DNA of 64,000 nucleotides from Sphagnum compactum (taxonomy: Eukaryota). Made by a program: the position numbers and the translations under genes. Under the pieces are notes generated by a model. That model was not told the origin of the DNA and made no database searches. It saw only the letters and a program-made list of their open reading frames with translations. Shown one piece after another: positions 1-64,000 of this stretch (the stretch's first letter is position 1; each line of letters opens with the position of its first letter). The stretch covers positions 5,270,001 to 5,334,000 of the forward strand of contig OZ234494.1 in NCBI GenBank assembly GCA_965153455.1, in the 5' to 3' direction.

Positions 1-2170
1 TGCAAGATGGTGGCGGCTTAAACTATTTAAAAAACCATTGACACCTTTTACTTATAAAATGAATGTATAATCAAAAGAGGAGGACCTATGGAGCCCTTCA
101 TTGACTATGCCATATTGGCACATTGATGAAGGAAATCATCTACCTATTCATGTAAACATCCAAATATTTCTACTACTAGAAGGATGAAATCATCCTTAGG
201 GTGTTGGTTGTGATATGACACAACCTTTGCTTGAGTTGTAATCGTCACAATCACTCCCCAAGAAAAAGCGGTTCAAGAAACGAAATCTGCATGAATTGGA
301 TCAGTAATGACTATGTCTGCCAAAATGCGAGTACATTTGTTGTAAGCACAATATCCATTCATCGCCATGATGATTGGAGAGATGGTGTTGAGAGAACATG
401 TGTTTGTTTACGCAAAACATGGAACTTGACATCTTTAGCAATGGAGGCGAAAAAATATCAAATTGCATCATGTGTGGTTGTGTGTTCTCTCCCATGAACA
501 TAAGAAAGTAGGTGTATCCCTATCAAATTTATGGTTTGGTTGCATATGCATCGAGAAAAATCATAAGCCATGAGATGGGGGAGGCCTAATATGGTGCATA
601 GTGATGAAGAGAAAATGTCAGAGGACATTTTAAAAGATGGGATGACTGGGTGAATAAAAAACCAAGCACCCAAGTTTGGGCCTGCACAAGATTTCAACCA
701 AATGCAATGACAATGAAAGGAAAACTTTTAAATGATGTTGGAAAATGAGATGAATGCTTATGCACGTCTTTGATATGTTTTCTTAAAGATGATCCACTAT
801 TATTTCTAATAGTTGCTCAAATGGTGGGATGGAAGCTTGAACAACTGGAGTTAAAAGGTCACAAACCCACCTAAAGTGAGCCTGAAATGGAAATGGAAAT
901 GGACTTGAATTGCTAGCCTTTATAACCCTTAATAAAAATGGGTAGTCGTCCTACAAAAATTTGGATGTGATGATTAAGGAGACAAACCTTTAATTTTTCA
1001 AGTATATTATTGGGGCGATAACTTTTGGAGAGACAAAACCTATCCCACCTCTAAAGATGGGAAAGAAGCTTGTCGACAAACCAGGGGAGCCTCAAGACAT
1101 TCCAAAGAACTTGGCCTTAAAAGTCTCCCAAATACGTGAATGAGGGTCAAATCAAAGGAGGTTAGCTGGCATTAAAAATTTAGGAGTGGGGGGAAAAAAC
1201 GAAAAAAGTAATAAGGCCTTTATGTGAAACAATGAATGAGAATTTTGAAAACCACCTGCATATCTTCAACTTAGGAAAGGCATTTGTGTGTTGAACATCA
1301 TCGTTCAAATCAACTTTGAGAAAATAAGATGTGAAGGAAAGGGACCCTAAAGGAACACCCAAAACCTTAATGTCCCTAGCAAAAGTATAGATACATGATG
1401 GAGGCAAGAACTTGAAGGTAACCCTAAAGGAGGCCAAACAACACACTTGTGGGGCTAAACCGCAAGGCCTACCAAATATAACTAGGAAGAAAACTGATGA
1501 ATAACTTAGAAGACAATTGAAGCAAGTTCAATGATGTGGGTGTCATTTACAATGGAAGGAAACAAACAAGATGGGAAAAGGGGAGTCGAATTATGAAGTG
1601 CGCAGAAATGAGTTAGGGTAAAAAGAGGACCACCCAAAAGATCCCCCTGACAAGTTCCAATGGAGGATTAAATAACAAATAGATGGCCCTTAAGGGGACG
1701 GTGATGAAAGAAAACCTTACAGGAAACAATGTTGAAAGCATTTGCAATGTCTACCTGCAACACCACCCAATCAAGGTGATCATTTAAGGTTGCCCGAATA
1801 TTGTGCACCATTGTTTCATAGCCTCCCTTGACTACAACCCCAAATTGGTGGGGAAATAAATGAGCGATAATGCATTGCAAAATTGGAAGCAAAAGGTGCT
1901 ACTCACCAATCAATAAAAAACCTCACCTATTGCTATTGGCCAAATGCCACCAAAAGGCTTGGCCAAAATTAATAGCTTAATAACACCAAAGGCCTTGGCT
2001 ACTTTCGAAGATATGCCTTCCAACAGCAGAAGAAAGAATAAATAACTAGGAAAAGTCATTAGCTGAGTCTTTTAGGTTAAACAATTCTCGAAGGTGCTTA
2101 AATTTCATGCCTAAAGATCTTTCAATTGAAAGATGAGTTGAATGGATGAATGCTAACCTAAACATGATTT
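1..2170 (-). mobile_element. Decayed CRE-type (RT + restriction-like endonuclease) non-LTR retrotransposon, running off the window start
   Basis: Minus-strand frames give RT motifs HQFGVVVKGGYETMVHNIRATL..DWVVLQVDIANAFN (1668-1892) and IKVLGVPLGSLSF (1180-1446), then SCAGPNLGAWF..HGREHTTTHDAI and ILADIVITDPIH (C-terminal Zn-knuckle/REL region). Many stops and frameshifts. Confidence 0.75.
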
Positions 2171-2593
2171 TAAAAAATCCCAAGTCTACTTTTAGGAGGA
2201 ATTCCATCAAAAAATCTGAGCATGACAAAAACGAATCCAAAAAATGAAAAACTTACAAAACAATAATGGTCCTTCAAAAGGCTTCATAAAAACTTTACCA
2301 AAAAATAGAAAAACTTTTACTACTTAATTCTTGTCAAAATTCATGAGATTCGAACCCTCATCCTCTTCGTGAGCTTTCCATTGTGCCAACCAGGGGGTTA
2401 GTATTATGAAAATTCAGCATAAAAATCATTCATTATTATTATTGTTTAACTGTAAGAATTCTGAAATATTAAGTTTGAAACTGTTGAACCTTGTTTTCAA
2501 AAAACTTAAATAACTAAATAAATATTTCAGCATCACACTGCCAAACATCAGGCCTAGGTATGATAAATGTTTCAAGTGGTGGTTGGCTCCTTT

Positions 2594-2703
2594 AATCATT
2601 CACCTTCTCTCATTATAACTGATGGCTGACTACTTTGGTGGAAAGTTTCTTGGACAAAGGAGACAAGGTAAGCATCAGTTATAATTAGAGCAGGTGCATG
2701 ATT
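2594..2703. other. 110-nt fold-back, pre-miRNA-like hairpin candidate
   Basis: 2594-2624 pairs with 2673-2703 at 28/31 positions with no bulges; weaker pairing extends inside and outside the stem. Confidence 0.45.
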
Positions 2704-4127
2704 CAAAAAGGCCCTCTAGTACTCTACTAGACCAAGCAAACCTGGATGTGCAGATAGCCTGAATGCAGCAGCCCTGAACAAGTTCTTTAAAAAAACCTTC
2801 ACCATTGGATAAAAATTCTGCTTGCTCAGAAACACATTTCACAACCCATTTCAACTTCCATCCTGCCAATAAAGTGATGCCTGTTTTTACAGTACCATGT
2901 GCCTTTTAGCATCATTTGAATGTCAATTGAAATTTTGCAGTTGGCCCAAAAAAAAATATATATATATATATATATAGAAAAATAAATAATTTAAAATAGA
3001 ATTAAAATAAATAAATAAAATTTGCAGTTGGAAAAAGGTCAAAGTAGCTGAAGAATTGGAATCAGCTGCCCATTTTTGGCTGCAGGTAAAAAGACATTTA
3101 TCACATAAATAAGATCCAGAATCAAGCCAGTTGCAGAGGGGTTCAGCATGATTCCATTATTTCCTCTATAAGCAGCCTTTTTTTAAATATAATGTAGCCT
3201 AGGGCCAGTTTCCACATTGACAAAACATTATTTTATTTTATTTTTCAAAAAATGAATACTTTTCTTTAAAAAAATTGAAATTATATCATCTACTATAATA
3301 TTGTGATATGTGAGTAGTGAAATTATGCAGAGTGTAGCCTATGATAATTATAATGATTTTCAAACATTTCAACTTCATATTTTTCACAAACTTTCACTTA
3401 ACTATTTTGAGGATTATTTAATGTCACAAACTGACCTTAGGGTAAGGTAGCATTCATTCTTGAGCAGAGTGATGACTTATAATTTTCTGAAAAAGTTGGA
3501 TTTCCCATATCCAACTTCCCATCAAGCAAATACATGATTTAGTTTAAGGGTAGCTTCTTCTTCTTTAGGAGGGATGTACACTCCTAAAGTGTGAGGCTCA
3601 ATCTTCTTCTGCTGGTGGTGGGAGATTTTGGGGCAAGTTGCTTGCAGGCTTCACAAGTGCCTTGCCTTATAAAAATAGGGTTGTAACCTGAGTTTTCTTC
3701 AGGCCTTCTTGGGCATGCATGCTTTAAGAATAATTTTCATTGTAAGTGGCAAAATTTTCTTTTTATATTAATTTAATGATAAATAATGCTGCAATAAATG
3801 ATACATCAGTTTTGAACTAAACTAATATAAAATAAAATTCATAAACTTTTAGAAATGTAGTGTTGATATTAATGTAATATTTATTGCTTTACACTTGCAC
3901 CGATTAAAAATTCCAACAAATCCAAGGCAATGAATTTGTTTAACGCAGTTGAATATTATCCCGCCATAAATAATGACAAATTCGCGAGGTAACAAGGGTT
4001 TTTCCGTCACTCTACTACTTTTAATAGGAAAGTGCTTATGGGTACTATGGTGGAGATGGTTTAAGTAGGGACAAGAAGGTCTCTCCCACTTTTAAAGAAT
4101 ATGAATAAGGCCCATTTTACACTAGGT

Positions 4128-4330
4128 GTCAAGGCCAAGGTTGGATTCAAATCAAGCATTCCTATTGGTGCAATCACTGAAATCAGCCCCAAGGGCTTTA
4201 CACTAGGAGTTAAGGCTGGAAAAAAAAAAACATTTTTTTAATCTATCACTTTTTGGCCTTGACTTGGCCTCAAGGCATAAAAAGGATACCTTTCAACTTG
4301 GGAGGTCAATTTGCAACCCTTAGGGTCAAT
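4128..4330 (+). repeat. Dispersed repeat (second copy about 24808-24990)
   Basis: Shared blocks AGGCCAAGGTTG.A.T.AAATCAA..CCTATTGGT.CAA and GGCCTCAAGG..AAAAGGATACCT.TCAA..TGGGA...CAATTTGCAACCCTT in both places. Confidence 0.6.
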
Positions 4331-7300
4331 GTTGCTTCAACGAAATATTGTTGTTTTGATGAAATCCACATCATAGGATAAAAGTAAACTTTAAACCAAA
4401 CCTTATATCTTTTACTTCTTCTTCATATTCCTCTCCCTCTTGTTGAGCTGCTTTTTTTCTTGTTGAACTTATGTGTTTGTTTGTGAATGATGGAGGGAGT
4501 TTTTAATTTTTTTTTACTTTCAATATGACCATGGAAAACACAAATGTTACAAGAATCTTGTGTTTATGTTCATCCATGGTGGTTTGATTTGTAAAATTTA
4601 GTTTGAAACAGGTAACAAAGATGAGAAAAAAAATGATACTAAGAAAGAAAGAATGAAAACGTATGTCAAGTTGAAGCCTTGGTCCTTACTTTTTAACCTT
4701 AATAAATTTACACATGAACTCATTGGCCTGCAAACAAATAATATTTCATTAATAACTTAGGGCCGTACGATGAGTCAAGAGATGCTCAAATTTCCCATTA
4801 TTGGTTCAAGACTTTTTTGGCCTCAACTCTGAATTTAAAACAAAGCTAAGAACCCTCCCCCACCTTCCCCTCCTATGCATGGTGATTTATGTTTATTTAG
4901 GTTCATCATACCTTTCACCTTATGTTGATCTAACATTTGAAAAATGAACATTTACAACATTAATTTCATTAAATGGACTTATAAAAAACATTCAAATTCC
5001 AACATAAATCTCAATATTGTCATCATCGATTTTTTCCCAAAAAGTCCATTATAATATTAATGCCATCACACCATATTCCATGCCAAAATTCTCATTAAAA
5101 TGGGCACTCTATGATGGCATATTAAGTCCATATTCATTTTTTATGGATTGTTATATGTAATTTGGTAGAACATTGAAAGTCCAATCTATTCCAACAATTC
5201 TAATTTTAATTATGAAATTCATACCATGTGATTATATCATGTAAAATATGTTTTTGTTGAGTAGTTTTTTGTGGTAATCACTTTTATGTAGGTCCATGGC
5301 TAATCATAAATAATTTAATCTTACAAACATATGGACCATTACAACAAAAACACTTACACCTTAATGTGCTTTCACGCAAGTAGTTCAATTTCTCAAAATA
5401 CATTTTTGCCATGATTTGGAAAATCCTTGGCATTGTGGGATCATCCATGACATTATCCAATGTGCACCCTTAGGGTTATTTTTATTGCTTCCTATGGGGT
5501 GTCAATGAAAGGGGTAATAGATAGGTTAAGGGGATGCATTTGGCTATCCTTCACCACAAGTGACCCAAATCCCATTGGTGTAAATTCATGTTCTTGATAA
5601 ATTGAACTTGGTTCACATCACTCAACGTATGCAAGTTTTGACATAAAGGAATTGATATGGCTATTAAACATGTTTGACATAATGTTTGACACCCATAGGA
5701 CATCCTCTTGGGCCCATCTCCATGCCCCTTCCTACTTTTTAACATGTTCCCATCTAGCACATCAAAACCTCCAAAATTGTGGAATTTAAACCATATGCCA
5801 TAAATCCTTTCATTAATAACTTGCACCTTTTCCAATGATCCATCATTTGCATACACCATCAATTTATTAAACTTAAAATAAACAACATCACAAACCTTAA
5901 ATGTAAACATAATGTAGGTTATGGAACAAAAGTAGATAATTATTTTAATTCATTTGGTTTTGCATGTATCCATGACCATATGTCCAAGTCTTTTCTATAT
6001 GTCAACCACAAGTGTAAAAAACATCAATAGAGTGTTGTTCCAAATGTCCTAAATGTTCTAGTTCTTTCCAATCAAGAATAAAGTTCTCCCTTCCATTGAT
6101 TACCACGTTTTGCCTAAAACACAAGTATGGACAATGGAACACCAACATAAACCAAGTTTGTTAACCATTCATTTATGGGGTGGAGTATAAGTTCCCATTG
6201 GTCATGAACCTAATGTGTGCATTGCTCTATGCCCTTGACCTTCTTAGCCCCAACATACGTACATCCATCCTTTACTAGATAGACCTATGCTAGTATCCAA
6301 AAGGGACTAGTTCCTCAGAAACTTTTACTTCACATTATCCTTTTGCCACTAGCAAATACTCACACTTGAAGTTGTCCCATGTTGGAGAAATGCATGAATG
6401 TGTGAATGTACAACACACTCCATGGCACTTGGTACATTTGTTGATCTTTGCCATCATTTGGACCTTCTTCAATATCATGATACAAAAGGAATTCTAGAAC
6501 ATGCCCCACAAGCTTCGAGTACCTATGAAGACTTGGTACATGGAATTGCATTCCCAATTTAGCTACATGATTTGTGGATACATCTTACAATAAAAAATTT
6601 CCACCTTTGCTTCAATAAACTCTTGCACCATTCCTTTTTATTGGGCATCCCATTGATATATGAAGTTTTCATTGGCACATCAAACACCTATGTGTTGACC
6701 AGATGCACTCAAATCATTTAGTTCTTGGTCCCTAAACTCATGTTTTGCACCCTAGTTGTTACAACCACAACCATGTTTTTTAAAGTCCAAGTTCAACTCA
6801 TGGATTAATTCAACTCTTACACAAGATTATCAACCTCCCAATACTTTTGAAAACTCAAGAGTATAAACATTACACCCTTTTAGCTTCTTCTTGAATAGCT
6901 TCTATTGGGTTGCATTATGTTGGGCACACATTAAAAAAGGGATTTTGGCCCCATTTGCATACATTGGTCCATAAGTACACCCTTGAATGCAATGAACATA
7001 GTTATGAAGTTTGCTTGCAAACTTACACAAGAAGTCAAATTTGTGTTTTCTCTTCAAACTTCATTTCAATGTAGACTTGTTGTGCTAGAATCTGTTACAC
7101 CCAACCCCCTTCCTCCCATTGTATGTATTTTAAGTGGGCATGTTGTTATCCTTTTAATCTCCATAATCATCACATGTGGTTGTCCCAATTTGCAATAGAA
7201 TGGTGTTAGCTAACAACTATTTTAAAAAAATTCATGCAACATGTTCCCCTTGAACTTGACGGGCATTGAGCACCAAATCTATGGACCTACTAAAAAACAT

Positions 7301-10300
7301 GCATGTAATGAATGCATTATGAGGTGGTGTGTGAAAGACCTAGATTTTAGAATGTTTGCCATTGGGTGTAGATTATAAGTGATTATGTGAACATGTAGTT
7401 TTTGACATGGGATAAAATTTTACTAAATGTAAACACTTTAAGAAGTGTAAATGGGTGTCCTCTAAAGGTGGCATTTGAGGAATACTTTTGATCCATCCTC
7501 TCTATGCATGTGATGCAATTATTCTTGAGACCCAAACCAATATAAATTTTATAAAAGGATGATTAAAAATTTGTACATCATATATTGTTAAACCTTTTTA
7601 GGGATCATTGCCACATTTTCAACATCTTCTTGTGGAAGATCATCAATTTGGCTATACATTAAAAAAATCATGAATGAAACATGAATTTATTGTGCATGGC
7701 TTTGGGTTTCTCCAAACATTATAAACACCTAGATTAAAAACAAATCATAATGTTCCCAAAGTATTTAGGCCCACACCACCACTTGGCCCCAAACCCTTTT
7801 GTTCCCCAAAGTGAGTTTGTTTTCCTAATATAAACTCAACAACATTTTTCATTGCCCCCACAAAATATGAAAAGAGACCACAAAAAAGAAACCCACACCC
7901 CAAACCATCAATACCCACCACAACCCTCTATCACATAAACTACCAAAAAATTCTATGAATTCCATGCCATAATAATTAAATAATTTATTAGGTCATAGTC
8001 CCCAAACTTGAAATTTGGTTGTTTCATAAGGAACAAATAGCTCCCCATGTAATGGCTTTATCCCTTGTGGCAAGTTCATCCCAAAGTAAAACAAAGGAAA
8101 TGTTCCTTGAATGGACCCCCAAAAAATGAACTCACCATTAATTATTATAACTAATAGTCAAGTTCCCCTTACAAGAAAAGACAATAAGACAAATATCACA
8201 ACACAATTGCTTCCACCCAATCATCCCATAAAATATTACAACCAAATTCACAATTTAAAAAATCCTACCAAATTTAGATTCATATATGACTACTATTTAT
8301 TTATTTTTCAAATCCCAAAATTAGTTTGCTCTTTTTGGTTCCCTAAAGTTGTCATCAAAATAGCCCCACATGTGCTGCAAAACTTGGAATTATGTGACAT
8401 TGAATTGTAGTGTGCATAGATCACATGTAACTACCCAGCAAGCTATTGAGAAAGTGAAAACTTTAGAAATTTATTTTCAAGGGTGGGGACTCTATCACAA
8501 ACCCAAGGTTACAATTTATTAAATATTGTTATTGCAAGTAGTAGCGAAAAAATAGCAACTTGCCAATTGACTAATTCTTGAGTTAGCCTTAAGAGACTGC
8601 ATGCAAGATAAAGTAGACAATTGGAATACCTTAATAGTCAATAATTTTTCTAATGAAAAAATATATTTGAGCACCACTTTAACAAACCAATTCAAACATA
8701 CTTGTCACCTAATCTTTTTGTATTAAACTGTATCATTTAAAAAAAAGAGTTATTATAAACTTAATGAAACACATTTTGATTTCATAATGAGATTTAAAAT
8801 CTTGTTTTTATGTCCAAAAATATTTAATTTTTACGTTCAATTTTGAAAAGTGTAATATTTTAAATCTACTTTACCATGTCTTCATTTAGGAAATGTGAAA
8901 GGTCACATAAAAAACACATTGACTATTAGTATGAAACTATCTAAATAAGCTTTGAAAGATTTTAAAGAGTTTAAAGTTGAGGTGGGTAGGGAGGATAAAT
9001 ATTTTACATGGTCATTGCTTGGGCTCAAGTGAACTTCCAAGGAAAAAAATTTGTAGCAAATGATGGAAGTTATCGTTTAACAAGAACTATCGCCCAATTT
9101 ACTATTGCAACTTTTCAAAAACAAGGTGGGGCAATAGGTTAACTTGTGTTATTCTTGTCTTGAAAGTTGCACCCCTTAATTCATGTGTTTTTTCTCCTTG
9201 AAATTAACCTTGAAACAACCAACATTTATGTGTTGGGAGAGGTGTGTTTTGGTAAAGTCATACCATTGTTGTGAACCAAGGAACCAATCACATAATTGTG
9301 TTTACAAAGTATGTGGTCCCCTTTTCATGTTGTACTCATCTAATTCCTCAAGCCTTCTCCTTTTTTCAAATTTCTACATAAACCAAATTAAAGTGACTTT
9401 TCCTTAAAATAGTTTCAAGTCATGTTAACATACTAGACATATGATGTAAGGAGCACTAGTTGTTGGAAACATCAAGGAAAATTCAGTTACATTGACTTGT
9501 AACATTAATAGATTAGTTGTAAATGGTATGTTTGTTTTTACATTATTACTAAGTTTGGCAATCGAAAGTTGTTGTAAAGGGACAAATGGTTGGAAGAACA
9601 CAATAGGTAATGGGCATCAACTTACATGCACGTGGATTTGAGTGCATGGAGATTTTAGTGTGCATAAATTTGAATGTGTTGAGCTTGGTGGCAACAAGGT
9701 GTTGTAAAAGGATGAAGTGTTGAAAGAGATCAACAACTTTTAGGCTGAACATCAACACATTGTGTGAGGACCAATTGGATGTGTGTAGATCAAAAAGTGT
9801 ACCAAACTTGGTAATCACAATTTGATGTTCTTTTAGAAGAGCAAACATTTGGAAGCATGTGAGAAGTAAAAACTTATCACATGCAAACTTGAATGTTTTA
9901 TTAAATGTCAATGAAGTGATTTACTTTGCTTATTCATCCTCACACACTTGCTTTGCCACATGGTCTATCTCCCCTTGGAGATTGCAATGTTGTCAAACAA
10001 GTCCTCTTGTTCATGTTCTTACACAATTAAGTTTTGTCATTAAAAGGGAGAGGTAAAAACAAGCTCACATATATAATTAAAAGAAGCTTAAACAATAATG
10101 ATGCACACAAAAGCTTTTCACCTTAAACTTTTGCATCATTATGACTTTCTCATGTGGATCCACGATTATATACATGTGTAATGGCAATTTGTGTAACATG
10201 TATACATATATGCACATTATCAATTTATATGTATTGTATACATGGTAGCATGGATGTAACATTGTTGTTTGTGTAACATTTTTTCATGGCTCCATGCATG

Positions 10301-12289
10301 TTATTCTTAGGTTGAAGTACAAGCATCATGGTGTGACATGAAAAATAGTCAAATTGCAACATATTCTTGTTCCATGATAATAGTAAGACCAAGATAAGCT
10401 TAATTAATGAGAAGTTAAAAAAAATTCACTATTTAACTATAAAATTAGCTTCAAAGTTGATATGAGGTCCCAACCTAATTTGACAATACTTGGCCTTTGA
10501 TTTTACGTGCACACCATTACAATCATGGACACATATAATGTGAAGGTTAGCAAATCATCATTGTCTTGGGTTTTGGTAAAGGAAAACACAATCAATGTTC
10601 AATCAATGTTGGAATATTGGTTTTTTTGTCAATCCCAAATTATTTTACTATCATGATATTTTGTATTGTCAAATATATCTTAATTTCATAACCAATTATT
10701 AATTTATCAAAATTCAAAAATATATATCAATAAATAAAACTACAAGACATCTATACGAGAGAGATTTTTTCATAAGTTTATTCAACCTTGATTTCAAGAC
10801 ATCTGAATTCATTCTTACAAAATTGTGTTCAAAATATTTTATTTGGTTTGAAATTTTGGGCAAGCAAAAAAAATTCTTTGTTTTCTTTTTGGAAATCCTT
10901 CCATTTTAGTTAAAAGGAGGCAATGGAAGGCAACAATGGTGAGTCATCAATGGAGATGTCAACAAACACCCAAACAAATCTTGCAAGGAGGGTTCTTTAT
11001 TTGACTTTTCAATGTTGGTAGCAAATTGAGTTGTAGGAGGCAATGGCAATGGAGGTCAAATTAGTGACGGTTTGGAGGTTGCACGCATTGAGACTATGTG
11101 AAGAGTTTTTGGGGTCACTAGTTTCAACTTTCATCCTTAGTTTGGCCCTCGATTTTGCCTTGTGTCATTTTTCTTTTGATTTTTAATTTAAAAATTTGTC
11201 TTTTAAAAAAAATTTGTCCTTAGTTTTTTTTTCAATCCCCCCATGCAGTTTTTTCTTTCGTTCCTAGTATTTAGTTTTCTCCCTAGTTTTTCAAATCCAC
11301 CAATTGTTTTTATACTTATTTTTTATTTAAATTTTTTTTGACTATTTGTCTTTTGTTTTTCCTCTCCACCCTAGTTTCCCTTTTTGGTAGTTTTTCTTTT
11401 CGTCCTTTGGTTTTCTTTATTTATTTAATTTTTAAATTAAAAAACATAAATTAGTTATTTTAAGTTCATATCCCATGGAAGTTTTTTCCCCTATTAGGGC
11501 CTTCATTTTTCTGCTCTCCCTTCCTCCTTTTTAAGTGCAATCCCAATTGTTTCCCCATGGTTTCATCATGTTGTTTCATTTGTCCCCTTATCTTCATGTG
11601 TAGTGTTGGCCTCCATTTTTGTTTCGCCTCCATTGTCTTGTCATGTGGTGTTTTGTAAAGCTTGTTTCTAAATTGATCTTTTAACTATTTGTAAAAGTTT
11701 GAGTCCAACCCTTCCCCAATGTGATGTCCCTTGTTTTGCATGTGGGGCCTTATTTTCATGCCTAGGCTTGACTTATCACCAAAAACATTGTCAAACTTCT
11801 GAAGTTTTATCCTAGGGTGGCAAGGAGGTGTCCTTAGCCCCCATTCAAACCCCTTCCCCTCCCTTGTTGGCTTAGGCTTGGTTATTGAGCTTAAACCCCT
11901 TTGGAACATTTCATTTAGGATTCCTACATCCATGTTTATATTTGTGTATATTAGTAGTTTTGAGGCACGAGGTGCATATTTTTTTCATTTTCTTTTAAAT
12001 TGCCTAGCTTGAGACCCTTTCAAATGTCATTATTTGGCATTTGTTCCATATTTTTTCATAGTGGTGTTTTTTCTTCGTTTTTCAAAGGAGAATTGTTGGG
12101 CATAAAAAAACCAGGGTGTGTTTGTGACATTTTTAAAAAGGAAATTACAAGGAACTTTGGGAAAAACATTTATTTTGTGCCTAGGTCTTTTTTTTGTCAT
12201 TATTTTGAAATAGGCCCCGTTTGAAAGGTGAATTCCCTTCGGGCTCCACCTTGCCCCAACTTTATAATTTTGGATGAAATTTAACCTTG

Positions 12290-15200
12290 GGGTGTGCTGG
12301 AAAGTATATTCAAAATATTAAAACCTTTGTTCCCATGGCCTTGGGCCTCACATAAACTGAGAATGTTCATGAGTTATATACCTTCCATTCATTGATTTGT
12401 CATCAACATGCCCATATTCTTTCATGGAGTTTTAGCCGAACATAGACTTGGACCACTCTTTTAATTCTTTCAAGTTTGCACATCAATATGTCCCATCTTT
12501 CAATAGGTGGACCATTTGGCAAGTATTTGAACACTTTCAAGATTCATTTGACCTTGAGGACTTAGCTAGCAACTTCTTTGTGTTATTATTTATGTGTTTT
12601 TATATAGTGGCAAGGTGTATTTTTAAGAACATAATTTGAGCGTTGGGAGTTGTTTGGTTCCTAGCCTTGGTCAAAGCTTTTAGATGCATTCACCCCATTA
12701 TCATAAACAAGGTTTATATTGGTTGATGAGTAGAATTTCATGACATGTTTTCAACTCATCTATCCCTTCATTAGTTCAACATTAAAATTAAGGTGCATTG
12801 TAAGGTTGTGGTGCATGGTATTTAAGCAACCCTAGATCTACATATCAAGTGGGTGGTGTTGTAAGTAGACGTTGCAAATGCCTTCAACATAGTCTTTTGT
12901 AGGATCATTTTTCATGAGCTCTAAATGGATGAAAACACATTATGGGGGGGGGGGGGGGGGGGGGTCACTTTGGGCACTTTCATGACATGTATGTAATGTA
13001 TATTTTTGCAAAACATATTGCATTTAATTTTGGGTTTCACTTTTGGTGTTTGGGCTTGATATTTTGATTTTCACAAAGTTAATGATATCTAATATTATTT
13101 GAAAAAATAAAATAAAAATTAAAAGATTAAATTCAATGGATACTGGGTATATTCATGGTATATGCAGTATAATAAAACTTGTTTCTAATTTTGGACTACA
13201 CTAGGTTTGGGTTTGAATTAGTCAACCAAAAAATGTTTGAAATGAAAACTTTAAAAAATGACCCACCTCACATATCTTGTCATCTTCCATTTGAAAATGA
13301 TAGTTTGTCAAAATGTGAATTTTCCACATACTTATGGTCATCACCCCCAAAAACACCCATTTGTGATATGATAATTATCAAATTCTTCACATGGTTCATA
13401 AACTTATTCCAATCATATGGAATCACAATGTTTAATAAATACTAAAAAATTCATAAATACTAAAAGTCATTTCAATCATTTTTTGAGTATATTTTCATTT
13501 TTTAGTACGTTTAACGTATAATTTTTTGGCACAAAGATATTCTAACATCACATCATATTATATTAAAAAATATGGTTTCTTTGGAATTTGACTTATTTGG
13601 ATTATGACCTACTATAATATGCAAAAACATTGTGAAAATCCTTCATAATAATGATATGGTTGAAGTTCAAACATGGGACCCCTAAAAAAAGTACATGTAA
13701 CAACAATTTTGGCCCCCTTGTAGTGTGCTTTCACCCAAATGTGAGGTGGTCAATTGGCCCAATTCTCCCCATTTGTTCAAGTATTTTATGTTGCACAATT
13801 CCCCCTATTATTCAATCATTGTTCCCATTTAGGAGATTTCATAGTTATCCATTCTACCATTGGCACATGGTAAAGTAACCCTTTAGGAAGGCTTCCTTTT
13901 GCCCTAACTCAATTTCGGGCTTTGTATGATTTAGTGGACCTTTTCCCCTTTGGTTTGTTCCCTATAACTGATGACACTCACATCATCGGTCCTGATTTAA
14001 TGGTTCCTTGTGTTTTAGAACACTTGTGACCTAATTCGCCATAGCGGGGTTAACAATCCTACCTTGCAATTATGCAACTTGGTCCCTTTTTGGCTTACTT
14101 TTTGGCTTTTCCTCGTTGATTGGATTTTATGCCTTTGAAGATGGTATTAAGGTTTGAGGAGTGCCCTTTGGCTTGCTTGCCTTTACTTTTTTTTCCCCAT
14201 GAGGCTTTGGATGAAGATGTGCAACATGGAAAAACACTCTTGAGGTTAAGGGATGTCCAAGTAGCCTTTGGGATCTTTTTGTGGTGTTTTGCCCAAGTCA
14301 TATATGTTGTAAACTTTTCTCCCCCTTCTAAGCTTCTAATATTGTCAACTTTCATCCAAGTATTTTGGAGGTTTATAGGTCTAGGTTTGTTGGAGTGTTC
14401 TTAGGGCCCTTGGTTTGTGAACAAACCTCACTCCCCATTTCTAAAGGGTGTGTAAAGTTCATTTCCACTCAAAGCTTGATGGTTTATTTAAGGAATTGGG
14501 CTCTTGTGGCCCTAATCATTGCTTCTTCATTCTTTCATGATTATCATTCATTCTTGTTGAGCATGCAATTTGGGGATGCTTCCATTCCAAGCACATTTGA
14601 GGATGACATGATACTTCTTCCCCCCTATAGCCCAAGCTTGCATCCCCCTTTTGAAAATTTTTAAAATAGAGGAATGGATCACTTTCAAGAAAACATATTA
14701 GATAGATTGCATGAACATACTTTTTTTAGCATCATCTCAAACATGATTTGTAATCTTCATCATGTTCATTTGAGATCATGCATAAACCCAAGTTCAAGGG
14801 CATGGTTTTTTGCACACCTAACCATCCCATGATGTCATATGGCCTTTGACATATTTTTTGCAACATTTTGCACGAGGTTGGGCTCCTCCACCTAATGGCT
14901 ATAGATTTAACCCATTACATATGTGGCTAGCCCATAAATTCGATGAGGACACACCTTTTAAAATGTTCCCATGGAGAGGAACATACAATTTCTTACGATG
15001 TCATTTGAGATGCCTTTGTTTCTGTTGCTAGAGATGTTGAGCTTCATATATTTTTTGAATAGACACATGTTTTTTTAATGCTTTCACCTTTGTTTTTAAT
15101 CCTCGTGATGATGCATTGACATTGTGTTATCCATGGTTGGGGTTTGCACTTTGGTTGATGTTGTCATTGTCAATCCCATTCAAGTAGATCTAGTTTCAAG

Positions 15201-15750
15201 AGTTGCCATTCTAAGAGAGTTGTTGTGGTGATCATGACCCAAGCACGAGACAAACTATACATTGATCAACACCCACAAGATATGTTTTTACCTTTTGTTG
15301 CGGAAGTATTTGGTTGTTTAGTAACCAAATATTCGAACTCAAATACTTTTGTTGTGGAAATATTTGGTTGCAAGTAAATGATTTTTACATTGATGTGCTA
15401 ATATGATGTGGTTGGTATGGGCATTGGAAGCCTTCCTTTGTTAATTTTATAACCATTTTATAGGTAGAGGGTGTTGGTAGCTTTGTAGAAAGCCCAAGCC
15501 TCATCCATTTTGAGGCGAGTTGTTGCTAATGAAACCTCTTCTAGGCTTAGAGCTATTTGAAGGTTTCTTCTTTCTTTTTGTCTCACTTGCTTCACATGAA
15601 TGGCGAAAGGTTTAGGACCTAAGCTAGGGTTTTGGATTTTCCTCCCTTTTTGCTTTTGTGCATTGTCTAAGGTTTGGACCTTTTTTTTTTTCTTTTTTTT
15701 GTTATTCATTTTCCTTTTTGCATTGGCTGTTCATGTTTGTTTTTAAATAA
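12290..15750 (+). mobile_element. Decayed CRE-type non-LTR retrotransposon, interrupted by a TIR element at 12927-13736
   Basis: Collinear remnants: VFEHFQDSFDLEDLAS; ALVKAFRCIHPI; VVHGI*ATLDLHIKWVVL*VDVANAFN; after the insertion GGQLAQFSPFVQVFY, GTW*SNPLG, DDTHIIGP, then HGEEHTISYDVI and IDIVLS..TLVDVVIVNPIQVDLVSR..FLPFVAEVFGCL. The 5' boundary is uncertain and may reach about 10900. Confidence 0.75.
12927..13736. mobile_element. Non-autonomous DNA transposon with degenerate ~22-bp TIRs and 4-bp TSD AAAT
   Basis: Left end GGATGAAAACACATTATGGGGG; reverse complement of right end GGGTGAAAGCACACTACAAGGGGG. AAAT flanks both sides (12923-12926, 13737-13740) and RT homology resumes after it. Contains a G21 run (12944-12964). 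Confidence 0.7.
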
Positions 15751-15782
15751 CCTGAGTGTAGTACCATGAAAATGTTCTTTGA

Positions 15783-16438
15783 ATGCTTTTTTAATTAGCA
15801 AAATTTTGCCAAAACATGATATTAAAATTTAAAAAAAAAAAGATTATGAAGGTTTTGAGTTACTAGATTCCATTCAAAAAGAAAAAATCATTAGATTTGT
15901 ACATTTGGTTTTCATTGTGTAGCAAAAACTAAAAAAAAATGATTAAAAATTCAAACATTAAGTTTTGGTTGATAGCCAAATTTGGCCAAATCTTCTCAGG
16001 GATGATTGTAACTTTTGCCACTTTGGCTATAGACAAAAATTCCTAAAAAAACACTGGTTCAGTTTAGTGATTTTTTTTGTGGCGAAAACTTGCCATTTTG
16101 CTAAAAAAACAAAAGTCATTAGTGACATGCTTCAAGGGATTTTTTAGCGACATGGTGAAGGGAACTTTTTGGAAAATATCCAAAAAAAAATCACCACATT
16201 TTGAGGAAAAAAAGGTTATGAAATGGCCCAGATTTTTAGAAAATTTGGGCAAATTTCTAGCTTTCTTCTTTTGAAATCAGATATTTAGCTAATAGGATGT
16301 AGTTGGTTGGCCAAAGTGTAATAGGATTCCTAGATTTTCCACTTCTTTATTTGTCTTGTAGCCAGATTTGGCTAAACCCTGTTGTAGCTGATCACCACTT
16401 TTGGAGCAACATGAACAAAATTTGAAAAGAAAACACCG
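15783..16438. mobile_element. Two abutting MITE-like elements of the CAGTG...CACTG family (about 15783-16057 and 16065-16438)
   Basis: Shared core (T/G)TAGCCAAATTTGGC(T/C)AAA.C...GATGAT.G..AC and AAAACACTGG-type ends. The second copy aligns over about 350 bp with 30067-30414. Confidence 0.65.
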
Positions 16439-16805
16439 CTGATGAGGAGGTACCTACTGTACTTTGGTAGGTAGGTACCAGTCTGTGCTACACATGCTGC
16501 AGTTCCCCCTTGCAGGCTTTCTCTCATCAAGCACCGGTTCTCTCTCTTCCTGGCTCTCACTCATAGACACACACACGCACACTGTCTCTCTCGTGGCTGC
16601 GGATATGGCTCCAGCATCGCAATGCAGGAAGGTCAAGCTCACAAACCATTTTGGTTTGGGTTGAGTTGGACGCGTTGGGTCGTTGGAAACTTTTTCTTTT
16701 CTCGGGAGGTGGTATCGGGAAGAAGAAGGGTGTGTGAGTGTTGGACTGAGACGAGACCGTAAGACAGAAATAGTGAAGGAGTTAAAAGGAAGAAGAGGGG
16801 AAGGA

Positions 16806-18840
16806 ATGGATGTGTCCGGGAATTATGAGCGTTTTACAGAAGAGCAGATGGAAGCGCTGGAGCGGTTATATCACGAGTGTCCCAAGCCCAGCTCCATCCG
16901 CCTACAGCAGCTCATCTGGGAGGCACCTGTGCTAGCCAGCATTGAGCCGAAGCAGATAAAAGTCTGGTTCCAAAACCGGAGGAGGTATTTGTTCATTTTG
17001 CAATCACCCAATTCCTGGACTTGTCGCCACCGGCTACATCTGATTCAAAACATTCCTACTCATTCAAAACTTTGGGTGTGATCTGCTTTGTGCAGGTGTC
17101 GGGAGAAGCAGCAGAAGAAGAAGGAACCCACCAGGAGCCTTGTGAGTATGAATGCAAAACTGACAGCCTTGAATAAGCTTCTGGTCGAGGAGAATGAGCG
17201 TCTTGCTCGACATACTTCCCAGCTCACCCTGGACAACCGTATGCTACGACAACAACTCCATGACCTGCCGCCTGCTGCTCCTGGTCCTGATACCCAACAT
17301 TCCCTGCTTCTGAACCAGGTAACCCTAATGTGCTCTTGACTCCCTTGATGTGTTCAACTTTCCTTGCATCCTGCTTTCATGTGGCTCTTCTCTAAGGCCC
17401 CAGATATCCATGCATGTCTACATTCACAGCCCAAGTACTGTATGATTTCCTGTCTATATTGGGGAGATATAAATAAGCTTGTTTCAAAACCTGTTGATGT
17501 CAGAAATGCAGAATCTAATCGAACCCTAAACTACTTCCATGACCATGACAGCAGGAGATCCGACATCAAATGAAAGAAGAAAGGGTGAATGACGAAGACA
17601 GTCTGTTGAATGCATTGAAGGATGGTGGCGGTGATGAGAAGAATACTCCACGAGATCATCTGAGTTTGCAGCCCATACCTGGACAGAATTATTATGGTGT
17701 TGCTGCTGCCTCTACAGACGATGGCAACTCTGATTCTGTAATCACTGTTGTTGGTCTGCCTCAGAATTCAACTCTTCAGCATTATTCTCCTCAGGATGTT
17801 CATTCAGCAGGGTCAGTGCCAATCTACTCCTAAATCTTGATAGATTGTTCATTTTTCATGCTGATATAATTGACTCAAACCATTGTTAACATGTTCTGTT
17901 TTGTGAAGGTAAACTCTCTCTGCTTGTTACATTCCAGTCTGTACTCAATTGATTGTTGATGAACATGCCTTGTTTCGTGAGCCATGTGTTCAGGAGATTG
18001 TTGGCTGTAACAGACGAAATGACATTGACAGAATTTCTGGCAAAAGCCACCAGAATTGTGGTAGACTGGATTCAGCTGCCCAGTATGAAGGTACATGAAT
18101 TCTCTATCGATGATGGCTTTGCAAGTTTCTGATTTCGAAACTGACAGTTTAAATGGGAGCACAGGTTGTCTATGCTGCAGTGTCATTGTCAGACCTAAGT
18201 TCTGCAGCTGTTCTCATAGCCATGGCAGAATGCTTTGGTGTTGAAAGTGTGAAATCGCTTGTGAAGACTAATGGAGGTTAGCAGATTTGGAGGTCAGCCC
18301 CATTGTTCCTTCCTGTTTGTGTTTTATCTACCTTCGCAACTTGTGCAGGAAATTGGTGGCAATGGTGTGGCGTGGGAACTTTGTAGTGGAGATCAATATG
18401 CAGATGACCAGGAGTCACAATCATAGTACTGGTGTTGGTTGGTGATTGGCAGAGAGAAGTGGTAATAGGGTGGGGTTTGTGGCCTGGTCCGGATGCCATT
18501 GGCATCATTTTTGCAGTTTCACATGGTTGTGCCGGTGTTGTGGTGCGAGCATGTGGATTCATGTATCTTGAACCCACCAAAGGTAGTGACCCTCATCTGT
18601 GGTTCAGCTCACTCTTCCCCAAGAATTCACAATATTTTACATAGACCATATCCTTGTATAAAGCTGTTGTTGAAATTTTGTGTCTCAGAGCTTTGTTGCA
18701 CATGTTGACAATCTTACTGGATATCAGGTTGTGGAGGTTCTGAAAGACTGATCATCATGGCTCTGGGATTGCCGGCACATTCAAATGCTGCTGGGTGCAG
18801 TCTCAACAGGAAAAATGGGGAACAATTGAGCATTTACATC
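16806..18840 (+). pseudogene. Class III HD-ZIP (PHB/REV/C3HDZ-like), truncated or decayed in the START domain
   Basis: Open GT-AG exons 16806-16984 (homeodomain ..EQMEALERLYHECPKPS..IEPKQIKVWFQNRR), 17096-17318 (CREKQ..NAKLTALNKLLVEENERL zipper), 17555-17811 and 17994-18090 (LTEFLAKATRIVVDWIQLPSMK) total 252 codons. Exon 5 (PGPDAIG..SHGCAGVVVRACG..EPTK, from 18483) has GG for the AG acceptor and one extra A before its donor. Exon 6 (from 18728, VVEVLKD*) has TGA at 18749-18751 plus a frameshift. No clear later START/MEKHLA exons. Confidence 0.9.
18080..18492 (+). promoter_or_regulatory. miR165/166 target site split by intron 4 (halves 18080-18090 and 18483-18492)
   Basis: The canonical junction would read CCAGTATGAAG|CCTGGTCCGG, pairing perfectly with miR166 positions 2-16. 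The junction falls between positions 10 and 11. Confidence 0.8.
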
Positions 18841-21800
18841 TGTGAGCTCCTACACCCTTTTGCTCAAGGGTTCCCTCTTCATTATCCAATTGAGAATCTC
18901 TTCTTGGTCTAGTGATCCTTGGAAGTGCTGTGTCGATATTTTTCCATTCTGAAGTGCTTTGCTCCAATGATTAATGATGTTGGCTGTGCTTTTTGGATGG
19001 GTCAAGGAATGTAGCCAGAGTATTCCAGAAGTTCTGTGGTGCCCCTAAATGAATCTGCAGCAGCTCTAGCACAGAAGACAACCATCAGGTTGAGTTTGTT
19101 TCAGGAGGTTCTTTATTCTGATTTCACCTCTCTCAAAGAAACATCAGGTGTCAAAAGTTGCTTTGTGTATTTTAAGGGTTATTTGGATTTTTGGATTCTC
19201 ATTCAAACAGGTTTAAGGGTTACTATTTCATTTATTTAGGGTGATTCATATTTTGAAGATTACATTTTCTATCAACTTAATGAAGAGAGCATATTATCAC
19301 AGTTCTTCCAGTTTTGCATGATTGATTTACATAGTTGCCCTCATAATAGTTTGGTTGGCTATTGGTATACTATACTAATATGACCAAGTGTAAAATAAAA
19401 AAATAATAAATAAGAAATAACATTCTTCACATTCTATTAATTTAGTCTTGTCCCATATGCAGCAAGCCTACTCATTGTTTTGTAATGTAGTGGAGAGGGC
19501 TTTTCACACAAAAAGGTACTTTTGCATAGCCTTTAATTCACATAAATCACTGCACTAGGGGCTTTCAGCTGTAAGATTTATTCCCTTCAAGGCTTTTTGG
19601 TGTAAGGTCTATTGCTATAAGGCTCTTTGATGTGAGGCCTTGTCATTGTGATTGAGTTTTGAACATTTGGTAGTTTTATGCTAATGATGATGCTGCGATT
19701 AGTTGCTAATGATGATGATGATGCTGCGAATAGTTGTTACACCAGGTGAAGCACTATCGTAAGGGTATTTCACCTTGGACCAAGGCACCGAGGACATCCT
19801 TCTTAGAAAAGAGTAGGGACCTTACCCCATCTCCTTAAGGAGTAAACATAAGAACCTTCACCTCTTTTATCTTGTGCTTTATAATGAGTGAAGTCCATGG
19901 GTGAGGGACGTTCCTGAAAAGGGGCTGATCTTGGCTACTGCCTGTCCTGGGCACACTAATTTGGAAATGCCCTCACTCACCCTGGGGCTTAACCCTGCAC
20001 AGATTGTTTGGTGAGGGGCAAAAAAAGAGTCGCCAGGGAACAAGAGAGATGAAGAGGAGAGAGGAGAAATCCAGACTTGTGAATTAGTTTTCACCTTGAT
20101 AATTGATGCATGTATGTTTGGATGATGGATTTGTGTCCGCTGTTGTGATGTAGAGTGTTTTGAAGATCAAGCTTTCAGGGTGAAGAAAGTTTGATCAATC
20201 ACTCTGCAAATGGCCTTGTGCTGAAAAATTGGAAATATTCCTCTGTCTGTGATCTCTGTTTCAAATTCTATAAAATTGGATTAGGTCATGCATTTGGCAA
20301 CCTAATCATCTTAATCGAGTAATTTAATGTGGTCTCCAGCAGGATCCAGGAGTTTCACTTTGAAGATGTGCAAGAAACCTGTAGTACTAGCATATGACAA
20401 GAAGCATGAAATTCACTAAATGCAGAGTAGATACCTACATGTGTGTTTGTTCCATATTAGTATTTTGGAGTTGGGATCTCTTCTAAATGACAAGAAAGCA
20501 AGAAGTGGAGGAAGAGATTAATAACAACTGGGTGGTTTGTCTATGCAATGGAATTGCCCATGTCTTGGAGATGAGCCTTGTGGTTTGAGCTCTTTTGGTC
20601 TGGCATGATGTACAGTAGCCAGATTTCCAGGTTCTTCTTCTCTATATGGTGAAGATAAAATTTACCAAAATCTTGTTGCAATTCCTCTTGTGATTAGTTG
20701 AATTCTTTTAAATGTTTTGAGACTGAAGACAATCAATTGTGCACAATCTTAGTTTGTGTTAAGAAAACTTGAATCTACGGCAAAGGAATATCTGTGCAAT
20801 CTTGAAAAGCTTTTGTTCAAAATTCAAAGAGTTAGAAGAAGAAAAGGACAGTTCCCACAATTGTTCAGTTTTATCTCCATTACGTAGTACCCATTCTTCA
20901 TCACAGAATTTTGTAGGTGTATTTGGAGGGCACCTTGTATCCATGAATACACCCCCCCCCAACCTCCACCTACTCCTTAAGTATGGAAGGGAAATAATGC
21001 TTGTAAGATCGGTCCCACTCTTAAAGCAAAGTAGGCCTAAGAATCTTTCCCCTCCTATGTATCTGAGAAGGGCTGGTCTTCATGCCATTCCACATTTTAA
21101 GATGATGGGAATGAGGGTGGAGTTCCTCCGCACCGAGAAACATGGAATGGCTGAAAGACAGGCTCATTATTTTGCGAATGCCCTGGCCTTAGGCTTCCCA
21201 TATCACATATGGGAAAAAGAGTGCAAAACAATGCAGGGCATTTCAAAAAATGAAATGCACACAAGAGTGGGTGTTCTGTTTTCCAAATGTCTTGTGGGAT
21301 CTTACATGTTGTGAGTGCTCCTCCAACTAAACTAAGAATATCTTTGGAGGTTTTTTTTAATGTTTTAATGAAATGTGTAAGAATCACCACCATATGTTAA
21401 TTGTGGCGTCAATACATATAATACATGAATTGATCATCACAATGTGGATTAGTTTGGGAAACCAACTATTTCAAGATTTGAAGTGAGAAAATAACTTCAA
21501 TTAGTTGTTTGATTTTGAATTGTAAATAGGTTTCTAGTTTGAATATATGTGCATTTTGTCATGATAATGAGATTATTGAAGAGATTATAGTTCTTAATCA
21601 TAAGAGTTTGATATAGATTTTAATCAATTCAATGAATCTTACTATTTTAGTTACGATATTGATTTAAGGTTTTAGATATTTTTGTTAGATTTATGTGGAT
21701 TGTAAATCTAGGGTCTAGATGTTTGAATTGCAAATTGTTTTGTGTGTTTGGTTTCTGTAATGAATATTTGTGTTTGAATTGTAATTTGGGTTCAATGTTT

Positions 21801-22719
21801 TAGATTTTTATTTTGAGTTCTTGTGAATTAGGATCATGGGCTTAAATGTTTAAATTGCAAATTAGTATTTAAGATTTATGATTTTGGTAATTTGACCTTC
21901 ATGACTTAAATTTTTTTCTCCTCATAATCAGCAAAAAGGTCCTTTGTATTGTTCACACATCCTTTTTCTTTGTCACTAGATGTGGAAATTCCTTGAGAAA
22001 AAAAATTGGTTCTCATATTTTGAATTGTGATATGTTTTACCAATCAATCATTTCACATATAATCCATTACATTTTTTTCTTTTCAAGTATGCTGCTTTTA
22101 CACAGCTTCAAAAAATTTCCCTTCATAATGTGATGATTTGGGCCCCCTTTTTTCTTTCCAAAAGAGGACTTCTGTATCATTCACATGTTCACTTTCTTTC
22201 TTATTAGGATGCAAAAATTCACCCAATGAAACCATATTTTGAATTATGACATGTTTATCCAATCAATTCTTGTTTCACATAAAATTTGTTATATTTGTTT
22301 CATTACAAGTACCTTGCTTTTTTTAATCATAAAAGAAATAACACTTATTTCATTTGATGTTTTACAAACTTTGAAAGTCTTGCATTCATAAATATTGGTA
22401 ATTATTGTGAAGAACATGACATAATTACATCATTAGGTTTATTAGGCAAACAAGCATTAAAATTGTTTGAAAAATGTTTCAAGAAGTGGAAATGGTCTCG
22501 ATTCACTACATCCAATTTTACAACTTCACACAATTACATGGCCTTTGTGTTTCCTCACATTTTTATTGCTTAAAACTTAAGACTCTTGTATCACAATTGT
22601 TTTGCAATGGAACTTCCCATGAGTGTATATTTTCCAATTTGTGATTCTTTTAAATTTTTTTGTTCTAGGTGGTATATACACATAGTATTGGGATGAAAAT
22701 TGCTTCACACCTCTCCAAC

Positions 22720-23011
22720 AAGGGTTTTTTTCTCCCAATTTTGTGGTGTACCACAGTTGCAATCATCCACAAGAGGAATTTAACCAAATTTAGCTAAACT
22801 AAATTGAAAAGTAAACAAGAGAAATTTAAGAACGTTCCTATATTTTGGCTACTTGCTCGAACCTCTTATCTACATATGGCAATTTTAGAGGTTTCTTCCT
22901 CAAATTTTAGTGACTTTGGCTCATTTTTTCCACAAAAATCCCTTGTATGAATTGCATTAGATTTTCATTCGTCACCAAGTGACAAAGAATTTTTGAAGCA
23001 AAAAACCATGG
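22720..23011. mobile_element. MITE-like element, CAGTG...CACTG family, reverse orientation (similar to 36487-36768)
   Basis: CAATCATCCACAAGAGGAATTTAACCAAATTTAGCTA..TATTTTGGCTACTT.CT.GAACCT..CAAAAATCC.TTGTATG matches the 36.5-kb copy. Confidence 0.6.
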
Positions 23012-23707
23012 TAAAAGGACTGTGTCTAAAGCTAAAATTTTATGATTTGATGTGCCTTTGTAGCCCTTAGGCTGACCATTACAACCATCCTTAAATCATG
23101 AAACTAGAGAAAGCACAAGCCTTATTTACAACTTGGATGTAATTTACTTCAAAACCATGATCAATCAACACATTCAAAACCCTAATTGGTCAAAATGTTT
23201 GAAACCCTAATCAATCAACACATTGAGATCAATGACTTAGACTCTTTGCAAGCTTGGCGAAAACCTAACCCCTACCCTATTGATCAGCCTTTTCATAACC
23301 CATTGCTTGTGCATGTTCATGCTCCTTGTTCCACGTTCTTGTCCTTCTCCACATCAACATTGTCTTAGCATTCTTCAGAAGGTGTACATGAAGACATATT
23401 TAATAAAAAATACATGGAGAAAATACAAGGATTTTTTCAAAAGTAGCGGAAGAAGATGGGGCATGCAGTATTATGGAATTCACATCCCAAGAATTTTGGG
23501 CCCAATTCATGGACTTAGTATTGCAGTAAATCACAAGTAAAATTGTAGTCTGTGTTTAGTAATAAATTTTGGATGAATGGATTTTGAATGAATGTAACTC
23601 CATTTTATTTCTGCATTAAAACTGTGGGTTCATGCTGTTGGAGGCTGTTGACATTGCCTCTACTACAAGGCAGTGTACTAGGGACTGTGAGCCCAGTGTG
23701 AATGCAC

Positions 23708-23930
23708 GGCCATAGTGGACCAGCAAACCCACCAGCTCACCATGCAAGATGGATGATGTGTGGAGAGGAAACCATTGTGTTGTCCTATTGACACCAACCA
23801 TAGTTAGCTCTGTACTAACTACTAACCATCCAGCTGCATCTACCTACCTTGTAGTCACCAAGTGCAGTAATTTCTTACCTAAGATATAATCACATACGGT
23901 TCCCTACCTACTTACCTATGATTCTTATCC
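23708..23930 (+). mobile_element. Partial copy of the GGCCACAGTGAACCAGCA-terminated MITE family
   Basis: GGCCATAGTGGACCAGCAAACCCACCAG..GATGGATG..GGAAAC resembles the left end of 39811-40214; TACC-rich interior. Confidence 0.5.
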
Positions 23931-25099
23931 ATTTACATAATATGTATCAGGTAACTCTTGTCAAGGGGCCAGTATTTGCTTGTGACGGGCATCTAATAGT
24001 AGTGGAGCCACATATGTAACAACACTACTACTAGGTGTCTCATTACTAGCTTTTGTCGGTTCTTGGACACAAGTTATCGAACAAAATCAAGGAACTTGAT
24101 TATTGAACAACATAATTTGATAAATAGTGAACTTTGATAGTTAAGCAACATAGCTATCATGTGAGCGCGTGAGCAACGAGCAACGAGCATGTGACTCACA
24201 ACACGAAATTTTTTAAGAATATTTTTGCCAAATGTTCTTGACATAGACAAGAATATTTTGTCCATGTGAATAGAATATTTTATTGACATGACAAAAATAT
24301 TTTTTGGATGATACAAAATATTTGTCCAAATATACAAAATGATGAATTTGATGCTTATGAATTATTTCCTATAATTTTTTAAATAATTAATAAACATTTA
24401 ACTTAATCTAATAACTAATTTATATCTAACAATGAAACATCATTCATATATATAAAATGTTAAATGAACAATTATCAAAACTTTTATAAAATCAAAGTGT
24501 TAACATTGTTTGCAAGTTCTAGTCTAAGAGCCAAACACCTAACATCGTCACAAGTGCTAAAGTTGCCAATGTTTATTATACTTGTTTTTTAAAACAATTC
24601 ACAGGTGTACTCCTACCTACACAATAGTTCCATCACAAGTCAACAAGTGACGAACTTCATTTCGATCCTATACTCATTTATTTTCCACAATCCCCAATAT
24701 TACACTATAATTTTTTTTACCAAGGTTGTTACATTTTTGACAAGTGTTGTCTTAATGAAAAGTTATGTGGATATATGTTTTCATTATTCACTGCCCACTA
24801 TACTCAAGGAGTTGAGGCCAAGGTTGAACTTAAATCAAATAATCCTATTGGTACAACCATTTAAGAATCAAGGTCAAACTATAAAGCAATACTTTAATAC
24901 ATTAATGTTTGACTGGCAATGGCCTCAAGGGCAAAAAAAAAGAAAAGGATACCTATCAATTGGGAAGCCAATTTGCAACCCTTGAGGCTAATTTCGTAAC
25001 AATATATTGTAATACCTAAGCATATCACCAAAGGAAAAAGATAAGATGCATTTTTTCTTTTGGAAATTATCGTTTTCTTTTCGTAAAACAGAAATTACA

Positions 25100-28000
25100 T
25101 TTATTCACAATGATAGAGCAAATAACATCTACGATTCATTCATTCACTCTATCTCACACAAGTTCTCATGGAGTGAACATTGGAAGGAACTCTCTATTAT
25201 AGTTCTGCCAGGTCATGGTACACCCCATAATGACCTTGTTAAAGTTTGCCTCTGTAATTCAACAGGCCTCCCAAGACAGAACGTCTTGTGAACTTCATGA
25301 ATCTTCCAAAATTGAAGGTACATATTTTTCTGGTACCTTCGTCTGTTTTGTAAGACTCCTGAAATTTAAAAAGTTCATCATGTTGGGGAAGGAACTTCAT
25401 TTTGGGTCTTCCTAAATCCAGGCCCAGCCTTGGTATTCCCCTCAGCCAGGCCCTTAAATCCAGGAAGGCTCTCAAAGGGCTTCCTTCCCCTATCACCAAG
25501 TTTAAAATATATTTCAAAACATTCTTAAAATTTTGAGGAGTAGTTAGCTACCCTAGTGGCTAAGGGTTTGGCCGCCAGGCTGAACCAGCAGTTACAGTGT
25601 TACTCTCCTGTTCTGGAGTGCCGCCTTTTAGAGGCTAAATTTAACCCAGGAATTTGGATTTGAATACTGATACAACATAAAAATTGTATAATAAAGTTAT
25701 TCATCTCACACTGGGCATCGCTTTGTCCACTCATCCTCAGTTATTATGCTATAAACGCAACAAAAGAGAATCAATAAAACCCTGGCAAACTTCATTAAAC
25801 AGAGCACCCAGCAAATGAGGAAAAGAAGGAACAAAGAGAGAGGACTCAAGCCACAAGAGCAAAACCCAAAGTGGGTCATTACATGGCACAGGAACAAATC
25901 ATGTTCTAAAGTCCCCACCACACACAAGAAAGAAGCTTATCGGAGAAAGAGATTGGAATTTGAGAATTTGATTGTGTAAAATCTTGATCAAGTTGATCAT
26001 CAGGGCCAGTGTAAGCTGTGAACCAGCACTGACCTGTACCATGTTGAGTAAGGCCTGTGAGGGTATGGTATTTGACCCGGAAAATGTTAAACTTGGACTT
26101 TAGAGACCCTCATGTAGTCTCAGGAGGGGGTTATTTATAATGTCTAGAAGCAAGTTGTAACTTAAATAAAATTTTGAGGGTTGTTCGCTCTTCATGTAAG
26201 GGAGAGAGAGAGAGTGTGGACATACAAAATATGGAACTATGTAGTTTCCATTTGGTCCCATATTTTGAGAAAGATTGTCAATGAGGCGTTGTAGTGAACT
26301 AACTTGTGAGTTCATGCTTTGGGAACTTTGTGGAATAGTTCCTTACGGAACTAAGCAGTTTTCATTTTGTCCCACATTTTGAGGTATGTTCCATAGTGTA
26401 TTAATATACCAATGTATCAATGCATTATGTACCAATGTGACAATGTTTTGATTTGACAACTTTTGTTGATTTGTTTTCAGGTTTTGCAAACATATCAAAT
26501 GTCAAATCAATAAATCTTTCCCTTAAGATTGATGAAAAAACAATTGATGTCATCTACAAAGGTTGGACTGAAATCCACTAATTGATACATGATTGCAATG
26601 ACAAAAGAAAAAAAGTACTTGTTGTTGCTAGAAATATCTTTGAATGTTGTTATTTTCATGCATCTTTCTCCAACAAGACTCGATTAAATCATCATCAAAC
26701 TATCCAAGGTTGCAATCATGCTTTAGATGAACAAGGTAACAAGCTAGTGTTGAAACATTATTTTATATTTGAATCCAACCAAGGAAAAAAAAAAGTGTAG
26801 GTTGTGGTTGGAAATATTTCTATGCTAGAAGAAACACTTGGGGTAAAAAAAGGATCTAAGAAAGCTTTTGTGTTTTTTTCAGTAACTTTTTGCTTTGTAG
26901 CTTTCATTTTAAAATATGCCTCCTTTTCACTTGTTAGTTCCTACATTGATACACAAAGTTTGATGCATTGAAACATATAATATTATACATACACCCTACT
27001 TGATGCATTGATACCCTAATTTGACACATTCATATTTATGTAGTTTGACATAATTGAAATAACAATAAAACAAAGTGAAGGAGATTTTGCACCTTTTCTT
27101 TGCTTGATGATTCATATAATTTTTTTGCCAGGGCTCTTATGGTTTCAAGCTCTCTTGGATCCTTTTTTCTTCCCAAGAATCTGAGAATGATGTGTTAAAA
27201 AGCTCCAAATTATTGGTAAAAGTTACTCCCAAATTACATGGAAGCACTAATTCACCAATGCAACTCTTAAAAAGAATTCAAGAATGATTATTTTTAACTT
27301 TTTAATGTTGTGCCATTGGCTAACATCCAAAGAGAGATTTAGCATTAATTGGAGACATGTTTTTAAAACTTATCTAAATACTTTTTAAATAAATTAAAAA
27401 ATGCTATCGGATTAAAATTAGAGTCCAAATTTGGTGAATGTTTTTCCAAAATTTGACACAAATATTCCTTTTTATTTTTAATTTTTCACATTTTGGAAAA
27501 AGTTTGCAAAAAACAAAAAACTCATTTGAACAATGTCCTTGGTCATAAATTTCTTCTTTGCATTGAGGAACAAGCCTATGGGTCTATTACAACAATGAAG
27601 TTACCTCCTCGAAACAATTCAAAGCTCCCTTTAGAACAATTTTGTTGATCATATAATTTTTTTTTTTCCACTCCTAGGCACAAGCTTATTCCACAACACT
27701 ATATATTTGTGTATATTTTCAACACTAATATTATAACATTGATTTTTTACCATGTATTTTTTACCAGGCATTTTTACAATTTTTTTAGAATTGGTCTAAT
27801 TTAAGATAAGGTTTAGTTTCATCTCCATCACACAATTTCTTGTGTAATTTTAGTTTGTTCAACTAATGCACACAGTTCAAAATAAAGATAAAATAATATT
27901 AGTTATATACAACCAATCAATTACGATAACTTGCCTAAAATGTAAGCTTAAAAAAATAAAATAAAATAAAATAGTACTTATGTACTTAGTGAATCTGAAC

Positions 28001-28420
28001 CTTTCAAAATAGGGCAGCACCCCTGCCTGATTCAGGTTTTAATTTAGATTTGAAAAGTGATCAGTTTGGTTTGACTCCAATGCTGGTTCCAAAAAGCACT
28101 TGAAACCTCTATACTCCAAAGACCACAGAGCCCGCCTAAATTCCGGAACCTGCCAACACTGTTAAAAGCCCATACGAGGACCAGTCTGTTACTTATGCTC
28201 AAAGGTTGATACCAGTCCAACACTGATGAAAACAAGCAGGCTTCATCAGGACAGGGCTCTCTGCCATTATGGCAAAGTTGATTAAACTCGTCACAGTTGA
28301 AATAAGGGAATGTTCCAGAAAGCACTCACTCACTCACTCACTCACTCACTCACTCACTCCTAGAATCACAAGACCCTAAACCTAAATTCTGAAGGTTCAC
28401 TAACGACGTATATACACTCC
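25100..28420 (-). other. Candidate unannotated spliced transcript (small ORF, pseudogene or lncRNA)
   Basis: CpG-retaining island at 28.38-28.70 kb. GT-AG bounded candidate exons at 28267-28213, 28149-28107, 27180-27093 and from 25358; AATAAA at 25105-25100. The last two exons join in frame: FLGRKKDPRELETIRALAKKLYESSSKEK|ESYKTDEGTRK..LLNYRGKL*. Confidence 0.35.
28323..28358. repeat. (CACT)9 microsatellite
   Basis: Directly visible. Confidence 0.95.
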
Positions 28421-28560
28421 ATAGCACACTTCTTCTTACACAATAAAGTTATCCGTAAAGTCCGGAAAAGACGGCACCGGAACCCCCTGTTTGGTCACAT
28501 AGGAGATGAGATTTCAAAAACAGGAAAAGGAAAAAGTACACTGGGCTTCAACGGGGCATG

Positions 28561-28600
28561 AAACTCAGTTTAGCAGCAAATTTAGTGCTAAACTGAGTTT
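28561..28600. other. Perfect 15-bp inverted repeat with a 10-nt loop
   Basis: AAACTCAGTTTAGCA-gcaaatttag-TGCTAAACTGAGTTT. Confidence 0.9.
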
Positions 28601-28813
28601 GCCCTCTCCTTTCTTTCCTGAACGCCTTCGACCAATCACTTCTGCTATGTGCTGTGTGTTACTGTAGCTATACATGTTCTCGAGCGTCGTGCATTTAATC
28701 CTGAGTCTCAGTATTTAGTAAAATTTCATGACTTTGTGGACAACAGCCAGGAGGGGATGAAGCATCGTCACATGAGGGGTGTATACTCAGGCCCAACAGG
28801 GCATGACTTTACA

Positions 28814-28949
28814 GATAACTCTAACATATGAACTGGAATCCCTTCACGAGGGCAACTCTGGGTATGGTTGAGTGCACTAAGCAGGATAACTCTAATATAT
28901 GAACAGGAATCCCTTCAAGAGGGCAACTCTGGGTATGGTTGAGTGCACT
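28814..28949 (+). repeat. Tandem duplication, 71-bp period, 2 copies
   Basis: GATAACTCTAA.ATATGAAC.GGAATCCCTTCA.GAGGGCAACTCTGGGTATGGTTGAGTGCACT at 28814 and 28885 (3 substitutions). Confidence 0.95.
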
Positions 28950-29048
28950 TTACTGCATTGGTGGAAGCAAATAGGTAACAATGGTATCCTCCAGGTTTTC
29001 CAAAAAGAGATACCAGCCAGTTCCAGTTTTACATAAGGGGGGTACATC

Positions 29049-30414
29049 CTAGTGCTGATTGGTTATTGAGTTTGGACCCAGTTATCAAGCCGATTATTAA
29101 AAACCTACCAGCCAATTCTTGGTTTTTTAATTGCGTAGCGTTGAGTTTTCAAAAACCTAATAACCTACCTGAATGATACCTTGCTCTCATGCATAACCAA
29201 TGATTATTACCCAAAATTTTCTAATATCTTATGTGGCACCCAATATTTTGAGATTGATCTTGATAACCTATGTGATCTTCACAAACATTTGAAAAAATAA
29301 CCTACCCAACAGTTATTAAAAAAAAACAATAACCGACCAACACTAGTACATACCAATACTAGTGTTAATAGTGTTGTGCAGGCATCTGGTTTGGAGGGTT
29401 GGAATCACCGGTTTCATGTTTGGTTGATATAAAAAAACCGAACCAGAATCATGTCAGATTTTCAAAACTGGTTCTACAACTGGGACCAAATATGAGTTTC
29501 TTTGAAGAACAAAAACCTGAAACCAAAAGGGATTTTTTAAAAAAAAAATTAAAAAAGGGACTAAAACTTGGGGGGGAGGAGAAATCACCAATTAACTGTC
29601 ATTTTTGGTCCAGGTTACCAAAACCTTTCTAATTTGTTTTTTTAGAACTGGAACTTCTTCCTAAAAGTCAAGAAACCGCCCAACACTTGTTTTTACCATG
29701 GTACCGGTCTAGGTAGTGCTGGTTCAGCCAATGGGATCATCAGTCAGTTCTCTGTCCTTGTTTCAGATCGTTCTCACCTTGTGCATTGGGTGAACCAGCA
29801 CCCAGGTTGGTACCATGGTAAAAATCCCAAAACCCATTTATCTCTAAATATTAGAAATATACCATGCTTAGACTTGTTTTGTAGTCACAGTGCAAAAATT
29901 CACCACCAAAAAATATAAAATGATATATCGCAATTTTTTTAGAAATTTTTATTAATTCTTGGTGATTTTTAAATATATATATTTGACAGAATTATTTTTG
30001 AAAATAAAAATTGTCATACAGCAAAAGTTTACCACAAAAGAAAACACTGGTGAATGCTGGTTCACCCCAGTGATTTTGTTTGTGACCATTTTGATGTTAA
30101 AAAGAGAGTCGCTAGCAACGTGGTCGTGAGAACTTTTGGGAAACTTTTCAAAAAAACTGCCACATTTCAAGGAAGAAAGTTATGAAATTGCCAAAACTTT
30201 TGAAGAATTGGGGCAGATTTTTCTAGCTTTTCCTCTTTTGAAATCGCCATATTTAGCTAATAGGTTTTAGTGGTTCCTCGACATTTTAGAGGATTCTTTG
30301 ATTTTTCTATTTCTTTCTTTGTCTTGTAGCCAAATTTGGCTAAATCCTCTTGTGGCTGATCAGCACATTTGGAGCAACATTAAAAAATTGAAAACAATTT
30401 TTTAAAAACACTGG
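29049..30414. mobile_element. Cluster of small TIR elements upstream of the GT47 gene
   Basis: 29049-29346 (TIR CTAGTGCTGATTGGTTATT / AATAACCGACCAACACTAG), about 29369-29689, the fold-back 29690-29824, a remnant ending AAAACACTGG at 30050, and 30067-30414 (CCAGTG..CACTGG). Confidence 0.65.
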
Positions 30415-31808
30415 TAAAATTTGTAGTGGGTCTCAGTAGTGGCGATACAAGGTAGGTAGCACAGGGGCAGGCTTATTTGTATGATTCTTTTGCTTTGTGC
30501 CGCTTGTTGCAAGAGGAGAGGAGGATTATTGTACGAAATTGTCAGTGCGGGAAAGTGAGTGCTCAATCAGATCATCACTGGATCTTTGTTGTTGGTTGCG
30601 CATCGAACCAATTCTTGCAAAAGCAGCAAGAATCGTCAATACTCAGAACACCCCATTTCTATTCTTTTGAATTTTTTTTCCCATTTCTATCGTTCCTGTT
30701 TCTTCACACCACAATAACAACAACCACCACTCCCAAAGAATATTGTAGTTGCTAAATTTGAGATCCGTCAGTTTGAGATTGACGGAGGTGGGTGCGTGGG
30801 AGGGGGGAAGTCGCGGGAGAGAGATGGAAGATCAACTTCAGTTGTGGAGATGGAAATTCTCGACTGCACCTGAAATTCTAGACTGGGGTGGTCGTCTTTT
30901 TGGTGAGGTGTGACTTTAGGGTTTCAATCGAGGGAAGAAGAACAAGAAGAACAAGAAGAGAAAAGTGCCGGACGTAGGTGTTATTAGGTGGGGAATAAAT
31001 AAATGGGTTTCACTGCAGGGCTTGGGAAGTGGTTGGAGATGGAGATGAATTGCACAGAAAAACCCAGTCTCGGCTTTTTGTGAATTTCCAACTCTGAAGG
31101 AGCTCAGAACTGCGGTGTGGGTCTACAGGTCTCACTGCTTCTGTGAAATACGGTGAGTGGGTGTCATTTCACGTCTGAATCTTGATTTTGCAGATGTTTC
31201 TTGCATCCACGGGGACATTTTTTATCTTCTACAAGTTCGTGTCTGCCTGAGGAAACAGAATCGTGCATGCAAGTAGGAGAAGATCCTTGTTGAGGATGTA
31301 GTTTCCTCTGACGTTTATATATTTGTTCTGCCTTAATCTAAATACGACTTTTGGGCTCCACTTTGTACTCACATTATTCTGTGCTCTAACATACATACAT
31401 TAGTTTACGTCCGTGTCCTCAGATCTGTGTGCATCATGGAGAGAGATCTGGTATTTTTTGTTAAAGATGGTTGTGGATATGGCTGCAGGAGTGGCAAAGA
31501 ATCTGGAACTTATTCAAGTTTCTCCATTTGTCAACAGTAGGAAAAATCCAAGTGGAAGCAATACATCTGTAGGAGCAAGATTTCAATATTGCCTGTGAAG
31601 CTTGTTGGGTTCTGGGTATTGAAATTGAGGAGCTAGGGTTTGTCTGTAATTACATGATACGACTGATATTTTGCAAGTGTTCAACCCAGAAGAGTCACAT
31701 GAAGACGGATGTGTAGCTCTAGAGAGGTTTAAGCAAGGGCTGATGTGATAGCCCTCGGAGTTTGGGAATTCAAAGGGGAGTTGCTACGGATTAAATCCTA
31801 TAGAAAGC

Positions 31809-34426
31809 ATGGTGAAAGGGATGGCAAAGGGGAGCAGGAAGCCCGTGATCTGGGTGATTTTAGGCCTTTGTGTTGCAGTTTTCCTCATGCTTCCGGCTGT
31901 TTATCCTGAAGCCAGATCCCTATCATATTATTTCAATAGAATCCACAGCAGCATTAGTTCTGAGGGCAGAGCTATGAACTGGTTACCATGGTCAACATCT
32001 GCTTTGAGAGTTAATATCTCTGATGAAGCTGTGGATCATGCCCCTGCTTCTGGAATTGGGGAAGCAAACACAAGCACTCAGTGTTCATTGCCCCTGCTAA
32101 AGGTATATATGTATGACTTGCCTCGGAAATACAACTTGGGAATGATTAAGAAGGATGAGAAGAATCAGGAGATTCCATGGACAAATAAGGTTGCACCAGC
32201 TTTTAAAACCAGATGGCAAGTCAACAAGCAACATAGTGTAGAATACTGGATGATGGTGTACATGTTGGATGCCTTGGATAGTGAAAATGGAGAGAGGGTA
32301 GCTGTGAGGGTGAAGGATCCAGAGCAAGCTGATGTCTTCTTTGTGCCTTTCTTTTCATCACTTGCCTTCAACACATATGGCCATGGTATGACAGGACCAG
32401 GGGCAGAGTATGACAAGCGTATCCAAGTGAGTTTTACCTCTATGTTTCTATCTCTGTTTTGCGGGGTGGATGCTCTCAAAGTGTTTCTTTTGCCAGAACT
32501 TATCTTTTTTGTTTTGGATCCACTGTATCAAACCTTGATTGGTGAATGTTCAGTGTTGTTCCTCATCCATAGATCAAAACTCTAGCATCAGGATGCTTCA
32601 TCCTCATTTTCAGTCATGAAGTTTGAAGCTGGATATAAATATGTTCACCAAAGTTTCCAAATCATGTGTAATGAATGGGGATTGGTAACAACGCAGGCAG
32701 GTGTGGTGGACATTCTGAAGGCATCGAAGTGGTGGCAAGCTTCTCAAGGGCGTGATCATGTCATCGTCATGCATCATCCTAATGCATTTAGGTTCTATTC
32801 AAAGACACTTTCTTACCCTGAACCCAATTCAGGATCCAGCAACTAGCAGCTTTTAATTTTGAACTGGAGGGGTAAGAAAGGTGACATGTTTGCCAGTCAG
32901 GTTAGGAACTGAAATCACCAAGGCTTTGTAGAGAAACTTAGCAATGCTTTGCAAGCTTTGACATTTTGGGTCAGAACAAGGTGACTTGCCTCTTTCTTAT
33001 TTCCACAGTAGCCATCTGTTAAACTAAGAACTGCAACTAAATCATTTCATAGAGTTTTTTCTGTTCTGAGATTTTTGGGGTTGGGTTGTTTGGACAGGCA
33101 TTTCAGACAAATGTTTAAAGAGTCAATCCTGATAGTTGCGGACTTTGGGAGGTATCCAAAAGAAATTGCACGGCTTCGCAAGGATGTTGTGGCTCCATAT
33201 GAGCATGTTGTGCCCACATTTGAAGAGGACAATGGAAAAGATCCATATATGTCAAGGAAAATTCTTTTATTCTTCCAAGGACGAATTCAACGCAAGGATG
33301 TGTGTACTCATTTCCTTTGTGCCTATGTCCACAGAAATAACACTTGCCAAGAAGTCTGAGAACATCCCTGTCATTTGGTGCAATTTTGATCCGCTGTGAT
33401 CTAGAACGACCCAAAACATAAGAATTTTACATGATGGTAGATTTAAGTGACAGAATGGACGTTGGGAGCAGTTGAATAAGAAAAGAGATGATTACATGTG
33501 TCCAGACTTGTGTTTAGGTTTATTTCAAGTCTGTGAGATCATGTTGGTGCTTGCAAAGATCTATGTCTAAGATGCCATTTGTTCCTCTTTTTTGTTTATC
33601 CATGAAGCACTGTTGGATGGTCTGCATGCATCAGGATGGGGTTGTGAGGAGCAAATTGGCGCATGTGCTAGCAAACAAAACAGATGTGCGCTATGTGAAC
33701 AGCCTTGCCTCATCGGAAGGACTGGAGCAGGTAGAGACTTGTAGTTCTTGCAGTTCTGATGCCTGACCTTGGCCCTGATCTCCACGGCTGAACTTTCACC
33801 ACATTTGGAGTTTTTCTTATCAAGCAGTTGAGATGATGTCCACATCCTACTGGCAGATTGTAGAGGAGTCTGCACCCTGAATCCATCTTAACACTATAAG
33901 TGCTCTTTGGTAGAGCATTTATGATGTAGGATTCCTTGCTGACAGAAGTATTCTTGTGATATCAGCAATTGGGTTGGGCTGACTGACTGTTGTATGACTG
34001 CCTTTGCAGGCAACCAGGGGAATGCGTTCATCACGCTTTTGCTTGCATCCAGCAGGGGATACACCATCCTCTTGTCGCCTTTTTGATGCGATTGCAAGCC
34101 ATTGTGTCCCTGTCATTGTTAGTGACAGATTAGAACTGCCATTTGAGGATGAAATTGACTACAGAGAGTTCTCATTGTTTTTCTCAATCCAAGAAGCCAT
34201 CAGGCCAGATTATCTTGTAAACTATTTGAGGAACATTGAGGAAGGCCATTGGCTTCGAATGTGGAATCGGCTCAAGGAAGTGTCTCATCATTTTCAATAC
34301 CAACATCCACCAAAGAGAGATGATGCTGTGAACATGATTTGGAAGCAGGTTCAGCATAAAGTACCAGCTGTGAAGCTGGCAATGCACAGAAATCAAAGGC
34401 TCAAGATTGCAGACTGGTGGCAATGA
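31809..34426 (+). CDS. Exostosin-family glycosyltransferase (GT47), ARAD1-like probable arabinosyltransferase, type II membrane protein, 475 aa
   Basis: Exons 31809-32426, 32697-32791, 33098-33299, 33635-33730, 34010-34426 (all GT-AG, 1428 nt, open). N-terminal TM segment [17 protein letters not shown]. Motifs [99 protein letters not shown]. Confidence 0.95.
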
Positions 34427-35710
34427 TGATGACATACTAAGTCTAGTATGTGGGAAACATGAATGAGTGTTTGTAGTTATTTAGGCATTATTTATTGACC
34501 ACATGTCATGGTTTTCTGCGAAATCTATTGAGGTAGCAATGGTGATTTTTCTTGAAGGAAGTGTTAATGAAGAGAAATTGGAGTCAGGGCAATTGAATGA
34601 TTTTTCATGCATAGGGTTTGTTCTTTCCTCACATCTGGGTTATTTGTCTTGGATGCTTCAGTGATTGCATTGCCAGGGGTTTGGAAGTTGATCTGGTAGA
34701 GGACAGGCATACAAAGAACACTCACTGCACTTTCTCTGTCTGGTCCCAATGCTTTATCTCCACATGGATGCAAAGCTGCAGGTCTGAAGAATAAATGAGG
34801 AAAACTGTCTGATGATCTCAAAGAACTTGGATTGTGGTGACTGACCCAAGAGAAGACTGATATGATGTTGATTATTATCTTTTTACTGGTGCTGGAGGTG
34901 TTGCAGACTTGTCTCTTTCATAGTTTATGTATAGATGTGAGGTTTCAGCCAAACCATCTGAGCTGTAAAGTCAAGTTCGTTCCACACAAAAGACATTTTG
35001 GAGTTCCATAATGTTCTGAGTAGTAATTTTTTCTCCTTGACTGCTCATAACAACCAAATCTAGTCAGCTGCATTGTTTTTTGGTTAAAAATTAAAGCAAG
35101 GGTGACCATAAAACACTCACTCTTTGAAGCCTTAATTCAATAGCATATGGGGTAGGACATTGTGGCTAGTTTTGCAGGTCCAGTTCACACCAAGCCCATG
35201 CTAAATGTGACTCTCAATCATGCCAAGTATCTGAAATTCACACCCAGCTTCTTGCTCCTACACCGCTACAGCCCACTTGTCATGGCTGCTCGAACCATTG
35301 CAATGATCAGACATAATGTCATAGGGTGACTCAGCATGTACACTCAACCCCACCCATCTGACTCTGCTGAGTTTAATTACTGTACCCTTGCTGCACATAT
35401 CAACACCCGCAGTGCCCTTGTACTCTTAACTTGTCTGTCAAGCTTACTTCTGCTCAGGATCCTGTGTGTTCGTCAAACAAAGTCTGGAATAGTGCTCATT
35501 GTCCAACTAGGTAGGTACTCACCGTAGCAACAATGCTTAGCAGAGAAGGTTTATAAACTAGAGTTGTGCAGCAGATTTCAACAAATTCATTAAGTTCCAA
35601 CGCTCAGTCATTCATCAAACACCCTGCTATATGATGAACATCATATTTAACACCAACCCAATAATTGTTGCTGGATAGCCACTCAGCTTGCATTCTGTCA
35701 ACATGATTCA

Positions 35711-35776
35711 AGAGGCTTATCAGTCAGGCGCAATATTCCATTCATCATTCCCCATTGTGATCATCACTAAGCCTCT
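35711..35776 (-). ncRNA. Candidate box C/D snoRNA
   Basis: Minus strand reads AGAGGCTTA-GTGATGA(C)-TCACAATGGGGA-ATGATGA(C')-ATGGAATATTGCGC-CTGA-CTGA(D)-TAAGCCTCT: a perfect 9-bp terminal stem directly flanks boxes C and D. Confidence 0.5.
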
Positions 35777-36486
35777 ATCTCAAAACAAAGGATTTTCTAG
35801 AACTCATTCGAGGAAAAAAATTCTGAAATCACCATATTTAGACAATAGGTTCCACCAAGTCACCAAAATATAGCAGGATTCTTAAGATTTTCTACTTTCC
35901 TCTTTTGGATGATTGCCACTGTGACTACTACTACATCACAAAATTGATAAATAAATAAATAAAAGTCTGCTCATATACACTGTGGTTGATATTTTCTTTT
36001 CAAATTATGGTAATTCACAACAATGCAACATTTTACAAATTCCAAATGTATGTATATTGATGCATAAGGGGAACAAATATATGGTCATGTAAATATGAAT
36101 GTAGGGGTGCATGTGGTGTAATTATATATCTGACATTGAGATATTCTATATGATTACTTCTTAAATTAATTTACAGGCAAGTTTACCAAAATTCCAATAG
36201 TGTTGGATTTCCACTCCAAACTATCTGTAAGGTGATGGAGAAAATCTATTCAATTGATACTACAATGAACTAGAAAACGTAATACTTTTGAAAATATATG
36301 TATACCTGGAAAATGGTATGTAAAATATATTGAGAGCAAGTACTACTAAAGATTTGGGAATCAAAAGCATTGAAACGATGATATTAGAAATGCCAAACTT
36401 TAACCGACCTTTCACTTCAGAAATCCATGATAGTTTGAATCCAATTCCAAAAGGAAAGAACCGTTGCTAACCCCCCTGGTACCAAG

Positions 36487-36768
36487 GTGTGGTTTTTTGC
36501 AATTTTGTGATGTGGGCAAACTGACAATCATCCGCAAGAAGATATAGCCAAATTTGGCTATAGACCAGATATGAAGGTAAAAAATTTTAAGAATTCTTTT
36601 ATATTTTGGCTACTTACTGGAACCTATTGTAGAAATCTGGTGATTTCAATGTCAAAATCTGACGAATTAGGGCCCCATTTTTCTTAAACAAAAATCCTTT
36701 GTATGTGTCCAATTCATATTTTCCAGGTTGAAGAAAAGTGAAAAATCGCCCCAGAAAAAAATCACCGC
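36487..36768. mobile_element. MITE-like element, CAGTG...CACTG family (partial relatives at about 27280-27525, 35809-35955, 63685-63847)
   Basis: CAATCATCCGCAAGAAGATATAGCCAAATTTGGCTATAGACCAGATATGAAG..TATTTTGGCTACTTACTGGAACC core. Confidence 0.6.
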
Positions 36769-37589
36769 AGCCCTGTAGATCTCTATTTTGCAACCAAAAA
36801 GGTGCAAGCCAGTGTTGTTATGTTAATATTTCCCTGACATGAACATGCATAATTGCCATATCTGTGCCATATACAGCTGGAACTATATTCAAAACTCATG
36901 TGATTTTCAATATCCAGGAGTGAATGCAACTGTTGGAATGTATCTCAACCATAAACTCAGCATGTATGTTCACATTATTCATACCTGAAAGACTCCAGAC
37001 TTGTATCTTTGGTATAAGCTTCTAGTAGAGGAGTGAGAAGTTAGTGAATAAAAATGATTATCACAATGATTGGAAACTGCAATCGCACATTCTATCAAAT
37101 GGGCACCATATGCGAATGCCAGCACAATGGGGCAGTTGATTGATGAAAGAACCAGCCCAGTTTTTTTAGTGTATTTTAAGCCCCTCACCCAGCCAAATTT
37201 TTCATTGTAACTTCCAAAATTCAGAAGGTCCTGGACGGCCCATCAACTGGGCCTTCTGGAAGTTTCTTTTCTCAAAATTCATCTTTTCACCTCTTTTTTT
37301 TTTAAATCTTTTTTTTTGAAACACCTTCATTTTTATCACTGCAGATATTGAAGCAAACCAAAAAAAGTACAGAGATAGCCAAGCTTTCTAACCTCCTGCC
37401 ATAACAAATTTACCATCAAGACTAAGTACGAAAGAAGCAAGAGATCATGGTGTAAACAAACTTGATGTCAGAATGAAGAACATAAAGAAAAGATCTACTG
37501 ATACAAAGAGACAAAAATAGAGATACAATATGTTTACCACAGAGCAAAGAGGTTTTGCAAAAATAGGCAGTACTCCATGTCACTATTAC

Positions 37590-38480
37590 AAGTTATTATA
37601 CGCATATTGTGCTAAGGGGTGAAGGCGGTAAACAATATTTAAAAACTAACAGTGAAACATTCATATGTCTATGATATTAATGTGTCAATAAGTGAACATG
37701 ACTATTCAACATGTGTACAATGTAAAACAATTCAAAGAAAAACAACACTCCCACTCGTTGTCATAACAATAGAATGGTCAATGTTCATTTAAATCCTCCC
37801 ACTCATTGATCATTCTTGGACCCAAGAGTGAATGGAGAATGAAATCATTGAAATTTATCCATAGATAGTGCCTTGGTAAGAACATCAGCAATATGATCAT
37901 ATGTTGAAACATATTGAACTTGAATGAGTTGATGTTCTGGTATTCACAAATGATGCGATATTGAATATCAATATGTTTTGTACAACAATGAAATTCAGGA
38001 TTGGAAACAAGCCGGATGGCACTCTAATTGTCTGAAAAAACCACTATTGGAGCTGATTGTGAGTACCAAAGATCTACAAGAAGATGGCATAACCAAATAA
38101 TCTCCTTTGTGGCCATGGCAGCAGCAACATATTCAGCTTTGGTGGTCAAACTTGCAATAGATTGTGGTTTGCAACTAACCCAAGTAATAGGACTTCCATT
38201 GAGAAAAACAACACAACCACTTCATGATTTGTGATCATCGAGATCACCAACATGGTCAGCATTTGCATAGGCCATTAAATATTGATGGCAAAGTGACCAA
38301 AGAAATAGAGAATAATAAGCAATACCCTTGAAATACTTCAAATTCTACAAATAACATTACAATGTACACACATAGGCTGATGAGAATTTGGCAATTGTCC
38401 CAATAGCAAAAGTAAGGTCAAGACAAGTCCTTAACATTGCAAACATAAAACTACCTATTATCTATTTGTATGGAAAGGCA
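37590..38480 (-). mobile_element. Ty1/copia LTR retrotransposon remnant (RT C-terminus, RNase H, PPT, start of 3' LTR)
   Basis: Minus strand: IGSFMFAMLRTCLDLTFAIG, AYANADHVGDLDDHKS*SG..GSPITWVSCKPQ..LTTKAEYVAAAMATKEIIWL..SDN*SAIRLVSNPEFH..TKHIDIQY..VQYVSTYDHIADVLTKAL. Polypurine GAGTGGGAG (37756-37748) is followed by TGTTG at 37747. LTR end uncertain. Confidence 0.9.
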
Positions 38481-39623
38481 GTGTCACCAAAAAAGAAGGG
38501 GAGATGATTTTTGGTGTGGAAATCTTTAACATTTTGTGGAAATAAAAACTCAACAAGATTTGCTCGAAATTTCCAAGAGCAAAAAGAAGGTTACAACAGG
38601 TATTGTTTCTAAACCTAAATCCTTCCAACCAAGCAAGTTTTGTTATTATAGTTCTATGGACCTAAAGGGATCAGACCTCTCTTGATTTCCTCTCAAGGAG
38701 CCAACTAATTGTTAATGAGTGTGGCAGCTCATCCTTCAACAACAGAATCCCCGCAAATGATACCCCCACACCATTACATAGTATTTTTCAGAAGTTGTAC
38801 AGAAACTAAAAAGAAAGTAGGTAGATGTTATCATCTACACCTCAGAACACCCTCTAGTTCCAAAATCCCCGGAGCTCCCACTGTTTCACAAGTATTCTCT
38901 TTTCAGAGTAAACCACATTACACGTTCACATTGAAACCCCCAATAACTGACAAAGATGATGGCTGCCACTACAATCACTACTGAAATCCTAGACTTTTTC
39001 ATCATTTCCCTTGATCTAATCCCTAAAATGCAAACACTAGACCTCCTATTTCCTTCCTAACGCTCTTGGCACAACTAAGGAATAGGGAATAGAACGTAAG
39101 GAAGGGAACAATATGAAAAAGGGGGAAAGAACTTGAGAGTAGTTACTCTCCCTCATTTTATAATACCTTCAACACCCTAGGATATTGCTTAAGGGGTTTG
39201 CAGACCTTTTTATCACTATTATCCCTCTTTCCCCCCTACTTGCTGATTTTTGGTAGCTTTGGCTAACACCTATAACCTTCAAGAAGTCCTCCTTTGCTCT
39301 GTACCTTTTGCAACTAGTTGTTTTCCCTCTAAGCTCCTACCTATGCAATGATAATATTAGTGATAAGTTATTTCTGTTAGGGCAAGAAAATGAAATCGTG
39401 GTCTCTTTCCTCTTTCCCATGTAACAGTTTTCAAAAGGTTTAATTTGTTTTTGTTCCAGGTCCTGCGGGAGGGGGGTGGTAGCTGGGCCAGTTATATTTC
39501 CAGGAGCTATCCCAGTTCAGTGTTTTCCAGTCAGTGGCATCTGGCCAGGTCCGAGGGCATGTAAATAGTGTGGTTTTTCCTCAGCTGTTTTAGTTTAGGT
39601 TTTGGTCTTTCGAAAGGCCCCCT

Positions 39624-39657
39624 ATTTAATTTAATTTAATTTAATTTAATTTAATTT
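39624..39657. repeat. (ATTTA)n microsatellite
   Basis: Directly visible, nearly 7 units. Confidence 0.9.
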
Positions 39658-39810
39658 CCTGTGATACCCATCTGCTATCCCGAAAAATAATAATCAGAGC
39701 AGGTCTTTAACCTCAGTCAAGGCCTAGGCAATGGGCTTTACCCAAATCTGGCCCATGCATGGATTCTTCCTCCACTGAATGAACAGCTACATTTTGAAAC
39801 TTGTATGGCC

Positions 39811-40214
39811 GGCCACAGTGAACCAGCACCCACCAGCGCCCCGTGAAGGATGGATGGTAAGTGGTCAGGAAACAGTTTTCTGTTGGGTTCCAGTTACCTA
39901 GCTAACCCTGGTGGTTTATCTCAGTTGCTTTTTTTTTCCTACTTACCTACTTACTAACAACCCACAAGCAGGTTTTTAATTGGTAAGTAGTAAAAACAGC
40001 CATTACCTACTTACCTTTCCTTACCTAGTAAACCATCTACTTACCTAGTAATTACCTATTTTCCTACCTATCTACCTATATATGAGACCTATTTCTTACA
40101 GAATTGATCACCAAGGTGAAACCAAATGTAAACTCAGTTGAGGTTCATCCACAACTGAGTAATAACAGTCATCCAGTGGATGGTTGCACTGGTGGGTGCT
40201 GGTTCACTGTGGCC
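39811..40214. mobile_element. 404-bp MITE with perfect 26-bp TIRs
   Basis: GGCCACAGTGAACCAGCACCCACCAG (39811-39836) is the exact reverse complement of 40189-40214. A left-truncated copy lies at about 51208-51539. Confidence 0.9.
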
Positions 40215-40817
40215 CACATGTTAGTTGTTTGTGATTCATAGCAATTTTTCTTGAAATTGTTGTAGATGCATAGAACCAGCATTTTCTTTATGATTTGCCT
40301 AAGGTCCCGTAGTTAGTTATGTGTGTTGGCACTTGGAGGCAGTGCTACGGAGTAGTCTAAATTTTTGCTCAATACAGTAGGCAACTTGTAAGAAGGACTT
40401 TGGCATTCTCAAGAAATTCATGATAGCATAGAATTGCAATACAAAAAAATGTCTAGTATAGTAAGTGGGTTGACTACATCCTATTTTCACCAGTAAAAAA
40501 GGTGGCAATCCTTTCAATATCCATTTATGTGCATTAGCAAGCATTTTAACATATGTGTATAAAATGTCGCAACAACTTGTAGCCAATAAGTTTTGCCAAA
40601 AGATTTACAATTTTGCTAAAAGATTGAAGGCCCAAGGAGGGATCAAACTCTGATCCTTTGGAATCATACCCATTGCATTTGAGATAAGATAAGCACAAGC
40701 AACACCCACTAAAACCTTCCTTACAATCCCACACAAGTTCAACAAAACAATCAAAAAATCAAACAATAAGCAATGTGCATATAAAAAAAAACAAAAGAAT
40801 AACAAGCAAGTAGTCTA

Positions 40818-41160
40818 CCTGCAAAACTTGTAATGTCTTTTGCTTACAGTACAAAACTTAAAATGTAACTAAAATAGAAAACTTGTAATACCTTCATTTG
40901 TTGCCTCATAGCTTGAATACAAGTTGCAACAAGCTCAAAACAACGTGCAAAAACACCTTTTGTATCCAACAAGTTCTAGAAGCAGAAGGCATTACAAGTT
41001 CTGCAAGTAGAAGGCATTATAAGTTTTCTATTTTAGCTGCATTTTTTCTTTGCTAGTACTTCTACTTGTAGTGCAGCTGAAATACAAAACTTGTAATGCC
41101 TTATTGCTTACATAGCTACCTGCATACAAGTTGTAAAGAGCTCAAAAACAGCATGCAACA
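40818..41160. repeat. Mixed-orientation cluster of AAAACTTGTAATGCCTT subrepeats
   Basis: 40862-40894 and 41011-41043 are inverted copies (about 29/33); further direct copies at about 40823 and 41086. Confidence 0.7.
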
Positions 41161-42675
41161 CTAAAATCTCCAAAATAATTTTATCATTCACTACATACAT
41201 ATGTTTCCTATCCTACCAATGCTTGATGGCATCGTCAAATGTGGAAATACCTATCGAATAGTGATATTGAACAAACATCTTGACAATCAAACCAAGATGA
41301 TTTGTCATTCCGCCTATGACACAGAATGCGACAAGGTGCCCCGTTGGTGAGCAACTCCCTTGTCACATCTAGTGACTGGAAATATCAACTGGAAATATCA
41401 ATTAGCTTGACATCTAGTCAGTTATCTACTTAGTAAGGATTCAAGTTTAGTGACTGGAAGTGTTAGCAGAGTTGTTAGGGATGTTGTTCCAGTGAACTGT
41501 GGCTGGCTATTTCAGAAATGAGAGGAATGGCATGATAGTTTTGAATGCCCAAGTGCTCAGTAGGTTGTTAGATGTAATTTTACTATTGTTGAGCATTTTG
41601 TTTGGATTGATAGAAGCTGGCAAATAAGAGATCATTGTGGAGACAAATGCATGATAAATATGTGCAATATAAAATGCTAGAGTGCAGGTAGTTCTTCATT
41701 GACATGGATAGGTGTGAGTTCTTGACCATTAGCTTCTTGCAAATGTGACCTTGGCTCCAGCCCTAAGGAGTGGGAGTTGCAAGCCATCATAGAATTGAGA
41801 AAATAATGAGCACTAGCAATACTGCCCACACCTTCTGGGTCATAATTGGCAACTTGAAGCTCAATTGTGGAACTGCTTATGAATGCCAGTTACAATTTTG
41901 AGGCCTGGGTACAACAGGTTTTCACATATTTCTTGTGGCTATCTGAGGCACTGATGGGTTGGAGGCTGGAGCCGGGCAGCTCTTCCATCTCGGTAGCTCC
42001 AGATCCTAATCACATCTTACTCTGGAAGCTCAACACTGCATCTGAAAAGTTCTTGTTGGGATGGATGAGATTTGTGACAGCAGCTGCTTGCTGCAAGAGC
42101 TGGACCTGTCCATGAACCTCACTACAATACATGGGCAACTAACAACAAATTTGGATTGCCACTGGTCATATGATTTTTTCTGGATATGGTGAAGAGTCCA
42201 TTTGGACAGAGCTCTACTGTAGCAAATTGCCCCATTTGAGCAAGTAAAACAGATAAAACGAGCAAGTAAATATAAGACAAGAATGTCTGAAGTTTCAATT
42301 GCATCCTTAAGTTTTTTCTACCCTTGTCATTTACCTTCATCATATGATTCATTCATCACCATTCCAATTTACTGCCACAAATTAATTATGGGCAATTTGT
42401 TCAACTAATCACTTAGCTGTTTATTCCGTGACTCAAATAATTAAAACATCCAAGAACTGGAAAACTACAATTTTCAGCCGTGAAACTGAAATAGGTTTTC
42501 TTTTTTCTTTTTTCCCAATTCTGTTCAAAATGTCTCGTCTAAGACTTCACACAAGTTTTACCATCACATGGAAGAATCTCGATTTGCTATAAAAATAGAC
42601 TACTCATGCCAGTTTGGTGGTGTACGGATCCTGGCATCTTCATGGTTGGCAGAACTGCCAGGTCGGGTTCTGAGG

Positions 42676-45600
42676 CTACTCCCCTGTTGGATCTCCTTGT
42701 CTGGGTTGTGGGGGATGTTGTAAAGGCTGAAAATTCAAACAAAAAGCAAAAGAAAAAGCAAAAGGGGTGATATTCTAACATGATTGAGGGGGTTCAAGTT
42801 TCTACACTTCTACAGAAACAAATCCTACTGTATTTATGCTGAATATATGCAGCAGCTATCCTAAACAAACAAGGCTTCATCTGTGATTTTACCACATGAT
42901 TTGATACGTCTATCACTCTTGTACGACCCAGGAGCCTAATGAATCTATTGGTACCACTCCTTTGATATGGGAAATTGGACACATGGGATTGTGGTAGGCA
43001 AACACTTAGTCACAATTCAGAGTTACAAATAATACCAAGAACATTTGGAGTCCAAGTTTCTGTGGACGTGCTGCAACTGAAGCTGTGGAAAGCCTCAGTC
43101 TAAGATTTCTGCAATCCAAACATGAACACAATGATCAGAATGTTAGTTGTGCATTGTCAGAATTCAACTGTCCTCATGAACTTGGTACTTTGCAAGTGAT
43201 TCCTGTCATTATTTTGGCTTTACTCTGAGCTTGACAGGACATAAGCTTACAGAATCCAACTATTATCCCAGCATGTCACGAACCAAAATTTCCTGGGGAT
43301 CTGAAAAATCTTAATCGCATTCAATGCCCTATGAGGATTCTGTCCCCTTGAAAATAGCAATTACTTGAAGATGTGAAAGCTTTTCCTTGGGTAGTACCTG
43401 AATGTTTCCACACACATCCAAAACTTCCTCCAAAGGTGCCCAATCACCAAAATTCCTCTCCACAAACTGGTAAGCAACCCCACCATTTCCTGCTCTGAGG
43501 ATGTAAAGACCTCCCTTGATTGTACCCTCCCCTGTCAAATTGTATTCAATTCCAGTGTCTGTGGCACGTTTCCAGTTTGCTTTAGCAGCTGGATTGAGCA
43601 AAAATCCAGTTATAAAGCCTTCTCTGGGAATTGTTCCACCTCCAAGTGCCTTGAAAAAATCTCTATTTTCATCAACCACCACCATACCTCCCCAATACCG
43701 TGGCCAAAATGCCCTCACCTGCACTTGGAGAAAAATGAACTAGGCTTAGAAAGAGAGAAATCCGATAAGCACTGGCATTTGGTCACAGCAAGAATTCTGC
43801 CAGTACAGAAACACAGGCCTCTAGCATGGTGATTGAGACTTAGAGATGACTTGGTTTAAAGCAAAACTCTTTCAAGAGAAAAATTCCAGAACAGGGGGCA
43901 TACCTCAGCATCAATATGCTCATTGAGACACACAACCAACTGAATACCCATGGCATCGAAAATAGGTTTCCTCGCATACAACTGATGTGCTTCTGCTCGG
44001 CACATAACACACCTGTATAACCCTCACCCCAAATCAATGCCTGTCATCACCAATTCACCTAGTATTTGGCCCCACCAGAGTTACAATCCTTGAAAACAGG
44101 AGATTATAGAATCTATTCTTCAGTGCACATTGCCTGCCGGTCTGATGCATGCCCTTTTAACAGAGATTGAGCTGGACACATCTTCAACAGCCCTGTGACT
44201 TGCTTGCTCAGAGCTATCACCATCACAAATTGGGTGCTCCAATAGTTTCATCCCCAGCACTTACTCCCGTCCCACTTTGCTCAGGAAAGAATTTGAACAC
44301 AATGCAAGACCATATCAAGTAATTGGTGCTACAGACTATAAAACCCATCAACCCTTCTCCTCAATCTCATTGAGTTGATTAGCAAATTATGGATTGCAAA
44401 AAAATCCACAATCGGTTGTAATTAAGCTGGTGATTATCAAATTCTGGACTTCAGAAAATCCACAATCAGTTGCAAAGCTGGTGGGTGATGAACCCTAGCA
44501 GCATGGGTTTGGTATATACTGTTCAGAACAAATGAGAACAAGGGAGGAAGAAGAACAGGCACTTTGGATGACTTGATGACACACTTCACTGGCTTGGGGA
44601 CAACTCCTAAAAGCACTCATGGGAAAGAACTTGAGCCATCTGGGAATTACAAACATGAGACTTGAGCACTGAGGTACTAGAGCTTCTTCCAATACACATC
44701 AGAATGTGTTGTTGGAGACATTGAGCTATGGCTTGTTGATGTAGAAGGAAATGAAGAAAAGAAAAGTGAGTGGGGAGAAAGAAGACTTCACTGGCTTGGG
44801 GACAAACTCTTAAGAGCATTTATGGGAAAGAAGTTGAGCCATCTGGTGGGAATTACATACATGAGACTCAAGCACTGAGGTTCTAGAACTTCTTGCAATA
44901 AATACATCAGAATGTGTTGTTGGAGATGAGCTATGGCTTTTTGATGTAGAAGAAGATGAAGAAAAGTAAAGTGGGTGGTGAGAAAGAAGTCACACCCAGG
45001 GCGGCGTAGGCACAAAATCAAAGTGGGTTGATCAGCCCAAAGCTCAGAAGCTCTGGTAGGAGGAGGCAATGCGATGGGGGCAGACGACTTCTTGAAAGGA
45101 TTGTTGCCCTTGACATAGGCGGGTGTGAGTTTCCTGATCATGACCTTCTCCAGAACGGACAGCTGAGTGACCTCCTCGCTGATAGAGCCGGGTATCACCA
45201 AGCCACAGAAACGAGGAGTGACAGGTGCCGCTGAGAAAATCCCCTTGCTAACAGTGGTAGGACCACCCACAGGTCGGAGCACAACTGGGGACTTGAAGCC
45301 AGAGATGTCTGTGGTGGACTTGCCGTCGGCGCCGGAGATGAGCTTGACGCCCGGATATATCATTTCGACATCATTACGGGGGGACTCTTCAGCAGGCACA
45401 GGCGTTGAGGAGGGTTTCGTCTCTTCCAGCTTCGGCAGCTTGGTACTTTTGGGTTCCTTGATCTTCTTCACCTTTTCTTCCACCTCTGCCGGAGCTGCTG
45501 GCTCTGGCTCCGCCACACCGTGGTGCACTTTGGTGGTTACCCTGGCAGGAAGGTTGAGATTTCTGGGCAATTGGATGCTGCAAGCGCTGGCCCTGTCGAT

Positions 45601-46206
45601 GAACCTGGCTACATGTCCTCTCTTCATGTGATAATCTGACATCAGGGTTTCAGGGCTGGTTTGGAGGAGCTCGTGAAGGGTTTTCCCTGACTTTTCCAGA
45701 GCATCTGCGTACTGCATTAGGGATCTGTCGTGCAGGTATGTCCTTATCTCCAGTGCATCCTGTTAAAAAAGATTAATATTGCGATCTCAAGAGTGTCAGA
45801 GTTGCACAAGTCCCACTATTGCTGCACATCACCTGCTGGCGTCTTCTGAAACAAATCTAATGGAAAGAAAGCTTCTGAAAACAATCGAGTTTAACCAAGA
45901 CACATGAGATCACAGAGAGCCATAAAATCCCGAGGCTTTTTTTCCCCCCATAAAACGAGTTAGATTTCGAAACTAAAGGTTCGGAAGGAAGGAAGAAGCG
46001 ACTAGTAGCAAAGAGGAGGTAGTAGTAGAGAGGAGAATACAGCCGCATATTACCCGTTGAAACTGCGTAAGTTGCAAAAGATCCATGTCCTCCGGTGTCA
46101 TCATCTTGAGAGTCGGCACATCGTCCCACCCATCGGCTGACAACATATCTACCTGATCCTTTAACACCCCATTTCCTACGAAATCCTCTAACAAATACGA
46201 CGCCAT
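42676..46206 (-). CDS. Peroxiredoxin-like (PRXL2A/FAM213/SelU-related, AhpC-TSA_2 thioredoxin fold) protein with two N-terminal SAM-like domains, about 465 aa
   Basis: Exons 46206-46054, 45759-44996, 44012-43904, 43718-43398, 42726-42676 (GT-AG, 1398 nt, open). Starts MASYLLEDFVGNGVLK..GWDDVPTLK. Splicing creates LILCLRRPG|CVMCRAEAHQLY, followed by FWPRYWGG, NLTGEGTIKGGLY, YQFVERNFGDWAP. The last small exon is less certain; read-through would stop at 43329. Confidence 0.92.
44583..44990. repeat. ~203-bp tandem duplication in intron 2 of the Prx-like gene
   Basis: ACTTCACTGGCTTGGGGACAA..GGGAAAGAA.TTGAGCCATCTGG..ACATCAGAATGTGTTGTTGGAGA..GAGAAAGAAG at 44583 and 44785. Confidence 0.95.
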
Positions 46207-46216
46207 CTCTCTCTCA

Positions 46217-46307
46217 GATCTCAACCAAAATCCACAGACCCTCGAACCACCCAACTCTCTGTGTGATCCCAACCAAAATCTGCAAACACCCAAACCCCAC
46301 AACTCTC
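46217..46307. repeat. Diverged 48-bp tandem duplication just upstream of the ATG
   Basis: GATC.CAACCAAAATC..CA.AC.C.C.AACC..C.CAACTCTC at 46217 and 46265. Confidence 0.75.
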
Positions 46308-46621
46308 AACTCAACACCAAGACTAGACTTCCTCCCGAGCAGAGCTTCAAATGCAAAGATGGAGCTCTAAAACCTTCAACCCGCGAAGAACTCCTTAAGA
46401 AAGCTTGTAGATTTTAGCTCTGGTGTTGAACTCGGAGTTCCTCGACAGCACAAGCACAACGAACCAAAAAAAGGAATGATCCTGCAAGTGAGCTTGCTTG
46501 CAGCTGCGGACACAGTTAGAGCAAAAACCGCTAAGTGCAGACCTAAAATTTGCTGCAATTCTCAAGTTTTGAACACGGAATTTTGCGAGCGGAATTTTTT
46601 TTCGTCATACCCAAGCAAACG

Positions 46622-46628
46622 ATTTATA
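46622..46628 (-). promoter_or_regulatory. Possible TATA box of the Prx-like gene
   Basis: TATAAAT on the minus strand inside a CpG-rich stretch about 420 bp upstream of the ATG. Confidence 0.3.
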
Positions 46629-48054
46629 CCTCCGATATGATCTCGCCAGGAACCAAAAACCGCAAATCTTATTACTTGGGCTGCCCGCAAGCAAGAACCG
46701 GCAACAGTCTGTTACGACTCCTTCTGCGTGGATTTCGTCTGCCCGCTTTTTCCGGCTGCCTCCATTCCAGGCTGCCTTGGATACAATATCGGCGTATATG
46801 TAGGGATTTTTGGCGCGTAGTTTACTATAAACTCTGCACGTATTCCGTTTATTAATAGGCCAAATAATACGGCAAAAGTTGGCGAAAACTACTTTTCAAT
46901 TTCTGTGAACCAACTTACTTATTGCTAAAAAAAGTGGTCTGGTTTTTAACCTTCTCTGTATATGGACAAGGGTTAGTGTACTAATATACACAGAGGCTGT
47001 TGAATAGGCTTGTGTATACGGTTCCCCTTCCTTATTTGATATGCTTCTAGCAACCGGAAGGGGTTCGGGAACTTGACGTTCCCTTGGTTTGCTTTCTTAG
47101 GTGGTTCATTTGTCTTCTTGAATGTGGGTTCTGCCATTTTGTTCCTTGTATTCCTTTTTTTTTTTTTTTCCTTTTTGGGGTTTGTGGGTGCTTTGGTTTT
47201 CTTATGATTGTCAGCATCATTGTGTGTAGATGTGCCAAAAAAGATAAATGTTATTGCCAACGATATGGTTAGATTTGGTGGTTTTCATTTTTTTTTGGCC
47301 TTAGTTATCTTGCGTGAACTAATAATTTAATATGTAATAAGGTTTGCTAGGTTTGTGAGAATTTTAGAAAAGCAATGGGAATGGTAGCAAGGAACCATTA
47401 GTGTTCTATGTATGACTGAATTTGTTTTGTCAGGCCAATGGAATTGCTGGATTTGATGGTCTGAATTTTTTTTTCCTTGTTATCTTGAGTGTATTAACAG
47501 TTCAATGTATAATAGCTACTTACACGCAGGGTTCTTTGCACATTATTTGTGCACTTTGAAGGTTACTTTACAAAGTGCAATTTTACGTCCGCCAAGAGGC
47601 AAGTGTTGCAAAAAGCAAAATGGCCCCTGCAATACTCACTTTTCAAAATGCCCCCTACAATGGTATTCACTTTTGGAAACACTTGTCGCTCCTTTTTTTA
47701 AACCTTTTTTTCTTGTGGTACCCACAGTTATCATGGGAAAAAATAAAAAATAAAAACTGGATCAGGTTGTTATGCGTTATCAAGCCCCATGCCTAGGGCT
47801 TTACACATTCACAAACAGCAATGAGAACCTGGACGGCTTCATTGGTTACTAGCTCTCAAGTTAACCTACACAAAACAACAACCATAATAAGAATTTCAAT
47901 GCCTTTATTCATCGACTACTAGGTAAAAATTACACATAAAAAACTTGCATCATTTGCATATGAGCATTTTCAAACTGAATTTAGTGGAATAGGTCTTTTT
48001 ATCTAACTTTGAAAATGTGTAGCATGATTTTTTTCTAATTTATCGTTTAACTTT

Positions 48055-49636
48055 GACACCCATTTCTATTTACCATTCCATCAGAAGGAATTAGGGTCTC
48101 GAGGTTCCATTGCGTACTTCATCCTTCACATCATTTTTTATCTAAATTATTTTATTGAAGGATGTTCAAATGTTTATTTTTTTCTTAGAATGGGTGATGT
48201 TCAAGTAGGTTTTAAAATTCTAATTCATTGTTTTGTGCAACATTCATCATATCTATTATGATGCACACTTCTAGTTTCCACCTTCATAAAGTCCCTTACT
48301 TTTTTCGGCTCCTCTTTTTTTCAAGTGTTTGAACACCTTTTGGGTCTAGTATTCTTTGATAGCCCAAAAAGACCTCTAGTCTATTAACAAGCCTTTCTCC
48401 CAATAACTTTTAGTGGCATCGGCTTCCTATGACGAAAACCATCATCCTAGTAGCCTATTTAAAAAACTATGCCTTTGTAACTTCCATCACTATTAGATTT
48501 ATGGTTGATCAATGTCTTTTCCTTTTTGAAGCTTTAGCACGAGTTGACAACAACACCTTCAATTTCCAACAACACCTCAAGGTGGTTTGTGATCTTCTAC
48601 CACCCCCAACATGCGCATGTTTTTCTCCCTTTGAACAACCCATCAATAAACAAGTGGTTCGATTTCATTATTTCATCTCGGAGCGTTTGCACCATCATAC
48701 CCTTTTCAACATGCTCTCCAACATGATATTTGAAACCCATCATGTTCTAACTCCAAGGCGAACACTTGGTTTACAGTTCAACTAGCCTTCTTAAGTTTTT
48801 TATTATGTTCCCCATCTTTTTCCATAATGCTCCAAATGCAACTTGAATTACCACATCTTTCAATTACAGGAATCCCTTGATGCTATGGGTGTCCACCTTT
48901 TATGTTGCGCCCACGACAATGAGCACATGAACACCATGATGTAGTTTGCAACACTTTTGCTTCCATTGCATAAGATGCCGACTTCCATGTGGGATGAAAA
49001 CAATTACACTCGCTTCCTTTAACCATGTTTCATTCCTTTCGTCAATGAGTTGACATTGTGTTCACCAAAGATGGAATTCGCACCTTAATTGATGTTGTCA
49101 TTGTTGATTCAACACAAGTGAACTTACTTTGTCAATCTTGCATAATTCAAGGATTTGCTACCTTTGAAGTAGTTCAAGCCAAAAAGAAAAGCTATCATGA
49201 TCAACAACCCACTAATCATTTCCTTTTCTTTAACAATTGAGATGTTTGGATGTCTAAACAAATGAGTTGATATGTTCTTACATGATTGTGCCAATGCCAT
49301 GTGAAACTCCAAAACCCCAAAGGGCTCTTCTATTTTTGTTTTGATTGTTTTTTTCTATCAAAAAATTTCAATTACATTAAAAAAATTCAAGCATCCTCCA
49401 TCTTAAGTTGAGTAATAGCAATAAGTCTAACTATTTCCTAACTTCCACCCCTTCAAGCCGCATCCCCCATCACCACGACTAAACTTTTACTAATAGTCAA
49501 TTGTTAAGACATAGAGATTTTTGACATCTTGTTTGTGTTAGCTTCATGTCCTTTAAATTTATCATTTCCATTTTATTTTTTCCCTTGTACATTTTCTGGA
49601 TCTGTGGTGTGTTTATTAATAAAGTTTTGCAGGGTT
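48055..49636 (+). mobile_element. 5'-truncated decayed CRE-type non-LTR retrotransposon
   Basis: PSEGIRV.., MGDVQVGFKIL.., LVAYLKNYAFV..FQQHLKVVCDLLPP..FSPFEQ, HLLCCAHDNEHM..HDVVCNTF, VDIVFTKDGIRTLIDVVIVDSTQ..EMFGCL; ends near AATAAAGTTTTGCAGGG. Same domain order as the copies at 1-2170 and 12290-15750. Confidence 0.75.
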
Positions 49637-49773
49637 AGCACATAAAACCTCCAATATTCATTTCATAAGGTACCTGCTACTCAGCACAAGGTCACCAATG
49701 CCCAGGTCTCATTGGCCCAATGATTAGTAACCCTTTGGCTTCTTGGACGAAATCCTCTCTTTAAGGTTCTTAT

Positions 49774-49904
49774 TATGGTTGGTTGGTGAGAGGCTGCTGG
49801 TTTCCAGAAATATGCTCATGGCCTCCTGTGCCTCGAATATGGTTGGTTGGTGAGAGGCTGCTGGTTTCCAGAAATATGCTCATGGCCTCCTGTGCCTCGA
49901 ATAT
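49774..49904 (+). repeat. Exact 64-bp tandem duplication
   Basis: 49774-49837 equals 49838-49901, with TAT microhomology at the junctions. Confidence 0.97.
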
Positions 49905-50004
49905 TTCTAGTAAACGGTCGAGGAGGAGTGCCTTGGCTATTTATGGTAACTAAGCCGACTCTAACCCGGGTAGAACACCTCTTTGAGTGATGCCTCTTAT
50001 TACG

Positions 50005-50090
50005 GGCTATATTTAATCCAGGAAATGTTAAAATTGGACTCAGAGACCCAGATTTAGTCTTTTTAGGCCAAATATTTCTAATGTCTATTA
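50005..50090 (+). repeat. Short dispersed repeat (relatives at about 25633, 26066-26145, 50765-50857)
   Basis: GGCTATATTTAA.CCAGGAAATGTTAAAATTGGACTCAGAGACCC..TTTAGTCT...TATTT.TAATGTCTA. Confidence 0.6.
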
Positions 50091-50697
50091 AGAAACCCAA
50101 AAAACATTTAGGGTTTTCACAATTGTTGGCTGGCTATTGCCTTTTTATTTCATAAATGGTTGGGTAGGTTTTTTTTTTTTTTTTCAGTTTTGAATCACAT
50201 AGGGTATCAATATCAAGAAATTTTTGGGAATTTAAACCCACCCACTTATCAATTTATTCAGTTATTCTTTTGGAAATAATCATCAGTTATGTATAAGCGT
50301 GAGTTGTCAAATACCCACCTTCAGAATTATTAGTTATGTTGCCTAGGCAGGGTAGGTTATAAGGTTACTTTCAAAATTTTATTCTTTAATTCTTGCGTTT
50401 TTGTTTTCTATCATGAACATGTTTAGGCTTTTAGTAACTTTCTTTCTTTCTTTTCTTTCTTGGATGAAATTCCAATCATCCAAGTAGGTTATTAAGACTT
50501 GAAAATTCAATACCCAACCCACAAGGATCTTGCCAGTTCCTGGAATGATATGTACTAACCAAGTAGGTTATCAATTGGGTTAAAAAAAAAACAACCAATA
50601 GATAGGTTATCAATACCCGAATTGATAACCAGGTGTTTTCTCATAACCAGACAACAGCTTTTTACAGTGGTATCAATGTAGGGGCTAATTTATTCAG

Positions 50698-50723
50698 CCC
50701 CCCCCCCCCCCCCCCCCCCCCCC
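50698..50723. repeat. C26 homopolymer
   Basis: Directly visible. Confidence 0.95.
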
Positions 50724-52807
50724 ACACTGGTACCTTCTTCACCTCTTGAATGAAGCTTCTTTTTGGCTATATTTAACTTGGGGAAATTTTTATATTCTAA
50801 TTCATAGATCCTGATTTAGTTCTAATAGACTGAGGATGGGCTATTTGTAATGTTTATAAACCACCCCCAAAAAATGGGTATTTCTCCCATGGTGCCAGCA
50901 TAGGTGTGTCACACTGTGGCCTTGCCATTTACATTAAACAGTATCTTAAGGCAAAAGAAGAATTATGAAAATTCGAATATTTCACCGAGCAAAAATATAA
51001 TCTTCAAAAAAATCCTCTAAAAGAAACCAGAATCCTTCAAGATATCATAACTCTAGAATAACTAATCTCAAGTTTGAACACAAGCCAAAACATCATCTTT
51101 AAAAAAATCCTCATATAAAAATCAACCTACTACCTAGGGGCCTAAGCTACTATACTCTATAATGAATCTAAACACAATATCCTTGCCTACCAAGGCAAGG
51201 CCAATAAATGGAGTGGAAACAGTTTTCTGTTGTGTTCCAGTTCATTAGCTAACCATCGTGGTTAGCTCAGTTGCTTTCTTTTACTACCTACCTACTAACA
51301 ACCCACAATCATAGTGTTAGTAGGTAGGTAGTAAAAACAGCCCTTACAGATGTATAATTCGGCTACTTACCTAGTAGTTACCTATTTTCCTACCTACCAA
51401 CCTATGTATGAGACCTATTTCTTACAGAATTGGTTACAAAGGTGAAACTAACTATTAACTCAGATGAGGTTCATCCACAACTAAGTAATAACGAGCATCC
51501 AGTGGATGGTGTACTGGTGGGTGCTAGTTCACGGTGGCCATGATGTAATTGTGGGCCGGGACTGGGGTGAGGTTAGTTTGGCTCATTGTGAGTGCTGCCC
51601 ATGGGCAAAGTTTGCTCTTTCATAATTATGAACTTCGAAGGGGAGGTGACATGAGAGTAGTCTAATGTAAGATTGAGAAAGGCAACATCATAAGAGGAAG
51701 AGTAAATCACATTGTAATGTTATTCTCATTCCTAGGTCCTCCTTAGCTTAAAAAGGAGTATACTAATGCCTTATTGATTATAATACTGAAATTTTAAATT
51801 GATGGCAACCATTGACTTTTTTATTTAACTTTTGTATCACCAAAACACGTGAAGCAAAGTCAATAAATACCTTGATTTTGAATTCCTAGAATCTGCTTTA
51901 CATCTATAAAGGTCTACACACTACATTCCTTTTCAACTTTGAAAAAGGTTTGAAATACCCCACATGTGCATCAGACTTATCTTTAAAGTCAATCTCCTGT
52001 ATTTGAGCTTGCCATTGGGCTTGTCTTTGCCTTTTTCATGTTGAGTTTTGAACTATCCTTAAGTTACCCATGTAAGGGACCTTCAGTCAAAACTTAGCAC
52101 AAGATGACAAATGTTTTGTCTTGCAACCCTCTTTCTCCTAAAACCTTCATTCAATGGAAAAAAAACTTGTTACAAATCAAGCCACTACTCCAAAGCATGA
52201 AAATATTCCAACAAATAGAATAAGAGATACATACACAAAACAACACACACACAAAACATAAGAAAAGGTTAAGAAAGGAAACACAAACAACCTTTACTTA
52301 TTTGAAAATCTTGCCAATTTTTTTAAATTAATGTTGTTATGAATCACCCAACATTGGTTTGAATTGCAAAGCCCTTGCCATTGCCTATACCTAAAAACCT
52401 TGCAAAATAAAAAGATTAATGTTGCTTTGTAACCTTTCACACACACGCAAAACCTTGTGAAAAAACACACACACAAAAAGCCTCTTTGTTTCAAATTGCA
52501 AAACACGCACAAAACAATCACCACATTACTCCAAATCACAAATCATAAAAGAAAAACCACAAGAAAACAAGAAGATCAACATATGTGATTAAACTTTGAT
52601 CACTACCAATTTTTGTGGGTTTTCAAGTCTTACCCACTCTTATTTATGTTACTCACACATCCATCCACCATTCTACCACTTGTGGTCTATTTTGGCCAAA
52701 ACCCACGACGAGCACCCCCTAACATGCCTACTTTATGAATACCTTTGTTATATATCTACTTTTGAAGCAAAAATCAAATATTTCATTCTTTCATAATTTT
52801 TATATTT

Positions 52808-53818
52808 CACTAGAAGAAATTCTTAAATCTATGACTCCATAGATGATTGATTTTGTAGTCATATCGGACAGTATATGACTAAAGGCCTTTAGTTGTAATG
52901 GACAAGTAGCAAAAGACAAGTAATTATTTAATGTTTGACATAGGACTTTTCATTCTATAGTCATTAACGACAAGTCATAGAATACAAACCATGTATAATG
53001 TTGAGGTGTCATATAATGAATGATTAAAATATGATTGTCAAACACAAAGTATTTTTAATAGGTAGGTAGGTAATAGGTTTAAGTAGGTCAAAAAAGGAAG
53101 GTAGGTAGGTAGTAGCTTAACCTACCTAACCTGACTTACGTAATTTATGTAACCTACCTATGTAACTACCTTAGTCTAGCCTACTTACCTTAGCCCCTTA
53201 GGAATGTACATAGCTTACAAATATTAAGAATTCAACCCTTCATTTTCACAATGATAAACCAAGTCCTTACCAATGGACCATAACATCAAAAGGTGTCTAA
53301 TTTTGGTCGTGGGTAGGTAAATAGGTAGGTAGGTGGGTGGGTAGGTAAATGCGTAGTAAGTAAGTAAGTAAGTAGGTAGGTGGTGGATGGGTGGTTGGTG
53401 GGTATGTGGTAGGTAGGTGGCTTGGTGAGTAAACAAGTAAGTAGGTTATAGATGGGTGGGTGGGTAAGTAAATAGGTAGGTACATAGGTAGGTGAAGGGC
53501 GGGGGTAAGGTTGTTTATGTTCATATATAATGACTTATAATTATTTTTTAATCATTGTAATGACAATTGGACGTCCATGTCACTATGTCATTAGTCATGG
53601 ATGCCATGTAAATGAAATAAAAGTGATGAAAACTAACATCCCCCATCTTGTTACCACCTCATCATCTACTAGTCACATGCCTCATTAATGTATGACTATA
53701 ACTTTTTATGTATAGGATCCAAAATAATAATTTATGATTAAAGTCATACATATTGTCATTTAGGACTTGTAATTAATCATAGATTTTTTGGTTGCAAAGG
53801 ACATAATTTCTTCTAGTG
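52808..53818. mobile_element. Non-autonomous CACTA (En/Spm) element
   Basis: Perfect 14-bp TIR CACTAGAAGAAATT / AATTTCTTCTAGTG, 3-bp TSD TTT, ATGACT/AGTCAT subterminal repeats and a GGTA-rich core. Confidence 0.9.
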
Positions 53819-56039
53819 TTTTAATAGCCTAAAAAATTACACAAATTGCCATTTGTATGTGTTAAATCTAGATTTTTAAAACCATTCAAAAGCCCCAATG
53901 AACTTAAAGACAATAGTTTTATGCATGAATGTACAAGATTGTGATTGTGAATTTTTCAAATACATATGCATGACATTTTGAAACTTAGTTGGGACCCAAA
54001 AAAGGAAGTTGTGCAAAAAAAATAAAAACCACATGCTTCAACTTCAATTTTCATTCAAAAAAATACATTTGATTGTCCAAATGAAAACTTTCAAATGAAT
54101 TAAATTTAACATTCTTAGTACCAAGCTTTCAAAAAATTTAATTTCAAATATATTACCCCAAACTCAAAACAATTCTCACATTCATACATTTTTCGTATTC
54201 ACCACTAGCCAAAAATGATTAATAGACAAAAGTTGAACACCAAATAAGAAACTTGCACCAAGACATTGAACTTAATAATGAAGAAAATTGATCAATAACA
54301 CCATGATGCATTAGCAAAATCACATGCTCAAAATCTTTTTCTCTAATGGGCCTAGAGTATTGTTACTTAATTTCACATCAAACATACCAAAATTAGCATA
54401 TCATTATATGAAAACTTGCATGATCTTTTCAACCATAAAATTGTTCAAACCACCAATTCAATTTACCTTTTCTCCTTGATATTCATTTTTAAACCTCTTG
54501 CCAATTTACTCAAAATCAAAATGGTTATGGAGTGTTCATTTTTTCACCCAAAACACGCATTCCATTAATTCTTGCAAATTTCACATTATCTATGTCCTTC
54601 AATAATAAAATAATGGATGAATTTTTTTAAAATTAAAAGCCATCATTGTAGCTTAAGATTGAAGAAATTACAAGTTCTAAAAAATCAACATGCACAAAAC
54701 ATTTGATACAATAGTTACAACAATTTTGGCAAGAGTGTAACATGAAATTTATTTTTCAAATTGATTACAACTACACAACCTTTTCGTAAATCTTCCACAA
54801 ATCATGGAATCATTCAATTTGTCTTCAAAAAACTCCTCCATATATTATTTTCCATCTTAAAAACATGTGAATTCTTGGGACCCAATATTGGCAATAATGG
54901 CAATGTATTTTGTTTAAAAAATAAAATAATAAAAGCAAATAAAATTCATACACAAACTATAAGCAATGTATTATCTATTTTGCGCATGGAACATTTTCAA
55001 CACATTTAATTCCACTTACTTTTACAAAACTTTGAATCAAATGGTGGTTTGTAATTTCAAAGGTCAATCACAATTTGGGTTGTAATCTTATTGAGCCCAA
55101 TTCATTTACTTTTTTTTATTGGTTAATATTAATGGCATGCATCATCAAAATTTCAAATAGGTTAACACAATTAGAGTGTTTCATCTACCTTTACGTTTTT
55201 GCCTTGAAATCCTTTATTCACAATTAGCTCTATTAATGGGCAAAATTAAACACAATGATCCAAATTTTGATTAGTTAGAAGCTTGTTTATTTCCAATTTG
55301 TTTTAAAGTAACAAACATATAATATCTTGTTTTATTATATAATTGTTATTGAATGAATTATAATAGTTGCATTAGACACACCCTACCATACATGGGAACA
55401 TATATCTATTAAAAACTATGTGCAACTATGTGCAATTAGGTGTGATTATGTTGTAGTTTATAAAGTGTCCACATAAATTTCCCACACAAAATGCCCACAA
55501 ATGAATGAAATATTTACATGGCTTTTCATCAATTCATTGACAAATGAAATTTACTGATGTTCATTGTAGTTAACTTACAATTAATGCACTACTAAAATAT
55601 TTATGGATTTTACCAATGATATTATGTTACAACTTGAATTCAATGTTTATGAAAAGGCAAAATTGTTGTTTTAAAGGCGTGAAAATGCAGTCTCTAAACA
55701 TTATCTTCCTCATGAAACCAATGTTGAGGGAGACAAGTTCAGATTATTCCTATTTACAAGCAGTAGTATAAAAGTGGGGTGCAATTCGTTAACTTAAATC
55801 ACTATGGGACCTGAAAAATGAAATAGGTTCACTGCACCTTAATGATTTCACTTGGTTAAAGTTATTTCACTATAAAATCACCATGTAGATATCATGTTTC
55901 GTTACTACTAGTTGACATAATTCACTACCATAATTTATTATGTTAAATTAATTTATTTTTATGTTAAAAGTGTACCTATGGTACATTTAGTTTTTTGATG
56001 TCATTAATACTTTAAATTTTAAAAAAGGGTTGTTTCAAA

Positions 56040-59000
56040 TACCTTAGGTTACTTTAAACTATACCCTATGTTATTTTAGGTTACTCTAGTTATTATAATT
56101 TATACCCTAAGTTATTTATAAATTTTTATAGGTTATTAAAATAATTATACCCTTGGTTATAGCCTAAACTATTAAATGTTATTTTATTTCAAGGTATCCT
56201 AACTCAATATAGGCTTTCTATTTTAAGTTATTTTAAGTTGAACTATTTAACTAACCTTAAGTTATACATTAGGTTATTTTATTGTAAATAATTATGTGTT
56301 ATTTCAAATTATACCTTAGGTTATTCAAGATCATATAAAAAAATTTCATACAATAATTTAAAGTGGAATGACCAAAGCTAGAATAACTTAAAATAACTAA
56401 TAATAGCATATGTAAAATAGCTTAAAATAGTAAAAAATAGCATATGGTAGAATAATCAGTAATAGTTTAAAATAACTTGCAATAAAATAACCAAGAATAA
56501 CCAAGAATAATTTGTGGTAGGGCTTATTCATAATTGAAATATTAATAAAAGGAAAAAAGACTCCAAGATTTTTGTGGGGCTACTTTTTGCAAATAACATC
56601 TACTTAAAACAAATTTAAGTGAAAAAAATTGAATAGTCCAATTTAAAATAATTCATTTGATAGTGGTGATTTTTCACATTCATATATAATTGTGTATGAA
56701 TATTTTGGTTTATAACCAGAAACGTAGAAAATCTTAGAAAATCCCAAAATGAGTTTCAATGGACAACCAAACATGTTTTTTGGCAAATTTGTTTTTTGCA
56801 CATGTGACTTACATGTAAAGCTAAACATTTTCAACCCATTGAAATTATTTTTTTATCAAATGGTTTAAAAAAAATGAGTCTTTTGCTTTGTAGTCATTTC
56901 CTTCAAAATTTCAAGACTTTGTTGTTTCATCAAGTTCATCCAATGAACTTTCATAAAAGGGGGCATGTTTTTGTTGCATAGAAAGTGTGAAATCAATTGT
57001 ATGATTTTATGCATTCCTTTTGATTCCTTAAAAAAAAATACAATTTAGGCACTTGATATAATTAGTTTATAGGACTCAAATGACATTTACATAGTATCCA
57101 AATAATTTTACAATATTTTTAAAAATAAATAAAACATCATTTTATCTATTGGAATACATCTATTATGACTATAAAAATGTAAAATAAACAAAAATCCAAA
57201 GTTGTCCTTTGTAATCCTTTAAATATAGGTCATTCTTTTCTGGTACCCCAATCGTGAATACACCTAGTATAATAACTTAAAATAACCAATAATAATCTAG
57301 ATGGTAAATAACCTACTATAATCAATTATAACCTACAATAGGATAACCACATATATAGCCCATGATAAATAATTTAAAATAACCAACAATAGCCAATGAT
57401 AAAATAACAAAAAACATATAAAGTATAAACATTTTGAATAACCAACAATAACCTACGATAAAAAAACCAATAACAGTTTAAGGTAAATAACCTAAAATAA
57501 CCAACAATAACATATGATAAAATACCCTAAAATAACTAGCAATAGCCTACAAAAAAATAAATCCAAGAATAGCATAAGGTAAAATAATTTTAAATAACTA
57601 ATAATAACCTATAGTATAATAACCAATGATAGCCTATGGTCAATAGCTTAAAATAGTCTAAAATAACCTAAAATAAATAACCAACAATAACATCTAGTGA
57701 AATAACCTAAATTAACCAAAAATAACATACAATAAAATAATCAATAATAGCCTATGATAAAAATAGCCAAAAGTAACATATGATAAAATAACTAAAATAA
57801 CCAACAATGACCTATGATAAAATAACCTAAAATAGATTAAAATAACCTATGATAGAATAACCAACAATAGCTTATGATAAAATAACCAAAAATAGTTTAA
57901 AATAGCCTATGATAAAATAATAACTAATAGCCTATGATAGAATAACCAATAATCATTAAAAGAAATCTTGCATTATGCAACCATTCAATTTGCAACTATG
58001 TGCAACTAAATGTCATTTATAACTATGTTTTGGCACTTTACAATTGATCACCATCCATTTCAATCTATTTTTTTCCTTTGCGACTATGATGTAATTAATT
58101 TGCAACTATTAGGTTTTACATCCTATTATGATGATTCAATTTTTAGGTTTTTCATACAAGAAGGGCCTATATGTCCAATTAGTTACAAAAATAATTGCAA
58201 CTTGGTTACTTTCATGTGATGTACGTATACTTTTGATATATATTAAGGTGTTTCAAAATGTATTAGGGGTATATTTATATATTCATAAATTTAATTATAT
58301 TATATTTAGGCCATATTCAATATACATTTTGCATATATTGTGGCTATGTAGACTAGGCAAGTTGATAAGTAAATAGTTAAATAGTTAGGTAGGTAGAACT
58401 ACCTACTATTTTTAATATAAATAATAGTTATTACTAATTACAAGTTAATCAATTAGTTCATAATAATAATTAATAATAATTACAATAACAATAAACTATT
58501 AATAATAGAACTTATTATTGATAGATAACTATTTATTACTAATAATTTATAATTTATAACTATATTAAATTTATTTATTAATTATTTTAATTAATTATGT
58601 TTACTAAATATTTAATGATTTAGTAGTTTATGTAATAATTCAAATGATCTATAATAGTTACTATTTGATAGTAGGTGGTAATAAGTAGTAGGTAGGTTGG
58701 TAAGTGGGTAAGCAATTATTTAATGTTTAGTTAATCAATTAGTTCTAGTTAGTTAGTTAGTAAATTACTTATTAAAATATAGTTTACAAACTTGAAAAAA
58801 AAGATAAAGGATATGGGATAAACTTTTTAGTTTCAACTTAATTGCAACTAAATTTTTTATCCCATATGTTTCATTTCCATTTCCATCTTGTAAAAGTATA
58901 TGATGAAGGTGTTTTGCTTTACATTTTTATATTAAAAACCTCTGTAATTTGGATGAGCCAATGAAAGAAGTTTAACCCTAAAGGTTAAACCTAAAATTGA

Positions 59001-59840
59001 AAAAAAAAATTTTACATATATATTTCATAGTTTACCTACCCACCTACCTACCTAATCCTATTTACTTACATTCCTACCTATTTACTTACCTACATACATA
59101 CCTACCTACATATTGATTTAAATGCATTTTGGCCAAATTTCAAATAACATACCACATGGCAAATTTTTATTGTGCCATGTGGCATGATTTCACACGATCC
59201 AAAATAGATGATGAAGATCCAATATGTGATTTAAAAACATAATTAAAAAAAATATTATCTTGCCACATGGCATTTTGTAATGTGTTATAACATAGTTGCA
59301 AATAATGGTGAGTAGTTGCAAACTTTATATGAATGGTCAATAGATGAAGGTGTATATGTTGACCATATACATCATCCATGTGGATTGTGATGACATCATG
59401 TTAAGTCATCATTTGCAATTAGATGTTACATGCAACTTCACTTGTGCAAATAATGGAATTTTAGTTGTACATGTTGGTTGTAACTTATTTGTAGTTGCAA
59501 ATTACAATTACAAATTGAGACTTTTCGTTTAGTGAATAGCTTACGATAAAATAGCCAAGAATAACCAATGGTAAAATAATTTAAAATAAACAATAACTTG
59601 TGATAGAATAACCAAATAACCTATGGTAAAATAGCCTAAATAGCCAATAATAGCCTATTGTAAAATAATTTAGAATAGTCGACAATATATATTTTACAAT
59701 AGAATAGCCACTAATAACCTATGATAATATAACTTATAATAAGCAATAATAGCCTATGGTGAAATAACATAGAATAGTCAATAATGGCATATAATAAAAT
59801 AACTTAAAATAGCCCATAGTAGAATAGTTAAGAATAACTT
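56040..59840. repeat. Degenerate AT-rich satellite (unit about AATAACCAACAATAGCCTATGATAAAATAACCTAA) in several blocks
   Basis: Reverse-orientation block about 56040-56330; forward blocks about 56380-56510, 57265-57953 and 59535-59840. Confidence 0.8.
57954..59534. mobile_element. Non-autonomous CACTA-like element nested in the satellite
   Basis: Left end CATTAAAAGAAA (CACTA with C>T); right end TTTCGTTTAGTG. AAT TSD on both sides, TGCAACTA/TAGTTGCA subterminal repeats, and removal restores the satellite register. Confidence 0.75.
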
Positions 59841-60539
59841 AAAGTAAAAGAGAATGTGCATAATAATATGTGATAACAAAAAAATATCATTCATTTAAAT
59901 AATGGTTCAAGGGTTAAGAAGTTTTTTAAACATGAAGGTGAGAGGTAAAGGGTTTAAAGCTTCACCCTTGTACCTTAGGTTGGTGGGCTAGGTTTTTAGC
60001 TTATGTTAGATAGCCTAGTGAAAGTTCCTAGGTGCTTAGTGTAGGTTTGTAATTAACTATCAATGAATTTATCATTGATGATTTAACTATTAATGAATTT
60101 GATTAACTCTTTGTGAATTCAATTAGTTTTTAATGAATTCACTTGTTTGTAGCAACTGGTCCACATTTCCTAAAGGGTTGTCCACTTTCACTATGGTAAA
60201 TTTGTTCAATTTCATTCAAAATTTAATGAAACATAAAATGAACTTAGACACATATTGGTGTACTAAAGAGGGCTACTATCACTTATTTACTCTACTACAA
60301 CTATTCAAGTACGGTAAGGAAATCTCTACTTAGCAAATAGATGTATTAATTAGGAGCTTATTCTACTACAACTATTCAAATAATAGTCACATAATATTCC
60401 ATGTAGAAAAAAATGAAATAGAAAGGACATTTTTTTTAGGATAGTCTTACCATCTAGACAAAAACACTATTCAAACTAATGGAACCCATAGTGAATGAGT
60501 TTAATACAAGAGCAAATGAGAGGGGACTAGAAGGTAGTT

Positions 60540-61139
60540 ATCTTCCAAACCTTTTAACAAATTTCTAAAGATGGATAATCATGTTCAGTGGTTCTGCACG
60601 CCTCCAACACTTGTTATCTCCTGTTTAAAATGCATGTAGACCCTCTGTGGTTACTACTTACCATCTGTAGTGTTATATTAACAACAACATGTGAGCCATT
60701 TTCTTTCGAAGACTTTTTTTAATTGTCAATCTTGACAATAATCCCCATCTAAGGACACAAACATTTCTTTTCTTTTGTGATCATACATGCAAACACAACT
60801 TGTTGTAATTGATGCATGTGCATTTCATTTGTTTAAATTATGGATGGTCCTTGAGTTTGGCACTCAAGTATTTCATTAAAACTTGGACATGGTTATCGAC
60901 TTTCAAAAGTCTTTTTTTCCTATGCATGATTCCTCTAGCATGCATTAGTAGATCTTGGTGCTAGAAGTTGTGTTTCTTACAACTTGGTGAAAATGGGCAC
61001 CTATACATCCCATCCACATTCTTAGCAATGAAAATGCTAGAATTGATCTTGTACATTGTCTTAATCATATATATTTTGATCTCTTTTGACCAAAGTTAGT
61101 AGTGTTGTTGAGCTTGGGTTTTTAGGAGGAGGATGACAT
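60540..61139 (-). pseudogene. IDN2/FDM-like (zf-XS + XS domain) gene fragment
   Basis: Minus strand from ATG 61139: MSSSS*..EIKIYMIKTMYKINSSIFIAKNVDGMYRCPFSPSCKKHNF*HQDLLMHARGI..NHVQVLMKYLSAKL resembles zf-XS (CPxCP.KKK..Y.YKDLLQHA.G..H.AL.KYL). It is followed by EMFV/P*MGIIVKIDN (XS start FVWPWMGIIVNI) and IFRNLLKGLED. Stops and frameshifts; no coiled-coil or XH part seen. Confidence 0.75.
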
Positions 61140-64000
61140 ATTGTTACATAACATTATGCCAAAACATGGCATCTATGACTACATTTTGGTAATCATATAA
61201 TTAATCAAGACCCATTGTTTATGTTGTGGCATGACCGTAACCACCTGAAAATTAATTAATTAAAAAAATTCCCACCCATCACTATTTAGTTGTATAGTCA
61301 TGTCCAATGTCATGTGTCTTTTTGTATTTTAGTCGTGGAGGACACAAGTTTCCAATTCAATTATGTAATTGTGGAAGGCAATGTAATTGGTGAGATTTGA
61401 ACTTTTCATTTCTTTCATACCAACGCAAAGCCTTAACCATCCAACTGGCAACCACCAACGTCAACATGTCATAACAATTGTGATCATAAATTTATAAACA
61501 TGATTATTTTCAATTTCATACCTTATTATATAATTTTATAACATATATTATTATGTAAAAATACAATTCAATAGTTTCATAATGAAGTTAATTACAAATG
61601 TTTAATTTAATAATTATAATCTACTCAATTTCAAAATTTGAATTTTTTTAATGATCCAAACATCATGATTATAAAAAAACTTTAGTTCCAAGTTTTGCAT
61701 TAAAACATTAGTAAGTAATTATATTCCAAAAGTTATAATTTAATGTTTTCAATTTTAATGATTTAATTATTTGAATTCCTAAGTATGTTATTTATTAATT
61801 TTATGTTTGATTTAGTAATTAAAAATAGACTCGATATGGCACATCCTTCAATTCAAATTTTGTTTAGCTTTATATTTGAAATGGATTAAATGTTTAATCT
61901 AATTTTAATTCAATTTTAAAGCCATATCTTCACCCTTTTATTTTTTTTTGCTTTGGTCAATATATGATCAAAGTTCAAATTATCTTAATCATGTGTCATG
62001 TTGATGACTAGAGACAAATGACCTTAGTCATACATGCCATCCATGACTAAAGGTGATTGTGATGCACATGACTATATCAAATGGCACATTGATTACATGA
62101 TTAAGATTGGGACATAGTTGCAAAATTTCCTTGTCATGGATGCTAGGTTTTGGCATAGTGCAACCACAAAATGCATACATGAAAAATAATCAATCCTTTA
62201 TGAACATTTTTCACATTGCAACCACCTTTAGGATAACACACAATGCACATCATATCCTCTTCTACGTGCTTAAACTTTTGCTTAAAAAAACATTGCAAAT
62301 AACTCCATGCATATGAACACCATTTGTGCACTCCTCTACAACACGTCAAATCACAAGGAACATGACAATAAATAAAAAAAACATAACAAACAACAACAAA
62401 AAAATGAATCCACAAAAAGATAGAGCTCAATGGATCACAAACATAATAGAAAGATCAAGATCATCTTCAACATGGATACAAAATCATTGTTCATCTTCTT
62501 TCACAACATTTTTGAACACACAAGTTCTTTTCTTCTTTTTCAATATTATACAAACTCGAACCCCCATTTAAAAGTTAGTTGCCAGGAACAAGACTATAAT
62601 TTTTTTGTGCCAGTCAAATCAAGCTCCAAACTTGATAAGCCAAAACCAAAAGAATGTGAATGAATGGAAGGAAGGAAGAAGGCACAAAATGTAAGGCCCT
62701 AAGGAGTAAAAATGTTCTACTCTTCTTCCCACTGCAAAATTGACTTTGAGCATGTACTCCTCCATTGATGTGTTCTCTAATCATCACAAATGGTGATAGT
62801 GGATTGCATGACTATAACAATGTTGCAAAAGAACGATGATCAAGTGACAGATTTTGCTAGTTCTTAAAGTTTTCTATAATTTAGCAATTTCCAATGATTT
62901 CCTATACATTAAGATCGCCATATTTTCTTCAACAGGTTAGGGAAAATTGTTAAATCGTTATATTTGGTTCTTGTGTAAGACAAATGAATAGCCATAAATA
63001 AAGAAGGATCCTTAAGAGTTTGTCCTCGATTATTGGTTTATGGTTAGATTTGGCTAAAACTAGATAAATGGGGTCATTCATGATTGGGGTTCCAAAAAAG
63101 AACATTTTATTTTTAAAAGATTACAAAGCCCAACTTTGGGTTTTTATTTTACTTAGATTATAACAATTGCAGTGTATTGTTGTATGCTAATAGATAAAAT
63201 GATGTCTTGTTAAATTAATAAAAATACTTTAAAGATTTTGCATATTATGTAAATGCCTTTTTGAGCCCTTCAAAGAAACTATACTAGTTGTTTTAACTAC
63301 ACTTTTAGAAAATAGGAATGTATACAATCATGCAATTCATTTCAAACTTTTTGTATAAGAAAAACATGTTTCCTTCTATGCAAATACATGTTCATTAAGT
63401 GAACATGATGAGAAAACAAATCATACCAAAATATCAAAGCCTTGAAATTTTGAACCAAAAGGTCACAATGGAAAATACTCATTTTTCTTTCCTACCATTT
63501 GGTTAATTGTTTATATTCCTTAGGCACAAAATTTTTAGCTCCAAGCATAGGTCACATGCAAGAAATAATTGTGTAAAAAAACATGTTTGGTTGTCCATAA
63601 AAGTTGATTTTGGCATTTAAAGTTTTTTTGTAAACCAAAATATTGATGCACAATTATGTGGACACATGAAAAGTCACCACTAGCACCAACGTTTTTTTTT
63701 GGGGAAAAATTTCATTATTTTTGGACATAGAAATTGGGAAATTTTTGGAAATTTTTGTTTTTTCCAGTGCAAATTCGATTAATTTTGCTACTTTTTTGTT
63801 AAGATTTGCCAAAACTTTTATATAAAAAAAGAAAAGAAAAACACTAACTAGCACATGAATTATCTTATTTTGGACTATTAAAATTTTCTAATTCTAATTT
63901 GTTCCATGTAGATATTATTTGTCAAAATTAGCCCTAAAAAAAATCCTACAGTCTTTAATCCTTGTTTTAGATTCCCAACCATGAGCCCAAATATACCTTG

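Follow-up and report, generated by a model that had tools for sequence, protein, structure and literature searches.

Class III HD-Zip (C3HDZ) transcription factors govern the patterning of shoots, leaves and conducting tissue throughout the land plants, and a copy that has kept its homeodomain (HD) and leucine zipper, and lost most of what followed them, raises the question of whether such a locus is a decaying relic or a gene that still acts through the part that is left. One such copy lies in the stretch of Sphagnum compactum DNA analyzed here, which is 64,000 nucleotides long and is referred to as the window (Table 1). Direct reading of its exons 1-4, checked by script, gave 756 nt, i.e., 252 open codons ending in ...QLPSMK; the preliminary description of this DNA had reported the same 252 codons and placed all lesions from intron 4 onwards, and it was borne out in every detail. 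The GT/AG sites of introns 1-3 and the donor of intron 4 are intact in the window as well as in three other genomic copies. The spliced translation is identical, letter for letter, to a public protein of 277 amino acids (P0002), and a 277-aa homeobox protein is indeed the existing public annotation of the locus in six Sphagnum species, the 277/278-aa orthologue models being those of S. compactum, balticum, troendelagicum, jensenii (two copies), magellanicum and fallax. An alternative NAGNAG acceptor of exon 3 at 17552 adds one Gln, and the 277-aa and 278-aa isoforms both exist. The 5'UTR carries an upstream ORF of 19 codons in the same frame as the main ORF (ATG at 16605, TGA at 16662-64), the stop of which is read through in P0170. 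The points that go beyond the preliminary description are the acceptor at 18347-48, the splicing of the decayed exons as 3'UTR, and the existing public gene model.

Table 1. Features of the truncated C3HDZ copy, in window positions
Feature	Positions	Strand	Evidence or remark
5'UTR of exon 1	16558..16805	+	Spliced mRNA contig L001 aligns from 16558
Exon 1, coding part, homeodomain	16806..16984	+	Pfam PF00046; junction 16984/17096 in 3 X24 reads and L001
Exon 2: last part of HD helix 3, spacer longer by 4 residues, six-heptad leucine zipper	17096..17318	+	
Exon 3, disordered linker	17555..17811	+	15/257 changes; pLDDT 33-46
Exon 4, first helix of former START domain	17994..18090	+	tblastn against P0013 residues 213-242
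Start of intron 4, retained: 13 codons and TGA, giving 265 aa	18091..18132	+	ORFs P0123, P0131, P0140
New terminal coding segment, 25 codons and TAG	18349..18426	+	New acceptor AG 18347-48 inside old intron 4
Degenerate miR166-like site in 3'UTR, spanning dead acceptor GG 18481-82	18472..18492	+	Pattern match, 3 mismatches
Old exon 5 (start of START), now 3'UTR in mRNA exon 18349-18582	18483..18582	+	tblastn
Old exon 6, now 3'UTR exon	18728..18841	+	TGA 18749-51; +1 frameshift near 18810-16; junction 18841/19007
Last mRNA exon (3'UTR)	19007..19396	+	L001 alignment

The extent of the loss was determined by comparison with the intact 882-aa Sphagnum paralogue (P0013). By tblastn, only residues 1-304 and 397-412 of this paralogue have remnants in the copy; the match of exons 1-2 is far beyond chance (E=2e-46), old exon 5 is 72% identical to residues 240-274, and the stretch matching residues 397-412 is a START scrap in the last mRNA exon (19042-19089, PLNESAAALAQKTTIR). 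Nothing credible past residue 412 was found by tblastn anywhere in the 64-kb window, i.e., the SAD and MEKHLA regions are gone, and P0002 likewise gave no Pfam match to SAD/MEKHLA or to START, the latter scoring 170 bits in P0013. Residues 213-242 are all that is still coded of the START region, the later exons being broken or deleted, and what remains is less than one third of the ancestral protein. The lesions themselves are readily located. Old exon 5 has GG where its acceptor AG should be, and its 100 nt are made up of 33 codons and one extra base before the donor (ACCAAAG/GT), which is probably the inserted A (+1 A) of the preliminary description. In old exon 6, the TGA stands in place of the Arg of KDRPSW, and the +1 frameshift follows it. 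The GG acceptor, the extra base, the TGA and the frameshift are common to the window and to the genomic copies L002, L003 and L004, the four together representing three genomic lineages. It is to be noted that the disabling lesions are confined to old exon 5 and what follows it, whereas a non-functional pseudogene would carry them throughout and evolve neutrally. An Rfam scan of the window returned 0 families.

RNA data showed that the copy is transcribed from the + strand and spliced, in polyA reads as well as in transcript contigs, which speaks to the check on splicing that had been proposed earlier. The contig L001 is a spliced mRNA of 1894 nt with seven exons. Among the stranded polyA raw reads of X24, 38 of the 77 aligned reads were at least 99% identical to the locus, and almost all had one direction; they covered the new, intron-derived part of the exon at a depth of 6.1, and the introns at a depth close to 0. 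Junctions were recovered in X24 at 16984/17096, 18090/18349, 18582/18728 and 18841/19007, of which the second was seen in L001, one X24 read and contigs of X1 and X4, the third in two X24 reads and an X1 contig, and the fourth in X24, X1 and X4. In the main mRNA, therefore, position 18090 is joined to the new acceptor (18348/18349), which adds 25 codons and a stop and yields the 277-aa product. The product of about 265 aa predicted earlier from retention of intron 4 does exist, with exactly the 13 codons expected (VHEFSIDDGFASF) and a TGA at 18130-32, but it is a minor form and not the main one, the depth of intron 4 in X24 being 0 to 0.3 vs 6 to 10 for the exons on either side. The claim that the exon 4/exon 5 junction was lost also held, as no read or contig of the copy's own joins 18090 to 18483. 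Fifteen X24 reads do carry an exon 4/exon 5 junction, and they were assigned to the intact paralogue because each shows at least 8 further differences and the translation of their loose ends is that of P0013.

Expression of the copy is low, with about 38 own reads in 11.9 million (X24). Two spliced junctions follow the main stop, starting 156 nt downstream of it, in a 3'UTR of about 0.8 kb. A stop well ahead of exon junctions and a long 3'UTR are both marks for nonsense-mediated decay (NMD), and the main mRNA is expected to be NMD-prone through its spliced 3'UTR. Both the low expression and this architecture favor the reading that the locus is a transcribed, slowly decaying pseudogene with a promoter and first four splice sites that are still in working order, the mRNA of which is a decay-prone by-product that yields no relevant protein, and the frame of which stays open by chance, for want of time, or through constraint on the RNA or DNA; on all the evidence given below, we consider this rather unlikely.

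The ancestry of the copy was clear from a maximum-likelihood tree of 19 N-terminal regions, from which ZPR (LITTLE ZIPPER) sequences were left out. The truncated clade was nested among the moss C3HDZ sequences, as sister to the clade of the 882-aa Sphagnum paralogue, with support of 99/98. In its homeodomain, its adjoining zipper and its place in the tree the copy agrees with the C3HDZ family, and it lacks the START, the SAD/MEKHLA and the junction-spanning miR165/166 site of the family. It belongs to the same lineage as the full-length moss C3HDZ genes (P0013 and the Physcomitrium C3HDZ/HB genes) and agrees with them in the homeodomain, the six-heptad zipper and the places at which introns separate exons 1-6; unlike them, it has one START helix, no SAD/MEKHLA and a new C-terminal tail. 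Partial or intron-retention C3HDZ ORFs of other plants, such as P0223 and P0020, likewise end soon past the zipper or past ...GMK, where they read into an intron, but they derive from intact genes, as isoforms or fragments, with 37-48% identity, whereas the Sphagnum copy is a dedicated, separate locus. When proteins of the same length were searched, identity of at least 97% over most of the protein was seen only in Sphagnum-type clusters; the other same-length matches reached at most 48%, and the six that were inspected were fragments of normal genes or intron read-throughs. Floyd et al. in 2014 reportedly sampled many transcriptomes, among which such a sequence might be mentioned. In our literature search, the accessible portions of the papers, including PMC13415961 and PMC13464504, held no description of a truncated C3HDZ in Sphagnum. 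The branch lengths also bear on the possibility of slow decay: the stem of the truncated clade measured 0.41 vs 0.061 for the intact sister, and its tips 0.005-0.022 vs 0-0.005. Amino-acid change was thus roughly 7 times faster than in the sister, which, together with the loss of over two thirds of the protein, is in keeping with a pseudogene.

The nucleotide changes within the genus speak against it. Changes were counted on a three-lineage tree. L004 was left out because it is almost identical to L003, and so was the genomic contig X18, which comes from another Sphagnum and departs from the locus by 70 differences and 17 gaps in 2.8 kb, because its differences are known only in part. The HD-Zip exons had 5 changes in 402 nt (1.24%) vs 56 in 1089 nt (5.14%) for the introns, i.e., they evolved four times slower (Fisher p=0.0003), whereas the dead exons that are now 3'UTR (5, 6 and last) had 27 in 650 (4.15%), near the intron rate. 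Exons 1-2 are thus under purifying selection relative to the introns, which supports the earlier interpretation of the copy as more than a dead pseudogene. Exon 2 in particular differed by 0-2 positions in 223 nt between lineages, and no stretch of the locus without a substitution is longer than 17089-17243. The linker exon 3 changed at the same rate as the introns, which is neutral drift and agrees with the pseudogene reading. Seven indel events were counted in the introns; from the introns, 5.3 indels and 1.7 new stops were predicted for the CDS, but 0 of either were found (P=0.005 for the indels; P of none = 0.15 for the stops). Lesions in the HD-Zip exons of orthologues were also looked for, and 12 of 12 distinct full-length ORFs were open across the genus, the sole indel inside the ORF being in frame (loss of one Ala, in P0122 and P0131). 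A contig ORF that breaks off early within exon 3 (P0143), as judged by eye, may reflect a frameshift. The dN/dS check was run pairwise and gave values below 1, from 0.25 to 0.71 for the whole CDS and from 0.14 to 0.88 for the HD-Zip part, yet the latter range rests on only 1-3 changes of each kind, and its upper end is what a pseudogene could also give. Since these counts are small, the signal of selection rests on the comparison with the introns.

We then considered what the maintained parts could do as a protein. In P0002, the homeodomain (residues 8-59) scored 44.7 bits against PF00046, above the cut-off of 22.9, and that of the intact sister P0013 scored 55.4 bits. In alignment A1, the WFQNRR of helix 3 is invariant, and so are the zipper leucines 75, 82, 89, 96, 103 and 110; such complete retention of the heptad leucines is a further point against a pseudogene. 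The homeodomain changes faster than the zipper in the truncated copy: identity to P0013 is 49/59 in the former and 35/39 in the latter, and in columns invariant in the outgroups, the homeodomain had 7 changes in the truncated copy vs 0 in the full copy, and the zipper 2 vs 1. The replaced homeodomain residues include V8E, Y10F, R33L and others that are invariant from liverworts to mosses, which again fits decay; two basic residues are lost in this region, and helix 3 itself is altered in some lineages (K49N, K52S). The variable sites amount to 12% in the homeodomain, about 30% in the linker and 3/25 in the new tail, which is acidic, 25 residues long and found in 12 distinct ORFs. Near the end of exon 4, G250S is fixed in the truncated clade.

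A homeodomain that is still recognized, with its invariant WFQNRR and fewer variable sites than the linker, and an acidic tail that varies little, would also suit an autonomous small HD-Zip factor, homodimers of which bind DNA at targets of their own or at C3HDZ sites and need no full-length partner. The AF2 monomer can be read in the same sense, as it has three HD helices and a single helix spanning residues 48-115 (pLDDT 70-88; mean of the model 57), in which helix 3, the inserted spacer with its proline, and the zipper are drawn as one, the spacer having a pLDDT of 70-72; on a break in the geometry between homeodomain and zipper, the model speaks neither for nor against. However, the spacer from helix 3 to the first zipper Leu is 4 residues longer than in P0013, one of them the proline, and Sessa et al. 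in 1993 are said to have found that exact spacing of homeodomain and zipper is needed for DNA binding by HD-Zip proteins. The loss of basic residues and the greater divergence of the homeodomain than of the zipper also argue against an autonomous factor, as does the transcriptional weakness reported for START-less PHABULOSA (PHB; PMC10226595), and we deem such a factor improbable.

The transcript itself had to be considered too. In C3HDZ genes, the miR165/166 site spans the exon 4/exon 5 junction of the mRNA. In the copy, the end of exon 4 is the 5' half of the former site, where AGT now replaces the Gly codon, and the main mRNA retains the seed half of the site together with an upstream stretch that is predicted to pair still in part. 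The preliminary description had called the transcript miR166-immune; the canonical, junction-spanning site is indeed lost, but immunity does not follow, since the degenerate site in the 3'UTR survives with 3 mismatches. This site was found with a wobble-tolerant miR166-target pattern built from an assumed miRNA sequence; the window had 3 matches to the pattern, a number reached in 0 of 100 shuffles, and the other two were scattered on the minus strand. The site is identical in 4 genomic copies and falls within the second-longest substitution-free run (143 nt, 18386-18528). As a candidate conserved 3'UTR element, this run was not significant after multiple testing, and in permutations a run of at least 94 nt occurred in 46% for the stretch 18427-19396. 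The pattern match and its shuffles, the identity of the copies and the place of the site in the run may suggest an RNA-level role, in which the transcript is a weak miR166 target or decoy and the ORF is secondary. The length of the run, the minus-strand scatter of the other matches and the origin of the pattern weaken this proposal, which would also leave the open ORF and the conservation of the zipper exon without explanation; we regard it as very unlikely indeed.

Two known systems help to place a truncated HD-Zip III protein. The ZPRs are microProteins that restrain C3HDZ proteins in euphyllophytes, which they bind through the zipper and keep from binding DNA, and their presumed origin is a C3HDZ duplicate that degenerated. 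They are zipper-only proteins of 67-105 aa (bioRxiv 10.1101/2021.11.24.469949) and are reported to be conserved across euphyllophytes (PMC5381583); the likeness drawn here also relies on the 2014 work as cited in PMC12329180 and PMC5381583. The zipper is the best-kept part in both the ZPRs and the Sphagnum copy, and the action expected of both is the same, namely zipper pairing with C3HDZ, which in Sphagnum would be by analogy. Unlike a ZPR, the copy is 277 aa long and has a recognizable homeodomain. It arose separately within the Sphagnum lineage and is not a ZPR orthologue; as the tree places it beside a Sphagnum C3HDZ paralogue, its origin is independent of the ZPR clade. The other system is the START-deleted PHB of Arabidopsis (PHB-Delta), which dimerized at 15% vs 80% and gave no phenotype even if miR166-resistant, although its target sites were still occupied (PMC10226595). 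Both are HD-Zip III proteins without START, but PHB-Delta is artificial and keeps SAD and MEKHLA, whereas the Sphagnum copy is natural, lacks MEKHLA as well, and is open across the genus. The PHB-Delta result would count against the dominant-negative role that had been proposed for the Sphagnum copy.

Overall, we favor, at a probability of roughly 55%, the reading that the locus is a genus-wide, expressed, truncated C3HDZ paralogue and a putative zipper-based modulator of C3HDZ output. Its history would begin with a duplication of the 882-aa C3HDZ gene, after which the acceptor of exon 5 and the greater part of the 3' half disappeared from one copy and another acceptor arose within old intron 4; the decayed START exons now serve as a spliced 3'UTR. 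The putative product of 277 aa would consist of the homeodomain, a longer spacer, a near-unchanged zipper, a disordered linker, one START helix and an acidic tail, and would act through the zipper, by binding full-length C3HDZ proteins or by pairing with itself on the same DNA sites. Having neither START-dependent activation nor MEKHLA control, such dimers may damp or modulate C3HDZ output, and NMD set off by the introns of the 3'UTR, perhaps along with what is left of the pairing to miR166, may keep the level of the protein low. A more specific version is offered only tentatively, namely that the copy is an independent, ZPR-like brake on C3HDZ in peat mosses, caught at the intermediate stage expected from the duplication-degeneration model, without START, MEKHLA and the cleavable miR166 site but with the homeodomain still attached, in which the altered spacing makes the heterodimers poor at DNA binding, and NMD and the residual miR166 site tune the dose.

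If the ORF is untranslated, the locus would be merely a well-preserved transcribed pseudogene. A bryophyte truncation kept open through the history of living Sphagnum, on the other hand, would be a natural replicate of the ZPR path at an earlier stage. It would make testable whether the loss of START and MEKHLA alone turns a duplicate into a modulator, and how miRNA control is lost or rewired on the way. The copy is a candidate regulator of leaf and branch development in Sphagnum, and may show how small regulators of such transcription factors first arise.

An ATG at 16806 on the forward strand opens four exons, with GT..AG borders throughout, which together make 252 codons and encode a class III HD-Zip (C3HDZ) homeodomain, a six-heptad leucine zipper, the linker and the first START helix. 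Old exon 5 (PGPDAIG...EPTK) follows a GG (18481-82) and is one base too long, old exon 6 contains a TGA (18749-51) and, near 18810, a +1 shift, and of a later START exon a single scrap is left downstream; with the intact 882-aa Sphagnum paralogue (P0013) as tblastn query, no match beyond its residue 412 was found in the 64-kb window. All sequence observations of the preliminary description (252 codons, GG acceptor, extra base, TGA, frameshift) were thereby borne out, and its estimate for intron-4 retention (13 codons and a stop, about 265 aa) was reproduced, as read-through gave 13 more codons, a TGA and a computed product of 265 aa. Within the 5'UTR lies an upstream ORF of 19 codons, in the frame of the main ORF, and its stop is read through in one contig ORF (P0170), extending the N-terminus by ~66 aa. 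Intron 1 contains a TGA in the window, and in several other lineages it has no in-frame stop; the resulting read-through ORFs of 177-180 aa (P0004, P0171, P0173-P0175) were probably predicted by prokaryotic gene finders run on genomic contigs. Exon 3 begins at a tandem NAGNAG acceptor (CAGCAG), which accounts for the 277-aa/278-aa isoform pairs in the S. fallax and S. magellanicum annotations. The neighbouring genes are a glycosyltransferase of the GT47 exostosin family, present as exon-like ORFs, and a protein of the AhpC/TSA_2 antioxidant family.

Features of the truncated C3HDZ locus and its surroundings (window positions), with the seven exons of the spliced mRNA contig L001
Feature	Position	Strand	L001 exon
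Exon 1, coding	16806-16984	+	16558 or earlier-16984
Exon 2	17096-17318	+	17096-17318
Exon 3	17555-17811	+	17555-17811
Exon 4	17994-18090	+	17994-18090
Old exon 5	18483-18582		18349-18582
Old exon 6	18728-18841		18728-18841
START exon scrap	19042-19089		19007-19396 and beyond
Upstream ORF	16605-16664		
Intron 1	16985-17095		
Tandem acceptor	17550-17556		
Substitution-free stretch	18386-18528		
miR166-like site	18472-18492		
GT47 neighbour	31752-34426	+	
AhpC/TSA_2 neighbour	43329-43739	-	

A scan of metagenome contigs yielded four loci, namely the spliced mRNA contig L001 (1894 nt) and three genomic copies (L002, L003 and L004). The exon layout of L001 places the acceptor used by exon 4 at a new AG (18347-48) within old intron 4, past which 25 new codons (EIGGNG...QESQS) end in TAG at 18424-26, while the broken START exons remain spliced into the mRNA as 3'UTR. 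Spliced and translated in full, the window sequence gives exactly P0002, a public 277-aa S. compactum 'unnamed protein product', to which exon 1 is 100% identical.

Reads of four sequencing runs were aligned to 16300-19700. Run X24, consisting of stranded polyA raw reads that carry the species label of the best-matching data sets, was read to ~12% and gave 77 reads, of which 38 were at least 99% identical, nearly all in one direction, consistent with forward-strand RNA. Depth was 2-10 over exons, ~0 in introns 2 and 4, and 6.1 across 18352-18465, a stretch absent from every paralogue mRNA; spliced reads covered the junctions 16984|17096 (3 reads), 18090|18349 (1 read, plus contigs of runs X1 and X4), 18582|18728 (2) and 18841|19007 (2). 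The remaining 39 reads were 90-95% alike, and 15 of them joined 18089 to 18482, the canonical junction between exons 4 and 5. Assignment of these to the locus itself was rejected, since each showed 8 or more further differences and the loose ends of these reads translated to P0013 peptide; it is the mRNA of the intact paralogue that forms this junction. The RNA check proposed earlier is therefore answered by L001 and the stranded X24 junction reads: the locus is transcribed and spliced. The postulated intron-4 retention product does exist, as the intron-4 tail terminates three ORFs on transcript-sized contigs (P0123, P0131, P0140), but L001 uses the 18349 acceptor and X24 depth in intron 4 is ~0. 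In two S. magellanicum isoforms (P0124 and P0125) the acceptor lies within old exon 5, and every 3' form stops shortly past exon 4. The stop codon lies 156 nt upstream of two spliced junctions, and a stop well before spliced junctions is a feature of nonsense-mediated decay.

At the gene ends, depth in genomic run X18 drops from ~11,500 at 16300-16413 to ~117 across the gene, indicating that a high-copy repeat ends ~150 nt short of the first base with transcript evidence. Some 277 nt after 19396 are missing from the window and present in L002 (19396-19424; L002 6597-6874), and L001 and the X1 and X4 contigs continue into them, so species differ in where the last exon ends.

The transcript had also been predicted to be miR166-immune. 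The canonical site is indeed lost: in its exon-4 half AGT replaces the Gly codon of intact genes (G250S), and the seed half (18483-92) follows intron sequence in the main mRNA. However, a degenerate site remains, which fits a wobble-tolerant miR166-target pattern, derived from the miRNA sequence, with three mismatches (by hand, opposite miRNA positions 13, 16 and 17) and is identical in 4/4 genomic copies.

The GG acceptor, extra base, TGA and frameshift are identical in the window, L002, L003 and L004, and the translations of the latter three equal S. magellanicum and S. fallax models; the truncation is therefore older than the split of these lineages. In a maximum-likelihood tree of 19 N-terminal regions, the truncated clade (100/100) fell within moss C3HDZ, where it grouped with the 882-aa Sphagnum paralogue as its sister (99/98), and had a stem of 0.41 changes per site versus 0.061 in the sister and tips of 0.005-0.022 versus 0-0.005. 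Cluster look-ups placed the 277/278-aa model also in S. balticum, S. troendelagicum and S. jensenii (two copies), with orthologues in S. magellanicum (CY35_02G035900, isoforms of 262-278 aa) and S. fallax (BDL97_02G035000). A same-length protein search gave matches of at least 97% over most of the length in Sphagnum-type clusters only. Public models of the locus bear only 'hypothetical' or 'homeobox domain-containing' names, and our literature searches found no description of the truncated Sphagnum C3HDZ.

Changes were counted in an alignment of three lineages (window, L002 and L003), excluding L004, which is nearly identical to L003.

Substitutions and indels by region in the three-lineage alignment
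Region	Changes/sites	Percent	Indel events	p vs introns
Introns (reference)	56/1089	5.14%	7	
Old exons, now 3'UTR	27/650	4.15%	3	
Linker exon 3	15/257	5.8%	0	0.64
Exon 4 + new segment	5/172	2.9%	0	
HD-Zip exons 1-2	5/402	1.24%	0	0.0003 (Fisher)

Measured against the introns, the HD-Zip exons are constrained, a question for which the preliminary description had proposed dN/dS of exons 1-4 versus 5-6. The 831-nt CDS had no indel events against 5.3 predicted by the intron rate (P=0.005), and no new stops against 1.7 predicted by simulation (P of none = 0.15). The frame was open in 12/12 distinct full-length ORFs among the fetched proteins, and the single indel observed was in frame. Nei-Gojobori ratios were 0.14-0.88 for the HD-Zip part and 0.25-0.71 overall, each from 1-3 changes per class, so that it is the intron comparison and the open frame, rather than dN/dS by itself, that make the case for constraint. 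In the full set of fetched orthologue pieces, variable sites made up 8% of the zipper, 12% each of the homeodomain, exon 4 and new tail, and ~30% of the linker, where three were read-through artefacts. One contig ORF, P0143, read by eye, ends early in the exon 3 region (…QQYSTPKS), which may be due to a sequencing error or to a frameshift that one lineage carries near the linker-exon end. The four genomic copies share a 143-nt stretch without substitutions, which among such runs of the locus is exceeded in length only by that of the zipper exon and is on its own not significant; within it lie the last part of the new coding segment with its TAG, the dead acceptor, the degenerate miR166-like site and the acceptor that the 262/263-aa isoforms use instead.

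Identity to P0013 was 49/59 in the homeodomain and 35/39 in the zipper. At columns invariant in five outgroups, the truncated copy had 7 homeodomain changes versus 0 in the 882-aa sister (p=0.016), and 2 zipper changes versus 1. Between helix 3 and the first Leu of the zipper, the truncated protein has a four-residue insertion that contains one proline. Pfam recognized only the homeodomain (44.7 bits) in the truncated protein, and the homeodomain (55.4 bits), START and MEKHLA in P0013. AF2 (mean pLDDT 57) predicted one continuous helix at 48-115 and disorder at 155-228 and 244-277.

The locus is a conserved, expressed HD-Zip-only paralogue with the zipper as its best-kept part. Its protein would pair via the zipper with full-length C3HDZ or with itself and, START-dependent potentiation and MEKHLA control being absent, would modulate C3HDZ output, a putative function that is plausible. 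As a caution, START-deleted Arabidopsis PHABULOSA is reported to dimerize at 15% versus 80% and to give no phenotype even if miR166-resistant (PMC10226595). C3HDZ ORFs that, by intron read-through, end just past ...GMK or past the linker were seen in other plants or mosses (P0223, P0020), and HD-Zip-only isoforms made by intron-4 or intron-3 retention may be widespread among C3HDZ genes. The LITTLE ZIPPER (ZPR) microProteins are said in PMC12329180 and PMC5381583 (citing Floyd et al. 2014) to stem from a C3HDZ duplicate that degenerated and was truncated, and to show conservation throughout the euphyllophytes. The Sphagnum gene is no ZPR: its 277-aa protein, unlike these, retains the homeodomain and originated within Sphagnum. 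It is a real gene-like locus with a new architecture within the known C3HDZ family, and, by analogy, looks like an independent run of the ZPR path at an earlier stage.
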